Shown here: positions 1 through 64,000 of the stretch, one piece after another | Layout of the letters: each line of letters begins with the position of its first letter | How positions within the stretch are numbered: position 1 is the first letter of the stretch | Origin: Bacteroidetes bacterium GWB2_32_14 | Lineage (GTDB): Bacteria; Bacteroidota; Bacteroidia; Bacteroidales; UBA12077 | Direction: 5' to 3' | NCBI GenBank assembly: GCA_001768235.1 | Contig: MENK01000031.1 | Location: 7,294-71,293 of the forward strand | Length of the DNA stretch: 64,000 bases | Made by a program: the position numbers and the translations under genes | Notes under the pieces: generated by a model | Databases searched by the model: none | What the model saw: only the letters and a program-made list of their open reading frames with translations | What the model was told of the DNA's origin: nothing

Positions 1-453
1 TATGTTCAACTTACATGGTCAGGAGGATATACCGGAACCAGCAGTGGCTACACTGATGCTTCAGGTAACCTTGTAACAACAGTTTCAATTACAGGAACAA
101 GTATAACTGTTACTATCAATAGTATTACAGCTACAGGTTATTACTGGAATACGACTGCAAGTGAAGTTACTGAATCATATTCTGCATTTGCTAACCTGCC
201 TTCAATTGATGCTGCTACTTATCCAAATCCATGTACTTCAGAACTAAATTTCGTTATTGAACAGGATAAAACATCGAATGCAACAATTAATTTATTTGAC
301 ATAACCGGAAAACAGGTGATAAATAAAGAAGTTGAAATTATCCAGGGTTTCAATACAATTACAGTAGATGTAGAAAACTTAGAAAAAGGAATCTATTTTT
401 ATCGTATTTCAACTGATGAAGGAACAAAAGCAGGCAAGATTATTAAAAAATAG
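1..453 (+). CDS. 3' end of a T9SS-secreted protein (Ser/Thr-rich beta domain followed by a type A C-terminal sorting domain); 5' truncated by window edge
   Basis: Frame 1 is open from base 1 to TAG at 451-453 and translates ...YPNPCTSELNFVIE...INLFDITGKQV...ENLEKGIYFYRISTDEGTKAGKIIKK*, the YPNP...G(I)Y...K(I)IK pattern of Por secretion CTDs. Absent from the ORF track because the start lies outside the window. Confidence 0.9.
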   Translation, partial: YVQLTWSGGYTGTSSGYTDASGNLVTTVSITGTSITVTINSITATGYYWNTTASEVTESYSAFANLPSIDAATYPNPCTSELNFVIEQDKTSNATINLFDITGKQVINKEVEIIQGFNTITVDVENLEKGIYFYRISTDEGTKAGKIIKK

Positions 454-506
454 TTAAAAATACTGGTCATCCCAAAACAGGTTGACAAGTTTAAAGTAAA
501 TTTTTC

Positions 507-537
507 AAACCAGCGAGGCTATCCTCGCTGGTTTTTT
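507..537 (+). terminator. Intrinsic terminator after the T9SS cargo gene
   Basis: AAACCAGCGAGG-CTAT-CCTCGCTGGTTT perfect 12-bp stem ending in a T-run. Confidence 0.9.
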
Positions 538-733
538 CATGTTTTAGAATAAAAAACGTAAAGTTTTTTACTAAACAACTTTTAAAAAACAGACAGTGAG
601 TGAACCATCCATTCAGATTTTGGTTTAATAAAAATTAAACAAGAATCATTGTACTTAATTTTTCATTTTTTTGTACCTTTCTTTAATAAAATACTTAAAT
701 ATGTTTTTATCCGTTTTACATAAAACCTGAACT

Positions 734-1171
734 ATGAAAAAAGTTATTTTAATTGCCTTTCTGAGTTTTATTTTTAACCCCCTCCCCGCCCAGGAATGGA
801 TTACAGACTATGATGAAGCCATAAAACTGGCATCTGAAAAAAACAGGAATATTGTTTTGGTTTTCCAGGGATCAGACTGGTGTGCCCCCTGCATAAAATT
901 AGAACGAGAAATCTGGACCAGTGAAGAATTTAAAACATTTGCCAACGGCCATTTTGTACTATTAAAAGCCGATTTCCCACGAAAAAAAGCAAACCGGTTA
1001 GATAAAACACAACAGGGAAAAAATAACAAACTGGCCGAAAAATATAATAAAGCAGGGAATTTCCCTCTTGTAGTTGTACTCGATGCAAATGGGAATGTTC
1101 TCGGCGAAACCGGTTACCAAAAAATAACACCCCGGGAATACATTACCCTTTTAACTGATTTTGAAAAATAA
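734..1171 (+). CDS. Secreted thioredoxin-family protein (CxxC)
   Basis: Signal peptide, W-x-x-D-Y start, active site DWCAPC, NFPLVVVLDANG strand typical of thioredoxin-like (DsbD-gamma/SoxW-like) proteins. Confidence 0.85.
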   Translation: MKKVILIAFLSFIFNPLPAQEWITDYDEAIKLASEKNRNIVLVFQGSDWCAPCIKLEREIWTSEEFKTFANGHFVLLKADFPRKKANRLDKTQQGKNNKLAEKYNKAGNFPLVVVLDANGNVLGETGYQKITPREYITLLTDFEK

Positions 1172-2165
1172 AAAATTGAAAAAACTTCTTTTAACATTTT
1201 TTGCATACCTGGTTGTTCTAAACCTGTCAGCCCAACAAACATATAAAAGAACATTAAAGCTGATGGGTTGCCGGTTCGATATTACAGTAGTTGCCGGTAA
1301 CCAGGCTTTGGGCAATGAATATATTGATTTGGCAATAGCCGAAATAACACGTATCGAAAAATTAACCTCGGAGTGGGATTCAGAATCACAAACATCGGCC
1401 ATTAACAGAAATGCCGGCATTTGTCCTGTAAAAGTAGATAACGAACTTTTCGATTTAATTGAGCGGGCAACAAAGATTTCAAAATTAACCGACGGGGCAT
1501 TTGATATTAGTTTTGCTGCCATGGATAAAATATGGAAGTTTGATGGCTCAATGACAGAAAAGCCATTGGATGAAGAAATAAAAAAATCAGTAGCTAAAGT
1601 TGGTTACCAGAATATTCTTTTAGATAAAGAGAATAGCACGGTTTTTCTTAAACTGGAAGGAATGAAAATCGGATTTGGGGCAATTGGTAAAGGATATGCT
1701 GCCGATAAGGCAAAAGCTCTTTTAACAGGAAGAGGTGTTACGGCGGGAATCATAAATGCTTCGGGCGATTTAAATGCCTGGGGAAAACAACCCGATGGCA
1801 GAGATTGGATGGTTGCCATTACAAATCCACTAAATAAAGCCAAAGTTTTTGCCTGGCTTCCTGTATATAACGGTGCAGTTGTTACTTCCGGCAACTATGA
1901 GAAATATGTAGTTTTTGACAATACCCGCTATTCACATATTATCGACCCGCGAACAGGTTACCCAGGCACAGGAGTTGAAAGTGTTACCATTTTCACATCG
2001 AATGCAGAACTTGCCGATGCATTGGCTACATCCGTATTTGTTATGGGTGTAGAAACAGGATTAAATTTCATCAACCAGCTAAAAGGTGTTGAGTGCATTC
2101 TTGTTGATGATAAAAACAAAATATATACATCAGAAAATATCAATTTAAATCAACCCGAAAAGTAA
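1161..2165 (+). CDS. apbE: FAD:protein FMN transferase (ApbE family)
   Basis: LMGCRF, GAFDISF, GAIGKGYAAD, SGDL, VVTSGNYEKY, HIIDPRTGYP and ADALAT motifs. TTG start overlaps the thioredoxin stop. Signal peptide has no lipobox Cys. Confidence 0.92.
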   Translation: MKNKKLKKLLLTFFAYLVVLNLSAQQTYKRTLKLMGCRFDITVVAGNQALGNEYIDLAIAEITRIEKLTSEWDSESQTSAINRNAGICPVKVDNELFDLIERATKISKLTDGAFDISFAAMDKIWKFDGSMTEKPLDEEIKKSVAKVGYQNILLDKENSTVFLKLEGMKIGFGAIGKGYAADKAKALLTGRGVTAGIINASGDLNAWGKQPDGRDWMVAITNPLNKAKVFAWLPVYNGAVVTSGNYEKYVVFDNTRYSHIIDPRTGYPGTGVESVTIFTSNAELADALATSVFVMGVETGLNFINQLKGVECILVDDKNKIYTSENINLNQPEK

Positions 2166-2166
2166 A

Positions 2167-2376
2167 ATGAAAAAAATTCTTCTCCTTATTGCAATAGCTA
2201 TTTCGTTAAGCTCATGTGCCATAGTTAAGGAATATGAAATGGTGAATATTAACGACCCTGACATGGCTTTAAGCCTCAGGAAAATTGACCGTTTTGAAGC
2301 TAATTTTCAGGCATACAGGGAGGCTGCTTCCGGCGCAAATGGCGGAAAAACTGGTGGTGGTTGTGGATGCAATTAA
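2167..2376 (+). CDS. Small lipoprotein, DUF4266-like, ending GGGCGCN
   Basis: Lipobox LSSC, VKEYE...DPDM core, REAASGANGGKTGGGCGCN C-terminus. Sits 1 bp after apbE. Confidence 0.8.
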   Translation: MKKILLLIAIAISLSSCAIVKEYEMVNINDPDMALSLRKIDRFEANFQAYREAASGANGGKTGGGCGCN

Positions 2377-2382
2377 TATGAA

Positions 2383-3732
2383 ATGAAAATGAAAAAATCG
2401 GGTATTGTTGTTTTGCTTTTAATAAGCACGCTGGGGTTCGCACAGAATAAGTCAGTTGATTCAACAAAAGTTTACAAAAAGCGTGTGCTGGAGTCATCAG
2501 AAATTGATTTTATAACCAGTTATTATTTACAGGATGGCAGGAATGCTGCTGTAAGCGGTGGTATTGGAACCGAAGAACTGAGTGATTTTACTTCCAATTT
2601 AGTTGTTTCTGTACCTCTAAACGATGATGATATTCTAACCGTTGATGCAGGTATTTCGGCCTATTCGTCTGCTTCATCAAGCAATATAAATCCTTTCGAC
2701 GGCGACAATGCAGACCCTTTTCTGGCTTCATCCGGTGCCTCTTCGAGCGATGTATGGTATAATTTTACAGGATCGTACAACCATAGCTCCGATAACAGAA
2801 ATAATATCTGGGATGCCAGGCTGTCTGTTTCAATCGAGTTCGACTATACTTCTTTTGGTTTTGGTGGTGGATATACAAAGCTTTTTAATGAGAAAAATAC
2901 TGAAGCAAGTGTCCATGCCAATGTGTTCCTGGACTCATGGTCTCCTAGATATCCCGTTGAACTAAGTTCTGCAAGCAGGAGTTTTAGTATCGACGATTAT
3001 ACAATTACCGGCAATTCAGATTACAATCCAACATTTCAGCCTTTTAGCAATAAATCGCGTAATTCTTATTCGCTTGGATTTGGATTATCCCAGGTTCTTT
3101 CAAAAAACCTTCAAACATTATTTGCCTTGGATTTGGTTTTTCAACAGGGATTGTTATCAACGCCCTACCAAAGAATCTATTTTAGCGATATTGAAGATTC
3201 ATTTATCGAAGATTTCCAACTGGCCGATGCGATTGAACTACTGCCAGATACCCGTTTAAAAGTAGCCCTAGGCAACCGGATGAGTTATTATATTAACGAA
3301 TACATTGTTTTACGTTCATTTTACCGGTATTATTTTGACGACTGGGGTATTATTTCTCATACAGCAAGCCTTGAAATACCGGTAAAATTTGCCGATAAGT
3401 TTACATTATATCCATCGTACCGGTATTATTCGCAAACAGCAGCAGATTATTTTGCTCCTTACGAAAAACATGTATCTACAGAACGTTTTTACACATCCGA
3501 TTACGACCTGTCAGGGTTTTATGCAAACCAGTATGGTTTTGGGATAACCTATACCGATATTTTCACCAATTCGCACATCTGGATTTTCGGGTTAAAAAGC
3601 ATTGATCTGAAACTTAATTATTATGAAAGAGACACAGGGTTTAACGCCTTGTTTATAGTAGGAGGATTTAAATTTGTTCTTGATGACAGGAAAAAATCAA
3701 TACCTAAATTATTAAATAAAATCGGCTTTTAA
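2383..3732 (+). CDS. DUF3570-like outer-membrane beta-barrel protein
   Basis: Signal peptide, SYYLQDG..AAVSGGIGTEEL N-terminal motif, alternating aromatic beta-strands, YRYY..D.WG..SHT and SDYDLS motifs. Adjacent to DUF4266. Confidence 0.78.
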   Translation: MKMKKSGIVVLLLISTLGFAQNKSVDSTKVYKKRVLESSEIDFITSYYLQDGRNAAVSGGIGTEELSDFTSNLVVSVPLNDDDILTVDAGISAYSSASSSNINPFDGDNADPFLASSGASSSDVWYNFTGSYNHSSDNRNNIWDARLSVSIEFDYTSFGFGGGYTKLFNEKNTEASVHANVFLDSWSPRYPVELSSASRSFSIDDYTITGNSDYNPTFQPFSNKSRNSYSLGFGLSQVLSKNLQTLFALDLVFQQGLLSTPYQRIYFSDIEDSFIEDFQLADAIELLPDTRLKVALGNRMSYYINEYIVLRSFYRYYFDDWGIISHTASLEIPVKFADKFTLYPSYRYYSQTAADYFAPYEKHVSTERFYTSDYDLSGFYANQYGFGITYTDIFTNSHIWIFGLKSIDLKLNYYERDTGFNALFIVGGFKFVLDDRKKSIPKLLNKIGF

Positions 3733-3745
3733 ATCTTACCAATAC

Positions 3746-4627
3746 TTAATCAACAAAGACATTCAGTCCTTTAGGAATAATTTTTATTCTTAGTTCTTCG
3801 CCCATTTCACCGGGTTCGCCATCGAAATGAATAACATCGGGTTGTTTTCGGCGAATGGTAAGTTCTTCGCAACTGAACGTTTCGAGATACTGGCTTTTAT
3901 CTATATTTTTAAGAAACAACCGGGCACCCATAACCGGGGCATTAATAATTGGGAAAGCACGCATAATGGCAACTTCCATTTTACCATCGTTTACATCAGC
4001 TTTGGGAGCAATATGAGCATTGTTCCCATATTGAGATGCGTTGGCACAGGTAATAAGAAAAGCATCTCGAAAAAGTGTTTTTTCTTTAGTTGCTATCTCG
4101 TAACGTTGTGGCTCATATTTAACAAACTCTGAAAAGGATGCCTTAATGTAATTTGCAAAACCACGTCCTTCGGTTTTTGAAAAAACATGTCCGACATGGG
4201 CATCGAAACCAACACCTGTTGTACAAAAGAATAAACGGTCATTTATTTTGCCATAATCCATTTTTAAAATATTCCTTTTAAAAATAAGATTCAGGGCCTT
4301 TCTCGGATTCATGGGGATTTTCAGGTGCCTGGCTAGACCATTGCCCGAGCCAACAGGAATTATTCCTAAAACAGCATCGGTATCTACAATAGCACTTGCC
4401 ACTTCGTTTACTGTGCCATCGCCACCAACAGCAATAAAAATCTTAAATCCTTTGGTGTAATAATCTCTAACCCTGCTTGTTGCATCACCCGGAAAGCGTG
4501 TTTCAATTATTTCAAAATCGATTTGTCGGGCATTGAGCTTTTTCTCAATAAGCCCGGATAATGAACCTTTGTTTTTTTTACCTGAAACCGGGTTAACAAC
4601 AAATAAAAACTTTTCTTTCATCGCCAC
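3746..4627 (-). CDS. Diacylglycerol/lipid kinase, DagK/YegS family
   Basis: VNPVSG, AVGGDGTVNEV, GIIPVGSGNGLARHL, NASQYG and HFDGE motifs. The ATG at 4621 is an alternative start. Confidence 0.9.
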   Translation of the reverse strand: MAMKEKFLFVVNPVSGKKNKGSLSGLIEKKLNARQIDFEIIETRFPGDATSRVRDYYTKGFKIFIAVGGDGTVNEVASAIVDTDAVLGIIPVGSGNGLARHLKIPMNPRKALNLIFKRNILKMDYGKINDRLFFCTTGVGFDAHVGHVFSKTEGRGFANYIKASFSEFVKYEPQRYEIATKEKTLFRDAFLITCANASQYGNNAHIAPKADVNDGKMEVAIMRAFPIINAPVMGARLFLKNIDKSQYLETFSCEELTIRRKQPDVIHFDGEPGEMGEELRIKIIPKGLNVFVD

Positions 4628-4654
4628 TTACCTCTAATCCATTATAAAACTTTG

Positions 4655-4662
4655 CAAAAGTA
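4655..4662 (-). promoter_or_regulatory. Bacteroidota sigma-A -7 element (TACTTTTG) for the lipid kinase gene
   Basis: Matches TAnnTTTG about 28 bp upstream of the start codon. Confidence 0.6.
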
Positions 4663-4821
4663 CTTATTATCAATAACATTTTAAAATTATATACCGAAAT
4701 GTTTGGGAAGCTATTTATAATTCATTTAATATATTCTTAACAATCAATAAGATTTAGTAATTCCTTAAACCATATTTAACAATCTGTTTAGAATCAGTTT
4801 ATTTCTTTGAAATAAAAACAC

Positions 4822-5649
4822 ATGTTAAAACAAAATCACTACAAAACCATAATTATTTCTGATGTACATTTAGGGACTAACACGTCGAAGGCCAAAGAAT
4901 TAGTCCGTTTTTTAAAAACAAATACCTGCGATAAACTCATTTTAAACGGAGATATAATAGATGGCTGGAGATTGAAAAAATCGGGAAAATGGAAAAAAAA
5001 ACATACTCGTTTTTTTAAAGTTCTTGTAAAAATGATGGGTGAATTTAACACAGAGGTAATATATATAAGAGGAAACCACGATGACTTCCTGGATAATATG
5101 ATGCCTTTTACTATTGGAAACCTTTCAATACGCAAAGATTATATCCATAAAAGTTTTGGGAAAAACTATTATGTTGTTCATGGAGATATTTTCGATAACA
5201 TAACTACAAACCTCCGCTGGTTAGCAAAGTTAGGCGATATCGGATATACTTTCCTTTTGTGGATGAATAAAGTATATAATAACCGACGGGTAAAACGGGG
5301 ATTGCCTTACTACTCATTGTCTCAAGAGATAAAACAACGAGTTAAAACAGCTGTATCATATATCTCAAGTTTTGAGCAGGAGCTTGTGAATCTTGCTAAG
5401 CAGAAGAATTGTCAGGGGGTAATATGCGGTCATATTCATCATCCGGATATCAGGGAATATGGGAATATAACATATTATAATTCGGGCGACTGGATAGAGT
5501 CGTTGACTGCGCTTGTAGAACATTATAATGGCAATTGGGAAATATTATACTACAACAATTTGATTAAAGAAGAAATTACCCCTTTATCGAACCAATTAAA
5601 AAATATTGAATTTGTTATACCAAAATTACCACAAATAAAGCTCGCTTAA
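4822..5649 (+). CDS. Calcineurin-like metallophosphoesterase, PlcP-like phospholipase C / LpxH-like (usually auto-annotated UDP-2,3-diacylglucosamine diphosphatase)
   Basis: SDVHLG, GDIIDGW, GNHDD, HGDIFD, WLAKLGD..Y, YYSLS, GVICGHIH and NSGDWIES motifs. The WLA.LGD.Y / Y.SLS..K..VK.AV segment is as I recall for the PlcP subfamily. Confidence 0.8.
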   Translation: MLKQNHYKTIIISDVHLGTNTSKAKELVRFLKTNTCDKLILNGDIIDGWRLKKSGKWKKKHTRFFKVLVKMMGEFNTEVIYIRGNHDDFLDNMMPFTIGNLSIRKDYIHKSFGKNYYVVHGDIFDNITTNLRWLAKLGDIGYTFLLWMNKVYNNRRVKRGLPYYSLSQEIKQRVKTAVSYISSFEQELVNLAKQKNCQGVICGHIHHPDIREYGNITYYNSGDWIESLTALVEHYNGNWEILYYNNLIKEEITPLSNQLKNIEFVIPKLPQIKLA

Positions 5650-6828
5650 ATGAAATATCTTTTTATAGTTCAGGGAGAAGGCAGAGGCCATTTAACCCAG
5701 GCTATAAGTTTAAAAAACATTTTAATAAAAAACGGCCATGAAATTACAAAAGTCATTGTTGGTAAGAGCACTCACGGGGAAATACCCGGGTTTTTCACTG
5801 AAAAGATTAAATCGGGTATTGTTCGTGTTGAAAGCCCAAGTTTCGTTACAGACAAAAAAAATATACGCATCCGAATTACAAGAACAATATTCTACAATTT
5901 ATTCCATTCACGAAGGTTTCTCAATAGTTTAAAAACAATTAAACGAATTGTTGATAACGAGAAACCCGATATTATTGTCAATTTTTATGACACTTTAGGT
6001 GGTTTGTTTTACCTTGCATATAAAGTAGAAATTCCATTTTATTGCATAGGTCATCAGTATTTAATTTTTCACCCGGAGTTTTCTTTTCCTGAAAATCATT
6101 TCTTAGATAAATTCCTTTTTAAATTTCACGCAAGACTAACTTCAATTAATGCAACTAAACGTTTGGCATTATCTTTTAGATCAATGACCGACAATTTTGA
6201 TAAAAAAGGAGTTGTTGTTCCTCCATTACTTAGAAAAGAAGTGTTCGACAAAAATATTATAACTGAAGATTTCATACATGGCTATACCTTAAACGATGGT
6301 TATGCAAATGAAATAATAGAATGGCATAAAAACAAAACGAATATAAAAATACATTTCTTTTGGGATAAAAAGGATGCAATGGATGAAACAACTTATCATA
6401 ATAACTTAATCTTCCATAAAATTGATGATGAAAAGTTCCTCGACTACATGAGCCGTTGTTCTGGATATGCAAGTACAGCAGGTTTTGAATCTATTTGTGA
6501 AGCCATGTATATGGGTAAACCCGTAATGATGATTCCAACCGCCGGGCATTTTGAGCAAACGTGTAATGCTTTAGACGCATCTTTTTCCGGTGCAGGAATT
6601 GTATCTGAATCTTTCGATTTATCAAGATTTATTGAATATATCCCTCTACACAATCAGAATTATTCTGAATTCAGAAACTGGGTTAAAAATGCAGAAGTTT
6701 TTTTTATTTATCATCTTGTTCATAGTGTGAATAATTATTCAATTAAAAAATTTGAAAAATTCACCTTTGCAATAAATAAAAAGGTATTCAGAAAAAGTAC
6801 AATACTAAGAACGCAAAGTTTTCGTTAA
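5650..6828 (+). CDS. GT-B glycosyltransferase, GT28-related (MJ1255/VC2487-type)
   Basis: N-terminal QGEGRGHL, C-terminal TAGFESICEAMYMGKP..IP..GHFEQ..NA. The start directly abuts the phosphoesterase stop. Confidence 0.8.
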   Translation: MKYLFIVQGEGRGHLTQAISLKNILIKNGHEITKVIVGKSTHGEIPGFFTEKIKSGIVRVESPSFVTDKKNIRIRITRTIFYNLFHSRRFLNSLKTIKRIVDNEKPDIIVNFYDTLGGLFYLAYKVEIPFYCIGHQYLIFHPEFSFPENHFLDKFLFKFHARLTSINATKRLALSFRSMTDNFDKKGVVVPPLLRKEVFDKNIITEDFIHGYTLNDGYANEIIEWHKNKTNIKIHFFWDKKDAMDETTYHNNLIFHKIDDEKFLDYMSRCSGYASTAGFESICEAMYMGKPVMMIPTAGHFEQTCNALDASFSGAGIVSESFDLSRFIEYIPLHNQNYSEFRNWVKNAEVFFIYHLVHSVNNYSIKKFEKFTFAINKKVFRKSTILRTQSFR

Positions 6829-6879
6829 AATATTCGAGTTCAAATAAGAAGTACATTAAAATTCTTGGTTCATAATTTG

Positions 6880-6887
6880 TATTTTTG
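6880..6887 (+). promoter_or_regulatory. -7 promoter element (TATTTTTG) of porQ
   Basis: TAnnTTTG ending 4 nt before the ATG at 6892. Confidence 0.55.
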
Positions 6888-6891
6888 CCTG

Positions 6892-7962
6892 ATGATTCGA
6901 AAATTCAATTTATTCTTCATATTTCTATTCCTGTTTACCAAGATATTTTCGCAAACAGGAGGAACATCAACCTATTCATTTCTTGAACTTACAAACTCTG
7001 CCCGGGTAGCGGCAATGGGTGGAAACTTAAACTCTGTAAACGACAACGACTTAAACCTTACTTATCATAACCCGGCATTGCTGACAGCAGAAATGGATCA
7101 AACACTCGTGCTGAACTACGTGAACTACTTTGCCGGCATAAATTACGGGTATGTTTCGTATGCAAGAAATATAAAGAACTTTGGTGTTTTTGCCGGGGGA
7201 ATTCAATACATAAATTACGGTAAGTTTATTGAAGCCGACGACAAGGGAATTGTTACCGGGGAGTTTAATGCTTCTGAGTTTGCTTTAAGCTTAACTTACT
7301 CGCACCCGATAAATGAATTGTTTACAGTTGGAGCAACAATAAAACCTGTTATTTCCACACTCGAAAATTATACATCACTTGGTATTTCCGCTGATTTTGG
7401 AGCTTTATATAACAGTCCCGAGAAATTGTTCTCGGCTGCACTGGTTGTAAAAAACCTCGGAACACAGTTGAAATCATATACAAGCGAAACCGACAACTTG
7501 CCCCTGAATGTTCAGATAGGTATTTCACAAAAGTTAAAACATGCCCCTCTCCGATTTTCGATTATTGCCGATCATCTTGAAAAACCTGATTTATCATATA
7601 CAATTGAAAACAATGATTCAGACCTCGACCTGCTGACAGGTGAAGAAACATCAGAATCGGCCATTGATAAAATTGCCGATGGAGTTATGCGCCATATTAT
7701 TATCGGCTTGGAATTCATGCCCGTTGAAAACCTGTATCTTCGGGCCGGGTATAATTACAGAAGGCGGCAGGAAATGATTATAGAAACCCGAACGGCCATG
7801 TCAGGATTCTCGTGGGGTTTTGGGCTTAAAATCTCAAAATTCCATATCAACTACGGGCGGGCAACATACCACCTTGCAGGAGCTTCGGATCATATCTCTA
7901 TAAGCACAAATCTTGAAAGCTTCTATAAACGTCATGAATCAATATCATCTTCCGAATATTAA
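6892..7962 (+). CDS. porQ: Type IX secretion system outer-membrane protein PorQ
   Basis: FLEL..SAR.AAMGG, NPALL, YINYG.F, GYNYRRRQE and HLAG motifs. Conserved position upstream of cmk. The ATG at 6892 is preferred over the TTG at 6865. Confidence 0.8.
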   Translation: MIRKFNLFFIFLFLFTKIFSQTGGTSTYSFLELTNSARVAAMGGNLNSVNDNDLNLTYHNPALLTAEMDQTLVLNYVNYFAGINYGYVSYARNIKNFGVFAGGIQYINYGKFIEADDKGIVTGEFNASEFALSLTYSHPINELFTVGATIKPVISTLENYTSLGISADFGALYNSPEKLFSAALVVKNLGTQLKSYTSETDNLPLNVQIGISQKLKHAPLRFSIIADHLEKPDLSYTIENNDSDLDLLTGEETSESAIDKIADGVMRHIIIGLEFMPVENLYLRAGYNYRRRQEMIIETRTAMSGFSWGFGLKISKFHINYGRATYHLAGASDHISISTNLESFYKRHESISSSEY

Positions 7963-7993
7963 TCCTGATTTTTGCCAAAAGTAAAAATTAAAA

Positions 7994-8001
7994 TACCTTT
8001 G
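7994..8001 (+). promoter_or_regulatory. -7 promoter element (TACCTTTG) of cmk-ispH
   Basis: TAnnTTTG 32 bp upstream of the cmk ATG. Confidence 0.6.
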
Positions 8002-8033
8002 ACATTCAAAATAAATACACGCAAAGAAAGTTC

Positions 8034-8732
8034 ATGAATCCTAAAATAATTATCGCGATAGACGGTTATTCATCATCAGGGAAAAGCACAATCGCTAAAG
8101 CTACGGCAAAACACCTGGGTTATAAATACATAGACAGCGGTTCAATGTATCGGGCGGTTACCTTATATGCCCTTCGAAACAAAATCATTGATAAGGAAAA
8201 TTTGACCGTTAATGAAGAAAAATTAAAAACCCGGATTGATTTGATTCAAATTAATTTTATAATCAATAATAAATTGAACCGTCAGGAAATATGCCTGAAT
8301 GGGGAGAATGTTGAAGATGAAATTCGTGAAATGGAAGTTTCCAATGCAGTAAGTTTTATTAGTAAAATAAAGTTTGTTCGCGAAAAAATGGTCAGGATAC
8401 AACAGGAACTGGGCAAAGAAAAAGGAATCGTAATGGATGGCCGTGATATTGGAACGGTTGTATTTCCAAATGCCGAATTAAAAATTTTCATGAATGCAAA
8501 AGCTGAAGTCAGGGCAGAGAGAAGGTTTAAGGAACTTTCCGAAAAAGGTATTGACGTAAGCTACGCAGATATCCTGAAGAATGTAAAAAGCCGGGATCAT
8601 ATTGACGAAACCCGTGAAGAAAGTCCGCTACGGAAAGCAGCAGATGCTATCGAACTTGACAACAGCAACATGAGCGAGACTGAACAATTAAACTGGATTT
8701 TGGGTTTAATAGAAAAGATGAATAAAAATTAA
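8034..8732 (+). CDS. cmk: Cytidylate kinase
   Basis: IAIDGYSSSGKST, DSGSMYRAV, VMDGRDIGTVVFP and RDHID motifs. Confidence 0.96.
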   Translation: MNPKIIIAIDGYSSSGKSTIAKATAKHLGYKYIDSGSMYRAVTLYALRNKIIDKENLTVNEEKLKTRIDLIQINFIINNKLNRQEICLNGENVEDEIREMEVSNAVSFISKIKFVREKMVRIQQELGKEKGIVMDGRDIGTVVFPNAELKIFMNAKAEVRAERRFKELSEKGIDVSYADILKNVKSRDHIDETREESPLRKAADAIELDNSNMSETEQLNWILGLIEKMNKN

Positions 8733-8746
8733 GCTGTATTTTAAAA

Positions 8747-9616
8747 ATGGAAGTTGAAATCGACAGCAATTCGGGTTTTTGTTTTGGAGTAGTAAATGCT
8801 ATTCAGCTGGCAGAAATGGAGCTTGAGAAAACGGATTTGTTATATTGCCTGGGTGATATTGTTCATAACAATGCAGAAGTTGAGCGTTTAAAAGGAAAAG
8901 GATTAACAACAATAAATCACGAGGAATTTAAAAACCTTAAAAATTGTAAAGTATTATTACGTGCTCATGGTGAGCCACCCGAAACCTATAAAATTGCACT
9001 CGAAAATAATATCCAGTTAATAGATGCTTCATGCCCGGTAGTATTAAAATTGCAAAAAAATATTAAACTGGGGTTTGACGCGATTCTGGAAAAAGGCGGT
9101 CAGGTAGTGATTTATGGAAAAGAAGGACATGCAGAAGTAAACGGGCTCGTGGGACAAACCAACGGCAAGGCAATTGTAATTGGAGGAATTGATGATCTTG
9201 AAAAAATTGATTTTTCAAAACCCATAAACATCTTTTCACAAACCACGAAAAGCATTGAAGGATTTTATGCAATTGAGAAGGAAATCAGGAACCGCATGAT
9301 AGATTCCCAGAGAAAAGACAACGTGCAACTCATATCGAACGACACTATTTGTAGGCAGGTATCACATCGTCAGCCTCAATTGCGCGAATTTGTTAAAAGA
9401 CACGATGTTGTCGTTTTCGTGAGTGGTAAAAAAAGTTCAAACGGCAAAATGCTTTTCCAGGTATGTAAAGATGAAAACCCGAATACTTACTTTGTTTCCG
9501 ACGAGAATGAACTCGAAAAAGCCTGGTTCGAAAAAGCAACATCGGTGGGCATTTGCGGGGCTACATCAACTCCCCGCTGGCTAATGGAGAAAATTGCCGA
9601 ATCTGTTAAGAAATAA
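8747..9616 (+). CDS. ispH: 4-hydroxy-3-methylbut-2-enyl diphosphate reductase
   Basis: GFCFGV, RAHGE, DASCP, HAEV, SQTT, DTICRQV, SSN and GATSTP motifs with three Fe-S Cys. Confidence 0.96.
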   Translation: MEVEIDSNSGFCFGVVNAIQLAEMELEKTDLLYCLGDIVHNNAEVERLKGKGLTTINHEEFKNLKNCKVLLRAHGEPPETYKIALENNIQLIDASCPVVLKLQKNIKLGFDAILEKGGQVVIYGKEGHAEVNGLVGQTNGKAIVIGGIDDLEKIDFSKPINIFSQTTKSIEGFYAIEKEIRNRMIDSQRKDNVQLISNDTICRQVSHRQPQLREFVKRHDVVVFVSGKKSSNGKMLFQVCKDENPNTYFVSDENELEKAWFEKATSVGICGATSTPRWLMEKIAESVKK

Positions 9617-9629
9617 ATCTCCTTTGTCT

Positions 9630-10259
9630 TTAAATCAATTGCTTTACTAAAGCCATTACCGAAGTAATTATATACTCTATACCTATTGCAATAACAATAA
9701 AACCAATAATCCGGGAAACAGAGTTTAAACCCGATGCACCCATCTTTGAAAAGATGTAATGAGAACTTCGTAAAATCAGGTAAGTAACAATTCCAACTGC
9801 CGGGATCGTTAAAAATACTGTGATTGTTTCCCAAAAAGTTGAATAATTTTCGTTAAGGCTTATAAGCAAAGATATTGAGCCAGGCCCTGCCAACATGGGT
9901 ATTGCCAATGGTGTTAACGATGAGTCTTCTTTCATAACAGCTTCTTCGTGAACTTTTTGATCCATCCCTTTGTGTTTCGAGAAATTACCGGTTAATAAAG
10001 CAAACCCCGAGCTTGCTATAATTAATCCGCCTGCTATACGTAACGATTCAATTGAAATACCAAAAAACTGAATAATAAATTTCCCTGCAAAATATGCCAC
10101 GGAAAGAATTAAGAACATATAAACACTTGCTTTTAAAGCTGTTTTATTGCGTTCATCCCGTGAATTAGTTTCAGTTACTCCAATAAATACAGGCATTGTA
10201 CCTAGTGGATTTACTACCGAAAATAGTGCTGCAAATACAGTAAAGAATAAAATAATCAT
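9630..10259 (-). CDS. MarC/YchE family inner-membrane protein
   Basis: VVNPLG, LRIAGG, PLAIPMLAGPGSI and RIIGFIVIAIGIE motifs; six hydrophobic segments. Confidence 0.9.
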   Translation of the reverse strand: MIILFFTVFAALFSVVNPLGTMPVFIGVTETNSRDERNKTALKASVYMFLILSVAYFAGKFIIQFFGISIESLRIAGGLIIASSGFALLTGNFSKHKGMDQKVHEEAVMKEDSSLTPLAIPMLAGPGSISLLISLNENYSTFWETITVFLTIPAVGIVTYLILRSSHYIFSKMGASGLNSVSRIIGFIVIAIGIEYIITSVMALVKQLI

Positions 10260-10278
10260 AAGAATATTTTTTTATTAA

Positions 10279-10286
10279 CAAAGGTA
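10279..10286 (-). promoter_or_regulatory. -7 promoter element (TACCTTTG) of the MarC-family gene
   Basis: CAAAGGTA on the + strand, 20 bp from the start codon. Confidence 0.55.
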
Positions 10287-10386
10287 AGTAAATAAACTAC
10301 TCGGAATATTATCAAAAAATGAACACAATATTAAATATCGTGCCCTTGAAGCCTCCCCAAAATAAGAACCTTTAGAAAACATGAAG

Positions 10387-11148
10387 TTAATTAAATGCTC
10401 CTTTTAAATATTCTTTAGTCAGCTCTTCCTTAGGATTTTCAAAAAAGTCTTTTGCCGGGCCATGTTCAATAACTTCGCCCATGTACATAAAAATTACATA
10501 ATCGGCAATTCGCCTGGCCTGTCTTAAAATATGAGTAACAACTACAATTGTATAGCGTTGTTTTAGTTTAACAAAAAGTTCTTCGATTTGTTTGCTTGAT
10601 AATGGATCTAATGCCGAAGTAGGTTCGTCAGCCAGGATAATTTCAGGATCAACAGCTAATCCGCGTGCGAGGCATAATCTTTGTTGTTGTCCAATAGATA
10701 ATGATGATGCAGAATCTTTTAACCTGTCTTTTACTTCGTCCCACAAACTAACCTGCGTTAAATAATGTTCGACACGTTTTATCAGGTATTTCTTTTTTCT
10801 CCGCCCGCTGATTCTCAATCCGTAAGCTATATTATCATAAATACTCATGGGTAAAGGATAAGGACTCTGCGAAAGAAGTCCCATTTTTTTTCTAAGCAGG
10901 GTTATTTCGGTTTTGGAATGCAAAATATCTTCTTCATTTAAAAAGATACTTCCATCAATTTTCATTTCGGGATAAAGATCTGTTAACCTGTTCAGGCTCT
11001 TCAATAATGTCGTTTTTCCACAGCCTGATGGCCCGAGTATCACTGTCAGTTGCCTTTCGGGAATACTTACATGAATATTCTTTAAAATATGGTTTTTACC
11101 TATATGCAGGTTCAGATTATCAATCTTTATTTTAGATTCATTTCCCAT
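10387..11148 (-). CDS. pstB: Phosphate ABC transporter ATP-binding protein
   Basis: GPSGCGKTT, LSIGQQQRLCLARGLA, DEPTSALDP and VTH..RQARR motifs; last gene of the pst operon. Confidence 0.93.
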   Translation of the reverse strand: MGNESKIKIDNLNLHIGKNHILKNIHVSIPERQLTVILGPSGCGKTTLLKSLNRLTDLYPEMKIDGSIFLNEEDILHSKTEITLLRKKMGLLSQSPYPLPMSIYDNIAYGLRISGRRKKKYLIKRVEHYLTQVSLWDEVKDRLKDSASSLSIGQQQRLCLARGLAVDPEIILADEPTSALDPLSSKQIEELFVKLKQRYTIVVVTHILRQARRIADYVIFMYMGEVIEHGPAKDFFENPKEELTKEYLKGAFN

Positions 11149-11155
11149 AATATTT

Positions 11156-12016
11156 TTATTTAATTCTTTCCTGATAATACTTTCGCGATAAAATCCTCGA
11201 TATTATACTGATAATTAAAATAATAACAGTAAGTACGACCGCTGAAGCATACGCCCTGTTTTGAACTTCAGGTATTGGCGACCCTAATTGGAAGAAAATT
11301 GATAATGGCAATGTAGCTGTTGGTTGTGATAACGATGTCGGGATATAATCGGTATAACCTGTTGTAAACAAGATAGCTGCCGCATCACCAATAGCCCTGC
11401 CAAAAGCGAGCAAAATAGCAGTTATTATTCCCGGAATACATTGCCTGCTCAATACTTTATATGAAGTTTCTGACCGGGTTGATCCTAATGACAGAGCAGC
11501 CTCAATCAAGCCTTTCGGGACAGTTTTAAAAACCTCGTCCATTGAACGTACCATAATTGGAATAATAAACAAGGTAACTGTTATTATCCCTGCAAGCAAA
11601 GATGCACGTAATCCAAAATAAATCATAATTGTAAATCCAAATGCTCCGTAAACAATGGATGGAACTCCCCATAATAAATCGAGCAAAAAACGGACGGTAT
11701 TTACCAATCGTTTTTGTTTTGCCCTGTGAATATTAATATACACTGCCAAAGGCAAACTTATAATAAACGAGAGTATGGTAGCTCCAAAAGATAAATAGAG
11801 AGATCCGATAATTGCATTCAGAATTCCTCCTTCTTTGCCGAAATAATACCCTCCTTTGGGAACCTGAGTTAACATTTGCCAGTTTAAAGAAGGAAGCCCT
11901 TTATATAAAATGCTAACAATGATTAAAAGTAATGCAATGGCAATTATGCTGGTTGCCAGGAACATTAAAACCCTGTAAACGCCTACTTCGGTATTTTTCC
12001 AGAACTTCCTGCCCAT
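11156..12016 (-). CDS. pstA: Phosphate ABC transporter permease PstA
   Basis: GGILNAIIGS, GVPSIVYG, EAALSLGS and GRAIGDAA motifs; operon position. Confidence 0.9.
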   Translation of the reverse strand: MGRKFWKNTEVGVYRVLMFLATSIIAIALLLIIVSILYKGLPSLNWQMLTQVPKGGYYFGKEGGILNAIIGSLYLSFGATILSFIISLPLAVYINIHRAKQKRLVNTVRFLLDLLWGVPSIVYGAFGFTIMIYFGLRASLLAGIITVTLFIIPIMVRSMDEVFKTVPKGLIEAALSLGSTRSETSYKVLSRQCIPGIITAILLAFGRAIGDAAAILFTTGYTDYIPTSLSQPTATLPLSIFFQLGSPIPEVQNRAYASAVVLTVIILIISIISRILSRKYYQERIK

Positions 12017-12018
12017 CG

Positions 12019-12930
12019 TTATATCTTTTTTTCGGAATAAATAATCAAATACCTTGATCCCATATTGAATATTGTGACAACCACGAACAATATGAGAGCG
12101 GAAAACATTAAAGCAGAATCATACATTGGTATTGAAAGCATTTCGCCATAGTTATTGGCAATTAACGCGGGTAATGGATACCCGGGTTGAAAAACTCCGG
12201 TAGGAATTTTAACCACATTCCCTACCACCATTAACACGGCAATTGTTTCACCAAAAGCTCTTGAGATACCCAATCCAAAAGATGAAATGATTCCGGGAAA
12301 CGCTTTTTTTAAAACAACATATTTTATAGTCTCCCATTTTGTAGCACCCAAAGATAAAGAAGCTTCTGAAAGTTCGCGGGGAACAGTTCTGATAACTTCG
12401 ATAAGGATATTTAATACAAAGGGAATAATCATTATTGAAAGGACAATTGCCCCGGTTAGTATTGTATATCCTGAATTTGGATGTCCCATTGAAGCACCCA
12501 TGCGGGAAACAAAAGGAACTACAAGCAGGATTCCCCAAACACCATATATTACTGAAGGAATTCCAGCCAGAATATCAATTACAGGATGCATTAATTTCAG
12601 CACCCATTTTTTAGCATAATGTGTTAAATGAATAGCCGATAACAAGCAAACCGGCCCACATATAAGCATTGATAAAATGGTAACCCATAATGAACTTACA
12701 ATAAATGGCCAGAATCCGAATTCTCCTTTTAGAGGGTGCCAATTACCAGAGAAAAGAAGTTGCAGAAGAGATTGCTCCCTGATTAATACGTTTGATTTAT
12801 AAAGCAACCCAAATCCAAGAATAAATGGCAAAACCAAAATCAATAAAAAACATATAAACATCCATGAGGAATGAAACTGATCTTTAATTTTTCTACCGAT
12901 CCTAAAAATTTTTATAAAAAAATCTCTCAT
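12019..12930 (-). CDS. pstC: Phosphate ABC transporter permease PstC
   Basis: WHP..GEFG, LAGIPSVIYG, EASLSLGATKWE and RAFGETIAV motifs. Confidence 0.92.
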   Translation of the reverse strand: MRDFFIKIFRIGRKIKDQFHSSWMFICFLLILVLPFILGFGLLYKSNVLIREQSLLQLLFSGNWHPLKGEFGFWPFIVSSLWVTILSMLICGPVCLLSAIHLTHYAKKWVLKLMHPVIDILAGIPSVIYGVWGILLVVPFVSRMGASMGHPNSGYTILTGAIVLSIMIIPFVLNILIEVIRTVPRELSEASLSLGATKWETIKYVVLKKAFPGIISSFGLGISRAFGETIAVLMVVGNVVKIPTGVFQPGYPLPALIANNYGEMLSIPMYDSALMFSALILFVVVTIFNMGSRYLIIYSEKKI

Positions 12931-12950
12931 TACCTGATGCTCAATGCAAA

Positions 12951-13946
12951 TTATTGTTTTTCAAGATCGTTAAGCCCGTATTGAAGTTTTTCATCGGAAA
13001 TTTGAACATAGCCGGCTTCATGAACAAATTTCTGCCCTTCGGTTACAATCCATTTTAAAAATTCAATTACAACTATATTTTGGGGTTTTCCTTTTGCAAC
13101 AAAATAGAGATCGCGTGCCGGGGGAGAAGGATATTTGCCATTTTTAACAGCAACCATAATATCATCGAGTTTATTGTAAACCTGTTCATCTACATCAATT
13201 TGTCCATTTTCATTTAAATCGATAGGTATAATCTCGAGTTCCGGGTTTTTATCACGTGTTTTAATATCGTATGCATAAATTACATTATTAAACCCGATAC
13301 CTTTCACATCATTTTTAACAGCTTCGGCAATACCCGGGTCTCCGAATATACCAGTTCCCAAGAGGTCTTCCTGGCTTTTACCTAAATACTCGGCCCACAT
13401 TTGAGCAGCTCCGCAAGCATCGGAACGGGTATAAATGTTCATCGCATAATCGTTCGTTTTTACTCCGGAAGCCCATTTCTCCCATGTTTTAATTTTGCCG
13501 TTTATGAAAATGTCAATAAAATCCTGTTTTTTAAATCCTTGTTTTTTAACATTTTCTATAAATATTGAGTTTGAATTAATTGTCGGCAAAACGGCATCCT
13601 GTGTAACAGCTATCCACCATACGCCTTTCGCTTTTTCTTCATCAGTAATTCCCCTTGAAAACATACCTAAATCAACCATTCCTGATAATGCATCGGTCAT
13701 TCCTTTGCCTGCACCTCCGGCAGATATATCGATTCGAACATCGGGGTGTATCTTTTGAAATTCTTCGGCCCATCTGGCTGTCATAGGATATAAAGCAAAG
13801 GCTCCCGATATACTGATTGTACCTTTAAGAGCTCCTGTTTCGTCAGGATTACTGTATTGTTTATTTTGATTTCCATTGCATGCCGATATTAAAATAAGCA
13901 AGCCTGACATGAAGAAACCAATCAAAGCTTTTTGTATATGTTTCAT
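12951..13946 (-). CDS. pstS: Phosphate-binding lipoprotein PstS
   Basis: Lipobox ISAC, ISGAFALYP, GGAGKG, RSDACGA and PPARDLY; first gene of the pst operon. Confidence 0.88.
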   Translation of the reverse strand: MKHIQKALIGFFMSGLLILISACNGNQNKQYSNPDETGALKGTISISGAFALYPMTARWAEEFQKIHPDVRIDISAGGAGKGMTDALSGMVDLGMFSRGITDEEKAKGVWWIAVTQDAVLPTINSNSIFIENVKKQGFKKQDFIDIFINGKIKTWEKWASGVKTNDYAMNIYTRSDACGAAQMWAEYLGKSQEDLLGTGIFGDPGIAEAVKNDVKGIGFNNVIYAYDIKTRDKNPELEIIPIDLNENGQIDVDEQVYNKLDDIMVAVKNGKYPSPPARDLYFVAKGKPQNIVVIEFLKWIVTEGQKFVHEAGYVQISDEKLQYGLNDLEKQ

Positions 13947-13974
13947 AGCTATATGATAAATTGTTAATAAAGAT

Positions 13975-13982
13975 CAAAAATA
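13975..13982 (-). promoter_or_regulatory. -7 promoter element (TATTTTTG) of pstSCAB
   Basis: CAAAAATA on the + strand, 28 bp from the pstS start. Confidence 0.55.
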
Positions 13983-14110
13983 GGTATAATTCAATATATC
14001 TAAAATGGTTTAAAAGCTTAAAAAAGATATACTTATTTATACTTACTTAGCAGAAATTTTTACGAATCGTTCCTGATTTTATTACTTTCTCGCGGAGAAA
14101 TTTACCTGTT

Positions 14111-15997
14111 TTAATCTGCCGAAGGAACGGTAAACGAAAATATAGAACCTTCACCCGGTTTGCTTTCAGCCCAAATAGAACCTCCCATTCTCGTGACAAA
14201 CTCCTGGCAAAGAGTTAATCCTAACCCGGAACCTCTTTCGTTATTTGTTCCCGTTGTTGTAAAAAATGAATCCTTTCGGAATATTTTTTCTAATATTTCT
14301 TTATTGAATCCTATCCCGGTATCTTCAATATCTACTTTTATAAACCCATTTTTTTTATGAACACCAATATTTACATATCCTCCTACGGGTGTGAATTTTA
14401 TTGCATTCGAAACTAAATTTCGAACAACCAGTGTTATCATGTTTTTATCGGCCAACGCGTTAAACTCATCAATAATTGTTGAATTAATATGTATCTCTTT
14501 TGAGTCGGCAACACCTTTAAATATTAGAAGATTTCGTTCGATAATCAGGTTGACATTTAGTTTCTCGGGAACATAGACTACTTCCCCTCCTTGATTTTGA
14601 GCCCAGAATAAAAGATTTTCCATTAAATCATTTATTGATTGTACTGACTTCATAAAGATGTTAAATGTATTTACCAGGCTTTTATTTTTACTAATTTCTT
14701 CTTCTGATAGTAATATTTCTATTAAGGATATTAAACTCCCCACGGGCCCGCGTAAATCGTGCCCGATTATTAAAAACATTTTATCTTTTGTATGATTCAG
14801 TTTATTTAATTCTTCTTTTTGTTGTTCAAGAATAATATTTTGTCTTTTCCTGTGTCTGTAAGAATAAATAAAGTAGATAAGTATTCCTGAAATCAGAAGA
14901 AGAATAACAGCAAGGGTAAAAGTTAATATCCTGGTTCTGGTAAGAATAAGTTTGTTTATTTGCTTGTCTTTATTAAGCAAGTCTATTTCGGCTTGTTTTT
15001 TTTCTTTTTCGAAACGATATTCCAGGTTGAAAATTTTTTCGGAGAGCTGCTGGTTGAAGAGGGTATCATTATACTTAATAATACAAGTCTTCGATTGTGC
15101 AGCATCTTTGAATCTTCCTGTTTGAAAGTAAACCTGCGAAAGAATATCAAATGCATCGCGAATAACCAGTTTTGCCCCGATGTTTTTCGCAATTTCCAAT
15201 GCATGATTGGCATTTTCTTCGGCTAAAGAGTAATTTCCTGAAATTAAATAAGTAGCAGCAATTTTTACATACAGGTTCGATGTTAAATCTTGATCCGATT
15301 GTTTATCAACTGTTTTTAGAGATTCTTTATATTTATTCAGAGCTGCCGGGAAATTATTCTTGTCGAAATAAACATCTCCCATGTATTTATAACATACGGC
15401 TAAACCTGATATTTGTTTTATTTCTTCGCGTAAGCTCAATGCTTTTTCAAAGTTTATCAGTGCATTGTCATAATCTTTTTTAAGCATTTGTGCTCTGCCT
15501 AAATTTAACAATACATAAGCTTTAATCCTTTTATTATCTGTTTTTTCGGCAATATCAAGTGCTTTGTAAAGATTCTCCATCGCGCTATTATAATACTCCT
15601 GATAAATATGAAGATTTCCAATATTAATATAAGCGTACCCTTCCTGATCTATAACATGATATTTCTTTGCTAATTCTAATCCTTTGTAAAAATAATCGGT
15701 TGATTCGGAATAATTTCCCAATATACGGTAAGCAACACCCACAAAACTGTGAGCTTTAACAAGGCTCTCGAAATCATTATATTTTTGCGCGTACTCAATT
15801 GCCTGCATTCCATACTTAATTGATTTCTCTGGTGCTGAGTTACGTAACTCCCAGCTAATCTCGCTTAATATATTTGCTTTTAATGAATCCGGCAACAATT
15901 CTAATTTTCTTAACAAACTATCTGCTTGCAGCTGATTATTTGCAAAATTTAAAATCGGGAAAAAGATAAAGGATAAAACGAATATTGTTTTTTTCAT
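14111..15997 (-). CDS. TPR-repeat membrane sensor histidine kinase (orphan)
   Basis: Signal peptide, about 7 TPR-like repeats, one TM helix, H-box IIGHDLRGP, N box NLVSNAIKFT, G boxes DTGIG and GSGLGL..C.EFV, GEGSIFSFT. Confidence 0.92.
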   Translation of the reverse strand: MKKTIFVLSFIFFPILNFANNQLQADSLLRKLELLPDSLKANILSEISWELRNSAPEKSIKYGMQAIEYAQKYNDFESLVKAHSFVGVAYRILGNYSESTDYFYKGLELAKKYHVIDQEGYAYINIGNLHIYQEYYNSAMENLYKALDIAEKTDNKRIKAYVLLNLGRAQMLKKDYDNALINFEKALSLREEIKQISGLAVCYKYMGDVYFDKNNFPAALNKYKESLKTVDKQSDQDLTSNLYVKIAATYLISGNYSLAEENANHALEIAKNIGAKLVIRDAFDILSQVYFQTGRFKDAAQSKTCIIKYNDTLFNQQLSEKIFNLEYRFEKEKKQAEIDLLNKDKQINKLILTRTRILTFTLAVILLLISGILIYFIYSYRHRKRQNIILEQQKEELNKLNHTKDKMFLIIGHDLRGPVGSLISLIEILLSEEEISKNKSLVNTFNIFMKSVQSINDLMENLLFWAQNQGGEVVYVPEKLNVNLIIERNLLIFKGVADSKEIHINSTIIDEFNALADKNMITLVVRNLVSNAIKFTPVGGYVNIGVHKKNGFIKVDIEDTGIGFNKEILEKIFRKDSFFTTTGTNNERGSGLGLTLCQEFVTRMGGSIWAESKPGEGSIFSFTVPSAD

Positions 15998-16060
15998 AGA
16001 TTATATTCATGAATATGAATAGATTGTAAAAGTATTAAAAAATGGGTAAATAGGAAATTA

Positions 16061-16429
16061 TTATTTTTTAAAAATAAAATATACCGCCAGCACAAGAAAA
16101 ACAAACCCAATAAAATGGTTTAGCCTGAATGTTTCGTTTTTAAATGCAAGAATTGAAAAAATTGAAAAGACAATAAGAGTAATAACCTCCTGGATTACTT
16201 TAAGTTCAACGAGCGAAAAAGGCCCCCCGTTCTCACGAAATCCTATCCTGTTTGCAGGAACCTGGAAAAAATATTCGAATAACGCGATTCCCCAACTGAG
16301 TAAAATAACAATAACTAATGGTAAAGTGCTGAACCACTTCATTTCTTTAAATTTTAAATGGCCATACCATGCAAGTGTCATAAAAACATTTGAAAATATC
16401 AATAATGCAATTGTATAAACCCCTTTCAT
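16061..16429 (-). CDS. DMT-superfamily small membrane protein (DUF486-like)
   Basis: SNVFMTLAWYGHLK, SWGIALFEY.FQVPANRIG and LKVIQEVITL motifs; four TM helices. Confidence 0.85.
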   Translation of the reverse strand: MKGVYTIALLIFSNVFMTLAWYGHLKFKEMKWFSTLPLVIVILLSWGIALFEYFFQVPANRIGFRENGGPFSLVELKVIQEVITLIVFSIFSILAFKNETFRLNHFIGFVFLVLAVYFIFKK

Positions 16430-16445
16430 TTAAAATTCCTGTTTA

Positions 16446-17087
16446 TTAAACTTCAATTATTCCATTCTTAATAGCGTACATAACAAGGCTCGCGGTATTC
16501 TTCGATCCGGTTTTTTCAATAATATTCGACCGGTGTTTATCGACAGTACGCTTGCTTATAAATAATTTTTCTGATATTTCCTGGTTTGAAAACCCTTTGC
16601 AAATAAAATGCAAAATTTCAATTTCACGTTCTGATAAAATTGTTTCCGTGAATTTTTTCTCTTGAGAATGAATGTTTTTTACAATTGATAATAACAACTC
16701 TCTTGAAAAGCAATTTTCACCCTGAGCAACTGTATCAATCGTATTTAATACTTCATCAATTTCAGAGTTTTTTAACAAGAAACCCTTAACCCCGGCTTCA
16801 ATCATTTTAAGGTAATATTCATTTTCACCGAACATTGTCAAAGCAATTATTTTCATATCCGGGTATTTCTGAATTGCATCCCTTGTAGTTTCAATACCAT
16901 CTTTTACAGGCATTTCAATATCCATAAAAACTATGGAATCTTTGTGTCCATCAACTAAATCAAGAAATTCCTGCCCGTTTGATGCCTCACCAACAACTGT
17001 AACTTTGCCTGAATTGTTAAGTAATAATTTCAGCCCATTACGAAATAGCGAATGATCATCAACTAAAATAACTTTATGTTTTACCAT
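16446..17087 (-). CDS. NarL/LuxR-family response regulator
   Basis: Receiver LVDDH...MDIEMP...GFLLKN plus C-terminal LSERE...FSNQEI..KLFIS.RTVDKHRSNI HTH. Confidence 0.95.
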   Translation of the reverse strand: MVKHKVILVDDHSLFRNGLKLLLNNSGKVTVVGEASNGQEFLDLVDGHKDSIVFMDIEMPVKDGIETTRDAIQKYPDMKIIALTMFGENEYYLKMIEAGVKGFLLKNSEIDEVLNTIDTVAQGENCFSRELLLSIVKNIHSQEKKFTETILSEREIEILHFICKGFSNQEISEKLFISKRTVDKHRSNIIEKTGSKNTASLVMYAIKNGIIEV

Positions 17088-18042
17088 GCCTTTTGGTATA
17101 ATTTATGCAAAAATTAGCTTTAAATCCTTGTTTTAGTTTACTTTCGAATTTAAACGTGCCATTTACAGATTCAACCCTCGAAATCATATTCATTAAACCC
17201 GTGCCTCGATTCCCGCCCTGCATTACTTTGTGTGTATCGAAGCCTTTGCCATTATCTTCGTAATTAAGATCAATCTTGCTGTCATCAGAAAAAAGGTTAA
17301 TATGTATATTTTTAGCATTACTATGTTGCAAGCTATTATTTACCAACTCACAAATTGTACGATACAATACCACTTCAATGTTTGTTGAAAATCGTTGGTT
17401 ATACATGTTTGATTTAAAAGTAATATCAATAACACGGGTTTCGTTAATTTTATCAGTAAAATTTTTTACAGCACTTGCCAATCCAAAATTTGTTAAAACA
17501 TGCGGACTCAGGTTGTTCGAGATTTCCTTGATACTCTTTATAGCTTCATTTATAATATGATCCGTGTTCTTTATTATTTCCAGGTTTGATTCATCTTTTT
17601 CGTATTTCATAAGTGCCGAAACCGACATTTTAACAGTTGACAGAAGAGGGCCTAATCCATCGTGCAAATCTTTTGCAAAACGTTTTCGTTCACGTTCTTC
17701 GGTTTCAATAATAGCATTGAGTACATTTTTCTCTGCAATTTTTCGGGCATGTTCGGCACGACGCATATAATTAAATATCTCGGGAATAATAATAACTCCC
17801 GATGCTATAAAAATGGAAATCAAAACAGAAATCCAGTCATTTAAAACTACAAGTTCCTCCAATCGGGGGCGATTCATATATTGAAATAAATCAATCAGGT
17901 ATCGAAAGGCCATAAAAACAAAACCTGCCGATATCAAAATCCAGGAAATCTTGTACTTGGTAACTTTAGTTAACCTGAGAGCAACAACTACCGCAACAAG
18001 TTGCAAAACAATAGAAATTATTAAAGCTATATATCGAAGCAT
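17074..18042 (-). CDS. HisKA_3 (NarX/DesK-type) membrane histidine kinase
   Basis: Three N-terminal TM helices, EERERKRFAKDLHDGLGPLL H-box, ELVNNSLQHS, EDNGKGF and GTGLMNM. Overlaps the regulator start. Confidence 0.93.
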   Translation of the reverse strand: MLRYIALIISIVLQLVAVVVALRLTKVTKYKISWILISAGFVFMAFRYLIDLFQYMNRPRLEELVVLNDWISVLISIFIASGVIIIPEIFNYMRRAEHARKIAEKNVLNAIIETEERERKRFAKDLHDGLGPLLSTVKMSVSALMKYEKDESNLEIIKNTDHIINEAIKSIKEISNNLSPHVLTNFGLASAVKNFTDKINETRVIDITFKSNMYNQRFSTNIEVVLYRTICELVNNSLQHSNAKNIHINLFSDDSKIDLNYEDNGKGFDTHKVMQGGNRGTGLMNMISRVESVNGTFKFESKLKQGFKANFCINYTKRHGKT

Positions 18043-18060
18043 ATCACGAAATTATACACT

Positions 18061-18068
18061 CAAAGATA
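18061..18068 (-). promoter_or_regulatory. -7 promoter element (TATCTTTG) of the two-component operon
   Basis: CAAAGATA on the + strand, 18 bp from the kinase start. Confidence 0.6.
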
Positions 18069-18222
18069 TTTATTTAATGGCAACTTTCTATTTTAGTTGA
18101 TGATGTTTTTTAAATGGTTTTAATAAAAATAAATTTTAACAAAATTTAACCTGAAACGTTTTAATGAATCATAAATAGAATAACATTTTTTCTATCTTTA
18201 CTTTTTAAAAAATCTAAACTTT

Positions 18223-19146
18223 ATGGAATTATTACGAGCACAGGATGTAGATAAGCGATTTGTAAATCATCTTGCACTGGATAAAGTAAATATTTCAGTA
18301 CCCGAAAATAGTATTTACGGGCTCTTAGGGCCAAACGGGGCAGGAAAAACAACATTAATCCGAATTATCAATCGAATTACAGCCCCCGACAGTGGTGGAA
18401 TTTTCCTTAACGGACGCCCATTACAACCCGACGATGTCTATAATATTGGATATTTGCCAGAAGAACGCGGTTTGTACAAGAAAATGAAAGTGGGCGAACA
18501 GGCTTTATACCTTGCTCAACTAAAAGGCCTTTCCAGGCACGATGCTTTAAAACGACTTAAATACTGGTTCGAGAAATTCGAAATGCAGGCATGGTGGGAT
18601 AAGAAAGTTGAAGAACTTTCGAAAGGAATGCAACAAAAAGTACAGTTTATTACAACAATAATTCACGAACCAAAACTACTTATATTCGACGAGCCTTTTA
18701 GCGGATTCGACCCTATTAATGCAAACATGCTAAAACAGGAAATCCTGGAAATGAAAGCAAAAGGGGCAACTATAATTTTTTCAACCCACAACATGGGTTC
18801 TGTCGAAGAATTGTGCGACCATATTACGCTCATAAATAAATCTAAAAATATTCTCGAAGGACAGATTGACGAAATTCGTAACCGGTACAAATCAAATATT
18901 TATGAAATATCGTTCCATGGTGAAATTGAAAAACTTGAGAAAACCTTAAATGCACACTACGAGCTGGTTGAAAAACTTAAAGTAAACGGGAAAAATGCTG
19001 TTCGTATTAAGCTTCTTCATCAAACTAACGAAAACGAATTGTTATCACTGATTATTCCTACTGTTGAAATTTTATCGTTTAACGAGGTAATGCCAGGCAT
19101 GAACGATATTTTTATCAAAGTAGTAAATGAAAATAAAAATAAGTAG
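18223..19146 (+). CDS. ABC-2 type exporter ATP-binding subunit (NatA/YhaQ-like)
   Basis: GLLGPNGAGKTT, LSKGMQQK, DEPFSGFDP and STHNMGSVEE motifs; C-terminal accessory domain. Confidence 0.92.
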   Translation: MELLRAQDVDKRFVNHLALDKVNISVPENSIYGLLGPNGAGKTTLIRIINRITAPDSGGIFLNGRPLQPDDVYNIGYLPEERGLYKKMKVGEQALYLAQLKGLSRHDALKRLKYWFEKFEMQAWWDKKVEELSKGMQQKVQFITTIIHEPKLLIFDEPFSGFDPINANMLKQEILEMKAKGATIIFSTHNMGSVEELCDHITLINKSKNILEGQIDEIRNRYKSNIYEISFHGEIEKLEKTLNAHYELVEKLKVNGKNAVRIKLLHQTNENELLSLIIPTVEILSFNEVMPGMNDIFIKVVNENKNK

Positions 19147-19168
19147 TAAAAAATAATAAGATAAAATC

Positions 19169-20509
19169 ATGAATAAGATTCGATTAATCATATCAAGAGA
19201 ATATTTAACCCGGGTAAAGAAAAAATCATTTATAGTCATGACCATTCTGGGCCCGATATTATTTGCAGCACTTTTTATTGCTCCTGCATGGATAGCATCC
19301 ATGGAAGATACTGAAATAAAAACTATTGCTGTTATCGACAGCTCTTCTGTTTTTATAAATAAAATTCAGGATACAGATTATATAAAATTCAAATACCTTG
19401 AAAATACAACATTAGATGATGTCAGGAAAGGATTTTCTGAATCGGAATACTATGCCGTATTGCAAATTTTACCAAGTATTACTTATGAGCCAACCGCGGT
19501 ACACCTATTCTCAAAAAAACAGCCCGGGTTTGCCGTAAAATCGTATATATCCAGCTCGATGGAAAAAGAACTAAGAAACCAGAAACTGAGAGCTGCCGGA
19601 ATTAACGATGATGTACTTTCCTCTATAAAATCAGATGTTTCAATACGAACCATTCAATGGACCGAAGACGGAACAGAAAAAGAAGGTTCTACAGAAATTG
19701 CAATGGCTGTTGGTTATGCCGGAGGATTTCTAATTTATTTCTTCATATTTATGTTTGGGGCACAGATAATGCGTGGAGTTATTGAAGAGAAAACGAGCAG
19801 AATTATCGAAATAATTGTCTCTTCAGTTCGTCCTTTTCAATTGATGATGGGTAAAATTATTGGTGTTGCGTTGGTTGGACTAACCCAGTTTTTACTGTGG
19901 ATTGTTCTTACTTTTGCAATTATTACCGGAGTAAAAACTGTTTTATTTCCTCAACTGGGAACTCAAAATGCACAGGAAGTTGTGGCTCAGGATATGTTTT
20001 CTCAGAATATGCCCGACTCACAACAAGTGGTTCAGCAACAAAATATGCAGGAATTTGAAAGTATATTCAATTCGCTCAAAACGATTAATTATGGTGTTTT
20101 AATCGGATCGTTCATTTTTTTCTTTTTAGGGGGTTATTTACTTTACGGCTCCCTGTTTGCCGCCATTGGCTCAGCAGTTGATAACGAAGCCGATACCCAG
20201 CAATTCATGTTCCCAATTACCATACCTCTTATTTTAGGAATTTTTGTAATGATGAATGCCATCCAGACACCCGATAGTCCCGTGGCATTCTGGTTTTCAA
20301 TAATTCCGTTTACTTCCCCTATCGTGATGATGGTTCGTATCCCATTTGGTGTTCCTTATTGGGAGCTGGCATTATCTATGGGATTGCTTGTACTAACCTT
20401 TATTGGAACAACATGGTTAGCAGGTAAAATTTACCGAACAGGTATTTTAATGTATGGTAAAAAAATAAACTATAAAGAACTTTGGAAATGGATTCGATAT
20501 AAATATTAA
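19169..20509 (+). CDS. ABC-2 type exporter permease (NatB/YhaP-like)
   Basis: REYLTRVKKKSF, GVIEEKTSRIIE, GKIIGVAL, AAIGSAVD, PFTSPIVM and KIYRTGILMYGK motifs. Confidence 0.92.
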   Translation: MNKIRLIISREYLTRVKKKSFIVMTILGPILFAALFIAPAWIASMEDTEIKTIAVIDSSSVFINKIQDTDYIKFKYLENTTLDDVRKGFSESEYYAVLQILPSITYEPTAVHLFSKKQPGFAVKSYISSSMEKELRNQKLRAAGINDDVLSSIKSDVSIRTIQWTEDGTEKEGSTEIAMAVGYAGGFLIYFFIFMFGAQIMRGVIEEKTSRIIEIIVSSVRPFQLMMGKIIGVALVGLTQFLLWIVLTFAIITGVKTVLFPQLGTQNAQEVVAQDMFSQNMPDSQQVVQQQNMQEFESIFNSLKTINYGVLIGSFIFFFLGGYLLYGSLFAAIGSAVDNEADTQQFMFPITIPLILGIFVMMNAIQTPDSPVAFWFSIIPFTSPIVMMVRIPFGVPYWELALSMGLLVLTFIGTTWLAGKIYRTGILMYGKKINYKELWKWIRYKY

Positions 20510-20535
20510 TTTATTTCAAAACACTTTATTTTTTC

Positions 20536-20568
20536 AAAACTATCTGTTTACTTAGCAGATAGTTTTTT
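20536..20568 (+). terminator. Intrinsic terminator after the ABC-2 exporter
   Basis: AAAACTATCTG-TTTACTTAG-CAGATAGTTTT perfect 11-bp stem with a T tail. Confidence 0.8.
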
Positions 20569-20580
20569 ATTATTCAAAAA

Positions 20581-21510
20581 ATGAGATTAGCAATTATCGA
20601 TTTAGGCACAAATACTTTCAACCTGCTTATTGTTGATGTAGATGTAAATAAACAGTATAAAATTATTTTTAATGATAAAGCAGGAGTTAAACTGGGAAAA
20701 GGTGGAATAAATAATAAAATAATCACCCCTGAAGCTTTTCTGCGTGCATTAAATGGTATTGCAAAACACATGGAATCTATTCAGAAATTTAATGCTGAAA
20801 AAATTATAGCGACAGCAACATCAGGTATCAGAAGTACAGAAAACGGGAAAGAACTGGTAACACAAATAAAAAAACAATTTGGCATCGATGTTAAAATCAT
20901 ATCCGGTGATGAAGAAGCTGAACTTATTTACAGAGGGGTAAAACAAACCGTGGATTTTACTGAAGAAAATGCATTAATCCTGGATATTGGAGGCGGAAGT
21001 AACGAGTTTATTCTTGTTAATAAAAATGGTTTGCTTTGGAAACAAAGCTTTGATTTGGGTATTTCACGACTGTTAGACCGTTTTAATCCATCCAATCCGA
21101 TTACTCGTTGTGAGATTACAGAAGTAGAAAAATATATCGACTCGCAACTTAACCCACTTTACGAAGCTGTAAAGAAATACAAACCAACAACTCTCATCGG
21201 ATCATCGGGTACTTTTGACTCCATACGTGAAATGATTATTGAACAAAAAGGAATAAAACAAGAAAACCTGATAAATAAGAACTCATACAGAATTAACCTT
21301 TTTGATTATCTTAGCCTTCATGCAGAATTATTAAAATCTACTTACAACAAAAGACTTTCTATGAAAGGATTGGAGTTTGTTCGCATAGAAATGATTGTGT
21401 TGGCAAGTATTTTTGTTAATTTTATCATTCAAAAAATTGGAATAAAATCTTTAATTCAATCATCCTATGCCTTAAAAGAAGGACTGGTCGATAAAATTAT
21501 TAATGGATAA
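20581..21510 (+). CDS. ppx: Ppx/GppA-family exopolyphosphatase (short form, no HD domain)
   Basis: IDLGTNTFNL, ATSGIRST, ISGDEEA, DIGGGSNE and ALKEG motifs; 309 aa. Confidence 0.85.
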   Translation: MRLAIIDLGTNTFNLLIVDVDVNKQYKIIFNDKAGVKLGKGGINNKIITPEAFLRALNGIAKHMESIQKFNAEKIIATATSGIRSTENGKELVTQIKKQFGIDVKIISGDEEAELIYRGVKQTVDFTEENALILDIGGGSNEFILVNKNGLLWKQSFDLGISRLLDRFNPSNPITRCEITEVEKYIDSQLNPLYEAVKKYKPTTLIGSSGTFDSIREMIIEQKGIKQENLINKNSYRINLFDYLSLHAELLKSTYNKRLSMKGLEFVRIEMIVLASIFVNFIIQKIGIKSLIQSSYALKEGLVDKIING

Positions 21511-21521
21511 CTATATTACTT

Positions 21522-22688
21522 ATGGCTAAAATACTTGTTATTGACGACGAAAAAAGTATTCGTGAAACCCTGAAAGAAATTCTTGAATATGAAAAACATG
21601 AGGTAGATCTTGCCTGCGAAGGAGAACAGGGATTAGAATTATTCAGGGCATGTAAATATGATGTTGTTTTGCTTGATATAAAAATGCCCAAAAAAGACGG
21701 GCTTGAAGTTCTCGATGATTTACTCGTTGAAACTACAGATACTCCGATAATTATGATTTCCGGGCATGGAAACATTGAAACCGCCGTTGAATCAATAAAA
21801 AAAGGGGCATACGATTTTATAGAAAAACCACTCGATCTCAATCGCCTGCTTGTAACTATACGTAACGCAATGGATCGGAATTATCTTATTAAAGAAACAA
21901 AAACACTAAAAAGACAGGTTAATAAAACCTACGAGATAATTGGCGAATCTGCTCCTATTCAGAAAGTAAAAACAATGATTGACAAAGTAGCCCCAACCGA
22001 TGCACGGGTTTTAATAACAGGTGAAAACGGTTCGGGTAAAGAACTGGTTGCACGCTGGTTGCACGAGAAAAGCGAACGTGCAGTAAATCCTTTTATTGAA
22101 GTAAATTGTGCCGCAATTCCATCAGAACTGATCGAAAGTGAGCTTTTTGGCCATGAAAAAGGAGCTTTTACTTCGGCTCATAAACAACGTAAAGGGAAAT
22201 TTGAACAAGCTCATTCCGGAACTATCTTCCTGGATGAAATAGGCGACATGAGTTTGAATGCGCAGGCCAAAGTGCTTAAAGCACTCGAAGAAAAGAAAGT
22301 TTCACGCGTTGGCAGTGATAAAGATATTCTTGTTGATGTTCGGATTATTGCTGCAACAAATAAAAACCTGAAAGAAGAAATTCAAAAAAATAACTTCCGC
22401 GAAGACCTGTATCATCGTTTAAGTGTTATTCTTATTCATGTTCCATCGTTAAACGAGCGTAAAGAAGATATCCCTTTGTTAGCCGAACATTTTAACCAGC
22501 TGATTTGTGGCGATTATGGTGTACAAAAAAAAATCATTAAACCAGAAGCTATAAAAGAGCTCCAGAAAATTAATTGGACAGGAAATATCAGGGAATTTCG
22601 AAATGTTTTGGAACGCTTAATTATATTATGTGATAAAGAAATTACTGGTGATGATGTGATATCTTATGCACAACCCATTTCAAAATAA
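21522..22688 (+). CDS. Sigma-54-interacting response regulator (receiver + AAA+, no C-terminal HTH)
   Basis: Receiver VIDDE..LDIKMP..SGHG, Walker A GENGSGKE, ESELFGHEKGAFTSA, LDEIGD, FREDLYHRL and WTGNIREFRN. Ends at aa 388. Confidence 0.9.
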   Translation: MAKILVIDDEKSIRETLKEILEYEKHEVDLACEGEQGLELFRACKYDVVLLDIKMPKKDGLEVLDDLLVETTDTPIIMISGHGNIETAVESIKKGAYDFIEKPLDLNRLLVTIRNAMDRNYLIKETKTLKRQVNKTYEIIGESAPIQKVKTMIDKVAPTDARVLITGENGSGKELVARWLHEKSERAVNPFIEVNCAAIPSELIESELFGHEKGAFTSAHKQRKGKFEQAHSGTIFLDEIGDMSLNAQAKVLKALEEKKVSRVGSDKDILVDVRIIAATNKNLKEEIQKNNFREDLYHRLSVILIHVPSLNERKEDIPLLAEHFNQLICGDYGVQKKIIKPEAIKELQKINWTGNIREFRNVLERLIILCDKEITGDDVISYAQPISK

Positions 22689-22743
22689 ATCGGTCTTAAA
22701 AAACCGGTATTTATCCCCATTATTACCTGACATGAACACGAAA

Positions 22744-24120
22744 CTACCGATCAATTATTTCTGGTTCTCCTGTCAGGGCACTTTCATAATCAGGTGTTTG
22801 AATTAATTCCTGGTAATTTTCAGGGAATTTTAATTTGCCAAATACAGCCCAATAAGCTTCTTTTGTCATCGAATCCCAGTGAATCAGTGTTCGCCTGTAT
22901 TGCAAGGTTTGGAAAAGGTTTAAGCTTATAAATACAAAAATTACAGTAACAACTGTTGCTTTAATGATTTTTTTCTTTTCAAAAACAGTTCTTAAAAATG
23001 CGGCCAATGGTATTGTTAAAAATATATAGGATTCTATTAACGGGCGGGCTCCAAATCCACCTCCATACCACCAGCTCCACCAACTAAATATGATATAAAT
23101 ATTAATTGCAAGAAATACGGGTATTGCTAATGAAAATTCTTTAAAATCCCTGAACAATAAAGGTATTCCTGCCAAAGCAAGCAACATAACCGGGGTATAA
23201 ACAAGCCAGCCTTTCCTGTAGCTGAACAACCCGTCGAAAACATGTGGTTTTGTAAAGAAAAATCCTTCGCTACCATATGAATAATAGAACCATTTGCCCG
23301 TAATTGTTTTCCAATAAATCAATTGTGGTGAAAATATCAAAACAACCAGAATAAAAATCAAAACCAGTTGTATCCAGTTTTTTCTTAGCAGGTTCCATTT
23401 TTGTTTGCCCGTATTTATATTATAAACCCCATAAAACAGGGGAACAATAAAAACCACGATGTTTGATGAACGAACCAAAACAATTAATCCTCCGACTAAT
23501 CCAAGAAAAACTGTATTTATTAGTGACTGGGAATTGTGCCATTTTAAAGTAAAATAAAAAAACAGGGCAAACAAAAAGAAGCTAAACGCATGTGACATTT
23601 CGCCCTCATTTGTAACATAATAAAAAAGGTTTGTTCCAAAAGCTATAATTATAATGCTTAATGCAGTGATTTTATCGTTAAAAAACTGCAACACTATTTT
23701 TGATAAAATAATTAATCCAAGCAAGCCATAAAACAATCCGGCAAAGCAAATAAACATACTATAGATTTTTGAGTATCCGTTAGCATCATAAGCAGTAATG
23801 TGTGCAATTGAGTGAGCTAAAAAGAAGAAAGGTGAATACATAACAGAAAGGCCCATAGTCATTTTTTGTACCCGCTCACCTGTTGTCGTTTGTTGATACC
23901 AGATACGGCCTTCAAAGTCTTTAGGAAGACTATCGGCAAACCGGAACGTTAAATCATTATATATAAATGTTGCAGGCAGGTATGAATAATACGAAACAGC
24001 ATCGTTATTAATTACAAGGTTTCTTTTCCATTTTGAAATGTTAAAAACTGTCCAGGTATAAACAATTACCGTGAAAATTAAAATTAGAAAGGTGAACCTG
24101 TTTTTTAAAATTTTTTGCAT
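22744..24120 (-). CDS. Polytopic membrane protein, putative GT-C glycosyltransferase
   Basis: About 11 TM helices. Asp in the first loop (NDAVSYYSYLPA), MSHAFSF and WWYGGGFG.R motifs. Confidence 0.65.
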   Translation of the reverse strand: MQKILKNRFTFLILIFTVIVYTWTVFNISKWKRNLVINNDAVSYYSYLPATFIYNDLTFRFADSLPKDFEGRIWYQQTTTGERVQKMTMGLSVMYSPFFFLAHSIAHITAYDANGYSKIYSMFICFAGLFYGLLGLIILSKIVLQFFNDKITALSIIIIAFGTNLFYYVTNEGEMSHAFSFFLFALFFYFTLKWHNSQSLINTVFLGLVGGLIVLVRSSNIVVFIVPLFYGVYNINTGKQKWNLLRKNWIQLVLIFILVVLIFSPQLIYWKTITGKWFYYSYGSEGFFFTKPHVFDGLFSYRKGWLVYTPVMLLALAGIPLLFRDFKEFSLAIPVFLAINIYIIFSWWSWWYGGGFGARPLIESYIFLTIPLAAFLRTVFEKKKIIKATVVTVIFVFISLNLFQTLQYRRTLIHWDSMTKEAYWAVFGKLKFPENYQELIQTPDYESALTGEPEIIDR

Positions 24121-24127
24121 TTAAATT

Positions 24128-25555
24128 TTACTTATCCGTACGTTGAAATATAAAAACTTCATAATTGTAACCATTCAACACGTTAAACGGTTTTTCAGGG
24201 TTAAATTTCCGAAGCAGTTTAAATTTGGGGTTATTCAGTAATGAATCAAGAGGCAAATGCCCTTCATTTGGTCCAAAATGAGCATCCCACTGAAGAATAC
24301 TTCCTTCAGGCATATTTATTCCCGGGCTCGATACATCGGGAATTTTCTCAAAACACTTTTCCTGATCAAATGGGTTCATTTTTAACTGGTGAATGAAATA
24401 CAAATCGTAATAATAAATTTTGTTTGTATCCAGACTGTTTGATTTTACCCAGCTTGCAGCCTGATAAATCACTTTTTCCCGTCCATCACGTTTAACCGGG
24501 ACTTTATAAAAACCAAAAGGGAGTTTTATAATCAGAACTAAAATTATTGTTTTAAATCCAAGTTGTACAAACTGGTTGAATTTTAAAAAATCAAATATGA
24601 AATTAAATCCCCTTAAACCAATGATTGCTGCTAAAGGCATAACGGCAGCCATAACACGGATTAATCCCAGTGAACCACCAACACCTTTCCACCATGCAAC
24701 CGAATGAGCTGCCAGGTATCCAAGATATACAAGAAAAATAAGAATAATCTCTAATACTACCTGCTTGCGTTTTTTTGATAATCGAATAAAATCATAAATA
24801 TAACTTACTAATCCAAACCCTGCCAGTATTGCTAATGGAATACCATTTATTCGTTTAGTATTATCAATAAAATGAGTCAGTTTTCCTGAACCGTAAATAT
24901 CTTTTGCCCCCGTGTATGGGTTTTGTGTAATGAACCACCAGAAATCATCAAGGATAAAATAACCGAAAATACTGAAGAAAATAAATCCGGTTAAGAGAAA
25001 TGGCAGGGCTTTAAATTTCTTTTCAAGAATAAAAGCAATCAAAAAAAGTGGAAGAATTATAAATCCCTCGGTACGTGAGAATATAATAACCGATATTACA
25101 ACAGATGAAGCAACATATCTTTTATCAAAAAATAAATATATGGCCAGAATAAGAACCAGACTAAACAGGATTTCTGTTAATCCTGAGAGCATTAAAATAA
25201 AATAAATTGGAGTAAAACATATAAAAAAAATTGCCAGCCACGGATTGGTATAATCTAGTTTACGAACAGTTAAATAAGCAAAGAAAGCTGTTAATAATCC
25301 TGCGAATACATTAAAAAACTGTATTCCTTTAAATCCAAACTGGGCAAAAGGAGAACTTATAATTGTAAATAAAGGTTTTCCCCAATGATCAAGAAAAAAG
25401 TGTGGATATTTAAATGCATATCTCGCCAGCCTGAAATGGGCATAATTATCGGCTCCTCCTTCAGCGGATTCACTATAAAGAACCAGAAAACCAAAAAAAA
25501 TAAAAAGTACAGAAAAAATGAAAAGCAGCCAACGAACCCTGAGATTAAGCCTCAT
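24128..25555 (-). CDS. Polytopic membrane protein, putative GT-C glycosyltransferase
   Basis: First-loop GADNYAH, DHWGKPLFT, LTEILF and RTEG motifs, about 10 TM helices, soluble C-terminal domain. Confidence 0.65.
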   Translation of the reverse strand: MRLNLRVRWLLFIFSVLFIFFGFLVLYSESAEGGADNYAHFRLARYAFKYPHFFLDHWGKPLFTIISSPFAQFGFKGIQFFNVFAGLLTAFFAYLTVRKLDYTNPWLAIFFICFTPIYFILMLSGLTEILFSLVLILAIYLFFDKRYVASSVVISVIIFSRTEGFIILPLFLIAFILEKKFKALPFLLTGFIFFSIFGYFILDDFWWFITQNPYTGAKDIYGSGKLTHFIDNTKRINGIPLAILAGFGLVSYIYDFIRLSKKRKQVVLEIILIFLVYLGYLAAHSVAWWKGVGGSLGLIRVMAAVMPLAAIIGLRGFNFIFDFLKFNQFVQLGFKTIILVLIIKLPFGFYKVPVKRDGREKVIYQAASWVKSNSLDTNKIYYYDLYFIHQLKMNPFDQEKCFEKIPDVSSPGINMPEGSILQWDAHFGPNEGHLPLDSLLNNPKFKLLRKFNPEKPFNVLNGYNYEVFIFQRTDK

Positions 25556-25557
25556 AT

Positions 25558-26277
25558 TTATTTTTTTGAAAAAAGATTATATTTAAAAATACAGTAAATA
25601 GCTTTAAATCCGTCTTTCCAGTTTATTTTTTTCCCTTCATCGTAAGTACGTCCAAAATATGAAATGCCGACTTCATAAATTCTAATTCCGGCTATTCTTG
25701 ATATTTTTGCAGTTATTTCAGGTTCAAAACCAAATCGTTTTTCTTTAAGGTTAATCTTTTGAATTATTTCCGTTCTTATCAGTTTGTAGCATGTCTCCAT
25801 ATCGGTAAGATTCAGATTGGTAAACATGTTCGACAGACAAGTAAGAAATTTATTCCCGATGGTATGCCAGAAAAATAAAATCCGGTGCGGATTAGAACCC
25901 ATAAAACGCGATCCATAAACAACATCGGCATTTGCTTTAAAAACGGGTTGTAATAAATCGGTATATTCATTTGGATCGTACTCCAAATCGGCATCCTGAA
26001 TAATTAAATATTCGCCTGTAGCATTAGCAATTCCTTTATGCAAAGCAGCTCCTTTTCCCTGGTTTACATCTTGGTTTATTAACCGAATAGCCACGGAAGC
26101 ATGTTCGCTGATATATTTCTCGATAATTTCCCTGGTTTTATCTTTCGAACAATCGTTAACAATAATTATTTCTTTACTTATTACTCCAAGGTCAACTGAA
26201 ATTACTTTATCCAAAATCTGCTGAATGGTTTTTTCTTCGTTGTATGCAGGAATAATAATAGATAGGGTATTTATCAT
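25558..26277 (-). CDS. GT2 polyprenol-phosphate glycosyltransferase (DPM1/GtrB-like)
   Basis: [54 protein letters not shown] and KKINWKDG motifs. Confidence 0.92.
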
Positions 26278-26308
26278 AATAAAAATGTTTATCCTTTGGT
26301 AAATATTG

Positions 26309-26353
26309 GAAAGCTAAAAATATCAATTATTTTTTTAACTATCTGTAAAGATT
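26309..26353. repeat. Copy 1 of a ~45-bp imperfect direct repeat (copy 2 at 28035-28078)
   Basis: GAAAGCTAAAAATATCAATTATTTTTTTAACTATCTGTAAAGATT; 38 of 45 aligned columns identical to copy 2 by hand count. Confidence 0.75.
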
Positions 26354-26379
26354 AATTTTAAAATACTTTTGGTCCGATT

Positions 26380-27933
26380 TTAATATGAATTTCTTTTTAA
26401 ATCAATATTTAAAAGTTTTAATAGTGACTCCGTTGTCAAACTATTGTTATTCACAATAATAATACTTGGATCTGTTGACAGTATTATGCAATTCATATTT
26501 TTTATAGTATTTTCAAGGTTTACTTCGGCTCCATAAATCATCACATTTTTCCCGATTTCTGTTTTTTCTTTTAAATAAACCCACGTTCTTTTCTCGTAAA
26601 TACTCATAAGTGTTCTTGGAAAACCTGATTCCATAAGCGGGCATCCATAATTATAAAACTCCATATAGGGAACATTATACTTCCAATCAGGAACAAATAT
26701 TATTAAATCAATATTGTGTGTATTTACTATGTTCTTGATTTGAGTACACTCACAACTTAAATCCTTTACTTTTTTAATAGCTACCGGGCCATAATTTGTT
26801 TTAAGCGTATGGTATTTAATTACTGCAGGATATACACTTGATTTAATAAAAAAGGTTGAAAAAACAATTATGATTAATCCTGTTTTCCAATGTTTGTCTG
26901 ATAACCGAAATATTTTTTTACTCCAGAAAAATACGATACCTGTTAATAAAGGGATTCCAAGAAACATTCTGGTGGAAGATAAAAAAATAGAATCAATATT
27001 ATCATTTACTTTATTAACTCCCAATAGTACAATTATAAAACCAACACCCGATATCACACCAATTCCTTTTTTCCAATCTTTTTTTATTAGAATGATTCCA
27101 AGTATTAATAGTATAATTAAAATAAACCAGCCCGCCGACCATAAAAGCGGGGTAAAATATCCATAAAATTTATCCAGATGTTGCAAATTCTCAATTATTT
27201 TTTTAAAACTAAAACTGATAGGCCACATTCCGTGAACATTGAATTCAGGATTAAGTATATAGAATCTTTTTGCAAAAAACTCAATTAGCAAAACTGGTAT
27301 AATAACTAAAATATTTATAAAATAAAATGATATTCGACTATAGTTTATTAATAACAGATACGAACATACTGGTAAAGAGACAATTAATGAATTTGGATTA
27401 AAAATATAACCCAACGAAATCGAAAAAGCTGCAATAATCCATGAACTTCGGTTAAAAGGTTTTACTAATGCAAAAATTAAAAATCCCGAAAAAAATAATC
27501 CCGATACAAATCCTCGGGTAACAGAACTCAATATTCCGTATTCGATTGGAAGTAAAAGCGGAATAAGTATAAAAATCATAGATTCAATAGTATATCCTTT
27601 TTTAAATAACACGATAGAAAAAAGGAAAAAGGGGAACATTGAAATTATGCATGAACTAACAGGTAGTGCAATGTTGTATGGCATTCCAATCTGGAGAAAG
27701 GGTATGGCAAAAAACGATTCTAACATAAAGTTATAGTTTTGACCATAAAAATAGGGTTCATGAAATACTCCTGTCATATAATCTTTAGCCGATTGCCAAA
27801 AAATTAAATCATCGCTCCCAACATATTTAAAGTTAAAGTTTATTAATAACTGTATTCTATCAACAATTACCAGGCAAAAGAGAATAAATAAAACTGTTTT
27901 GTCTTTTTTAAAATATGAAAGTATTTTTTGCAT
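26380..27933 (-). CDS. Polytopic membrane protein, putative GT-C (ArnT/PMT-like) glycosyltransferase
   Basis: First-loop GSDD acidic pair, EPYFYGQNYNFMLES motif, about 11 TM helices, soluble C-terminal region. Confidence 0.65.
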   Translation of the reverse strand: MQKILSYFKKDKTVLFILFCLVIVDRIQLLINFNFKYVGSDDLIFWQSAKDYMTGVFHEPYFYGQNYNFMLESFFAIPFLQIGMPYNIALPVSSCIISMFPFFLFSIVLFKKGYTIESMIFILIPLLLPIEYGILSSVTRGFVSGLFFSGFLIFALVKPFNRSSWIIAAFSISLGYIFNPNSLIVSLPVCSYLLLINYSRISFYFINILVIIPVLLIEFFAKRFYILNPEFNVHGMWPISFSFKKIIENLQHLDKFYGYFTPLLWSAGWFILIILLILGIILIKKDWKKGIGVISGVGFIIVLLGVNKVNDNIDSIFLSSTRMFLGIPLLTGIVFFWSKKIFRLSDKHWKTGLIIIVFSTFFIKSSVYPAVIKYHTLKTNYGPVAIKKVKDLSCECTQIKNIVNTHNIDLIIFVPDWKYNVPYMEFYNYGCPLMESGFPRTLMSIYEKRTWVYLKEKTEIGKNVMIYGAEVNLENTIKNMNCIILSTDPSIIIVNNNSLTTESLLKLLNIDLKRNSY

Positions 27934-28034
27934 TTTTTACTTTTGGATTTTGGGTTCATACAATGCAGAACATTTCTATATGATGCACATTAATCAATGA
28001 ACTTTATAAATGTAGTTTTAATGAAGATTTAATA

Positions 28035-28078
28035 GAAAGCTAAAATATTAATTATTTTCAAAAATGTCTGTAAAGATT
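28035..28078. repeat. Copy 2 of the ~45-bp imperfect direct repeat
   Basis: GAAAGCTAAAATATTAATTATTTTCAAAAATGTCTGTAAAGATT. Confidence 0.75.
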
Positions 28079-28318
28079 GTTCTTTAATTTCTAAATACCG
28101 TTTCGAAATACAATTTGCATAATAAAATACTAAAGTATAAAGCTACTAGATATATAGGACTTAATTATTGGTATTAAATTTTAGTGAAATTTGTGAAAAA
28201 AGTAAATTTAAATACTTAACAACAGCATTTTTATTATACTGGTTTTTTCTCTTTACTTCGATGTTAAAATTTTGTAAATTAACAACTTGTTTCCTGTTTG
28301 TATAAATTTAAAGATGTT

Positions 28319-29521
28319 ATGGCAACACTAATTACAAGAAAAGGAAAAATCGCAATACTAACTGGTGGCGGCGATGTTCCCGGGCTTAACCCGGCTATAA
28401 GAGCAGTAACAATCAGGGCTTTACGTGAGGGGTATGAAGTAATCGGAATCCGGAGAGGATGGGCCGGTTTGGTAAACCTGATTAGAGATAAAAAAACCGA
28501 CAACTCAGAATGGTACCAGGTACTTACTGAAATTATTGTAAATAAATCAGCACGGTCGGGAGGAACTTTTTTACACTCATCCAGGACAAATCCCGAGAAA
28601 GTATCCAAAAGCGATGTGCCCGATCATTTAAAAGATAAATACAATAAAGAAAAAAACGATCTTACTCCCGAAGTACTTAAAAACATAGAATTTCTTGGTA
28701 TTGATTATTTAATCCCTATTGGAGGCGACGATACCTTGAGCTATGCCGTTCGTTTGTATCGTGAAAATATTAAAATTGTAGCCATCCCAAAAACCATGGA
28801 TAATGATGTTCCCGGAACAGATTATTGCATTGGGTTTAGCACGTGCATTACAAGAACCATTCAAATGACCAACAATCTCAGAACTTCTGCAGGATCACAC
28901 GAACGATTTCTTGTTATCGAAGTTTTTGGAAGGTATGCGGGATTTACAGCTATGTTGCCCACAATGGCAGGAGCTGCAAACCGATGCGTTATTCCAGAAC
29001 ATAAATTTGATATTGAAAAACTCACGGAACTTCTGGTGGAAGACAGGTTTAATAACCCCAGTAAATATTCTGTGGTATTGGTTTCTGAAGGAGCCATGTT
29101 TAAAGGTGGCGAAATGATTATTGAAGGACAGGAGAAAGATGCATTTGGCCATGCTAAACTTGGCGGAATAGGCGATTTAGTATCTATAAAACTTAAAGAG
29201 CTATCCCCTAAATTTAATAATGGTAAATCAATTGGAATTATTAATCAAAAACTGGGATACCTTGTTCGTGGTGGCGATCCGGATGCGATCGACTCTATTG
29301 TTCCCATGGCTTATGGGAACCTTGCATTAGACCTTATTTTAAAAGGAATACACGGGAGACTCGTTGTTCTCAGTAACGGAAGATACGACAACATCCCTAT
29401 TGAAGTAATTATTAATTCAAAAAAAAATGTTAATGTACAAAAACATTATAACGTGGAACGATTAAGGCCCTTTTATAAAAGCTTCGAGTTGCAACCCCTT
29501 TTTATAATGACAAGCGAATAA
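28319..29521 (+). CDS. pfkA: 6-phosphofructokinase, PfkA family, with PPi-type signature residues
   Basis: TGGGDVPGLN, GGTFLHSSR, GGDDT, PKTMDND, EVFGRYAG and LGYLVRGG motifs. The ATG at 28319 is preferred over the ORF-track start at 28298. Confidence 0.9.
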   Translation: MATLITRKGKIAILTGGGDVPGLNPAIRAVTIRALREGYEVIGIRRGWAGLVNLIRDKKTDNSEWYQVLTEIIVNKSARSGGTFLHSSRTNPEKVSKSDVPDHLKDKYNKEKNDLTPEVLKNIEFLGIDYLIPIGGDDTLSYAVRLYRENIKIVAIPKTMDNDVPGTDYCIGFSTCITRTIQMTNNLRTSAGSHERFLVIEVFGRYAGFTAMLPTMAGAANRCVIPEHKFDIEKLTELLVEDRFNNPSKYSVVLVSEGAMFKGGEMIIEGQEKDAFGHAKLGGIGDLVSIKLKELSPKFNNGKSIGIINQKLGYLVRGGDPDAIDSIVPMAYGNLALDLILKGIHGRLVVLSNGRYDNIPIEVIINSKKNVNVQKHYNVERLRPFYKSFELQPLFIMTSE

Positions 29522-29558
29522 AAAGTAAACGTTCGGGATGAATATCTATATCTTCTTT

Positions 29559-31283
29559 TTATTTTCTTTTATTGAATTTTATATCCTTAATGTTTAGTTG
29601 AATTGTAGATTTTTCCCTGAAATTATTCTCGTCGATTGAGTAGCAAATATCAAAAGAATTGCCTGAACGAATATAATCAAAATTATTAGCCTGCTGAAAT
29701 GCTATTGCCGGGTACGATTTAAATGGCTCATCTTCGTGTATTATGCCTAGTTTTATATGTTCCTTGCTTGGTCCAACAATTCGTCCTTCTCCATTATCGG
29801 AAACATTTTCAGATAAAAAAACCGGGGCCATATTTTCAGGCCCAAAGGGTTGAAATTGTTTTAAGATTCTAAAAAACTTAGGAGTTATTTCAGCCAGTTT
29901 AAGCTCTGAATCTATTTCTATTTGTGGAACGAGTTGTTCTTCAAGTATTGTCTCCGACACAATTTTTTCGAATCGTTCCCTGAACTTTGAAACATTATCA
30001 ATTTTCATAGTTAGTCCGGCGGCATACATGTGTCCGCCAAAGTTTTCGAGTAAATCGCTGCATTTCTCTATTGCCTGGTAAATATCGTACCCTGTAACCG
30101 AACGCGCAGAACCAGTAGCCATTCCATTCGATGCGGTTAAGATTACCGTTGGCCTGTAATAACTTTCGATTAACCGTGAAGCAACAATGCCAACAACACC
30201 TTTATGCCATTTTGAGTTATATAACACCGTGGCCCTTTTTTCACTCATATCCTGTTCGTTTGACAACATCCGGAGTGCATCCTGAGTAATTGTTCGATCA
30301 ATATTTTTTCGGGCGTCGTTAAAAAAGTCAACACTGCTGGCTCCTGTTTTTGCTTTTGCTGCATTTACAGCAAGCAATAATTCAACTGCCTGATGAGCCG
30401 ACTCCATTCTACCCGCGGCATTTATCCTTGGCCCCAGTTTAAAAACAATATCTTCTACTGCTATAGTTTTTCCAGATAAGCCACTAATATTGATTATTGA
30501 TTTTAACCCTTCACGGGGGTTTTTATTTAACTGTATTAATCCAAAATGTGCCAATACGCGGTTCTCATCAACTATCGGCACAATATCTGATGCAATGCTA
30601 ACTACAACTAAATCGAGAAATTCAATTAAATTTTCGAATGGAATATTATTTGTTTTGGAATATGCCTGGATAAGTTTAAATCCTACTCCGCAACCCGAAA
30701 GTTCTTTAAAAGGATAGTTGCAATCAGGCCTTTTAGGATCGAGAACTGCAACCGCGTTTGGAAGTTCTGCCCCGGGATAATGGTGATCGCAAATAATAAA
30801 ATCGACGCCATTCTTTTTAGCAAAATCAACTTTCTCATTGGCTTTTATTCCACAATCCAGAGCAATGATTAACGAAAAACCCTTATCAATAGCATAATTA
30901 ATACCCTGAATCGAAATACCATACCCTTCGCTATACCTGTCGGGTACATAAAAGTCGATGTTTGAGTAAAAAGTCTTTAGAAAAGAATACATTAAAGCAA
31001 CCGAAGTAGTTCCATCCACATCGTAATCGCCATAAATCAATATGTTTTCGTTGTTGCGGATTGCTTTCCCGATGCGCTCAACAGCGAGATTCATATCCTT
31101 CATCAGAAAAGGATCGTAAAGATCACTTAACTCAGGGCGAAAAAATTTCCTGGCTTCATCAAAAGTCTTAACTCCCCTTTGTATTAAAAGGTTTGCTAAA
31201 ACGGGTTCGATATTTAGTTCTTTTGCCAGTTTTTCTACATCATCCTTTTTCCCCTGTTGTTTGAGAACCCATCTTTTTTCCAT
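29559..31283 (-). CDS. recJ: Single-stranded-DNA-specific exonuclease RecJ
   Basis: YGDYDVDG, CDHH, SDIVP, PRINAAGR, WHKGVVGIVASR and GGHMYAAG motifs. Confidence 0.96.
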   Translation of the reverse strand: MEKRWVLKQQGKKDDVEKLAKELNIEPVLANLLIQRGVKTFDEARKFFRPELSDLYDPFLMKDMNLAVERIGKAIRNNENILIYGDYDVDGTTSVALMYSFLKTFYSNIDFYVPDRYSEGYGISIQGINYAIDKGFSLIIALDCGIKANEKVDFAKKNGVDFIICDHHYPGAELPNAVAVLDPKRPDCNYPFKELSGCGVGFKLIQAYSKTNNIPFENLIEFLDLVVVSIASDIVPIVDENRVLAHFGLIQLNKNPREGLKSIINISGLSGKTIAVEDIVFKLGPRINAAGRMESAHQAVELLLAVNAAKAKTGASSVDFFNDARKNIDRTITQDALRMLSNEQDMSEKRATVLYNSKWHKGVVGIVASRLIESYYRPTVILTASNGMATGSARSVTGYDIYQAIEKCSDLLENFGGHMYAAGLTMKIDNVSKFRERFEKIVSETILEEQLVPQIEIDSELKLAEITPKFFRILKQFQPFGPENMAPVFLSENVSDNGEGRIVGPSKEHIKLGIIHEDEPFKSYPAIAFQQANNFDYIRSGNSFDICYSIDENNFREKSTIQLNIKDIKFNKRK

Positions 31284-31309
31284 ATATAATGTTCATATTT
31301 TTTCATCTT

Positions 31310-32011
31310 TTAAAAGTTCATCCCGAATACCTCTTCCATTTTCTTTTTAAGGATTTCTTTAACCTGGTTAATATCCTGCTTTTGCCCAAGTTCTTTCTCC
31401 ATTGAAGTTACTCCTTTGTCAACAAATCCACAAGGATTAATGTAGTTAAAGTACTCAAGATTTGTATTCACGTTAAAAGCAAACCCGTGCATAGTAATAA
31501 AACGGCTGGCTTTAACTCCTATTGCACAAATTTTTCTTGTTTTTCCCGGGATATTTGTATCTAACCAAACCCCGGTTGCTCCGGTCAATCTTTCCGACTT
31601 TATACCAAACTGTTCTAAAGTAAGAATAATTGATTGCTCCAAGTTAGCAATATATTGCTTCACCTGCAAATTAAATCGTTCAAGATCAATAATCGGGTAT
31701 CCTACAATCTGCCCCGGTCCATGATAGGTAATATCGCCTCCACGATTTATTTTGTAATACGTGGCATTTATCTTTCTTAAAAACTCATCGGCAATTAATA
31801 AATTGTTCTGTTGCCCGCTTTTTCCCAAAGTATAAACATGCGGATGTTCACAAAAAATAACTTTCCCTTCAATTTCTGTTTGTTTTTCCCCCGGAATATC
31901 CCTGTTTATTGCTTTCAGTTGTAAATATTCAGCAAATATCTGTTCCTGGTAATCCCAGGCTTTTTTATAATCAATTAATCCTAAATCCTCAAATTTTACT
32001 TGTAAACTCAT
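31310..32011 (-). CDS. lipB: Lipoyl(octanoyl) transferase
   Basis: CEHPHVYTLGKSG, RGGDITYHGPGQ, RKICAIG, HGFAFNVN and INPCG motifs. Confidence 0.96.
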   Translation of the reverse strand: MSLQVKFEDLGLIDYKKAWDYQEQIFAEYLQLKAINRDIPGEKQTEIEGKVIFCEHPHVYTLGKSGQQNNLLIADEFLRKINATYYKINRGGDITYHGPGQIVGYPIIDLERFNLQVKQYIANLEQSIILTLEQFGIKSERLTGATGVWLDTNIPGKTRKICAIGVKASRFITMHGFAFNVNTNLEYFNYINPCGFVDKGVTSMEKELGQKQDINQVKEILKKKMEEVFGMNF

Positions 32012-32012
32012 T

Positions 32013-32885
32013 TTATATATCCGATTTATTTACATGATATTCTGCATGATACGACGACCGAACCAGCGGACTGCTTTCAACAAACAAAAATCCTTTTTTT
32101 AGTCCTGTTTGCCGGTATTCCTCAAATTTTTCCGGGGTAACATATTCTTTAACCGGAATATGATCGAGTGTCGGAGCCAGGTATTGTCCTAAAGTTAAAA
32201 CTTTGCATCCTGCTTCCAATAAATCATCCATAGTTTGAAGAATTTCTTCTTCGGTTTCACCCAGTCCCAACATGATCCCTGACTTCGCGGTCAATCCTGA
32301 TTCTGCAATAATTTTAATAACGTCTAAACTACGACGGTATTTTGCTCGTGTCCTGATTTGTGATGTAAGCCTTTCAACAGTTTCCAGGTTATGAGAAATA
32401 ACTTCAGGTTTAGCATCAATAACTTTTTCAATTAGCTCCTTTACTCCGTCGAAATCTGGAATTAATCCTTCAATGGTTGTTCCGGGGTTTACTTTTTTTA
32501 TTGTTTTTATTGTTTCTGCCCAAAAAGCTGAACCACCATCTTCAAGATCATCACGATCAACCGATGTAATTACACAATGTTTAATGTTCATCAATCGAAC
32601 CGATTCGGCCACTCTTGCAGGCTCTTCCCAATCAGGAGGCAACGGTTTACCCGTTTTTACTCCACAGAATTTACACGAACGGGTACAAATATCACCCAGG
32701 ATCATAAATGTAGCTGTACCCCGATTCCAGCAATCGCCAATGTTAGGGCAATTACCACTGGTACATATAGTATGCAGCTTATAGTGATTAACAATATTTT
32801 TAACTTTTGAATACGATTCGCCCCTAGGCATTTGCATTTTCATCCAACGCGGCAATCGGCGTGTATTTTGTTTTCCGGATTCCAT
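32013..32885 (-). CDS. lipA: Lipoyl synthase
   Basis: CTSGNCPNIGDC (CX4CX5C), CTRSCKFC (CX3CX2C), HNLETV and RSSY motifs. Confidence 0.97.
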   Translation of the reverse strand: MESGKQNTRRLPRWMKMQMPRGESYSKVKNIVNHYKLHTICTSGNCPNIGDCWNRGTATFMILGDICTRSCKFCGVKTGKPLPPDWEEPARVAESVRLMNIKHCVITSVDRDDLEDGGSAFWAETIKTIKKVNPGTTIEGLIPDFDGVKELIEKVIDAKPEVISHNLETVERLTSQIRTRAKYRRSLDVIKIIAESGLTAKSGIMLGLGETEEEILQTMDDLLEAGCKVLTLGQYLAPTLDHIPVKEYVTPEKFEEYRQTGLKKGFLFVESSPLVRSSYHAEYHVNKSDI

Positions 32886-32906
32886 ATTTAAACTCTAATC
32901 TGAATG

Positions 32907-32914
32907 CAAATTTA
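32907..32914 (-). promoter_or_regulatory. -7 promoter element (TAAATTTG) of lipA-lipB-recJ
   Basis: CAAATTTA on the + strand, 21 bp from the lipA start. Confidence 0.6.
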
Positions 32915-32929
32915 TAATTATTCTAAATA

Positions 32930-32953
32930 AAAAAAGGCACTTAATCCTTTTTT
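32930..32953. terminator. Weak bidirectional terminator-like hairpin
   Basis: AAAAAAGG-CACTTAAT-CCTTTTTT; only two G-C pairs. Confidence 0.35.
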
Positions 32954-33134
32954 AACAATAATAATCTCCTGCGATTTTAACCTGCCCGAATGCAACTACA
33001 AGTCTGTAAACCGATCCAGGCAAGTTGCTTTTTTATTTTATTTCATATACAGCCCAGCCAGGAACTAAATTGTTCTTTTAAAATACTCTTCGAGTTTTAA
33101 ACTCTGAGCAAGTTATATTTTCCCGATTTAATTT

Positions 33135-33142
33135 TATCTTTG
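33135..33142 (+). promoter_or_regulatory. -7 promoter element (TATCTTTG) of lysS-gpsA-pgi
   Basis: TAnnTTTG 31 bp upstream of the lysS ATG. Confidence 0.65.
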
Positions 33143-33173
33143 TACAGTTTTAAAAAAAGGAAAAATAATAATT

Positions 33174-34904
33174 ATGATTAATTTAGATTTGAGCGAACAG
33201 GAAATTATTCGCAGGCAATCGCTTGAAGAAATCAGGAGTTTAGGTATTAATCCTTATCCTGCAGCAGAATATAATGTAAATACAAATTCAACTGAAATAC
33301 TCTCGAATTACAGTGTTGAAAAAAACAATTTTCAGGATGTAAGTATTGCCGGCAGGATTATGACTCGCCGCATCATGGGTAATGCATCATTCATCGAAAT
33401 ACAGGATGACAAAGGCAAAATCCAGGTGTATGTTAAACGCGACAATTTGTGCCCGGGCGAAGACAAAACACTATATAATACAGTTTTTAAGAAATTATTG
33501 GATATTGGCGATATTATCGGTGTAAAAGGAAATGTTTTTATTACCCAGATGGGAGAAACATCTATAAATGCTGTTGAATTAATTATTTTAAGTAAATCAA
33601 TAAAACCTCTTCCCGTTGTTAAAGAGAAAGACGGGGTAATCTATGATGCATTTACCGATCCCGATCAGCGTTACCGCCAGCGCCATTTAGATTTAATTGT
33701 TAACCCGCATGTAAGAGATGCTTTTCTGAAAAGAACGAAACTTACCAACTCCATGCGCGAGTTTTTGAATCAAAAAGGATATCTTGAAGTTGAAACTCCT
33801 ATTTTACAGCCATTATACGGTGGTGCAGCAGCACGTCCTTTTAAAACACACCATAATACGCTCGACCAAACACTTTATTTGCGTATTGCCAACGAGCTTT
33901 ATTTAAAACGACTTATTGTTGGCGGATTTGATGGCGTTTACGAGTTTGCAAAAGATTTCCGTAACGAAGGAATGGATCGTTTCCATAATCCTGAATTTAC
34001 ACAGATGGAACTTTATGTTGCTTATAAAGATTACAACTGGATGATGAACACCGTTGAAGAAATGGTCGAAAAAATAGCTCTTGATATCCACGGGACAACA
34101 GAAGTTCAAGTGGGTGATCATAAAATCAATTTTAAACGTCCCTGGAAGCGTTTTACCATGTTTGAAGCAATTAAAGAATTTACTGGTATTGATATTTCGC
34201 AGATGGATGAAAACCAGCTTACCGAAACAGCTAAAAAACTGGGTGTTGAAGTAAATGATACCATGGGCAAAGGAAAAATCATAGATGAGATATTTGGCGA
34301 GATGTGCGAGGCTAAACTTATACAACCTACATTTATTACAGATTATCCTGTAGAGATGTCTCCATTAGCCAAAAAACACAGAAGTGTCGATGGCCTGGTT
34401 GAGCGATTCGAAGCCATTTGTAATGGTAAAGAAATTTGCAATGCATATTCCGAATTAAATGATCCGATTGATCAGCGGGAACGTTTCGAGCAACAATTAA
34501 TTCTTGGTAAACGGGGCGATGAAGAAGCAATGGTTTTAGACGAAGATTTCTTAAAAGCTATCGAGTACGGAATGCCTCCAACAGCAGGTTTGGGAATTGG
34601 AATCGACCGCTTAACCATGATTATGACTAATTCCCAGTCTATACAAGATGTGTTGTTCTTCCCTCAAATGCGTCAGGAGAAGAAATCACAAAAAGACGAT
34701 ACATCAAAATTTGCCGATGCAGGTATTCCTTCCGAATGGATTCCAATTGTTCAGAAATCAGGACATCTGACTGTTGAGAGCCTGAAAGGTATTAATGCTG
34801 CCAGCCTGCATAACAAGTTGTGCGGAACCAATAAAAAACATAAGCTGGGATTGGCAAATCCAAGTATCGACGATATCAAATCGTGGTTAGAAAAACTAAA
34901 CTAG
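33174..34904 (+). CDS. lysS: Lysine--tRNA ligase, class II, with Bacteroidota-type C-terminal extension
   Basis: OB-fold [34 protein letters not shown] and [14 protein letters not shown] motifs. Confidence 0.98.
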
Positions 34905-34908
34905 AATC

Positions 34909-35904
34909 ATGGAACATAAACCCAAAGTAGCCGTTCTGGGGGGTGGAAGCTGGGCAACTGCTATAGTTAAAATGCTTCTCGAGAATGTACATCAGGTTAA
35001 CTGGTACATGAGAAGCAAAGAAAATATTAATTATATAGAAAAATATCAGCACAATAATTTTTACCTGAGTTCGGTCAGGCTCGACACCCATAAAATTGTT
35101 CTTTCAGACGATATCAGTAAAACTGTTGAAAACTCCGATATCGTTATTTTTGCCATACCTTCCGCGTTTTTAAAATCAGCACTTGAAAATTTAAAAGCCG
35201 ATTTAACCGACAAGATTATTGTTTCTGCTATTAAAGGAATGGTGCCAGGTGAAAATATGATTATTGGCGAATACTTTAATACTCAATACAATATTCCCCT
35301 TGATTTATTTGCCGTTATAGCAGGGCCATGCCATGCCGAGGAGGTTGCCCTGGAAAGGCTTTCCTACTTAACTATTGCCTGTCAGGATTTAAAAAATGCC
35401 CGTTGGGTTGCAGATATTTTATCGACAAACTACATTAAAACAAGCGTTTCTGATGATATTTACGGCACCGAATATTCGGCGGTATTAAAAAATGTGTTTG
35501 CTGTTGCTGCCGGTATTTGTCACGGATTAGGCTATGGCGACAATTTTAATGCAGTACTCATTTCCAATGCCATACAGGAAATAAAACGTTTCGTCGATGC
35601 CGTGCATCCAATAACCCGCGACATAAAAAACTCCGCCTACCTGGGAGATCTTATGGTTACGGCCTACTCGCAATTCAGCCGTAACAGAACATTTGGAACC
35701 ATGATTGGTAAAGGCTATTCTGTAAAATCGGCACAACTCGAAATGAATATGGTTGCCGAAGGCTATTATGCAGTAAAATCAATTTACGAAATTAATAAGA
35801 AATACATGGTAAACATGCCCATAACAAATGCTGTTTACAATATCCTCTACGAAAAAATTTCGCCTGCAATCGAAATTAAAATACTTACCGAAAATATCCG
35901 ATAG
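34909..35904 (+). CDS. gpsA: NAD(P)H-dependent glycerol-3-phosphate dehydrogenase
   Basis: GGGSWATA, AIKG, GPCHAEEV, KNVFAVAAG, GDLMVT..S..SRN and VAEG motifs. Confidence 0.95.
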   Translation: MEHKPKVAVLGGGSWATAIVKMLLENVHQVNWYMRSKENINYIEKYQHNNFYLSSVRLDTHKIVLSDDISKTVENSDIVIFAIPSAFLKSALENLKADLTDKIIVSAIKGMVPGENMIIGEYFNTQYNIPLDLFAVIAGPCHAEEVALERLSYLTIACQDLKNARWVADILSTNYIKTSVSDDIYGTEYSAVLKNVFAVAAGICHGLGYGDNFNAVLISNAIQEIKRFVDAVHPITRDIKNSAYLGDLMVTAYSQFSRNRTFGTMIGKGYSVKSAQLEMNMVAEGYYAVKSIYEINKKYMVNMPITNAVYNILYEKISPAIEIKILTENIR

Positions 35905-35927
35905 TTCAATAATTTAAAAAAATTGTT

Positions 35928-37271
35928 ATGGAAACCTTGAAGATTGATATTAAAAACGCTTTATCATTTTTCAAAAAGAATGATTTTGACCATTATTCTG
36001 AACTTACTAAAAATGCAGATATCGCCTTAAAAAACAAAACCGGAAAAGGAAGTGAATTTTTAGGATGGTATGATTTACCTGTAAAAATTGCTAATAGCGA
36101 AATTGCCGCAATAAATGCCCACGCAAACGATTTAAGAAAAAAATCGGATGTTATCGTGGTTATAGGTATTGGCGGATCGTATCTTGGAGCAAAAGCACTT
36201 ATTGAAGCTCTTTCCGGCCAATTTGACCACCTGACAAACAAACCGGGAAATCCTTTAATTTTATTTGCAGGACAGAATCTCTCTGAAGATTACATGTTTG
36301 AGTTAATGGATTTTTTAAAAGACAGGAAATTCTCTCTAATTGTAATTTCAAAATCGGGAACCACAACAGAACCTGCAGTTTCTTTCAGAATACTAAAAAA
36401 TGAACTTGAGTCGAAGGTTGGGAAAAAAGAAGCATCTGAAAGAATCATAGCCATAACCGATGCTTCGAAAGGTGCACTCAGAAGCATGGCGAACCAAGAG
36501 GCTTACAAATCATTTATTATCGACGATAATATTGGCGGCCGTTTTTCAGTATTATCGCCTGTTGGATTACTTCCTGTAGCTTGTGCCGGATTTGATATTG
36601 AAAAAATCGTGAACGGAGCAAAAGATTTCATGTATCATGGCAACAAAACAGAGCTTGCCGATAACCATGTTTATACCTATGCTGCAATACGCCATGCTTT
36701 GTATAAACAAAACAAAACCACGGAAATTCTGGCCAATTTTGATCCCCGGTTAAATTATATTGCTGAATGGTGGAAACAATTGTATGGCGAGAGCGAAGGG
36801 AAAGAAAATAAAGGTATTTTCCCGGCAAGCGTAAGCTTTACAACAGACCTGCATTCAATGGGACAATACATTCAGGAAGGTTTACGAAATATATTCGAAA
36901 CAGTAATTTCTGTAGAAAAGCCTAAACACAATTTAACTGTTCCATCCGATCCTGATAATTTCGACAAACTGAATTTTCTCGCCGGAAAACACCTGGATTA
37001 CATAAACAAAATGGCCGAATTGGGAACAATGCTTGCTCATATCGACGGTGGAGTACCAAATATAAAAATAACTTTACCTGAAATTAATGAATACTATTTA
37101 GGACAACTCATTTATTTTTTCGAAAAAGCTTGTGCAATAAGTGGATATCTGCTTGAGATAAACCCATTTGACCAGCCGGGTGTTGAAGAGTACAAACGCA
37201 ACATGTTTGCTTTACTTGATAAACCAGGATTTGAAGAAGAAACAAGAAAGATTAAAGAAAGATTAAAATAG
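35928..37271 (+). CDS. pgi: Glucose-6-phosphate isomerase
   Basis: IGIGGSYLG, SKSGTTTE, GGRFSVLS, QLYGESEGK, TTDLHS.GQ and PFDQPGVEEYK motifs. Confidence 0.97.
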   Translation: METLKIDIKNALSFFKKNDFDHYSELTKNADIALKNKTGKGSEFLGWYDLPVKIANSEIAAINAHANDLRKKSDVIVVIGIGGSYLGAKALIEALSGQFDHLTNKPGNPLILFAGQNLSEDYMFELMDFLKDRKFSLIVISKSGTTTEPAVSFRILKNELESKVGKKEASERIIAITDASKGALRSMANQEAYKSFIIDDNIGGRFSVLSPVGLLPVACAGFDIEKIVNGAKDFMYHGNKTELADNHVYTYAAIRHALYKQNKTTEILANFDPRLNYIAEWWKQLYGESEGKENKGIFPASVSFTTDLHSMGQYIQEGLRNIFETVISVEKPKHNLTVPSDPDNFDKLNFLAGKHLDYINKMAELGTMLAHIDGGVPNIKITLPEINEYYLGQLIYFFEKACAISGYLLEINPFDQPGVEEYKRNMFALLDKPGFEEETRKIKERLK

Positions 37272-37273
37272 AT

Positions 37274-37705
37274 TCAATTTTCAATTTTAAGATTGATTTT
37301 AGCAAGTTTCTCATTAATAACCACCATTTTATTCATATTCTTAAACGAAAAAAAATCCTGTTCTTCATTGAGAAAATAGTAAATCTTTAATGTGTTTTTT
37401 AGAACTTTTTTACTTGCTTTCAGGTTGTTTTGCTTGAATAAAATGTCTCCTTTTTCGTGTAATAAATCGGCTAAAGAACTAAGTTCTTCCGGCAACAATC
37501 CTTTTTCTTCATTTAGGGCATGGGTTAAAAAATTCTCGGAAACAGAAAAAAATTTTTCTGAATCGAAATTAAAATAATCTAAAATTGTTTTATCTATAGT
37601 TTCAAGAGCTTCCCTGAAACGCCCGTTATTCTTCAATTCAATAAGAACTGATAAAACCTTTGAAATTTCATTAATTAACTTTAAAACCCGTGTATTTTCG
37701 TCCAT
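37274..37705 (-). CDS. Hypothetical all-alpha (TPR-like) protein
   Basis: Fills the gap between pgi and the BASS gene with helical amphipathic sequence (LADLLHEKGDIL). ATG at 37705; GTG at 37711 is possible. Confidence 0.7.
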   Translation of the reverse strand: MDENTRVLKLINEISKVLSVLIELKNNGRFREALETIDKTILDYFNFDSEKFFSVSENFLTHALNEEKGLLPEELSSLADLLHEKGDILFKQNNLKASKKVLKNTLKIYYFLNEEQDFFSFKNMNKMVVINEKLAKINLKIEN

Positions 37706-37877
37706 CAGCACTAAATATTAGAAATATTGTAAAAGGATTATAATTAAAGCCCGATTAGTAAATATATAAAAAGCAATCTTTACCATTTTGATTTAAAAAA
37801 AATTTTTGACGAAAATATTCAAATAGCAACTTAATTTTTAATTCATTTGCTTATTTTTAAACCTAAAATCAATCATT

Positions 37878-38810
37878 ATGATCGCCGAAAGTTTAAAAGT
37901 ACTTGATAGCATTACTCTGAATTTTAGTCAGGGTGGGCTGTTATTTATGAATATCACTCTTGCATTTATCATGTTTGGTGTGGCTCTCGAAATCGACTTG
38001 GAAAGTTTTAAAAAAATAATTAATAAACCCAAATCTGCAATTGTTGGGGTTATTTCACAATTTTTTTTATTACCAATTGTAACATTCCTTTTTGTTACTA
38101 TCCTCCAGCCTTCACCTGCAGTTGCCCTGGGAATGATACTTGTGGCAGCCTGCCCCGGGGGAAATATATCAAATTTTGTTTCATCACTCGGAAAAGGGAA
38201 TATTGCATTATCGGTTAGTTTAACGGCAATAGCAACGCTGGCAGCAATTTTTATGACTCCTTTTAATTTTGCATTCTGGGGTAAGCTTTATGCAAAATCA
38301 CATCCATTGCTCAGGCCAATCGAGATTGATCCAATTCAGATGTTCCAGACAGTTTTTATCTTGCTGGGCATTCCGCTTATATTTGGAATGATATTTTCAA
38401 GAAAATTTCCTGAAACAACAAAAAAAATTCTTAAACCTATAAAGATTTTTTCAATATTAATTTTTATGGGATTTGTAGTTGTTGCTCTTGCAAGTAATTT
38501 CTCCTATTTTTTAAGGTATATTCATTTAATTGTTATTATAGTGTTTATACAAAATGGATTAGGTTTGTTATCAGGATATTATTTCAGTAAAGTTCTAAAA
38601 CTCCCGGAGATTGACCAAAGAACGATCTCTATAGAAACAGGTATTCAAAACTCAGGCCTGGCACTTGTGCTTATATTTAATCCCAAAATATTCCCTTCTG
38701 ATTTACAACTCGGCGGTATGGCATTTATAGCCGCCTGGTGGGGTATCTGGCACATTATTTCAGGTTTGGGATTAGCGTATTATTGGCATAAAAGACCTCC
38801 TATTAATTAA
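37878..38810 (+). CDS. Bile acid:sodium symporter (BASS/SBF) family transporter
   Basis: IMFGVAL, SQFFLLP, ACPGGNISN, GNIALSVSLT and IETGIQNSGLA motifs. Confidence 0.92.
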   Translation: MIAESLKVLDSITLNFSQGGLLFMNITLAFIMFGVALEIDLESFKKIINKPKSAIVGVISQFFLLPIVTFLFVTILQPSPAVALGMILVAACPGGNISNFVSSLGKGNIALSVSLTAIATLAAIFMTPFNFAFWGKLYAKSHPLLRPIEIDPIQMFQTVFILLGIPLIFGMIFSRKFPETTKKILKPIKIFSILIFMGFVVVALASNFSYFLRYIHLIVIIVFIQNGLGLLSGYYFSKVLKLPEIDQRTISIETGIQNSGLALVLIFNPKIFPSDLQLGGMAFIAAWWGIWHIISGLGLAYYWHKRPPIN

Positions 38811-38822
38811 TTAAGTAAATAA

Positions 38823-40166
38823 ATGTTTATGGGTATAAATCGTAACACAATTGAGAAATTCTCTTTAGGACACTCTCTATTAAGGCCGTATGTATGTTTC
38901 TTTTTTAGAATTTTTTTCCGTACAAAATCATATAATTATAAAAATGTACCTCAGGATGAGATTATTATCTTAGCATTAAATCACCAAAACACGTTAATGG
39001 ATGCACTTGCAATACTTGCAACAGTTAAAAAGCAACCGGTATTTATGGCAAGAGCAGATATATTTAATAAAAAAACCATTAGCAACCTGCTTACTTTTTT
39101 TAAGATTTTGCCCATTTACCGCATTCGCGACGGAAAAGAAAGCCTCAGGAATAACGATGCCATTTTTCTGAAAACAATTGATGTGTTAAAAAACAAGAAC
39201 GGTTTGGTTATTTTGCCGGAAGGCAGTCATTTAGGAATACGCAGGCTTCGTACATTAAAGAAAGGAATCTCCAGAATTGCATTACAAGCTGAGGAGTCGA
39301 ACGATTATAAACTGAATATAAAAATTATCCCCATTGGCCTCGATTATAGTAATTACATTAATTTCAGGAGTAAATTATTTGTACATTTTGGTGAAGCAAT
39401 AAATGTATCCGATTTTTACGAAGAATATAAAGAGAACCAGCCTCGCGGAATGAATCTCCTGCGTGAACGTGTTGAAGCCGAATTAAAAAAATACATGATT
39501 CATATTGAAAGCGATGAGTATTATGATATGATTGATTTCTTGCGAAAATTTTATCTCCCCGATTCAATTTTTAAATCAGGAAAACAACCTGCCCAATTAT
39601 ATGAAGAACAGAAAATAATTGCTTCGCTTAATCAATTTATTGAACAGAACCCTGATAAAGCATTCATTTTAAAAGAAAAAGTAACCCGGTTTAAATATCT
39701 TTTGTACAAATTAGATTTCAGGCTTTGGGTTACACGTAACCCTGCTTATTCGGTGTCAGGTATATTTCTACAATTAGTCTTTATGCTTGCTTTGTTACCT
39801 CTTCATATATATGGTACTCTTTTAAATTACATCCCATATAAAATCCCGGTTAAGCTAACTAAAAAAGTTAAAGATACTCAATTCCTTAGTTCATTTAGAT
39901 TTGTAATTGCATTGCTTTTATTCCCGGTTTACTACATCATAGTATTAATTATAGCTAGTTTTCTGGTCGAGCAGGCATGGTTAAAATTAGCCCTTTTAAT
40001 AAGCCTGCCCTTATCCGGGTTATTTGCATTTCATTATTCTATTGAAGCGAAAAAGTTGTGGGCAAGAATCCGTTATAATCTTATGACCTGGTCAAAAAAC
40101 AGAGAGCTTAACGAGCTTAAACTTCTCTTTAATGAAATTAAGGAATACGGGAAACAGATTTTTTAA
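38823..40166 (+). CDS. PlsC-like glycerolipid acyltransferase with C-terminal membrane domain
   Basis: NHQNTLMD (HX4D), FMARADIF, LPIYR..DG, ILPEGSH and IIPIGLDY motifs. Confidence 0.85.
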   Translation: MFMGINRNTIEKFSLGHSLLRPYVCFFFRIFFRTKSYNYKNVPQDEIIILALNHQNTLMDALAILATVKKQPVFMARADIFNKKTISNLLTFFKILPIYRIRDGKESLRNNDAIFLKTIDVLKNKNGLVILPEGSHLGIRRLRTLKKGISRIALQAEESNDYKLNIKIIPIGLDYSNYINFRSKLFVHFGEAINVSDFYEEYKENQPRGMNLLRERVEAELKKYMIHIESDEYYDMIDFLRKFYLPDSIFKSGKQPAQLYEEQKIIASLNQFIEQNPDKAFILKEKVTRFKYLLYKLDFRLWVTRNPAYSVSGIFLQLVFMLALLPLHIYGTLLNYIPYKIPVKLTKKVKDTQFLSSFRFVIALLLFPVYYIIVLIIASFLVEQAWLKLALLISLPLSGLFAFHYSIEAKKLWARIRYNLMTWSKNRELNELKLLFNEIKEYGKQIF

Positions 40167-40180
40167 AAAACCAACATTTT

Positions 40181-40786
40181 TTATTTGTATGAATATGCTT
40201 TTGCATATAAAATTATAAATGGTATTTCACCAAAAGCAACCTGGGTTTTTTTATCTGTAATTAAAATAATATCGGAATTAACATTTGCAGCCTGGCGCCT
40301 TAGTACAATAATTGCAGATCGTTCAAGCGATTTAAGGGTTGAATTTCCTTTTTCATTCCCATCGACCCGGGCTTCTAATTCTGTAATCTCAATTAATCCT
40401 TCAACATCTTTAGGTTCGTAAGTAACTTTTACTTTCCTGTAATCGCCAATATTCCTGATTTCTGTAGGTTTCTCATTTAGTATCTCTACTTTCCCTGATT
40501 TATATACAATTTTATGAACCAATCGCTGATCCATTTTATTCACTTTTGTTTCTCCGGGTAAAGAATAATATAAATCATTTATCTGGATTTTTTTAACATC
40601 CACAAGCATCGTGGTTCCATCGTGCTGGTATATTCTATCTGTTTTTGGAGCATTGTTTTCATTTTGAATTATTTCCACGTTTTCTGTTTGAATCGTGTTT
40701 GTATCAGAAGGATAAATAACCTGCGAAAATAGTATTGTGCAACTGAATACAATAAAAAGGCAGGTAATTAAGCATAATCGAATCAT
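40181..40786 (-). CDS. Hypothetical secreted two-domain protein
   Basis: Signal peptide from the ATG at 40786 (the ORF-track extension to 40822 runs over the promoter). DRIY..DG....V.V..I....LYY...V.KIVY.SG.VE is a domain I recognise from Bacteroidota hypotheticals. Confidence 0.7.
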   Translation of the reverse strand: MIRLCLITCLFIVFSCTILFSQVIYPSDTNTIQTENVEIIQNENNAPKTDRIYQHDGTTMLVDVKKIQINDLYYSLPGETKVNKMDQRLVHKIVYKSGKVEILNEKPTEIRNIGDYRKVKVTYEPKDVEGLIEITELEARVDGNEKGNSTLKSLERSAIIVLRRQAANVNSDIILITDKKTQVAFGEIPFIILYAKAYSYK

Positions 40787-40873
40787 ATATGTATATTTAT
40801 TTTGAACAATACAAAAATACAAGATAAATAAAAAAACACACGTATAGTTTTATTAAATTCTAAAATATTAATC

Positions 40874-40909
40874 AAAAAAAAAGACTGCTCAAACAATGAA
40901 CAGTCTTTT
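40874..40909 (-). terminator. Intrinsic terminator of the P-loop (ArcE-like) gene
   Basis: The minus-strand RNA reads AAAAGACUGUUCA-UUGUU-UGAGCAGUCUUUU: 13-bp stem with one G-U pair, ending in a U9 run. Confidence 0.85.
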
Positions 40910-40929
40910 GAGTAACCTTATAATTTAAA

Positions 40930-42273
40930 TTATTTTGCCAGTTTATGAGCTTTAACAAAATCATTAACGGCTTGTCTTAAATCTGGCTGGCCTATTTCCT
41001 GTAGATCGTATCCAACTTTAACGGTTGGTTTTTTAATTTTCACGATTCTGTTCAAATCAATCGGAGTAGCAATAACAACAACATCACATGGTGTTTTGTC
41101 GATTGTAGCTTCAAGGTCTTTCACTTGTTGGTCGCCATAACCCATAGCAGGAAGTAAAGTTCCAATGTTCGGATAAATTCTGAACGTTTCAGCTAATTTA
41201 CCAACAGCAAAAGGTCTTGGGTCAACTAATTCAGCTGCTCCACATTTTCTTGCAGCAACAGTACCAGCTCCAATTTTCATTTCCCCATGAGTTAAGGTTG
41301 GCCCGTCTTCAACCACCAATACTTTTTTACCTCTCACTAATTCCGGTTTATCAATTGTAAGTGGAGAAGCACCATCAACAACTATTGCTTTAGGATTTAC
41401 TTTTGCTATATTTTCACGAACTGTCTGAATATCTTTAGCATCAGCAGAATCCATTTTATTAATTACAACATAATCGGCTAAACGTAAAGTAGCTTCGCCA
41501 GGATAGTATGATAATTCGTGACCTGGGCGATGAGGATCAACAACAGTAACCATTAAATCCGGTTTGTAGAACGGGAAATCGTTATTTCCACCATCCCAAA
41601 GAATAACATCGCAACCATCAGGATCTTTTTCTGCAGCACGAACAATAGCTTCATAATCAACACCTGCATAAATCACATTGCCCCTGACTACATGTGGTTC
41701 GTATTCTTCCATTTCTTCAATGGTGCATTTGTGTTTAGCTAAATCTTCAACTTTGGCAAAACGTTGAACTTTTTGAGCAACTAAATCACCATAAGGCATT
41801 GGGTGACGAATGGCAACTACTTTAAGCCCTTTTTCCATTAATAACTCGATAATTCTACGTGATGTTTGTGATTTACCACAACCTGTACGAACAGCGCCAA
41901 CAGCAATAACTGGTTTGGTGCTTTTAATCATGGTTTTACCCGGGCCTAATAAAACAAAATTAGCACCAGCAGCATTTACCAATGCACTAATATTCATTAC
42001 TACCTGGTAAGGTACATCGCTGTATGAAAATACACAATCTTCAACTTTTAGTTCGTTTATTAATCGTGGCAATTCGTCCTGGGCAAAAATTGGAATACCT
42101 GCAGGATACAACTTACCTGCTAATTCTGCAGGATATTTTCTTCCGTAAATATCTGGAATTTGAGCAGCAGTAAAAGCAACAACATTATAATCTGCATTGT
42201 CTCTGTAGTACGTGTTAAAATTGTGGAAATCTCTTCCAGCGGCTCCGATAATGAGTACATTTTTCTTAGCCAT
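40930..42273 (-). CDS. COG2403-type P-loop enzyme, usually annotated cyclic 2,3-diphosphoglycerate synthetase-like GTPase; candidate arginine synthetase (ArcE-type)
   Basis: N-terminal GAAGRDFHNFN..FTAAQIP..GRKYP.ELAG.LYP.GIPI, Walker A RTGCGKSQ, IRHPMPYGDL, EEMEEYEPH, WDGGNND, EDGPTLTHG and LPAMGY motifs. Confidence 0.75.
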   Translation of the reverse strand: MAKKNVLIIGAAGRDFHNFNTYYRDNADYNVVAFTAAQIPDIYGRKYPAELAGKLYPAGIPIFAQDELPRLINELKVEDCVFSYSDVPYQVVMNISALVNAAGANFVLLGPGKTMIKSTKPVIAVGAVRTGCGKSQTSRRIIELLMEKGLKVVAIRHPMPYGDLVAQKVQRFAKVEDLAKHKCTIEEMEEYEPHVVRGNVIYAGVDYEAIVRAAEKDPDGCDVILWDGGNNDFPFYKPDLMVTVVDPHRPGHELSYYPGEATLRLADYVVINKMDSADAKDIQTVRENIAKVNPKAIVVDGASPLTIDKPELVRGKKVLVVEDGPTLTHGEMKIGAGTVAARKCGAAELVDPRPFAVGKLAETFRIYPNIGTLLPAMGYGDQQVKDLEATIDKTPCDVVVIATPIDLNRIVKIKKPTVKVGYDLQEIGQPDLRQAVNDFVKAHKLAK

Positions 42274-42287
42274 AAATCCTCCTTTTT
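42274..42287 (-). promoter_or_regulatory. Strong Shine-Dalgarno (AAAAAGGAGGATTT-ATG)
   Basis: + strand AAATCCTCCTTTTT immediately after CAT at 42271-42273. Confidence 0.75.
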
Positions 42288-42312
42288 AGTTAGTTGTTTA
42301 TTTTTAATGCAA

Positions 42313-42320
42313 CAAAGTTA
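42313..42320 (-). promoter_or_regulatory. -7 promoter element (TAACTTTG) of the ArcE-like gene
   Basis: CAAAGTTA on the + strand, 39 bp from the start codon. Confidence 0.6.
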
Positions 42321-42567
42321 ATTTTTAAAGCGAAAAATCATAATTGTTATCAAATTAAGTTTTTACACCAAATCCCGAATAATCATCTAATATTGTGATA
42401 ATTACTGTAATTGTTGTAGTTTTAAAAAAAATATGTTAAGAAACATGAATATGAAATTGTTTTTTTATTCAGGGATTTAAAATTTTGAGAAAACATGACT
42501 TAATTTAGTGAGAAATAACAAATGAACATTCGAAAAGAATTTATATATTTACTTATAGCCAATAAAA

Positions 42568-43164
42568 ATGAACTTTTTAGCCCATATTTATCTTTCCGGT
42601 GATGATGATCAAATTAAGATCGGTAATTTTATTGGCGACTATGTAAAGGGCAATGCGTTCGGCATGTATCCCGATAATATTCAAAAAGGAATACGGTTAC
42701 ACAGGAACATCGATTCATTTACAGACCGAAACAGAACTGCTGTAAAAGCAAAAGAACTTTTTTACATTCAGTATCATAAATACGCGGGTATTGTAATTGA
42801 CATTATTTATGACCATTATCTTGCTGCAAATTGGGACAGGTTTTCAAAAATTCCTCTTGAAAATTACGTGTCCGATTTTTATAACCTCATGCTCAAGTAC
42901 GAGTTTATGATGCCATCCGAAGTTCAGGTTTTTATCCCAAAGCTTATTGAAAATAACCGTTTGTATTCTTACAGAACCATCGATGGTATAGAGTCTGTGT
43001 TAAGCACCATGTCTAAATTTACTTCGTTGCCCGACTACTCTGAGTTTGCAATTTTAACATTAAAAGAAAACTATACTTTTTTAGAAGAAAATTTCTTTAC
43101 CTTTTTTTCCGAGATACTTTACCACATGAGTACAGTACACAATATCAGTTACGATAATTTATAA
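42568..43164 (+). CDS. acpH: Acyl carrier protein phosphodiesterase
   Basis: MNFLAHIYLSG, GNFIGDYVKG, GIRLHRNIDSFTD and DIIYDHYLA motifs. Confidence 0.9.
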   Translation: MNFLAHIYLSGDDDQIKIGNFIGDYVKGNAFGMYPDNIQKGIRLHRNIDSFTDRNRTAVKAKELFYIQYHKYAGIVIDIIYDHYLAANWDRFSKIPLENYVSDFYNLMLKYEFMMPSEVQVFIPKLIENNRLYSYRTIDGIESVLSTMSKFTSLPDYSEFAILTLKENYTFLEENFFTFFSEILYHMSTVHNISYDNL

Positions 43165-43286
43165 AAGTATTTTAAACACGGGTTTATTATTTAAAAGCAA
43201 ATAAAATAACCACTAAATAATAACTATACAGCCAGTTTATCCATTGATGTTTCACCTATTTTAACGCTATTGATTCAAAAATCCCT

Positions 43287-43294
43287 TATATTTG
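43287..43294 (+). promoter_or_regulatory. -7 promoter element (TATATTTG) of the TerC-family gene
   Basis: TAnnTTTG 43 bp upstream of the ATG. Confidence 0.6.
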
Positions 43295-43337
43295 CCCCAT
43301 GTAATTATTGCAATCCACTTAATTTAAAAGATACACG

Positions 43338-44300
43338 ATGATTTGGATATTATTTATACTTTTAATTATAGTACTTCTATTCCTTGATTTGGGTGTTTTT
43401 CATAAAAACGCCCATACCGTATCAATGAAAGAATCTCTTATCTGGACAATGATATGGATAATTGCAGCCTTACTCTTTGGTGTCGGGTTGTTTTATATCT
43501 ATAAATTCAACTGGTTTAACATCAATCCGGGAAATAATCTTCCAGGCGACTCCATGCTAAGTTATTTTACAGGATATATTATTGAAAAGTCATTAAGCCT
43601 GGATAATATCTTTGTTATAGCAATGATTTTTTCATATTTTAAAATCGAGTCGAAATACCAGCATAATATTCTGTTTTGGGGAATACTAGGAGCAATTATA
43701 TTCAGGGGGATAATGATACTTCTCGGGGTTTCATTTATTGAGAAGTTTCACTGGTCAACATACGTTCTTGGCGCAATTCTTATTTTTTCTGCTATTCAGA
43801 TGATGACAACCCGGCACGACAATGTGGATTATTACAAAAATCCAATGCTTAGGATATTATCGAAGATATACCCCATAAAATGGGAAAACCGATCTTCAAA
43901 ATATTTTATTAAAGAAAACGGGAAAATTTATTTTACTGCATCATTTGCAACTCTTGTAGTTATCGAGTTTACTGACATTCTATTTGCTGTTGATTCAATT
44001 CCTGCAATACTTGCAGTAACCACTGATTCATTTATTGTTTTTACATCAAACATATTTGCTATATTGGGTTTAAGAAATCTTTACTTCTTCCTGGCAAACA
44101 TGATGGACAGATTTAAATACGTAAAGTACAGTTTGGTATTTATTTTAATATTTGTCGGTATAAAAATGATACTTGTAAACCACTTTAAGTTTCCACCTTA
44201 CGTATCCCTTATTTTCATCCTGGGCGCACTTTCAATTGGGATATTAACATCGTTAATGTCGGGAAAAGAAGATTCTGTAAAAATGGATAATCCTGTTTAA
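43338..44300 (+). CDS. TerC/Alx-family membrane protein
   Basis: LDLGVFH, GYIIEKSLSLDNIFV, LFWGILGAIIFRG, IEFTDILFAVDSIPAI and SNIFAILGLRNLYF motifs. Confidence 0.93.
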   Translation: MIWILFILLIIVLLFLDLGVFHKNAHTVSMKESLIWTMIWIIAALLFGVGLFYIYKFNWFNINPGNNLPGDSMLSYFTGYIIEKSLSLDNIFVIAMIFSYFKIESKYQHNILFWGILGAIIFRGIMILLGVSFIEKFHWSTYVLGAILIFSAIQMMTTRHDNVDYYKNPMLRILSKIYPIKWENRSSKYFIKENGKIYFTASFATLVVIEFTDILFAVDSIPAILAVTTDSFIVFTSNIFAILGLRNLYFFLANMMDRFKYVKYSLVFILIFVGIKMILVNHFKFPPYVSLIFILGALSIGILTSLMSGKEDSVKMDNPV

Positions 44301-44347
44301 AGATTTGAAAACACACGATGGTTCTAACAAACCGTTCAATACTTCTT

Positions 44348-45772
44348 TTATTTCACAGTTTCCAGCCTGTTGGCATCGAGCCTGAGAAGTATAAACAATA
44401 AAATAGTAAACGCCCAAAGAGATGAGCCCCCGTAACTAAAAAAAGGCAGTGGTATTCCTATTACAGGCATCAACCCAATCGTCATACCAATATTTATAAT
44501 TATATGGAAGAATAGAACAGCAACAACACCATACCCGTACATGCGACTAAATGATGATTTTTGCCGTTCGGCAATATAGACTAGCCTTAACAAGAGAGCA
44601 ATAAACAGGGATGTTACAAAAAATGTTCCCATAAATCCCCATTCCTCGCCTATTGTACAAAAAATAAAATCGGTACTTTGTTCAGGAACAAAATCGAATT
44701 TTGTCTGAGTACCTCGCAAAAATCCTTTCCCTGAAAATCCCCCTGAGCCAATAGCAATTTTTGATTGATTTACATTATAACCTATTCCCAGGGGATCGGA
44801 TTCCAGTCCAAGCAAGGTATTTATTCGCTTTTGCTGGTGATGTTCAAGAATCTGGTGAAAAACATAATCGACTGAAAATGCAAACATGATTGAACCAAAC
44901 AAAAACAATATGAGTATAAAAACATGTTTTATTTTATGCTTAAAAGCGAGATACACATAAATAATGCTGGACAATGCTATTGCAAGCAGAATAATGTAAT
45001 ATTTTAAGATTTTCAACCCGAGGAAATAATCAATACCCCAAAACATTGCAGATGAAAAAACAAAAATTAAAACGGCCATTGCAAATTGCTTAAATTTTCG
45101 GGTTAATATCCAAAAAACAATTAACGCAACTATTACTGCAATTGCTATTAATGTTATTTTTTCAAGTACCAACGCAAGAATAAATAAGATAACAATTAAA
45201 ATACCAAGAAGAAAAACACTGCCAGATAATCCCTCTCGAAACAAAACCAAAGCAAAAGCAAAGTAAACCAAGGCAGACCCCGTGTCATTCTGCAGTAATA
45301 TTAAAAAAGCCGGAAGAAACAAGATTAATCCAATTCGCAAATAGGATTTGAAGGAGTTTATTTGAACATTAAAAGAACTTAAATACCTTGCCAGGGCTAA
45401 TGCAGTTGCTATTTTTGCAAATTCTGATGGTTGAATTCTTATATTCCCTATTTCGAACCACGATTTTGCTCCATGAACTTCTTTTCCAAAAATAAGTACA
45501 GCTAACAAAATAAATATCATTACCCCATAAATAAAATAGGCAAAAAAGGTATAGTAGCGAATATCAATTGTAAAAACAACAAGAATGAGCAAAAAAGCAG
45601 CAAAAATCCAGATCATCTGTTTACCATATCGCTGCGAGAAGTCGAAAATACTTTGGTGATCTTCGTTGTAAACAGCAGCATAAATATTTATCCACCCGAG
45701 TAAAACAAGTAATAAATAAATGAAAACTGTTGTCCAGTCGATATTATTCCAAATGTTGGCTCTTCTTTGCAT
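44348..45772 (-). CDS. rodA: Rod shape-determining SEDS protein RodA
   Basis: GAKSW, IQPSEFAK, QNDTGSA, GYNVNQSKIAIGSGG, PEQSTDFIF and LPFFSYGGSS motifs. Confidence 0.96.
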   Translation of the reverse strand: MQRRANIWNNIDWTTVFIYLLLVLLGWINIYAAVYNEDHQSIFDFSQRYGKQMIWIFAAFLLILVVFTIDIRYYTFFAYFIYGVMIFILLAVLIFGKEVHGAKSWFEIGNIRIQPSEFAKIATALALARYLSSFNVQINSFKSYLRIGLILFLPAFLILLQNDTGSALVYFAFALVLFREGLSGSVFLLGILIVILFILALVLEKITLIAIAVIVALIVFWILTRKFKQFAMAVLIFVFSSAMFWGIDYFLGLKILKYYIILLAIALSSIIYVYLAFKHKIKHVFILILFLFGSIMFAFSVDYVFHQILEHHQQKRINTLLGLESDPLGIGYNVNQSKIAIGSGGFSGKGFLRGTQTKFDFVPEQSTDFIFCTIGEEWGFMGTFFVTSLFIALLLRLVYIAERQKSSFSRMYGYGVVAVLFFHIIINIGMTIGLMPVIGIPLPFFSYGGSSLWAFTILLFILLRLDANRLETVK

Positions 45773-47597
45773 TTTTAGTAATTAAATCGCTATTTAAAAT
45801 ATATTCTTCCCAATAGGGTTGTGAAATAGAGTCGTTTAAATATTTTTCTATCATTAGCCTGGCCAAAGGAGCAGCCCATGTGCCTCCAAATCCCCCGTTT
45901 TCAATATATACCGATATGGCTATTTGGGGATTATCTTTAGGAGCAAAAGCAATAAATATGGAATGATCCTCGCCATGCGGGTTTTGGGCTGTTCCGGTTT
46001 TCCCGCAGACAATAATGTTCTGAATTTGCGCCGTTCTTGCTGTACTTCCACTTCCGGCCTCACCATTAACTGCAAGCTCCATACCTTTTATAACCGGCTC
46101 AAAGTAAACGGAATCTATTGATGTATAATTTCTTTTATAAAAACGCGCATCAAGATTAAAATCTCCTTCAATTTCTTTAACAATATGAGGTATGTAATAA
46201 TAGCCCCGATTGGCAATAGTAGCTGTCATGTTGGCCATTTGCAAAGGGGTTGTTCCGAGCTCGCCCTGCCCTATTGCCAGAGAAATAATATTTAATGATT
46301 TCCAGTTTTCTGTCCGGTAAACTTTGTCGTAATATTCTTTTGTGGGAATCAACCCATTTAATTCATTTATTAAATCGCTATTCAGCGCTTTGCCAAATCC
46401 AAAAGAAACAACATGATTCCGCCAGCTCTCGTATGCATCACGAACAGAAGGGTAGTTTCTGTTATCAAGAATACTGCGAAAAACATTGCAATAGTATGTA
46501 TTGCATGAAATCTGTATTGATTGCGGTAGATTTAATGGAGAACTATGAGAATGGCAGCCTAACCTAAACCTTCCGGCAAAATATGCCCCGGAACAGCTAT
46601 ATGTAGTATATGGGTTTAAGACTTTTTCCTTTTGCCCGACTAAAGCATTCATAATTTTAAATGTTGAACCCGGGGGATACTGTGCCATTACAGCCCTGTT
46701 AAACAAAGGTTTTAGAGAATCAATGTTTAAATCATTATAGTTTTTTGCCCGTGCACGGCCAACGAGTAATTCCGGATTATATCCAGGTGCTGAAACAAGT
46801 GCAAGAATCTCTCCGGTTGATGGTTCAATGGCAACAATACTACCCGACTTATTCTGCATCAGTTTTTCACCATATTTTTGAAGATTGATATCAATGGTTG
46901 AAATTACATTGGCTCCTACTTCCGCTTTAACATCGAATTTGCCATTGTTATACGATCCTTTAATCCTGTTATGAACATCGACTAAATAAATATTTACTCC
47001 TTTTTTGCCTCTCAGGTAATCTTCGTAAGATTGTTCTATTCCACTAATCCCAATATAATCGCCCTGATTATAATACGTGTTGCTTTCAATTATTTTATCA
47101 TTTACTTCACCAACGTATCCAATAACATGTGCAGCATTTTCGTAAGTATATTTTCGAAGTGTCCTGGGTTGAACAAAAAACCCGGGAAATTTGAACATTA
47201 CTTCCTGAAACCTGGCATACGTAACTGATGAAACCTGTTTTAGAAAAATTGAAGGCTTATATAATGAGTATTCTTTTGCACTTTTTATATTTTCATCGAT
47301 ATACTCTTTTGTAATTTCAAGAATTGAACAAAACTCGGTGGTATCAAAAGCATCCAACTGCATCGGGTTAACCATTATATCATAGGCTGCCTGGTTAAAA
47401 ACCAGCAGATTCCCATTTCTGTCGAATATTAATCCCCTGGCAGGGTATTGGGTTTCGTATCTTAAAACATTATTGCTTGCAGTGAGTTTATATGAACTGT
47501 CAACCACTTGTAATATAAACAATCTGATTATATATATCAATCCGATAAGTACAATCAGAACCCGAATAATATTTTTCCTGCCTGCAAATGAGTCCAC
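45744..47597 (-). CDS. mrdA: Penicillin-binding protein 2
   Basis: RGLIFDRNG, YPPGSTFK (SxxK), SCN (SxN) and KTGTAQN (KTG) motifs; within the mre operon. Confidence 0.96.
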   Translation of the reverse strand: MDSFAGRKNIIRVLIVLIGLIYIIRLFILQVVDSSYKLTASNNVLRYETQYPARGLIFDRNGNLLVFNQAAYDIMVNPMQLDAFDTTEFCSILEITKEYIDENIKSAKEYSLYKPSIFLKQVSSVTYARFQEVMFKFPGFFVQPRTLRKYTYENAAHVIGYVGEVNDKIIESNTYYNQGDYIGISGIEQSYEDYLRGKKGVNIYLVDVHNRIKGSYNNGKFDVKAEVGANVISTIDINLQKYGEKLMQNKSGSIVAIEPSTGEILALVSAPGYNPELLVGRARAKNYNDLNIDSLKPLFNRAVMAQYPPGSTFKIMNALVGQKEKVLNPYTTYSCSGAYFAGRFRLGCHSHSSPLNLPQSIQISCNTYYCNVFRSILDNRNYPSVRDAYESWRNHVVSFGFGKALNSDLINELNGLIPTKEYYDKVYRTENWKSLNIISLAIGQGELGTTPLQMANMTATIANRGYYYIPHIVKEIEGDFNLDARFYKRNYTSIDSVYFEPVIKGMELAVNGEAGSGSTARTAQIQNIIVCGKTGTAQNPHGEDHSIFIAFAPKDNPQIAISVYIENGGFGGTWAAPLARLMIEKYLNDSISQPYWEEYILNSDLITKNAKKSQHLE

Positions 47598-47620
47598 TGT
47601 AAAACCTGGTTATGTAAGAT

Positions 47621-48136
47621 TTATCTTCGTTTTTGTTTCCTGTAAAAATATTGTGCAACAACAATCAGGAAAAAGCTAAAAATAGTACTTAATATAATCC
47701 TCAACAAAGTCGAGAAAAAGTCTGAAAACCGAAACACTTCAACAAAAAACAAAAAAGTATGATGTGCAAAGATTAACAATAAAGAGTATTTTAAAAACCA
47801 ATTTATTCCATAATAACTTACTGTTGGATATGTTTCTGATTCGTAGCCTTCGCGGGGAGCTATAATTTTAAGGATAAATGGCCTTAAAAAAGCCATAAAT
47901 ACACATGCAGAACTATGCATTCCTAATGTATTCGAAAATAAATCAATTGTAATTCCCAGGAAAAATCCAATAAATAATAAAAACCATTTAGGGATATCAA
48001 AAGGAAGAATTAATATGAACAAAATATATACATAAGGATTAATAAACCCGCCTAACTGAATATTATTAAATATTAGTATTTGTAAGGTAATAAGAACTAC
48101 AAAATTTACCAGGTATCGGGGAATATCTTTTATCAT
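47621..48136 (-). CDS. mreD: Rod shape-determining protein MreD
   Basis: Five TM helices, INPYVYILFILILP and DLFSNTLGMH motifs; position between mreC and mrdA. Confidence 0.9.
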   Translation of the reverse strand: MIKDIPRYLVNFVVLITLQILIFNNIQLGGFINPYVYILFILILPFDIPKWFLLFIGFFLGITIDLFSNTLGMHSSACVFMAFLRPFILKIIAPREGYESETYPTVSYYGINWFLKYSLLLIFAHHTFLFFVEVFRFSDFFSTLLRIILSTIFSFFLIVVAQYFYRKQKRR

Positions 48137-48137
48137 A

Positions 48138-48959
48138 TCATTGGATTTGTTCTTCTATTTTGTTTTGTTCGGCCTGAAGCAAATTGCTAACTACATATAC
48201 ATTTCTTATATTTTTAAAATCAACAGACAAGTCAATTTTTATTTCATAAAAACTTCCTGTTTTCTCTTCAAAATCATTGATATAGCCAATAATTATACCT
48301 TCGGGATAGATGGATGAAAATCCGCTTGTAATGATTGTATCACCAATTTGGATATCAGCATGCAAAGGAATTTCGTTTAAAGTTGCATATCGATAATTTT
48401 TGCCATCCCAGCTTAACGAACCAAAATAGTTATTCTTTTTAATTTTTGCACTAATCTTGTATTCAAGATTTAAAAGCGAAATAACCGTTGAATAATTTGC
48501 AGAAACACCTTTAACAATACCAACAACACCATCTTTCGAAACAACAGCCATTTCGGGCCTGATACCATGCAATAATCCCTTGTTAAGTGTTAAGAAATTG
48601 TGTTTTTTATTTACAGAATTATTTACAATTTGGGCAGATATATATGAATACTGTTGATTTAAAACGGTATCCAGAACATTTCCATAAATAACTTCGTTTG
48701 ATTTATTGGTTGATTCAAGTAAATTTAATAACCGGGTATTTTCTTCGATGAGTTTATTATTTTCTTCTTCGAGAGATAAATATTGCCTGATATTTGAAAC
48801 CCGGGTATAGTATCTCCCCGACAGCTGTCTGGACATATTTACCACCCCGGCATGTTGAAAATTGTTATTATTAATTAATAAAATAATTGAAAATGTTTCG
48901 ATAAGTAAGAACAGGACTAAAAAATGGATTCGTAATATAAAATCGAGCAAGCTTCTCAT
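48138..48959 (-). CDS. mreC: Rod shape-determining protein MreC
   Basis: N-terminal TM and coiled coil, LNKG..HGI.PEMAV...GVVG, GDTIITSG..IYPEGI.IG motifs. Confidence 0.93.
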   Translation of the reverse strand: MRSLLDFILRIHFLVLFLLIETFSIILLINNNNFQHAGVVNMSRQLSGRYYTRVSNIRQYLSLEEENNKLIEENTRLLNLLESTNKSNEVIYGNVLDTVLNQQYSYISAQIVNNSVNKKHNFLTLNKGLLHGIRPEMAVVSKDGVVGIVKGVSANYSTVISLLNLEYKISAKIKKNNYFGSLSWDGKNYRYATLNEIPLHADIQIGDTIITSGFSSIYPEGIIIGYINDFEEKTGSFYEIKIDLSVDFKNIRNVYVVSNLLQAEQNKIEEQIQ

Positions 48960-48986
48960 AATTCTTCAACTTATCGAAAATTCATA

Positions 48987-50009
48987 TTATCTCATTAAGA
49001 ATGTAAATCGATCAACATTTTTAAGAGCAATACCAGTACCCCGGGCAACAGCATGTAACGGATCTTCTGCTACCCTGAATGTAATTCCTATTTTGTCGGT
49101 AAGTCGTTTATCAAGGCCTCGCATTAAAGCACCTCCCCCGGCTAAGTAAACTCCCTCGTTAACTATATCTGCATAAAGTTCGGGTGGAGTTTGTTCCAAA
49201 ACACCAAGAATGGCAGTTTCAACTTTTGAGAAGGATTTATCAAGGCAATGTGAAATCTCCTGGTACGAAACAGGTATTTCAACAGGCATTGCTGTCATTA
49301 AATTGGGGCCACGAACAATATAATCTTCTGGTGGGGAGTCAAGCTCTGGCAAACAAGAACCAACATTTATTTTAATATCTTCGGCTGTACGTTCGCCAAC
49401 TTTAATGTTGTGCTGATGGCGCATATAAGCCTGAATATCAGCAGTAAATGCATCACCGGCTATTCGGATTGATTTATTACAAACTATTCCACCTAAAGCA
49501 ATTACGGCAACTTCAGTAGTACCGCCACCAATATCAACAACCATGCTTCCCTTTGGGGCTTCGACATCAAGTCCTATACCAATTGCCGCGGCCATAGGTT
49601 CATAAATCATATAAACATCACGTCCGCCGGCATGTTCTGATGAATCACGAACAGCTCTCATTTCAACTTCAGTACTTCCTGAAGGAATACAAACAACCAT
49701 TCGTAATGAAGGAGCAAACAACTGAGGTTTATTGTTAATCATTTTTATCATTCCCCGAATCATAAGTTCTGCTGCATTAAAATCTGCAATAACGCCGTCT
49801 TTCAATGGCCTTATGGTTCGAATATTAACGTGGGTTTTTCCATGCATCTGGCGCGCTGTATTTCCAATAGCGACAAGTTTCCCTGTTAACTGATCAACTG
49901 CAACTATCGAGGGTTCATCAACAACAATCTTATCGTTATGTATGATGATGGTATTAGCTGTTCCTAAATCGATAGCTAATTCCTGTGTGAAAAATGAAAA
50001 CAATCCCAT
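48987..50009 (-). CDS. mreB: Actin-like MreB
   Basis: IDLGTANT, RPLKDGVIADF, EPMAAAIG, DIGGGTTE and LAGGGALMRG motifs. Confidence 0.98.
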   Translation of the reverse strand: MGLFSFFTQELAIDLGTANTIIIHNDKIVVDEPSIVAVDQLTGKLVAIGNTARQMHGKTHVNIRTIRPLKDGVIADFNAAELMIRGMIKMINNKPQLFAPSLRMVVCIPSGSTEVEMRAVRDSSEHAGGRDVYMIYEPMAAAIGIGLDVEAPKGSMVVDIGGGTTEVAVIALGGIVCNKSIRIAGDAFTADIQAYMRHQHNIKVGERTAEDIKINVGSCLPELDSPPEDYIVRGPNLMTAMPVEIPVSYQEISHCLDKSFSKVETAILGVLEQTPPELYADIVNEGVYLAGGGALMRGLDKRLTDKIGITFRVAEDPLHAVARGTGIALKNVDRFTFLMR

Positions 50010-50038
50010 TATCTTGATGTATTATTAAGTTGTTTATA

Positions 50039-51565
50039 TTAATGTTTAAAATGTCTTATCCCTGTAAATACCATTGCAATATCATGTTTATTGCAATAAT
50101 CAATAGAATCCTGATCTTTAACCGACCCCCCCGGCTGAATTACAGAAGTAATACCTGCTTTACCAGCTATTTCAACTGAATCGGCAAAAGGGAAAAAAGC
50201 ATCCGATGCCATAACAGCTCCCTGTAAATCAAATCCAAACTGATTTGCTTTTATTATTGCCTGTTTTAATGCATCAACACGCGATGTTTGTCCTACACCG
50301 CTTGCACACAGTTGTTTGTTTTTTGCCAAAACAATCGTATTTGATTTTGAATGTTTAACCAATTTATTGGCAAAAATTAAATCCTGAATTGCAATTGTAT
50401 CAGGAGATTTTAATGTAACAACTTTCATGTCGCTTTCGGTTTCCATTTTTAAATCCCTGTTTTGCAATATTACACCATTTAGTAATGATCTGAACTGAAT
50501 ATCTGGGAAATTATTTATCTTCTGAACAAGAATTATCCTGTTTTTCTTTTCTTTTAAGATATTAAGGGCGGCTGTATCATAAGCCGGGGCAATTATTACT
50601 TCAAAGAATATTTTATTTACTTCTTCAGCAGTAGTTTTATCAATTGGCTTATTTGTAATTAAAATTCCCCCATAAGCAGAAACAGGGTCTCCCGCTAAAG
50701 CTGCAATCCATGCATCTGTAAGATTTTCCCGTGATGCAATTCCACAGGCGTTGTTATGTTTTAAAATAGCAAAGGTAGCTTCCGTGAACTCTGAAATAAG
50801 CTGAACTGCCGCTTCAATATCAAGTAAATTGTTGTAAGATATCTGTTTACCATTTAGCTGATCGAAAGCTTCATTTAAATTCCCAAAGAAAAATCCTTTT
50901 TGATGAGGATTTTCTCCATATCGCAACTCTTCTCCCTGGTTTATGCTTTGTTTAAAAACCGTTTTTGAAAAATCCTTATTAAAATAATTGAAAATTGCTG
51001 TATCGTAATGAGAAGAAACATTAAATGCCTCAAGAGCAAACCTTTTACGATCGGTTAATGAAGTATAGCCATTCTTTAAATCCAGTATATTTATAAAGTC
51101 ATGATACAAATCTTTTGAAGGAACAATTAACGTATCGTTAAAATTTTTAGCAGTAGCACGTATTAATGATATTCCGCCAATATCAATTTTTTCAATAATT
51201 TCCTGCTCGTTTGCACCGGAAGCAACTGTTGCTTCAAAAGGATATAAATCAACAATTACTAAATCTATCTCGGGAATCTGATACTCTTCAATTTGTTTTT
51301 TATCTGATTCGTTATTCCGGCGGGTAAGAATTCCCCCGAAAATTTTAGGATGTAAGGTTTTTACCCGTCCTCCAAGTATTGAAGGGTAGTTTGTTAAATC
51401 TTCAACAGCGGTTACCGGAACTCCTAATTTTTCGATGTAGTCTTTTGTTCCCCCGGTAGAAAATATTTTTACATGTAATTGGTTCAGTTTTTTTATGATG
51501 GGCTCTAAATTTGTTTTATCATAAACAGATATAAGAGCCGATTTTATTTGTTTTAACTCTTTCAT
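50039..51565 (-). CDS. purH: Bifunctional AICAR transformylase / IMP cyclohydrolase
   Basis: ALISVYDK, GGRVKTLHP, IDIGG, LRYGENPHQ, KHNNACG, SDAFFPF and RHFKH motifs. Confidence 0.98.
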   Translation of the reverse strand: MKELKQIKSALISVYDKTNLEPIIKKLNQLHVKIFSTGGTKDYIEKLGVPVTAVEDLTNYPSILGGRVKTLHPKIFGGILTRRNNESDKKQIEEYQIPEIDLVIVDLYPFEATVASGANEQEIIEKIDIGGISLIRATAKNFNDTLIVPSKDLYHDFINILDLKNGYTSLTDRKRFALEAFNVSSHYDTAIFNYFNKDFSKTVFKQSINQGEELRYGENPHQKGFFFGNLNEAFDQLNGKQISYNNLLDIEAAVQLISEFTEATFAILKHNNACGIASRENLTDAWIAALAGDPVSAYGGILITNKPIDKTTAEEVNKIFFEVIIAPAYDTAALNILKEKKNRIILVQKINNFPDIQFRSLLNGVILQNRDLKMETESDMKVVTLKSPDTIAIQDLIFANKLVKHSKSNTIVLAKNKQLCASGVGQTSRVDALKQAIIKANQFGFDLQGAVMASDAFFPFADSVEIAGKAGITSVIQPGGSVKDQDSIDYCNKHDIAMVFTGIRHFKH

Positions 51566-51719
51566 TTACATGCTTATATTAAACTTTTTTTACTGTAAGA
51601 ATTTTAAGAAACTTTTTAAAAAAAAGTTGTCAAAAAATCAATCTTTTTTTTGGGAAAAACTTATTTTTAATAATTGTTCGAAAATATAAATAATACATCA
51701 AAAAAAAAATTAGGATGTG

Positions 51720-51727
51720 TATATTTG
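51720..51727 (+). promoter_or_regulatory. -7 promoter element (TATATTTG) of the ABC permease gene
   Basis: TAnnTTTG 24 bp upstream of the ATG at 51752. Confidence 0.55.
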
Positions 51728-51751
51728 TTAAAAATATTTTATACCCGACAA

Positions 51752-53011
51752 ATGCTTATATTTAATCTGATAAAAGAAAGTTTTCTGTTTGCCTTTAATG
51801 CCCTTAAAGTAAATCGATTACGAACGTTACTCACTTTGCTGGGAATAACCATTGGTATTTTTGCAATTATATCGGTATTTACAATTCTGGATTCGTTAGA
51901 AAACACCATACGAAATAGTTTTGCTTCATTAGGCGACGATATTATCTATGTTCAGAAATGGCCATGGACACCGCCCCCTGGAGAGGAATATGCCTGGTGG
52001 GAGTATTTAAAACGTCCGGTACCATCAATAAAAGAATACGAACAAATAAAAAAACGTTCTGAAAAGGCACTCTCGGTAAATTTTGCAGTATCCGCGTTGC
52101 GAAATGTAAAATATAAAAATACTACTGCCGAGAATGTTGTTCTTTGGGCAAACTCGCATGAATTCGAAAAAATCAGAAGCTTTGAACTAGCCAGGGGGCG
52201 ATATTTTACACCCTTTGAATCCAGTGCAGGTAAAAACATATGCCTTATAGGCCATGAAGTTGCGGTCAATCTTTTTAATGGAGTTGACCCTGTTGGAAAG
52301 GAAATAAAAATACAAGGCCGAAAAATAACTGTTGTGGGTGTAATCCAAAAAGAAGGAAAGGACATACTTGGCGGTGGAGGTACGCTCGATGAAATGGTTA
52401 TCCTTCCTGTTGTATATGCCAAAAACCTCATGGATATTAAGAGTGAAAACTCAAACCCGATGATAATGGTAAAAGCAAAACCGGGAGTAAGTATGCCGGA
52501 ATTAAAAGATGAACTTAAAAGTATCATTCGATCAACCAGAACACTCAATCCTAAAGAGAAAGATGATTTTGCCCTTAATCAATCCAGTTTAATTACTTCA
52601 AGTCTCGATCAGATTTTTGTGGTTATTAACCTTGCAGGATGGCTGATTGGTGGATTTTCGATTCTTGTTGGAGGGTTTGGTATCGCGAATATCATGTTTG
52701 TATCTGTAAAAGAACGTACCAATATTATCGGGATTCAAAAAGCCCTGGGCGCAAAACGATTTTTTATATTATTCCAGTTTTTATTCGAATCGGTTTTATT
52801 ATCGCTTGTTGGAGGCTCTTTGGGCTTACTCATGATATTTTTTGGTAGTTTGTATGCCAATACACAATCGGAACTTGAAATCGTACTTACTTTTGGAAAT
52901 ATTATCCTGGGGTTATCAATTTCGGCTGTTATCGGGATTATTTCAGGATTTGCCCCTGCCCGATCGGCTGCTAAACTCAACCCTGTTGAAGCTATAAATA
53001 CGACCTTTTAA
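51752..53011 (+). CDS. MacB/FtsX-type ABC transporter permease (no adjacent ATPase)
   Basis: RTLLTLLGITIG, large periplasmic domain, GGFGIANIMFVSVKERT..IGIQKALGA and PARSAAKLNPVEA motifs. The ATG at 51752 is preferred over 51674. Confidence 0.9.
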   Translation: MLIFNLIKESFLFAFNALKVNRLRTLLTLLGITIGIFAIISVFTILDSLENTIRNSFASLGDDIIYVQKWPWTPPPGEEYAWWEYLKRPVPSIKEYEQIKKRSEKALSVNFAVSALRNVKYKNTTAENVVLWANSHEFEKIRSFELARGRYFTPFESSAGKNICLIGHEVAVNLFNGVDPVGKEIKIQGRKITVVGVIQKEGKDILGGGGTLDEMVILPVVYAKNLMDIKSENSNPMIMVKAKPGVSMPELKDELKSIIRSTRTLNPKEKDDFALNQSSLITSSLDQIFVVINLAGWLIGGFSILVGGFGIANIMFVSVKERTNIIGIQKALGAKRFFILFQFLFESVLLSLVGGSLGLLMIFFGSLYANTQSELEIVLTFGNIILGLSISAVIGIISGFAPARSAAKLNPVEAINTTF

Positions 53012-53025
53012 ATTCCTGATTTATT

Positions 53026-53045
53026 ATGTTAAAATCATGTTAAAA
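53026..53045 (+). promoter_or_regulatory. Tandem direct repeat ATGTTAAAA x2 at 11-bp period, possible regulator site
   Basis: Copies at 53026-53034 and 53037-53045, 35-55 bp upstream of the -7 box at 53080-53087. Confidence 0.3.
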
Positions 53046-53079
53046 AACCACTTTTCAAAGGAATTTAACTATTGAATTG

Positions 53080-53087
53080 TATATTTG
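53080..53087 (+). promoter_or_regulatory. -7 promoter element (TATATTTG) of the lipoprotein/PepSY pair
   Basis: TAnnTTTG 41 bp upstream of the ATG. Confidence 0.6.
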
Positions 53088-53128
53088 CAAAAAATACACT
53101 TTTATAAAAACCATAAAATCACGAACCT

Positions 53129-53716
53129 ATGATTAAAAAAGTATTGGGAACATTAACAATTGTTGCATTAATATATTCATGCGGAACAAAACAAGAGAAA
53201 GCCGAAAACACAATCGAGAAAATAAAAATTGAAGATTTAATGGCCAATATCGATAATTATATCGATACAGATATTGCCATTGGCGGAATTGTAAATCATG
53301 TATGTGCACATGGTGGCAAAAGATTGTTTTTGGTTTCTGAAAATTCTGATGTTACCATTAAAGTTATTCCTACTGAAGCATTCGGAGTATTTAATAAAGA
53401 ACTCGAGGGAAGCTCTGTTTATGTATATGGCATAGTTAAAGAGCTAAGAATTGATGATGCATATATTAATGATTTAGAAAAAGAAATGAGCGAAGGAGTT
53501 GAGTCAGAAGCTACTCATGATGGAAATCATTCGGGAGAAGAAGAAACAACCGGTATTGACAGTTCCCAGGTTCAGAAAATTGCTGAAATGCGTCAGGAAG
53601 TTGCAGCATCGGGCAAAGGATATATATCACAATACTGGATTGAATGTAACAAGATAGAAGCAATTGAAGAAACGGGAACAGAAGTTGTAGAAAAAGCCGT
53701 AGAAGCTGAAAAATAA
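53129..53716 (+). CDS. Hypothetical lipoprotein, probable OB-fold with an HxCxH motif
   Basis: Lipobox IYSC, G.V.HVCAHGGKRLFL, acidic His-containing loop ATHDGNHS, and YWIEC. Confidence 0.75.
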   Translation: MIKKVLGTLTIVALIYSCGTKQEKAENTIEKIKIEDLMANIDNYIDTDIAIGGIVNHVCAHGGKRLFLVSENSDVTIKVIPTEAFGVFNKELEGSSVYVYGIVKELRIDDAYINDLEKEMSEGVESEATHDGNHSGEEETTGIDSSQVQKIAEMRQEVAASGKGYISQYWIECNKIEAIEETGTEVVEKAVEAEK

Positions 53717-53737
53717 AATTCAATTTTTATACTTTTA

Positions 53738-53774
53738 GTCCGGGAAACGAAAATTGTTTTTCGGGCTTTTTTTT
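53738..53774 (+). terminator. Terminator-like hairpin between the lipoprotein and PepSY genes
   Basis: GTCCGGGAAAC-GAAAATT-GTTTTTCGGGC (11 bp, three G-U pairs) followed by T8. Confidence 0.6.
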
Positions 53775-53788
53775 AAAATCCGCATCGA

Positions 53789-54355
53789 ATGAAACTTAGA
53801 AAATTAAATCGGGATTTGCACCGGGATTTAGGTTATATCTTTTTTGCCATGACCGTAATATATGGACTTTCGGGCATTGCCCTGAATCATATTGATGACT
53901 GGAACCCCAATTATGTTATCAGGAACAAAGAAGTTTCTGTAAATATTTCAACCCTGAATTTAAAAACTCTTAGTCGTGAAAATGTGATTCCCCTTTTGAA
54001 TGAAATTGCCCCGGGTGAAAAATATAAAAACCACTATTTCCCTGAAGAAGGAATCCTTAAAATTTTTATAAAGGACGGAAACATTCAGATTGATACACGA
54101 ACAGGGCAGGGAATACTTGAAACATCAAAGCGAAGGCCAATATTTCACCAGGTAAATTACCTGCATTACAACCCCAAAAAATGGTGGACTATTTTTTCCG
54201 ATATTTTTGCTGGCTCACTAATTTTATTAGCTGTAACAGGTTTGTTTGTTTTGAAAGGTAAAAATGGAATTACAGGGCGTGGAGCCTGGCTTACATCTCT
54301 TGGTATTATTATTCCTATCCTGTTTTTATTGCTATACTATTGGAATGTATTCTAA
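53789..54355 (+). CDS. PepSY-associated TM-helix protein (short form)
   Basis: RDLHRDLGY..SG.ALNH in TM1 and NYLHYNP..WW..FSD..A..L...A.TGL before TM2. Confidence 0.82.
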   Translation: MKLRKLNRDLHRDLGYIFFAMTVIYGLSGIALNHIDDWNPNYVIRNKEVSVNISTLNLKTLSRENVIPLLNEIAPGEKYKNHYFPEEGILKIFIKDGNIQIDTRTGQGILETSKRRPIFHQVNYLHYNPKKWWTIFSDIFAGSLILLAVTGLFVLKGKNGITGRGAWLTSLGIIIPILFLLLYYWNVF

Positions 54356-55710
54356 AAAATTGCAAAGAACAATCTTCCAATCATAAGATAAAGGAATAAT
54401 CCCATAATATCGTTAACCGTTGTAATAAATGGCCCCGTGGCTAACGCAGGGTCAATTTTCATTTTTCCAAGAAACATGGGAACAAAAGTGCCAAAGAGTG
54501 ATGCAAATATGATAACCGAGAATAATGCGCAACTTACTGTAATTGTTAAAGCAAAACTATCGCTAAAAAAATAATTGTAAGTAAAAATAACCGTAGAAAG
54601 GATAATTCCATTTATTCCTGCAACCAGCAACTCTTTGGATAGTTTCTTTCCTATACTGTCAAATCCCAAAGAATTTGTAGCCAATGCCTGAACAATAATT
54701 GATGAAGATTGAACACCCACATTGCCTCCCATTGCAGCTATAAGAGGTATAAAAAATGCCATTTGCGGATAAAGCCCCAAATCGGTTTCATAATTTCCAA
54801 TTACCAATGCCCCGATAATTCCTCCGAATAAACCGATAAATAACCAGGGAATACGTGCACGGGTCAATAACCATGGGCTATCGGAATGTTCAACATCAGT
54901 AGTAATACCTGAAACTAACTGGTAATCACGTTCAGCTTCTTCTCGCATTACATCAACCACATCATCAATAGTAATTCGCCCAACCAGCCGCCCTAATGCA
55001 TCAACAACTGGTAAAGCCACAAGGTTGTATTTCTCCATAATGTTTGCTACTTCTTCCGATTTCGTGTCGGTTCTTACAGAAATAACATCTGTATTTAATA
55101 TGTTTTTAATATTCGCGTTAGCAGAAGCCAGCAACATTCTTTTTAATGACAAGGTTCCTTTTAAAATATTATTATCATCAACAACATAAACATAATAAAC
55201 TTCATCAATTTCGGCTGCCTGTTTTCGCATTTCTTTGAGACAGGTGGGCATATTCCAGTTTTCGTTCACTGTAATAAGTTCCTTAGCCATTAACCCACCG
55301 GCAGTATCCTCATCATAATTTAAAAGATCAACAATATCTCCCGCCTGATCAAGGTCTTCTATATACGATATAACTTCTTCCTGTTTTTCATCAGATAATT
55401 CTCCAATAAGGTCGGCCGCATCGTCAGATTCCATTTTGTCGATTAACTGCTTTGCAATAAATTCGCTTGGTAAGGCTTCTAGAAACCGTTCGCGATCGTC
55501 TTCTTCAAGCTCAACCATCACATCTGCCGCCGTTTCGCCGTCGAGCAGTAAATGAAGAAATTTTGCTTCGTCAATATCCAGTTCTTCGTATATTTCAGCT
55601 ATATCGGCCGGATGAAGTTCTTTTACCATCTCGAAGGCGGCAACTTCTTCTTTATTGTCAATGTGAATACGAAGTTTATCAATAAATTCGCGTGTTAATT
55701 CAAATTGCAT
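54352..55710 (-). CDS. mgtE: Magnesium transporter MgtE
   Basis: LHPADIAE N-domain, MESDDAAD, CBS pair, AAMGGNVG and DPALATGPFITTVND motifs. Confidence 0.96.
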   Translation of the reverse strand: MQFELTREFIDKLRIHIDNKEEVAAFEMVKELHPADIAEIYEELDIDEAKFLHLLLDGETAADVMVELEEDDRERFLEALPSEFIAKQLIDKMESDDAADLIGELSDEKQEEVISYIEDLDQAGDIVDLLNYDEDTAGGLMAKELITVNENWNMPTCLKEMRKQAAEIDEVYYVYVVDDNNILKGTLSLKRMLLASANANIKNILNTDVISVRTDTKSEEVANIMEKYNLVALPVVDALGRLVGRITIDDVVDVMREEAERDYQLVSGITTDVEHSDSPWLLTRARIPWLFIGLFGGIIGALVIGNYETDLGLYPQMAFFIPLIAAMGGNVGVQSSSIIVQALATNSLGFDSIGKKLSKELLVAGINGIILSTVIFTYNYFFSDSFALTITVSCALFSVIIFASLFGTFVPMFLGKMKIDPALATGPFITTVNDIMGLFLYLMIGRLFFAIF

Positions 55711-55736
55711 AATCCGATTTTTTATTGGGTTGTTTC

Positions 55737-56513
55737 TTATTTATTTTTTTGATCTATAACATTCGTAAGATAAATAAAATCTTCTACACTTAACTGTTCC
55801 GGACGTTTTCCAAATATCTCATTATCAACCGGGATATCTGCTAAAATACTTTTCAAAGAGTTTCGCAATGTTTTACGTCTTTGATTAAATCCAAGCTTTA
55901 CAACTTTAAAGAATAAAATTTCATCACAACCTAGCGATTTTCTTGCATTTCGTTTTAAATGGATTACAGCAGAATTCACTTTCGGAGGTGGATCGAAAAC
56001 CATTGGCCCAACAGTAAATAAATAATAAATATCGTAAAAAGCCTGCAAAAACACACTCAATATTCCATAGGTTTTATTCCCGTGTGATGCTTTAATTCTG
56101 TCGGCAACTTCTTTCTGAATCATACATACAACATCTAAAACCAAATCGCGGTTTTCAAGAACCCTGAAAAATATCTGGCTTGAAATGTTATATGGAAAGT
56201 TTCCAATTATTGTAAAAGGGCTTTTAATATATTCCTGAATATCTATCTTTAGAAAATTGGCTAATAAAAGTTTCTCGTTTAGTTTAGGGAATTCAACTTT
56301 TAAGTATTCATAAGCTTCGGGATCAACTTCAACTGCATAAAAATCAAGCTCAGGATCATTAACTAAAAGGGATGTAAGTACTCCTGTTCCGGGACCAATT
56401 TCAAGTACCGTTTTTCGCGGACATTTTTCAAGTGCAGCAACAATTTTTCGGGCAATATTCTGATCTTTTAAAAAATGCTGCCCTAAACTCTTCTTTGGCC
56501 TGACGTAACTCAT
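55737..56513 (-). CDS. rsmA: 16S rRNA (adenine-N6)-dimethyltransferase
   Basis: KKSLGQHFL, EIGPGTG, GNFPYNIS, QKEVA, PPPKVNS and QRRKTLRNSL motifs. Confidence 0.97.
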   Translation of the reverse strand: MSYVRPKKSLGQHFLKDQNIARKIVAALEKCPRKTVLEIGPGTGVLTSLLVNDPELDFYAVEVDPEAYEYLKVEFPKLNEKLLLANFLKIDIQEYIKSPFTIIGNFPYNISSQIFFRVLENRDLVLDVVCMIQKEVADRIKASHGNKTYGILSVFLQAFYDIYYLFTVGPMVFDPPPKVNSAVIHLKRNARKSLGCDEILFFKVVKLGFNQRRKTLRNSLKSILADIPVDNEIFGKRPEQLSVEDFIYLTNVIDQKNK

Positions 56514-56591
56514 GGGAATTAACTTTTAACTTTTAACTTTAAACTTTCCTTGGTAAAGATCGAAAAACTTCTGCCAATATCAAATAAATGG

Positions 56592-56599
56592 TATCTTTG
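56592..56599 (+). promoter_or_regulatory. -7 promoter element (TATCTTTG)
   Basis: TAnnTTTG 24 bp upstream of the ATG at 56624. Confidence 0.55.
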
Positions 56600-56623
56600 A
56601 AACTTCATATTTGTTAAGAATTT

Positions 56624-57598
56624 ATGAATCGTAAAATTCTGAAAATCCTTTTTAGTATAACCGTTCTTATTCTCTCGTACGGTTTCATCACTTATAAAAT
56701 TACTCATTTTAACGAATTAAAATCATTCGATATTGAACCTTTCATTTATAAAACAGGGAATCTGTACTATTTTTCAATAATCATTCTACTGATGTTTATG
56801 AACTGGAACGTGGAGGCTTTAAAATGGCAAAAGCTGGTTCGAAAAATTCAAGATATCCCCTACCTAAAAGCACTTAAAGCAGTTTTTGCAGGAATAACTT
56901 TTGGAATATTTACCCCTAACCGCATTGGCGAAATAGGTGGCAGAATTTATTTCTTGGATAAAGGAAAAAGAACCTATGGTGTTTTAGCAACAAGCATTGG
57001 CAGTTATGCCCAGTTTATTGTTACCATTGCCATGGGAATATTGGGATTTACATTATTTTTACTTCTCTATCCTGAATTAATTCATATTCATTCGTTTTTT
57101 AACCAGCTAACTGCAATTCTCCTGTTTCTGCTTTTAGGAATTCTGGTTTGGAGTTTTTATAATATTAAACGAATTAAACCTGTATTGTTAAAGCTTCCTT
57201 ATTTAAAAAATAAGTCAGGGCAAATTGAGTATTTATCATATGAATCAACTAAATCGTTATCGTTCATAATATTATTGAGTGCATTAAGGTACATCGTGTT
57301 TTTTACTCAATATTATATTCTTCTTAAACTATTCGAAGTTGATATTAATTTAACCCAGGCCATTGTTTCAATAACACTAACCTACTTATTCCTGACTTTA
57401 ATACCAACCACAACACTTGTAGAATTAGGAATAAGAGGTTCGCTTGCAATATTTTTTATTGGAATTTTTTCAGAAAACACATTGGGAATTGTTCTTGCAT
57501 CCATTTTCATTTGGATTGTGAATATTGCCATTCCGGCAGTTTTAGGTTCTTTTTTCATTCTAAAAAACATCAAAACAAATAAACCAATTCCAAACTGA
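56624..57598 (+). CDS. UPF0104 / lysylphosphatidylglycerol-synthase TM-region (flippase-like) membrane protein
   Basis: NWNVEALKW, G.FTPNRIGEIGGR, RYIVF..QY and ELGIRG motifs; eight to nine TM helices. Confidence 0.85.
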   Translation: MNRKILKILFSITVLILSYGFITYKITHFNELKSFDIEPFIYKTGNLYYFSIIILLMFMNWNVEALKWQKLVRKIQDIPYLKALKAVFAGITFGIFTPNRIGEIGGRIYFLDKGKRTYGVLATSIGSYAQFIVTIAMGILGFTLFLLLYPELIHIHSFFNQLTAILLFLLLGILVWSFYNIKRIKPVLLKLPYLKNKSGQIEYLSYESTKSLSFIILLSALRYIVFFTQYYILLKLFEVDINLTQAIVSITLTYLFLTLIPTTTLVELGIRGSLAIFFIGIFSENTLGIVLASIFIWIVNIAIPAVLGSFFILKNIKTNKPIPN

Positions 57599-57628
57599 GT
57601 TGTTTCTTTAATACAAAATAAATATTGG

Positions 57629-58282
57629 ATGAAAAAACAAAAACTTCTTAAAATCGCATTCCTTTTAAGTATAATAACGATTATTTACAATATTGCTGAA
57701 GGCCTTATTTCTGTATATTTTGGGATAGATGATGAAGCCCTATCTCTATTAGGTTTTGGCACCGACAGTTTTGTCGAAGTGATTTCAGGTATTGGTATTG
57801 CCCACATGATTATTCGAATGCGTTATTCAAAAGTTGACCAACGCGATAAATTTGAACGCCAGGCATTACGAATTACAGGATTTGGGTTTTACATATTAAC
57901 TATAGGAATTCTTGCCGGTGTAATTTATAACATGATTAAAGGCACAAAACCCGATACTACCTTGCCCGGAATTATTATTGCAACCCTATCAATTCTTACC
58001 ATGTACTTTTTAATGCGTTATAAATTAAAAATAGGAAAAGCTTTAGATTCAGATGCCATTCTTGCAGATGCAAATTGCACAAAATCCTGTTTATACTTAT
58101 CCATTGTATTACTTATAAGCAGTGGATTGTATGCTATATTTCAAATCGGGTATATTGATATCCTCGGTTCTTTGGCCATTGCATGGTTTACATTTAAAGA
58201 AGGCCGAGAATCGTTCGAAAAAGCAAAAAGCAATAAACTCAGCTGTTGCTGCAATGGTAATTGTCACAACTCATCGGAATGA
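57629..58282 (+). CDS. Truncated cation diffusion facilitator (membrane domain only) with Cys/His tail
   Basis: YNIAEG, GFGTDSFVE, ADANCT.SC.YLS and KEGRE motifs; C-terminus SCCCNGNCHNSSE. Confidence 0.75.
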   Translation: MKKQKLLKIAFLLSIITIIYNIAEGLISVYFGIDDEALSLLGFGTDSFVEVISGIGIAHMIIRMRYSKVDQRDKFERQALRITGFGFYILTIGILAGVIYNMIKGTKPDTTLPGIIIATLSILTMYFLMRYKLKIGKALDSDAILADANCTKSCLYLSIVLLISSGLYAIFQIGYIDILGSLAIAWFTFKEGRESFEKAKSNKLSCCCNGNCHNSSE

Positions 58283-58971
58283 ATTTCCGATTTTTCGTTT
58301 ATCTTATTGCACACAGAATGAACCAGGTGAATATCGGTTTCGCCTAATATCATGAGTCGTTCCATTATACGATTGTAAATGGCGGATTCAGGGATAAAAC
58401 CAATTCGTGAAAGAATTTTTTCGGTCTTTGCTTTTAAAGCAATCAGGCTTTCCTCATCCTTCTTTTCTTCATCTTCATTTAATGTATTAAGCTCAAGTAA
58501 AGATAAGTTATAGGCATAAATCATGACCGACTGGGCAAGGTTTAATGAAGGATAGGTAGTTTTCATCGGAACACTTGTAACCGTGTGACAAAGATGAAGC
58601 TCGCTATTGGTTAACCCGCTTTCTTCGCGCCCAAAAACAATTGCCAGGGTCTTAATTGTTGATGCTTTTTTCTGAATCATCCCGTTGAGTTTATTTACAG
58701 GATAATAATCCTGGTTAACCCTGCGTTTTTTTGCCGTTGTACCTATAACCCAGTCGATATCAGAAATTGCATCTTTTAGAGAAGGGTAAACATTTGCATT
58801 TTCAAGTATATCATTTGATGCATGTGCAAGCCATTTCGCTTCATTAGCTAAGTGATTTGCAGGATTAACCAAACGCAACGAACTGAAGCCCATGGTTTTT
58901 ATAGCTCTTGCTGCAGCACCAATATTTTCGGGAACTGCTGGTTCTACAAGTATGAAATGTATTTCAATCAA
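58264..58971 (-). CDS. SPOUT tRNA/rRNA methyltransferase, TrmJ/LasT family
   Basis: LVEP..PENIGAAARA.KTMG, VFGREESGLTN and YPSLNLAQSV motifs; TTG start. Confidence 0.9.
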   Translation of the reverse strand: MIEIHFILVEPAVPENIGAAARAIKTMGFSSLRLVNPANHLANEAKWLAHASNDILENANVYPSLKDAISDIDWVIGTTAKKRRVNQDYYPVNKLNGMIQKKASTIKTLAIVFGREESGLTNSELHLCHTVTSVPMKTTYPSLNLAQSVMIYAYNLSLLELNTLNEDEEKKDEESLIALKAKTEKILSRIGFIPESAIYNRIMERLMILGETDIHLVHSVCNKINEKSEIHSDEL

Positions 58972-59025
58972 CTTCCTGATTTTTGTTTTATTCTCGTGTA
59001 AAAACAGGTATGCAAATAACCCTGT

Positions 59026-60003
59026 TTAATATATCATTTTTGGAATACCAACATAGTATAAATCAAATCCGCCTTTTCCTCCAGCCCTGTTCGATGAAAA
59101 TATCATTAAATCATTTTTATAATTATAGGCATACATGGTGATTGGGCGATACTCGTCGAATTCAGAATTAATTTCAGGACCAAAATTAACAGAAGTACTC
59201 CATGCATTATTATCATATACAGAGTAATACAAATCATATCCTCCATACCCTCCATCCCTGTTCGATGTAAAAACCATTAAATCGCCATTAATGTAAGGGC
59301 ATTTATCATCAGCATTACTATTTAATACATCATTTGGATTCCACGACGGGGCTATATCAGATTCAATCCATGAAATTAAGCTTGAAGAAGATGAAATACC
59401 TACATTGTAAATATCAAAATCACCACTCGAGTCGGAGCAAAAATAAAGCTCAGAAATTTCCTGGTTAAAAGCAGGATAGGCTTCATTAAAGCTGGAGTTT
59501 ATTTTATCAAGTAAAACAGGATTTTCCCAGGCATCATCAGAAATTTCATTTTTTAAATAATAAATATCTAAATCTCCCGATTTATCGGATGCATAAAAGA
59601 ATAGGCGGGTAACATAATCAGGGGCATAAATAATTGATGGCCCGTATTCATTAAATTCAGTATTTATTTGTGCTAATGCAGTATCATATAATCCGTAAGA
59701 CCCTTCATACACATCCATATAAAACTGGTTTGATGATGTGTTGTAATGATAATAAGCAATATAACTTACCAAATCGAAATTTTCACCTTGCGAATTTCTG
59801 TTGGATGAAAATACAAATAGGAATTCATAATATAACTCGTAAGGAGAAGCCGAGTTATAATCGTCATACACCGAATTTACCGCTTCAAAATTAACAGGAG
59901 CTGAAGGAAAAACCCCCTTTTCAAAATCATCGTCCAAATCACAGCTTGTAAATAAAACTACTATTGATAATAGAAACAGCAAGAATATTTTTTTTGTTTT
60001 CAT
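59026..60003 (-). CDS. Lipoprotein with PD40/TolB-like beta-propeller repeats
   Basis: Lipobox FTSC followed by acidic DLDDD; repeated INS...E..P, FSSNR.GG.GG.DLYY units. Confidence 0.8.
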   Translation of the reverse strand: MKTKKIFLLFLLSIVVLFTSCDLDDDFEKGVFPSAPVNFEAVNSVYDDYNSASPYELYYEFLFVFSSNRNSQGENFDLVSYIAYYHYNTSSNQFYMDVYEGSYGLYDTALAQINTEFNEYGPSIIYAPDYVTRLFFYASDKSGDLDIYYLKNEISDDAWENPVLLDKINSSFNEAYPAFNQEISELYFCSDSSGDFDIYNVGISSSSSLISWIESDIAPSWNPNDVLNSNADDKCPYINGDLMVFTSNRDGGYGGYDLYYSVYDNNAWSTSVNFGPEINSEFDEYRPITMYAYNYKNDLMIFSSNRAGGKGGFDLYYVGIPKMIY

Positions 60004-60082
60004 CCGTATAAATTTTATTACGTTATTGATTATTAGTTAATTATCCGCTTATTCCATCTGTTATTTAATTTTTTCTTATTAC

Positions 60083-60099
60083 CAGCCTGCGGCAGGCTG
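60083..60099. repeat. GC-rich palindrome CAGCCTGC-G-GCAGGCTG inside a 73-bp GC-rich patch (60082-60154)
   Basis: Perfect 8-bp inverted repeat with a 1-nt spacer. The patch has 44/73 G+C by hand count in otherwise AT-rich intergenic DNA. Confidence 0.6.
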
Positions 60100-60279
60100 A
60101 CTCGCTTCCACCAATCCATCCCACATTCCGCTCGTGAACCTCCATGCCATACGTCTAATATAATTAAATCGGTAAAAACAAATTTAATCAATCCTGTTTG
60201 TGCAAAATCTTTTGCATGGAGGTTTCATAATAAGTTGAATTTATACACCTAATGATGAAAAAAAACCGCTCCGGGTTGC

Positions 60280-60834
60280 TCAATGGTAAACAATAAATCC
60301 CAAAGTGTCGGGATGATCCTGAACCATAGAGTTCATAGGTAGCCGGAACAATCTCATACTGGCAATCATATCGCCTGCTGCAGCCCATGTAAAAAAGATA
60401 CCAAATAGCAAGTAAAATCCATTTCCTGAAATTATACCCGCAATTGAAGGAATTATGCCCATTATAACGAGTGGCATTAATGCCCCCGAGAGATAAAATT
60501 TTATTTTAATCGGTTTTTTAAAATGAGTATAGGGTGTCAGGTATTTCCAGTTGATTCCGAATTTTATTTGTTTAAATCCCTGTTTAACAAATATTGCCCA
60601 GGTAAAACCATGCAATAGCTCGTGAAGAACAACACCCCCGATTATTACAGTAAATATATGTTTAAGTAAAAGCCGATAACCCGATTTAACTGGATCGAAA
60701 TCCCATAAAAAAATAAAAGGAAGTAAAAACAATACCAGGATTGGAATCACAAATAAAAATGCAAAAAGATTTACTTTACCCATGGAAACTGTATATTCGG
60801 TTGATTTTTCTAAATGAACTTCTTTAAAAAGCAT
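60280..60834 (-). CDS. DUF3267-like membrane protein, putative zincin metallopeptidase
   Basis: LHELLHG (HExxH), FGINWK..PY.H, AAAGD and VQDHP motifs. The ATG at 60834 is preferred because 60885 overlaps the GNAT gene. Confidence 0.82.
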   Translation of the reverse strand: MLFKEVHLEKSTEYTVSMGKVNLFAFLFVIPILVLFLLPFIFLWDFDPVKSGYRLLLKHIFTVIIGGVVLHELLHGFTWAIFVKQGFKQIKFGINWKYLTPYTHFKKPIKIKFYLSGALMPLVIMGIIPSIAGIISGNGFYLLFGIFFTWAAAGDMIASMRLFRLPMNSMVQDHPDTLGFIVYH

Positions 60835-60839
60835 ACTGA

Positions 60840-61367
60840 TTATATTTTTGTAATATCGGATTTTAAAACTGAATAAATCAGGCAATCCTGAACCTGGTTA
60901 TTCTTGATAATAGCCCTTTTCAACCGGGCTTCAAAAATAAACCCCGCTTTTTCTAAAACCCGTTTTGATGCTGTATTCGATTCAAAAACCTGGGCGAAAA
61001 TCTTTTCTACATCAAACCTTTTAAATGTATATTCAACCATTGCCTTTAATGCTTTTGTTACAAACCCTTTATGCCAGTATTGCTCTCCCAGCCAATATCC
61101 AATTTCTGCATTTTTTCGGTAAACATCTGTTTGTAAGATTATTCCTATACCTCCAATCGCTTTGTCTTTATAAATAATGGCAAAATTTGTTAGCGGAGTA
61201 CTCTTGTTGGCAATTTCAATCCACTGTTCGGCTGCCATTTCAGTATATGGATTTGGAAAATCATCACGCAGGTTGTCCCATATCTTTTTATTGTTGGCAT
61301 TTTTAACCAGCGATTTGATATCCTTTTCCTGCCAGTTTCGGAGTGTAATAATTCCAAGATCAATCAT
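60840..61367 (-). CDS. GNAT acetyltransferase, RimJ/RimL-like
   Basis: FPNPYT, AEIGYWLGEQYWHKG and N.ASKRVLEKAGF..E motifs. Confidence 0.9.
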   Translation of the reverse strand: MIDLGIITLRNWQEKDIKSLVKNANNKKIWDNLRDDFPNPYTEMAAEQWIEIANKSTPLTNFAIIYKDKAIGGIGIILQTDVYRKNAEIGYWLGEQYWHKGFVTKALKAMVEYTFKRFDVEKIFAQVFESNTASKRVLEKAGFIFEARLKRAIIKNNQVQDCLIYSVLKSDITKI

Positions 61368-61399
61368 ATGAAGATGTTTGGGGAATAATTCAAAAAAAA

Positions 61400-62293
61400 T
61401 TACAAATTCCTAAACCTGTATAAAACTCCTGTTGGTAGTTTTCTTCCTGTTTTATCGTTAAGGTATAAAGCTCCAACTTCCTTGTCTTTTTGTTTTCCAA
61501 AAATACTTTCAACCAATGTTTCTGCCATAATTGATGATACTCCTGTTGAGTATAAATTCAGAATAAAAAAGTTGTTTTTAGGAGTTAAAAGCTGCTTGCA
61601 TTGCTTTAAAAGCTCATTTAATTTGTCTTCAAGAATCCACTTTTCACCATTAGGCCCATGTCCGTATGATGGAGGATCGAGAATAATTCCGTTATATTGT
61701 TTTCCACGTTTTACTTCACGATTCACAAATTTAACAGCATCTTCAATAACCCAGCGGATATCTGACAATTTGCTGGCTGCCATATTTTCTGACGACCAGT
61801 TTATAACCTGTTTTATAGAATCAACATGAATAACATCGGCCCCCGCAGCTTTTGCCACCAATGAAGCTCCACCTGTATATGCAAACAGATTCAGAACTTT
61901 GGGTTGTTCTGTTGTTTTTAATTCGGTAAGACTATCGTAAATGTAATTCCAGTTATCGGCCTGCTCTGGGAAAATGCCAACGTGTTTGAATGAAGTTAAC
62001 CCCAGCCGCATTTTAATATTCATAGATTTATACTGGTAGTTGATGAACCACTGTTCAGCCATTCCCGATTTTAAGACCCATTCCCCTTTTTCAGATGTTA
62101 GCCCTCCTGCCTTTTCTTTTTTAAATTCGGCGTGTGCCATTTTATGCCATTCGTTTTCCGACAATGCTTTATCCCAAATAGCTTGTGGTTCAGGACGAGA
62201 AACAATGTACTTGCCAAAACGTTCTAGCTTTTCAAAGTTTCCCGAATCAATTAATTCGTACTCAACCCAACTTTGTGGTGTAATTAACTTCAT
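61400..62293 (-). CDS. Class I SAM-dependent methyltransferase, RlmI/RlmK-like
   Basis: YELIDSG..EKLERFG, KHVGIFPEQ, VLNLFAYTGG and LDPPSYG motifs. Confidence 0.88.
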   Translation of the reverse strand: MKLITPQSWVEYELIDSGNFEKLERFGKYIVSRPEPQAIWDKALSENEWHKMAHAEFKKEKAGGLTSEKGEWVLKSGMAEQWFINYQYKSMNIKMRLGLTSFKHVGIFPEQADNWNYIYDSLTELKTTEQPKVLNLFAYTGGASLVAKAAGADVIHVDSIKQVINWSSENMAASKLSDIRWVIEDAVKFVNREVKRGKQYNGIILDPPSYGHGPNGEKWILEDKLNELLKQCKQLLTPKNNFFILNLYSTGVSSIMAETLVESIFGKQKDKEVGALYLNDKTGRKLPTGVLYRFRNL

Positions 62294-62339
62294 TTACTTT
62301 AATATTTATTACTATCATATTTTATTCATAGGATGAATG

Positions 62340-62427
62340 TTGATTTTCTTCTTTTGCCCCATCCCTAAAGGGAGAGAAGAAAATCAATTGCTCCCTTTAG
62401 GGTCAGGGGTAAAAAATTGATTTTCTT
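62340..62427. repeat. REP-doublet-like element with interleaved inverted repeats
   Basis: A TTGATTTTCTTC 62340-62351; B CCCTAAAGGGAG 62363-62374; A' GAAGAAAATCAA 62376-62387; B' CTCCCTTTAGGG 62391-62402; A TTGATTTTCTT 62417-62427. Confidence 0.7.
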
Positions 62428-62474
62428 ACAAATAAATGTTGTTTGGGTGAAAAATCCGACACTCATATAAAAAT

Positions 62475-64000
62475 TTATTGCAAAAATATAACTTTCATTG
62501 CACATTGTTGGCAATCAAACTCAAGTTTGTATTTTCTGTTATTATCGGCAAGATATAAAGGTTCTTCCATTTTTCTGTCTGGTTTATCGTGTTTGGTACA
62601 TAATCCCATCTGATACTTTATACAATGTTTGGTTATCATTATTTCTTTATTTTTAAAATCAGATTGTACTTCAAATGCCTGCTCTATACTTTTAACGCCA
62701 TGTTGCCTATAAAAGTCTATGGCTTTCTGATTGAGCACATTCCCTTTGTAATCCAGAATTTCTTCAGGGTAAAGATGAGTTGTTTTTTCAATTTTCCGTT
62801 CTTGTTTCTGATAGTTTTTCAACCTTTCTGTTTCGAGCAATTCAAGTGTTTTTCTTCGCAATTCATTTAATACCGATATTGGAAAAAATAAAGGGTTTTT
62901 TAAATTTATTTCAACAGTATCAATTCTGAAAATGGAATCCCCCGACTTTTTAAACTGATTGAGTATATTCTCTGTTGCCTTTTCAGGATTCGATGCCAAC
63001 GTTTTTTCCAGATGTTCTTCAATTTCAATATTTATATGATCTTCATCTTCTGCGGTTATAATAATTCCTTTTTCAAATTCACCAATAATTATTTTTGCCT
63101 GAATTTTCCTCTCGGTTCTTGATGACGAAAGTTGTTTATTAAATTCATAATCCGAATTACGATAAATAAAACTTTCAGGTTTTAGTAATTCAATATTATC
63201 GGCAAACACTTTATCTTTTTGTACTTTGTTCACTAATGTCCCGTGCAAAACTCCCTGATTATCAAAAAAGCATATTCCATCAGCATTGCTTAAAGGGAAT
63301 TCTGAATCAATTGTAAAATAATTTTTATTAACCGATTTTACTTTGCCAATAAATTTGCCAATTGATTTTTGAGTATCGGGTGAAGCAATTTCTTTTGTTC
63401 TCCCTTTGAAAAAATAAGTAGTATATCCCCTGTTAAATGTCTTATCTGTATCGGGACTAAAATCATAATTAATTTCACCCGATGACGATTTGAGATAACC
63501 TTCCCTTTTTTGAATAACTTCATCAATTTGTTTCCTGTAAAAGGCGGTAATATTTTTGATATAGTTAATATCCTTTAATCTTCCTTCAATTTTAAACGAG
63601 CTTATTCCTGCATCAATCATTTCACCAATATGATTCGAAAGATTTAAATCTTTTAATGACAACAGGTATTTGTTTTTTACAAGTGTATTCCCATTTTTAT
63701 CGAGTAATGAATAGTATGATCTGCAAGTTTGTGCACAAGCCCCTCTATTTGCACTTCCTTTTTCTATTGCGTGACTAAAATAACATTGTCCGCTAAAACT
63801 TACACACAATGCTCCATGAACAAAGAATTCCAAATCAATAGTTGTTTTTGAACGGATTTCCTGAATTTGCCCGGACGATAGCTCTCTGGCAAGAATTACC
63901 CGTTGTATTCCGGCATCTTCCAAGAACTTTACTTTTTGCCATGTATAGTTGTTGGTTTGTGTACTTGCAAATAAAGGAATCGGGGGTAATTTCATTTCAA
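62475..64000 (-). CDS. U32 peptidase-family protein, RlhA/YdcP-like (rRNA hydroxylation) with C-terminal DUF3656-like domain; 5' truncated by window edge
   Basis: PLFASTQ, ILARELS, FVHGALCVSFSGQC, SANRGACAQTCR, LSLKDL and FKIEGRLK motifs. The frame stays open to base 64000. Confidence 0.88.
   Translation of the reverse strand, partial: EMKLPPIPLFASTQTNNYTWQKVKFLEDAGIQRVILARELSSGQIQEIRSKTTIDLEFFVHGALCVSFSGQCYFSHAIEKGSANRGACAQTCRSYYSLLDKNGNTLVKNKYLLSLKDLNLSNHIGEMIDAGISSFKIEGRLKDINYIKNITAFYRKQIDEVIQKREGYLKSSSGEINYDFSPDTDKTFNRGYTTYFFKGRTKEIASPDTQKSIGKFIGKVKSVNKNYFTIDSEFPLSNADGICFFDNQGVLHGTLVNKVQKDKVFADNIELLKPESFIYRNSDYEFNKQLSSSRTERKIQAKIIIGEFEKGIIITAEDEDHINIEIEEHLEKTLASNPEKATENILNQFKKSGDSIFRIDTVEINLKNPLFFPISVLNELRRKTLELLETERLKNYQKQERKIEKTTHLYPEEILDYKGNVLNQKAIDFYRQHGVKSIEQAFEVQSDFKNKEIMITKHCIKYQMGLCTKHDKPDRKMEEPLYLADNNRKYKLEFDCQQCAMKVIFLQ

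Follow-up and report, generated by a model that had tools for sequence, protein, structure and literature searches.

The window analysed here, a 64,000-nucleotide stretch of the genome of Bacteroidetes bacterium GWB2_32_14 (GCA_001768235.1, MENK01000031.1:7294-71293), carries three neighbouring genes. A soluble lipid kinase of the YegS/BmrU/DgkB type (3746-4627, minus strand; 293 amino acids, with DAGK_cat and YegS_C domains and a match to TIGR00147) is encoded divergently from plcP (4822-5649, plus strand; 275 amino acids), whose Metallophos-domain product we assign to the PlcP-type phospholipases C and which databases name LpxH; a 194 bp spacer separates the two. The TAA stop codon of plcP (5647-5649) directly abuts the ATG at 5650 of the third gene (5650-6828, plus strand), which encodes a 392-amino-acid glycosyltransferase with a GT-B fold that matches PF13528 in Pfam and TIGR00661 in NCBIfam. 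Beyond it lie porQ, cmk, ispH and marC and, 3.56 kb past the glycosyltransferase stop codon, pstB, pstA, pstC and pstS (10387-13946, minus strand). A preliminary description of this DNA had given the same layout, with the abutting stop and start codons, the divergent kinase and pst about 3.5 kb away, and the three open reading frames were confirmed at its coordinates.

Comparison with reference sequences identifies the phosphoesterase as a predicted PlcP-type phospholipase C and not LpxH, and the preference for PlcP voiced in the preliminary description is supported by pairwise identities, by phylogeny and by motifs. Specifically, the protein is 39% identical to S. meliloti SMc00171 (E 2e-62), which sits beside sinR/sinI, and 43% identical to the P. 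aeruginosa plcP product encoded beside agt; its alignments with PlcPs have E-values of 2e-62 to 2e-69, compared with 6e-6 for E. coli LpxH, to which the protein is 19% identical, and identity to the LpxH-type gene of the same genome is 27%. A maximum-likelihood tree of 46 sequences splits with 100/99 support into two clades, one of PlcP type with S. meliloti SMc00171 and P. aeruginosa plcP among its members and one of LpxH type that contains E. coli LpxH, and the window protein clusters with the PlcPs, within a Bacteroidales subclade (100/99) that stands apart from the subclade holding all characterised PlcPs. When aligned with PlcP and LpxH references, the metal ligands D14, H16, D44, N85, H120, H204 and H206 are invariant, and the window phosphoesterase and the PlcP references have in common a set of signature motifs found only in the PlcP clade. 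Likewise, LpxH models score the protein far below their cut-offs (TIGR01854, 28.4 bits against 190.35; NF003743, 42.5 against 134), and a search of the genome for a separate lpxH yielded a better candidate at C19:93101-93766, which reaches 72.6 and 91.5 bits on LpxH models as against 28-42 for the window protein. LpxH-type genes are present in 292 of 301 Bacteroidota genomes (97%), whereas PlcP-type genes have a patchy distribution (109-116 of the 301, or 36-39%). The expectation that automated pipelines would mislabel the gene as lipid A biosynthesis was also accurate, in that all named homologues examined in the databases are called "UDP-2,3-diacylglucosamine diphosphatase/LpxH".

The glycosyltransferase is best described by PF13528 (Glyco_trans_1_3), which covers residues 1-325 with 103 bits against a cut-off of 25; TIGR00661 gives 105 bits, below its cut-off of 196. 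It had been called a GT28-type enzyme, and this holds loosely, as kinship at the superfamily level: the murG model matches at E 6e-4, and the nucleotide-sugar motif E..GKP..P..EQ..NA resembles that of MurG. Strict membership of GT28 did not stand, as Glyco_tran_28_C (PF04101) scores 21.6 bits, just below its cut-off of 22, a Pfam search gave no match to the GT28 N-domain, and the nearest solved structures are GT1 UDP-glycosyltransferases rather than MurG or MGD1 (the Foldseek top 50 and a PDB profile search were all of GT1 type; pLDDT of the AlphaFold2 model, 90.9). This proximity to GT1 structures makes the glycosyltransferase a probable inverting enzyme. It is a conserved, co-directional PF13528/TIGR00661 partner of PlcP and, as had been proposed, not the GT4 enzyme Agt. 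The pairing of PlcP with this glycosyltransferase is conserved across Bacteroidota families: 53 of the 109 PlcP-bearing genomes have a homologue (E≤1e-10) immediately after plcP in the same orientation, with gaps of 4-547 bp, and one follows plcP in 17 of the 20 diverse Bacteroidota loci inspected. Parabacteroides distasonis has the pair as well, and PF13528 was matched by every copy checked in Pfam (that of the window and five of distant subtypes).

A direct repeat with an 11-bp period (TTAAACCATATTTAAC; 4765-4780, plus strand) lies 57 nt before the plcP ATG. Its TTAAA-N6-TTAAC pattern is found 55-59 nt before the plcP ATG in six of seven close-clade upstream regions (the window and six relatives), with the rest of the spacer diverged; a weaker second repeat, at 4726-4741, is nearer the kinase. 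Elsewhere in the genome, two copies of TTAAC-N6-TTAAC precede the gene for the best PhoB-like regulator, the gene for a PHO4-family phosphate transporter has three tandem 11-bp TTAAC repeats upstream, and the N5 and N6 spacings are enriched in intergenic DNA (16 and 18 matches, versus 2-9 at other spacings). As a clean predictor of Pho boxes the repeat is partly successful: the PhoB-like regulator and the PHO4 transporter each have a cluster of sites, but single matches are found near TonB-dependent receptors, an S41 peptidase and two other two-component systems and also near unrelated genes (such as those for DAP epimerase, RecQ and a beta-lactamase-fold protein), and the region upstream of pstS has a half-site only. 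We regard the repeat upstream of plcP as a candidate Pho box with a loosely defined motif. The published matrix for Pho-box searches derives from Sinorhizobium and E. coli sites; the candidate TTAAC-N6-TTAAC operator, if confirmed as the PhoB site, would help to predict Pho regulons across Bacteroidota.

The proximity of pst, remarked on in the preliminary description, is a different matter. No pst gene is present within 8 kb on either side of plcP in three near-clade loci (L010, L012 and L013), where priA comes after ispH, and pst is absent also from the shorter near-clade loci around plcP. Given that in the window pstSCAB is convergent and separated from the pair by four unrelated genes, and that the proximity is not conserved, we set aside a functional link between plcP and pst. 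The histidine kinase gene upstream of pstS (14111-15997) was considered as a possible phoR and rejected, with a score on the PhoR model far below the cut-off; its best match is FimS-like.

The lipid kinase scores 136 bits on TIGR00147 (YegS/Rv2252/BmrU lipid kinase), above the cut-off of 118.65, and falls far below every equivalog cut-off, including those of the YegS and NCBI "diacylglycerol kinase" models. Relatives of the kinase are 291-292 amino acids long, which makes the ATG at 4621 a more probable start codon than the GTG at 4627. A putative -7 promoter box for the kinase gene (TACTTTTG; 4655-4662, minus strand), recognised by inspection of the sequence, follows TAnnTTTG, the Bacteroidota -7 consensus; it precedes the kinase start by about 30-40 nt and is separated from the plcP-proximal repeat by about 100 nt. 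The gene is single-copy and the only diacylglycerol kinase candidate of the genome; a search for DgkA (PF01219), as a second diacylglycerol kinase that would free the YegS-type enzyme for a dedicated role, found none.

It is informative to weigh these features against the idea, central to the preliminary description, that kinase, PlcP and glycosyltransferase form one co-regulated switch, in which shared divergent control would drive both the conversion of phospholipid to glycolipid and its reversal from diacylglycerol to phosphatidic acid. A switch of this kind is in keeping with the divergent kinase-plcP junction, which is retained in five of six near-clade lineages (65-80% PlcP identity) although the genes past the kinase differ (a DUF3570 operon in the window; EamA-CxxCxxCC or dnaE-CxxCxxCC in other near-clade loci), so some functional coupling there is possible; it is also in keeping with the position of the weaker repeat and with an independent plcP-agt-dagK operon of the same logic in Burkholderia (PMC13691135). 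Yet adjacency is confined to that near clade, where porQ, cmk and ispH are equally syntenic and the adjacency is therefore weak evidence of function; none of the 20 diverse loci has the kinase gene less than 6 kb from plcP, and the kinase gene does not adjoin plcP in P. distasonis or in the near-clade locus L016. Its distribution (232 of 301 Bacteroidota genomes, 77%) does not follow that of PlcP, with the kinase present in 88 of 109 PlcP-positive versus 144 of 192 PlcP-negative genomes (odds ratio 1.4, p = 0.32), and the 21 PlcP-positive genomes that lack it include the nearest sampled family. Distribution, adjacency and the co-occurrence test thus all speak against the kinase as an obligate member of the module, and its own TAnnTTTG box, at a distance from the plcP-proximal operator, speaks against one divergent promoter for both directions. 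We consider the three-gene switch unlikely; the kinase is most likely a general enzyme of the cell rather than a built-in reverse switch, a role also indicated by its standing as the sole diacylglycerol kinase candidate.

It is also worth considering what else the pair itself might act upon. Ceramide-phosphoethanolamine and ceramide-phosphoinositol are typical of Bacteroidales, and DAGK_cat kinases include ceramide and sphingosine kinases; PlcP could conceivably free ceramide from such sphingophospholipids, the glycosyltransferase could convert it to glycosylceramide, and the neighbouring gene could encode a ceramide kinase. The separation of the window PlcP, in its Bacteroidales-specific subclade, from all characterised PlcPs is compatible with this, as are the varied lipophilic acceptors used by the solved structures nearest the glycosyltransferase and the fact that glycosyl-diacylglycerol is not reported for Bacteroidetes with the gene pair. 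We nonetheless judge action on sphingolipids very unlikely, as the PlcP-PF13528 pair spans Bacteroidota families, the phosphoesterase is about 40% identical to PlcPs that cleave glycerophospholipids and has all of their signature motifs, and a Pfam and NCBIfam scan found no sphingolipid gene adjoining the pair. A further possibility is that the database label is right in spirit, and that a pyrophosphatase followed by a GT-B transferase constitutes an LpxH/LpxB-like alternative branch of a lipid A or glucosamine-lipid pathway. The order of an LpxH-like gene and a GT-B enzyme does mirror LpxH followed by LpxB, the sources do name the family UDP-2,3-diacylglucosamine diphosphatase, and the protein faintly resembles LpxH in model and structure comparisons (E ~1e-4). 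Such a branch is extremely improbable in view of the LpxH model scores, the distinct and nearly universal LpxH-type orthologues, and the grouping of the window protein with experimentally characterised PlcPs, whose Sinorhizobium and Pseudomonas members are proven phospholipases according to the papers cited for them.

We therefore return to the reading of 4822-5649 and 5650-6828 as a two-gene operon, a PlcP lipid-renovation module in its Bacteroidota form, which we consider likely. PlcP, a cytoplasmic, metal-dependent enzyme, would strip the phospho-head group from membrane glycerophospholipids to leave diacylglycerol, and the GT-B glycosyltransferase would move a sugar from a nucleotide sugar to the diacylglycerol backbone to give a phosphorus-free glycolipid. 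Phosphate starvation probably turns on the pair through the direct-repeat operator, which would overlap the plcP promoter in its -33 region. The kinase (3746-4627) would most likely be a housekeeping enzyme with its own promoter that recycles diacylglycerol or a related lipid; it appears to have reached the side of plcP only in the lineage of the window, and may mop up excess diacylglycerol there, as proposed for Burkholderia dagK. One can also imagine that the PF13528/TIGR00661 partner represents an unrecognised class of GT1/GT28-like inverting lipid glycosyltransferases whose product (beta-glycosyl-diacylglycerol, or glycosylceramide in sphingolipid-making Bacteroidales) has been missed by lipidomics, and that the only DgkB-type kinase was recruited beside the plcP promoter in the window lineage as a diacylglycerol or ceramide safety valve, convergent with Burkholderia dagK. 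We hold this extended scenario to be unlikely.

The pairing of plcP with a glycosyltransferase, its induction by phosphate limitation and the idea of recycling by a kinase are all already published. Sebastián et al. (2016) tabulated plcP beside an "uncharacterised glycosyltransferase" for about 40 Bacteroidetes and reported that plcP of Dokdonia MED134 is phosphate-induced; that strain also has both genes, and the lipids reported to rise in it under phosphate starvation were aminolipids only, with no report of a glycolipid (PMC4796936). In F. johnsoniae, PlcP and a pf04101 glycosyltransferase are induced by phosphate depletion (PMC8115612), and in the working model for the Burkholderia plcP-agt-dagK operon the kinase recycles excess diacylglycerol (PMC13691135). 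The switch proposed in the preliminary description is accordingly not new, as it matches the Bacteroidetes listing (PMC4796936) and the Burkholderia model (PMC13691135). What the present analysis brings out is that a whole Bacteroidota gene family is labelled LpxH or lipid A although its place is in the PlcP clade of phospholipases C, a mislabelling that bears on metabolic reconstructions and on phosphorus-stress gene surveys of gut, wastewater and marine Bacteroidota. The PF13528/TIGR00661 partner is a modest but real point in addition: our literature search found no characterised PF13528/TIGR00661/VC2487/MJ1255 enzyme and nothing relevant on Bacteroidota glycolipids under phosphate limitation.

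Several known systems can be compared with the window genes. LpxH belongs to the same calcineurin-like metallophosphoesterase superfamily and has the same metal-ligand motifs as the window PlcP, which differs from it in sequence, clade and distribution and coexists with an LpxH-type gene; the window kinase has the DAGK_cat and YegS_C architecture of the DgkB, YegS and BmrU kinases. The PlcP-Agt pathway (S. meliloti SMc00171, Phaeobacter MED193, SAR11 HTCC7211 and P. aeruginosa PA3219/PA3218) uses a phosphoesterase of the same clade, with 39-43% identity and common motifs, has its glycosyltransferase gene directly downstream as in the window, and follows a predicted logic that is alike, from phospholipid through diacylglycerol to glycolipid under phosphate stress. 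In contrast, Agt is a retaining GT4 enzyme whereas the window partner is GT1/GT28-like and probably inverting, and the window PlcP falls in its separate Bacteroidales subclade. In Burkholderia cenocepacia (BCAL2364-2366), as in the window, plcP is grouped with genes for a glycosyltransferase and a putative diacylglycerol kinase, but there the three form one co-directional operon; all three proteins are phosphate-induced, and the operon recurs throughout the pathogenic Burkholderia clades covered by that study (PMC13691135). In the window the kinase is divergent, with its own putative promoter box, is the only diacylglycerol kinase candidate of the genome and is linked to plcP in a near clade only, and the glycosyltransferase family differs. 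Further counterparts are the Bacteroidetes type 3/5 contexts of Sebastián et al. (2016) (Dokdonia MED134, Polaribacter MED152 and Cytophaga hutchinsonii), which come from the same phylum and have the same two-gene architecture, and F. johnsoniae Fjoh_4577 (PlcP) and Fjoh_0541 (Lidbury et al. 2020), where plcP and a GT28_C-type glycosyltransferase are phosphate-induced; that the window glycosyltransferase is the same as theirs we infer from the phylum-wide survey, not from direct alignment. Relative to these strains, the window copy represents a Bacteroidales lineage that is uncultured and is flanked by a divergently oriented lipid kinase gene.

Judged by its sequence, the calcineurin-like metallophosphoesterase of this locus (275 amino acids; positions 4822–5649, + strand) is PlcP and not LpxH. 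Two LpxH models give it 28–42 bits against cut-offs of 190 and 134, and it is 27% identical to the LpxH-type protein of its own genome and 19% identical to E. coli LpxH (E = 6e-6). Its identity to named PlcP references is 39% (S. meliloti), 43% (P. aeruginosa) and 43% (Sphingomonas), with E-values of 2e-62 to 2e-69. In a maximum-likelihood tree of 46 sequences, the LpxH group (E. coli LpxH and 12 Bacteroidota LpxH-type proteins) and the PlcP group split with 100/99 support; the window protein falls within the PlcP group, where it shares a Bacteroidales subclade (100/99) with a Parabacteroides distasonis gene, while the characterised PlcPs form a second subclade and other Bacteroidota a third. 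All seven metal ligands are conserved in the alignment, and the protein carries signatures found only in PlcP: GDIxDGWxLK, HGDxFD...RWLAxLGD, PYxSLS, GVxCGHIHH and GDWxES.TAL. Identities, tree and motifs thus uphold the preliminary description, which had placed the enzyme nearer PlcP than LpxH.

The PlcP references were obtained by tblastn against plasmid records (PLSDB), several of which appear to be mis-filed chromosomes. The S. meliloti gene adjoins sinR/sinI, which we take to be the position of SMc00171; next to the P. aeruginosa gene, on its downstream side, a GT4 “family 1” glycosyltransferase is encoded, as in the PA3219/PA3218 arrangement; a Sphingomonas plcP–glycosyltransferase pair was likewise recovered. 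Records CP090106.1, NZ_OY725790.1 and NZ_CP137508.1 look like mis-filed chromosomal DNA. Among the entries of this kind, sinI/sinR is found on a 3.7-Mb S. meliloti record under the title pSymB, a P. distasonis “plasmid 45” includes genes for EF-G, hemW and glutamine synthetase, and a P. aeruginosa set has the plcP–agt pair amid chromosome-type neighbours.

A separate and better lpxH candidate is present in the genome at C19:93101-93766 (contig C19), with 72.6 and 91.5 bits on the LpxH models. Across 301 evenly sampled Bacteroidota genomes, an LpxH-type gene occurs in 292 and a PlcP-type gene in 109 at strong E-values (116 at E ≤ 1e-20). In a large protein collection and in PLSDB, all homologues that have a name bear the label “UDP-2,3-diacylglucosamine diphosphatase/LpxH”, and the systematic mislabelling that had been predicted is therefore real.

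The three reading frames lie exactly where they had been said to lie. The plcP stop codon (TAA, 5647–5649) abuts the ATG at 5650 of a 392-residue GT-B glycosyltransferase (5650–6828, +), and 194 bp separate plcP from a divergent lipid kinase gene (3746–4627, −; 293 residues) with DAGK_cat and YegS_C domains and a TIGR00147 (YegS/Rv2252/BmrU) score above the cut-off. The assembly is a 3.66-Mb, 36-contig Bacteroidota genome, and the nearest homologues come from uncultured Bacteroidales. A homologue of the glycosyltransferase (E ≤ 1e-10) lies immediately 3′ of plcP on the same strand in 53 of the 109 PlcP-bearing genomes, at gaps of 4–547 bp, and at E ≤ 1e-5 one adjoins plcP in 17 of 20 loci that each represent a different family or were drawn from several. 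The plcP–glycosyltransferase unit is a PlcP-type lipid-remodelling pair mislabelled in databases, and its earlier recognition as such was correct.

The case for the kinase as a functional partner is different. It is single-copy and no DgkA-type kinase was found in the genome, and it is thus the only diacylglycerol kinase candidate there. Homologues occur in 232 of the 301 genomes, in 88 of 109 with PlcP versus 144 of 192 without, which is not a significant association (odds ratio 1.4, p = 0.32); the 21 PlcP-positive genomes that lack it include the nearest sampled family. No kinase gene lies within 6 kb of plcP in any of the 20 diverse loci, nor in P. distasonis. Among six metagenomic lineages with related PlcP (65–80% identical), five keep the divergent kinase and plcP–glycosyltransferase–porQ order, with varying genes beyond the kinase, and the sixth has no kinase there. 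Downstream of the glycosyltransferase, porQ follows in all six (eight loci, even L017, in which cmk–ispH is replaced), with cmk and ispH next in five. Because porQ, cmk and ispH are equally retained in this near clade, kinase adjacency is weak evidence of function. In the window, porQ (6865–7962; type IX secretion, NF033711, 393 bits) is directly 3′ of the glycosyltransferase gene.

The idea of one divergent promoter serving a reversible switch goes beyond the evidence. A TACTTTTG box on the minus strand (4655–4662), some 30–40 nt upstream of the kinase start, fits the Bacteroidota −7 consensus and lies about 100 nt from the candidate operator on the plcP side; two back-to-back promoters fit the sequence better than a single shared control region. 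The proximity to pst genes that had also been invoked is not conserved. Beyond porQ, cmk, ispH and marC, pstBACS lies on the opposite strand (10387–13946), and no pst gene occurs in any fetched near-clade flank; in those near-clade loci that have porQ–cmk–ispH, the gene after it is priA or phosphofructokinase. Immediately upstream of pstS is a 628-residue sensor histidine kinase (14111–15997, −), whose top model is Porphyromonas FimS (258 bits, below cut-off), not PhoR, and beside which there is no obvious response regulator gene.

The operator in question is a direct repeat, TTAAACCATATTTAAC (4765–4780), 57 nt ahead of the ATG of plcP. The pattern TTAA(A/x)-N6-(T/A/C)TAA(A/C) stands 55–59 nt before the plcP ATG in six of seven close-clade upstream regions, the window's included, around which the remaining spacer has diverged; a scan upstream of the P. 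distasonis gene did not find it. On contig C24, two TTAAC-N6-TTAAC sites (190988–191053) precede the best PhoB-like response regulator (191129–191821; 212 bits on a Bacteroidetes PhoB model, the genome's highest and below cut-off), and three tandem TTAAC repeats with an 11-bp period (194226–194252) precede the gene for a 753-residue PHO4-family phosphate transporter. In intergenic DNA, half-sites show enrichment at helical spacings, N5 and N6 giving 16 and 18 matches versus 2–9 at other spacings. These observations support the TTAAC-type repeat as a genuine operator, and the copy at plcP is consistent with a Pho box that overlaps the −33 region. Such a candidate Bacteroidales Pho box (TTAAC, 11-bp period) differs from the proteobacterial CTGTCAT consensus. 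Because unrelated genes also have single TTAAC-repeat matches nearby and only a half-site lies upstream of pstS, phosphate control of plcP is something that we infer.

Two more intergenic TTAAC-N5/6-TTAAC matches lie in the window, at 53028–53043 (C31:60321) and 18136–18150 (C31:25429). Elsewhere in the genome, single repeats at C1:290473-290680, C18:18800-18937 and C35:72784-74559 are near three other genes: one is upstream of a 1391-residue T9SS-secreted protein with a lamin-tail domain, another upstream of a TonB-dependent receptor, and the third beside an S41 peptidase gene in opposite orientation. Proteins with lamin-tail, TonB-dependent receptor and S41 peptidase domains are phosphate-induced in F. 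johnsoniae (PMC8115612).

It is worth considering these results in light of earlier work. A classification of plcP neighbourhoods was published by Sebastián et al. 2016 (PMC4796936), whose Supplementary Table S2 gives an “Uncharacterised glycosyltransferase” adjoining plcP for about 40 Bacteroidetes, for example Dokdonia MED134, Polaribacter MED152 and Cytophaga hutchinsonii; these authors also showed that phosphate starvation induces plcP in Dokdonia MED134, in which a rise was reported for aminolipids only. Lidbury et al. 2020 (PMC8115612) list under “lipid remodelling” F. johnsoniae Fjoh_4577 (PlcP) and Fjoh_0541, a pf04101 glycosyltransferase in the phoBR operon, both strongly induced by phosphate depletion. 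In Burkholderia cenocepacia, a plcP–agt–dagK operon has been described (a 2026 JBC paper, first a 2023 preprint; PMC13691135), with a working model in which DagK recycles excess diacylglycerol. The literature thus already contains the plcP–glycosyltransferase pairing, its response to phosphate in other Bacteroidota and the idea of recycling by the kinase, and the concept is not new; in this lineage, the PlcP-type pair had previously gone unremarked.

For PF13528/TIGR00661, the family of the glycosyltransferase, our literature search found no characterised member. The window protein scores 103 bits on PF13528, 105 on TIGR00661 (below cut-off) and 21.6 on Glyco_tran_28_C, slightly under its cut-off. 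BLASTP divides the copies in the fetched loci into two subtypes (35–48% and 21–25% identical to it). Five copies of the distant subtype were compared with Pfam, and each of them matches PF13528 as well. Its confident AlphaFold2 model (pLDDT 90.9, pTM 0.88) best matches GT1-family UDP/TDP-glycosyltransferases acting on lipophilic acceptors (the kitacinnamycin glycosyltransferase, CalG2, UGT109A1/YjiC and plant UGTs); a profile search of the PDB agrees, and neither MurG nor MGD1 is among the top matches of either search. Two sequence features, an invariant G-x-G-x-G-H loop in the N-terminal part and E..GKP..P..EQ..NA in the C-terminal part, are by our reading common to GT1 and GT28. The label “GT28-type” therefore holds at the superfamily level but not as strict GT28. 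Agt, the known PlcP partner, is a retaining GT4 enzyme; the window glycosyltransferase, in contrast, belongs to PF13528 and is predicted to be inverting.

Follow-up and report, generated by a model that had tools for sequence, protein, structure and literature searches.

A Bacteroidales gene labelled as a GTPase or cyclic 2,3-diphosphoglycerate synthase is, by sequence, an orthologue of the archaeal arginine synthetase ArcE, with a probable role in arginine catabolism

What is the function of a solitary P-loop protein gene in a Bacteroidales genome whose relatives are named after two quite different activities? The gene lies in a window of 64,000 nucleotides (the whole stretch of DNA that was analysed) from Bacteroidetes bacterium GWB2_32_14. 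An earlier note, made from the letters of this window, had proposed that it encodes an energy-conserving arginine synthetase, and had described a monocistronic gene for a 447-aa P-loop protein with the N-terminal sequence GAAGRDFHNFN, its own -7 box, a strong ribosome-binding site and a strong terminator. All of these features were confirmed in the sequence:

40930..42273, minus strand: arcE-type coding sequence of 447 aa, starting MAKKNVLIIGAAGRDFHNFN (from the ORF list)
42313..42320, minus strand: predicted promoter, -7 box TAACTTTG, a consensus match to the Bacteroidota type TAnnTTTG, 47 nt 5' of the ATG
42277..42284, minus strand: Shine-Dalgarno sequence AAGGAGGA, read from the sequence, 3 nt 5' of the ATG
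40869..40909, minus strand: intrinsic terminator, read from the sequence, with a 13-bp stem, a 5-nt loop and a T run

The terminator, which reads AAAAGACTGTTCATTGTTTGAGCAGTCTTTT and then TTTTTGATTA, is located 20 nt past the arcE stop codon. The gene is monocistronic: its upstream neighbour (ORF 42568..43164) is in divergent orientation, and the terminator stands between arcE and the next ORF downstream on its strand. The P-loop of its product, G126-AVRT-G131-C-G133-K134-S135 (GAVRTGCGKS, residues 126-135), has the LpxK-like form GxxxxGxGKS. Among 60 arcE loci of the order, a TAnnTTTG box is present within 90 nt upstream of the gene in 49, and a Shine-Dalgarno sequence comparable in strength to that of the window gene in only 14. 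Recent horizontal transfer of arcE is unsupported: its GC content is 0.382 (window mean 0.353), its GC3 of 0.221 reflects AT-rich, host-like third positions, and 96 of the 151 genomes profiled in the order carry the gene.

Neither Pfam nor NCBIfam assigns a family to the window protein. The only Pfam hit is a partial match to cobW/G3E (PF02492; 26.9 bits, residues 236-299, profile positions 113-179 of 180), the hypB and CobW models of NCBIfam score 13-15 bits where the cut-offs are 121-332, and a full-domain match to G3E GTPases (CobW/HypB/UreG) was not found. An NKMD motif is located at residue 272. Close relatives of the protein number more than 8000, and an exhaustive search gave 3750 representative clusters, 650 at E<=1e-30. 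Relatives from Bacteroidales are 85-96% identical to it and carry the public names 'GTPase' or 'cyclic 2,3-diphosphoglycerate synthase', much as the earlier note describes the labels of this subfamily; a literature search on COG2403 returned no paper. Residues that are invariant or nearly invariant in the family are G10, G13, R14, H17, R129-T130-G131-x-G133-K134 in the P-loop, E187, E189, G204, D206, W226, G228, D232, D246, R249, and D323.

The arginine synthetase of Thermococcus kodakarensis that the earlier note had named for this protein corresponds to the published ArcE, encoded by TK2200 (Michimori, Yokooji, Atomi 2024, PMC11032458; Michimori et al. 2026, PMC13260591). For comparison, five Thermococcus genomes close to KOD1 were found with a KOD DNA polymerase probe, and the link to TK2200 runs via these congeners, primer ends and synteny. 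The same probe also returned reagent-contaminated contigs beside these Thermococcus MAGs. Each of the five genomes holds one full-length match to the window protein (62-65% identity over residues 3-445, 633-662 bits), and the pairwise alignment with one of these orthologues (L090) extends from end to end, essentially gap-free, with 64% identity, 81% positives and 609 bits. The 'inside' primers for TK2200 translate to MAEKKKKRVLI... and ...KNCEKLKK* (PMC13260591, supplement). They fall exactly on the start and stop of the Thermococcus genes with 4-8 mismatches out of 29-33, as against 11-15 mismatches, which is chance level, on a second Thermococcus paralogue. Thermococcus pyrB/pyrI are found about 5.8 kb downstream of the arcE orthologue on the same strand, which fits the tags TK2200 and TK2196/TK2195, and the presence of the orthologue in all five genomes agrees with what both papers state for the Thermococcales. 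Primer ends, pyrBI synteny and this 5/5 presence thus identify the Thermococcus gene as the orthologue of TK2200.

Judged by its sequence, the window gene is a bona fide ArcE orthologue that is mis-annotated in public databases; that it catalyses the arginine synthetase reaction we infer by transfer from one archaeal enzyme, at 64% identity. The window protein and ArcE/TK2200 have in common the GAAGRDFHNFN N-terminal block, the P-loop, the motifs WDGGNND, DPHRPGHE and EDGPTLTHG, an LpxK-like structural neighbour, and the partner genes arcB and arcC. The genetic background of T. kodakarensis is also shared by the window host, with no carbamoyl-phosphate synthetase (CPS), no argG/argH, and pyrBI present. 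The window host differs in being bacterial, mesophilic and low in GC, in having arcB and arcC next to each other, and in possessing an arginine deiminase (ADI)-family gene, whereas T. kodakarensis has no ADI gene. In many Bacteroidales relatives an arcE-pyrB-pyrI cluster is found, whereas arcE of T. kodakarensis is separated from pyrBI by about 5-6 kb. The ArcE family and its presence in Bacteroidota are already published, as the bacterial phyla reported to carry arcE homologues include Bacteroidota, e.g. Petrimonas (PMC11032458); no further literature on bacterial ArcE was found.

The cyclic 2,3-diphosphoglycerate (cDPG) synthetases are a distant group. The earlier note had contrasted the window protein with true cDPG synthetases by their DGEHY-type start, and this contrast holds: the cDPGS-type paralogues begin with MRAVLIDGEHYP (Thermococcus) or VARIALVDGEHYP, and the window protein displays neither the DGEHY motif nor strong full-length similarity to cDPGS. 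It scores 18.4 bits over about 110 residues against 8oru and 26.5 bits against 9sxb, and true cDPG synthetases, including the DGEHY Thermococcus paralogue, give about 20-47 bits against either the window protein or Thermococcus ArcE. This second Thermococcus paralogue has 566 bits to 9sxb and 366 bits to the M. fervidus cDPGS 8oru, versus 23% identity and 47 bits to ArcE. Sequence search of the PDB yielded no ArcE structure and only these distant cDPGS matches. Grouping with cDPG synthetases, which the earlier note had named as an outcome that would speak against its proposal, is seen neither in these scores nor by maximum likelihood. In a tree of 43 sequences, the cDPGS-type pair is split from a 41-member clade with an SH-aLRT of 100 and a branch of 2.33+2.33 substitutions/site; that clade holds Thermococcus ArcE and the Bacteroidales group of the window protein, both short-branched.

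An AlphaFold2 model built from a 38-sequence alignment (pLDDT 94.2, pTM 0.92) has cDPGS 8oru as its top Foldseek neighbour (E 1e-16, TM 0.43, 15% identity), and LpxK 4ehy ranks third (E 9e-9, TM 0.47/0.65, 12% identity). In the ArcE study the same LpxK structure was superimposed on a model of TK2200 (PMC11032458), and the predicted P-loop NTPase core of the window protein resembles LpxK 4EHY as described for TK2200p. The cDPG synthetases (Methanothermus fervidus, 8ork/8oru; 9sxb) are likewise multi-domain P-loop enzymes of about 440-460 aa, but they differ in their substrate, 2,3-DPG, on which they form an intramolecular phosphoanhydride, and in Thermococcus genomes they correspond to a separate paralogue beside ArcE. 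LpxK (tetraacyldisaccharide 4'-kinase of Aquifex aeolicus) shares the P-loop kinase core with its GxxxxGxGK[ST] motif, the TM-score of 0.65 being normalised to LpxK, but it is a membrane-associated lipid A kinase without the N- and C-terminal domains of ArcE.

The host assembly is 98.95% complete and could be searched for the genes that the earlier note had proposed as a check (argF/arcB, arcC, arcA and argG/argH). That note had seen no ornithine carbamoyltransferase (OTC) or carbamate kinase gene beside arcE and had suggested that the pathway might be dispersed. Both points proved correct: the window belongs to contig C31, whereas arcB and arcC are neighbours on contig C3. An ADI-like gene is also present, and argG and argH are absent. 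The genes found in the host genome are as follows:

C3:94219-95193 and C3:95299-96213: arcB-arcC pair, both above curated cut-offs
arcB (OTC), one or the other of these two intervals, beside arcC: 429 bits to TIGR00658, 574 bits to NF002470
arcC (carbamate kinase), contig C3, adjoining arcB: 374 bits against a cut-off of 358
ADI-family protein, 421 aa: full length against P. aeruginosa ADI and below both arcA cut-offs, with the catalytic motifs FTRD, EGGD, HLD and the C-terminal Cys retained
rocD (ornithine aminotransferase): 700 bits
pyrB and pyrI: 373 and 160 bits
pyrE: 132 bits with NCBIfam, the match to the E. coli probe being weak
YgeW-YgeY-XdhC cluster: present

No match to argG was found in the host genome (control 14/14). 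The weak matches to argH correspond to fumC and aspA, that to carA corresponds to trpG/pabA, and the best match to carB (64 bits against a cut-off of 1027) is a biotin carboxylase; divergent true versions of argH, carA and carB were rejected on these identities, and all three genes are absent. E. coli probes, with limited sensitivity, detected none of argA, argB and argC in the host genome. Tblastn and phmmer with E. coli probes also gave no match to pyrC and pyrF, a result ascribed to probes that are too divergent and not to absence of the genes. Neither pyrD nor an arginine transporter is among the genes identified in the host. A closed genome of the same genus (G111) has an identical presence/absence pattern, so that assembly gaps are not the explanation. 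In the host genome arcE does not adjoin pyrBI.

The same genes were profiled across the order. Among 151 genomes, nearly all from different families and many of them MAGs, ArcE is found in 96, arcC in 110, carB in 82, argG in 57, and an ADI-like gene in 65, with these pairwise distributions, whose statistics ignore kinship:

arcE and arcC: both in 92, arcE only in 4, arcC only in 18, neither in 37; OR 47, p = 3e-17
arcE and carB: both in 40, arcE only in 56, carB only in 42, neither in 13; OR 0.22, p = 4e-5
arcE and argG: both in 20, arcE only in 76, argG only in 37, neither in 18; OR 0.13, p = 3e-8
arcE and ADI-like: both in 47, arcE only in 49, ADI-like only in 18, neither in 37; OR 2.0, p = 0.06

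Never among the 151 genomes does argG occur without carB. CPS-less genomes (carB absent) number 69, of which 66 have arcC and 66 have ArcE or an ADI-like gene. The commonest pattern, represented by 32 genomes, is ArcE with arcC and without ADI-like, CPS and argG. ArcA and ArcE have been reported as complementary in their occurrence (PMC11032458, PMC13260591), but the host genome has both ArcE and a divergent ArcA-family gene, and 47 of the 151 genomes likewise have ArcE together with an ADI-like gene; complementarity is a reported tendency and not a strict criterion.

A further link concerns pyrimidine synthesis. Flanks of arcE were taken from 59 genomes of the order and gave 57 informative loci, each from a different family. 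At 30 of them pyrB-pyrI come next after arcE on the same strand, separated from it in most cases by 30-430 nt and usually by 70-190 nt. None of these 30 linked genomes has argG, versus 11 of the 27 others (p = 7e-5), and carB is also absent from 19 of the 30. The genus of the window has lost this linkage, and arcE stands alone there. In another genome (G112), an ADI-like gene is found 3.4 kb upstream of arcE. Neither PMC11032458 nor PMC13260591 mentions the arcE-pyrBI linkage or CPS-less bacteria, and the order-wide pattern of CPS/ArgG loss and arcE-pyrBI linkage appears to be new to the literature.

What would such an enzyme do in this host? We consider it probable that the ArcE orthologue is catabolic, converting arginine to citrulline with a gain of ATP, after which OTC would release carbamoyl phosphate. 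This direction in vivo is suggested by the gene content, because the host has arcB-arcC, an ADI-like gene, rocD, and pyrB/pyrI/pyrE, and has no argG, argH or CPS. Of the two physiological options in the earlier note, ATP conservation from arginine thus fits, and with neither CPS nor detectable argA/B/C to provide citrulline, the host is unlikely to use the enzyme mainly for making arginine in one step. We predict that the host, which lacks CPS, is auxotrophic for arginine. Imported arginine would be deiminated by ArcE with conservation of one ATP, and the products of the adjacent arcB-arcC genes would convert citrulline to ornithine and carbamoyl phosphate. The latter could then yield a second ATP or be passed to PyrB/PyrI for pyrimidine synthesis, and ornithine would go onward via ornithine aminotransferase (RocD). 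T. kodakarensis depends on arcE and arcB to be prototrophic for pyrimidines, and the two genes supply the carbamoyl phosphate for these (PMC13260591). The arginine deiminase pathway (ArcA-ArcB-ArcC) also leads from arginine to ornithine, NH3, CO2 and ATP with the same OTC and carbamate kinase. However, ArcA, whose fold is unrelated to that of ArcE, hydrolyses arginine irreversibly and the energy is wasted, whereas with ArcE deimination is coupled to the phosphorylation of ADP, so that each arginine yields 2 ATP. Because an ADI-family protein with intact catalytic motifs coexists in the host, ArcE is not the sole possible arginine-to-citrulline step, and YgeW or carbamate kinase in reverse could be alternative sources of carbamoyl phosphate. 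As for the chemistry, the LpxK-like kinase fold suggests that it likely involves phosphoryl transfer between the nucleotide and the citrulline ureido oxygen, with a phospho-isourea-type intermediate; no chemical mechanism is proposed in PMC11032458 or PMC13260591.

The opposite direction deserves the closest attention among the alternatives, although we regard it as unlikely. In an anabolic role, ArcE would chiefly stand in for the absent ArgG/ArgH, using ammonia and ATP to turn scavenged citrulline directly into arginine. The absence of argG and argH from the host and the anti-correlation of arcE with argG in the order (OR 0.13) point this way, as does the reversibility of the T. kodakarensis enzyme, which allows growth on citrulline and ammonium (PMC11032458). 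The equilibrium of that enzyme nevertheless lies on the side of citrulline and ATP, with K about 10 (PMC11032458), and the host has no endogenous citrulline supply because CPS is absent and argA/B/C are not detectable. Moreover, arcE co-occurs tightly with the gene for carbamate kinase, a catabolic marker (92/96), and the adjacent arcB-arcC genes together with rocD indicate degradation.

Less probable still is a protein of the same fold and chemistry that acts on another substrate with a ureido or guanidino group, one that would connect it with pyrimidine synthesis directly and without arginine. The identity of 64% and similarity of 81% to the archaeal orthologue, with all family-invariant motifs common to both, argue against a change of substrate, as does the strict L-arginine specificity of TK2200p (PMC11032458). 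Such a substrate would agree with the 30 of 57 families in which pyrB-pyrI directly follow arcE, and the ADI-like enzyme in half of the ArcE-positive genomes would be a possible citrulline source; yet synteny of arcE with pyrBI is found in Thermococcus too, where both the arginine reaction and the pyrimidine link have been demonstrated by experiment (PMC13260591). The present annotations, finally, would make the protein a cDPG synthetase or a G3E-type GTPase/metallochaperone, which is scarcely credible even though the public names, the partial cobW match of 26.9 bits, the NKMD at residue 272, and the rank of cDPGS as top structural neighbour of the model can be cited in its favour. Similarity to the solved cDPGS structures is limited to 18-26 bits, the DGEHY N-terminus is missing, a long and fully supported branch divides the families, and the structural match to 8oru has a TM-score of 0.43 at 15% identity. 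The cobW match, for its part, spans a third of the domain, and TK2200p prefers ADP, with a relative activity of 8.4% for GDP (PMC11032458).

With the catabolic reading of ArcE preferred, a wider proposal can be made for the order, to which we give about an even chance: many Bacteroidales families would have lost CPS and arginine biosynthesis, and ArcE, its gene often clustered with pyrB-pyrI, would together with OTC make imported arginine the obligatory carbamoyl-phosphate donor in the de novo synthesis of pyrimidines, while also yielding ATP. If true, the 2026 finding in one archaeon would have a counterpart that is widespread in bacteria, and Bacteroidales of anaerobic sediment and gut type would depend on available arginine for their pyrimidine supply. 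On the orthology described here, thousands of database entries named 'GTPase' or 'cyclic 2,3-diphosphoglycerate synthase' are mislabelled, and re-reading them as arginine synthetase would alter metabolic models of Bacteroidales, in which arginine fermentation would give two ATP, not one. Characterisation of the enzyme is so far confined to one hyperthermophilic archaeon, and a mesophilic bacterial orthologue with 64% identity should lend itself readily to confirmation and structural work. The pattern predicts that many Bacteroidales are arginine auxotrophs whose carbamoyl phosphate, and through it their pyrimidines, also depend on arginine; such a dependence would matter for the design of cultivation media and for cross-feeding within anaerobic communities.

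The order arcE-pyrB-pyrI, in which arcE encodes the predicted arginine synthetase orthologue, is conserved in 30 of the 57 Bacteroidales families sampled (loci L123-L178), and argG is missing from every genome with this arrangement. In the window's own genus, the arrangement has been lost.

Example of arcE-pyrB, from a relative in the order:
L125 9365-10708, with pyrB 88 nt downstream

A second predicted route from arginine to citrulline is represented by a gene of the arginine deiminase (ADI) family. The protein encoded in the own genome scores under both curated arcA cut-offs, and of the 151 genomes sampled from the order, 65 encode this type, always with a score short of the arcA cut-off. 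This suggests a Bacteroidales-specific subfamily of putative ADI enzymes. The genes for both predicted arginine-to-citrulline enzymes are physically linked at only one of 59 loci, in a relative where 3.4 kb separates arcE from the ADI-like gene on its upstream side.

ADI-like genes:
Own genome, C14:59987-61252 (L008 6987-8252), divergent arginine-deiminase-family protein, catalytic motifs intact
L121 (contig C114 of genome G112), 3300-4529 and 7948-9285, ADI-like gene and arcE, same strand

In addition to ArcE, some Thermococcus genomes encode a true cDPG-synthetase-type paralogue, matching PDB 9sxb at 566 bits and with the N-terminus MRAVLIDGEHYP.

cDPG-synthetase-type paralogues (Thermococcus genomes G003 and G002):
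L095 829-2133, plus strand
L097 823-2121, plus strand

Separately, an intein-less KOD DNA polymerase (100% identity across up to 492 aa) was found on very short contigs, 0.7-2.5 kb in length, from assemblies of 'Clostridiales', 'Clostridiaceae' and Chryseobacterium, almost certainly reflecting contamination of public genomes by PCR enzyme or expression constructs.

Contigs bearing KOD polymerase:
L010, QXXF01000046.1
L018, QXXE01000237.1
L040, NZ_JAWRXH010000019.1

The third codon positions of arcE (window 40930-42273) are unusually AT-rich, with a GC3 of 0.221 where the window averages 0.297 (sd 0.036). Shine-Dalgarno sequences are rarely used in the host's phylum, and just 14 of 60 relatives have a comparable one at arcE. 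Together, the low GC3 and the perfect Shine-Dalgarno sequence are possible signs of high expression.

Perfect Shine-Dalgarno sequence of arcE:
Window 42277-42284, AAGGAGGA

Finally, the own genome carries a purine/oxalurate-type catabolic cluster in which an XdhC-like maturation factor is encoded alongside the knotted carbamoyltransferase YgeW (684 bits) and the selenium-linked hydrolase YgeY (534 bits); pyrB, pyrI and rocD lie within a few kb.

YgeW-YgeY-XdhC-like cluster:
Own genome, C22:27428-31100 (L009 7354-11073)

In this genome, which is without carbamoyl-phosphate synthetase, the YgeW cluster may be a second source of carbamoyl phosphate.
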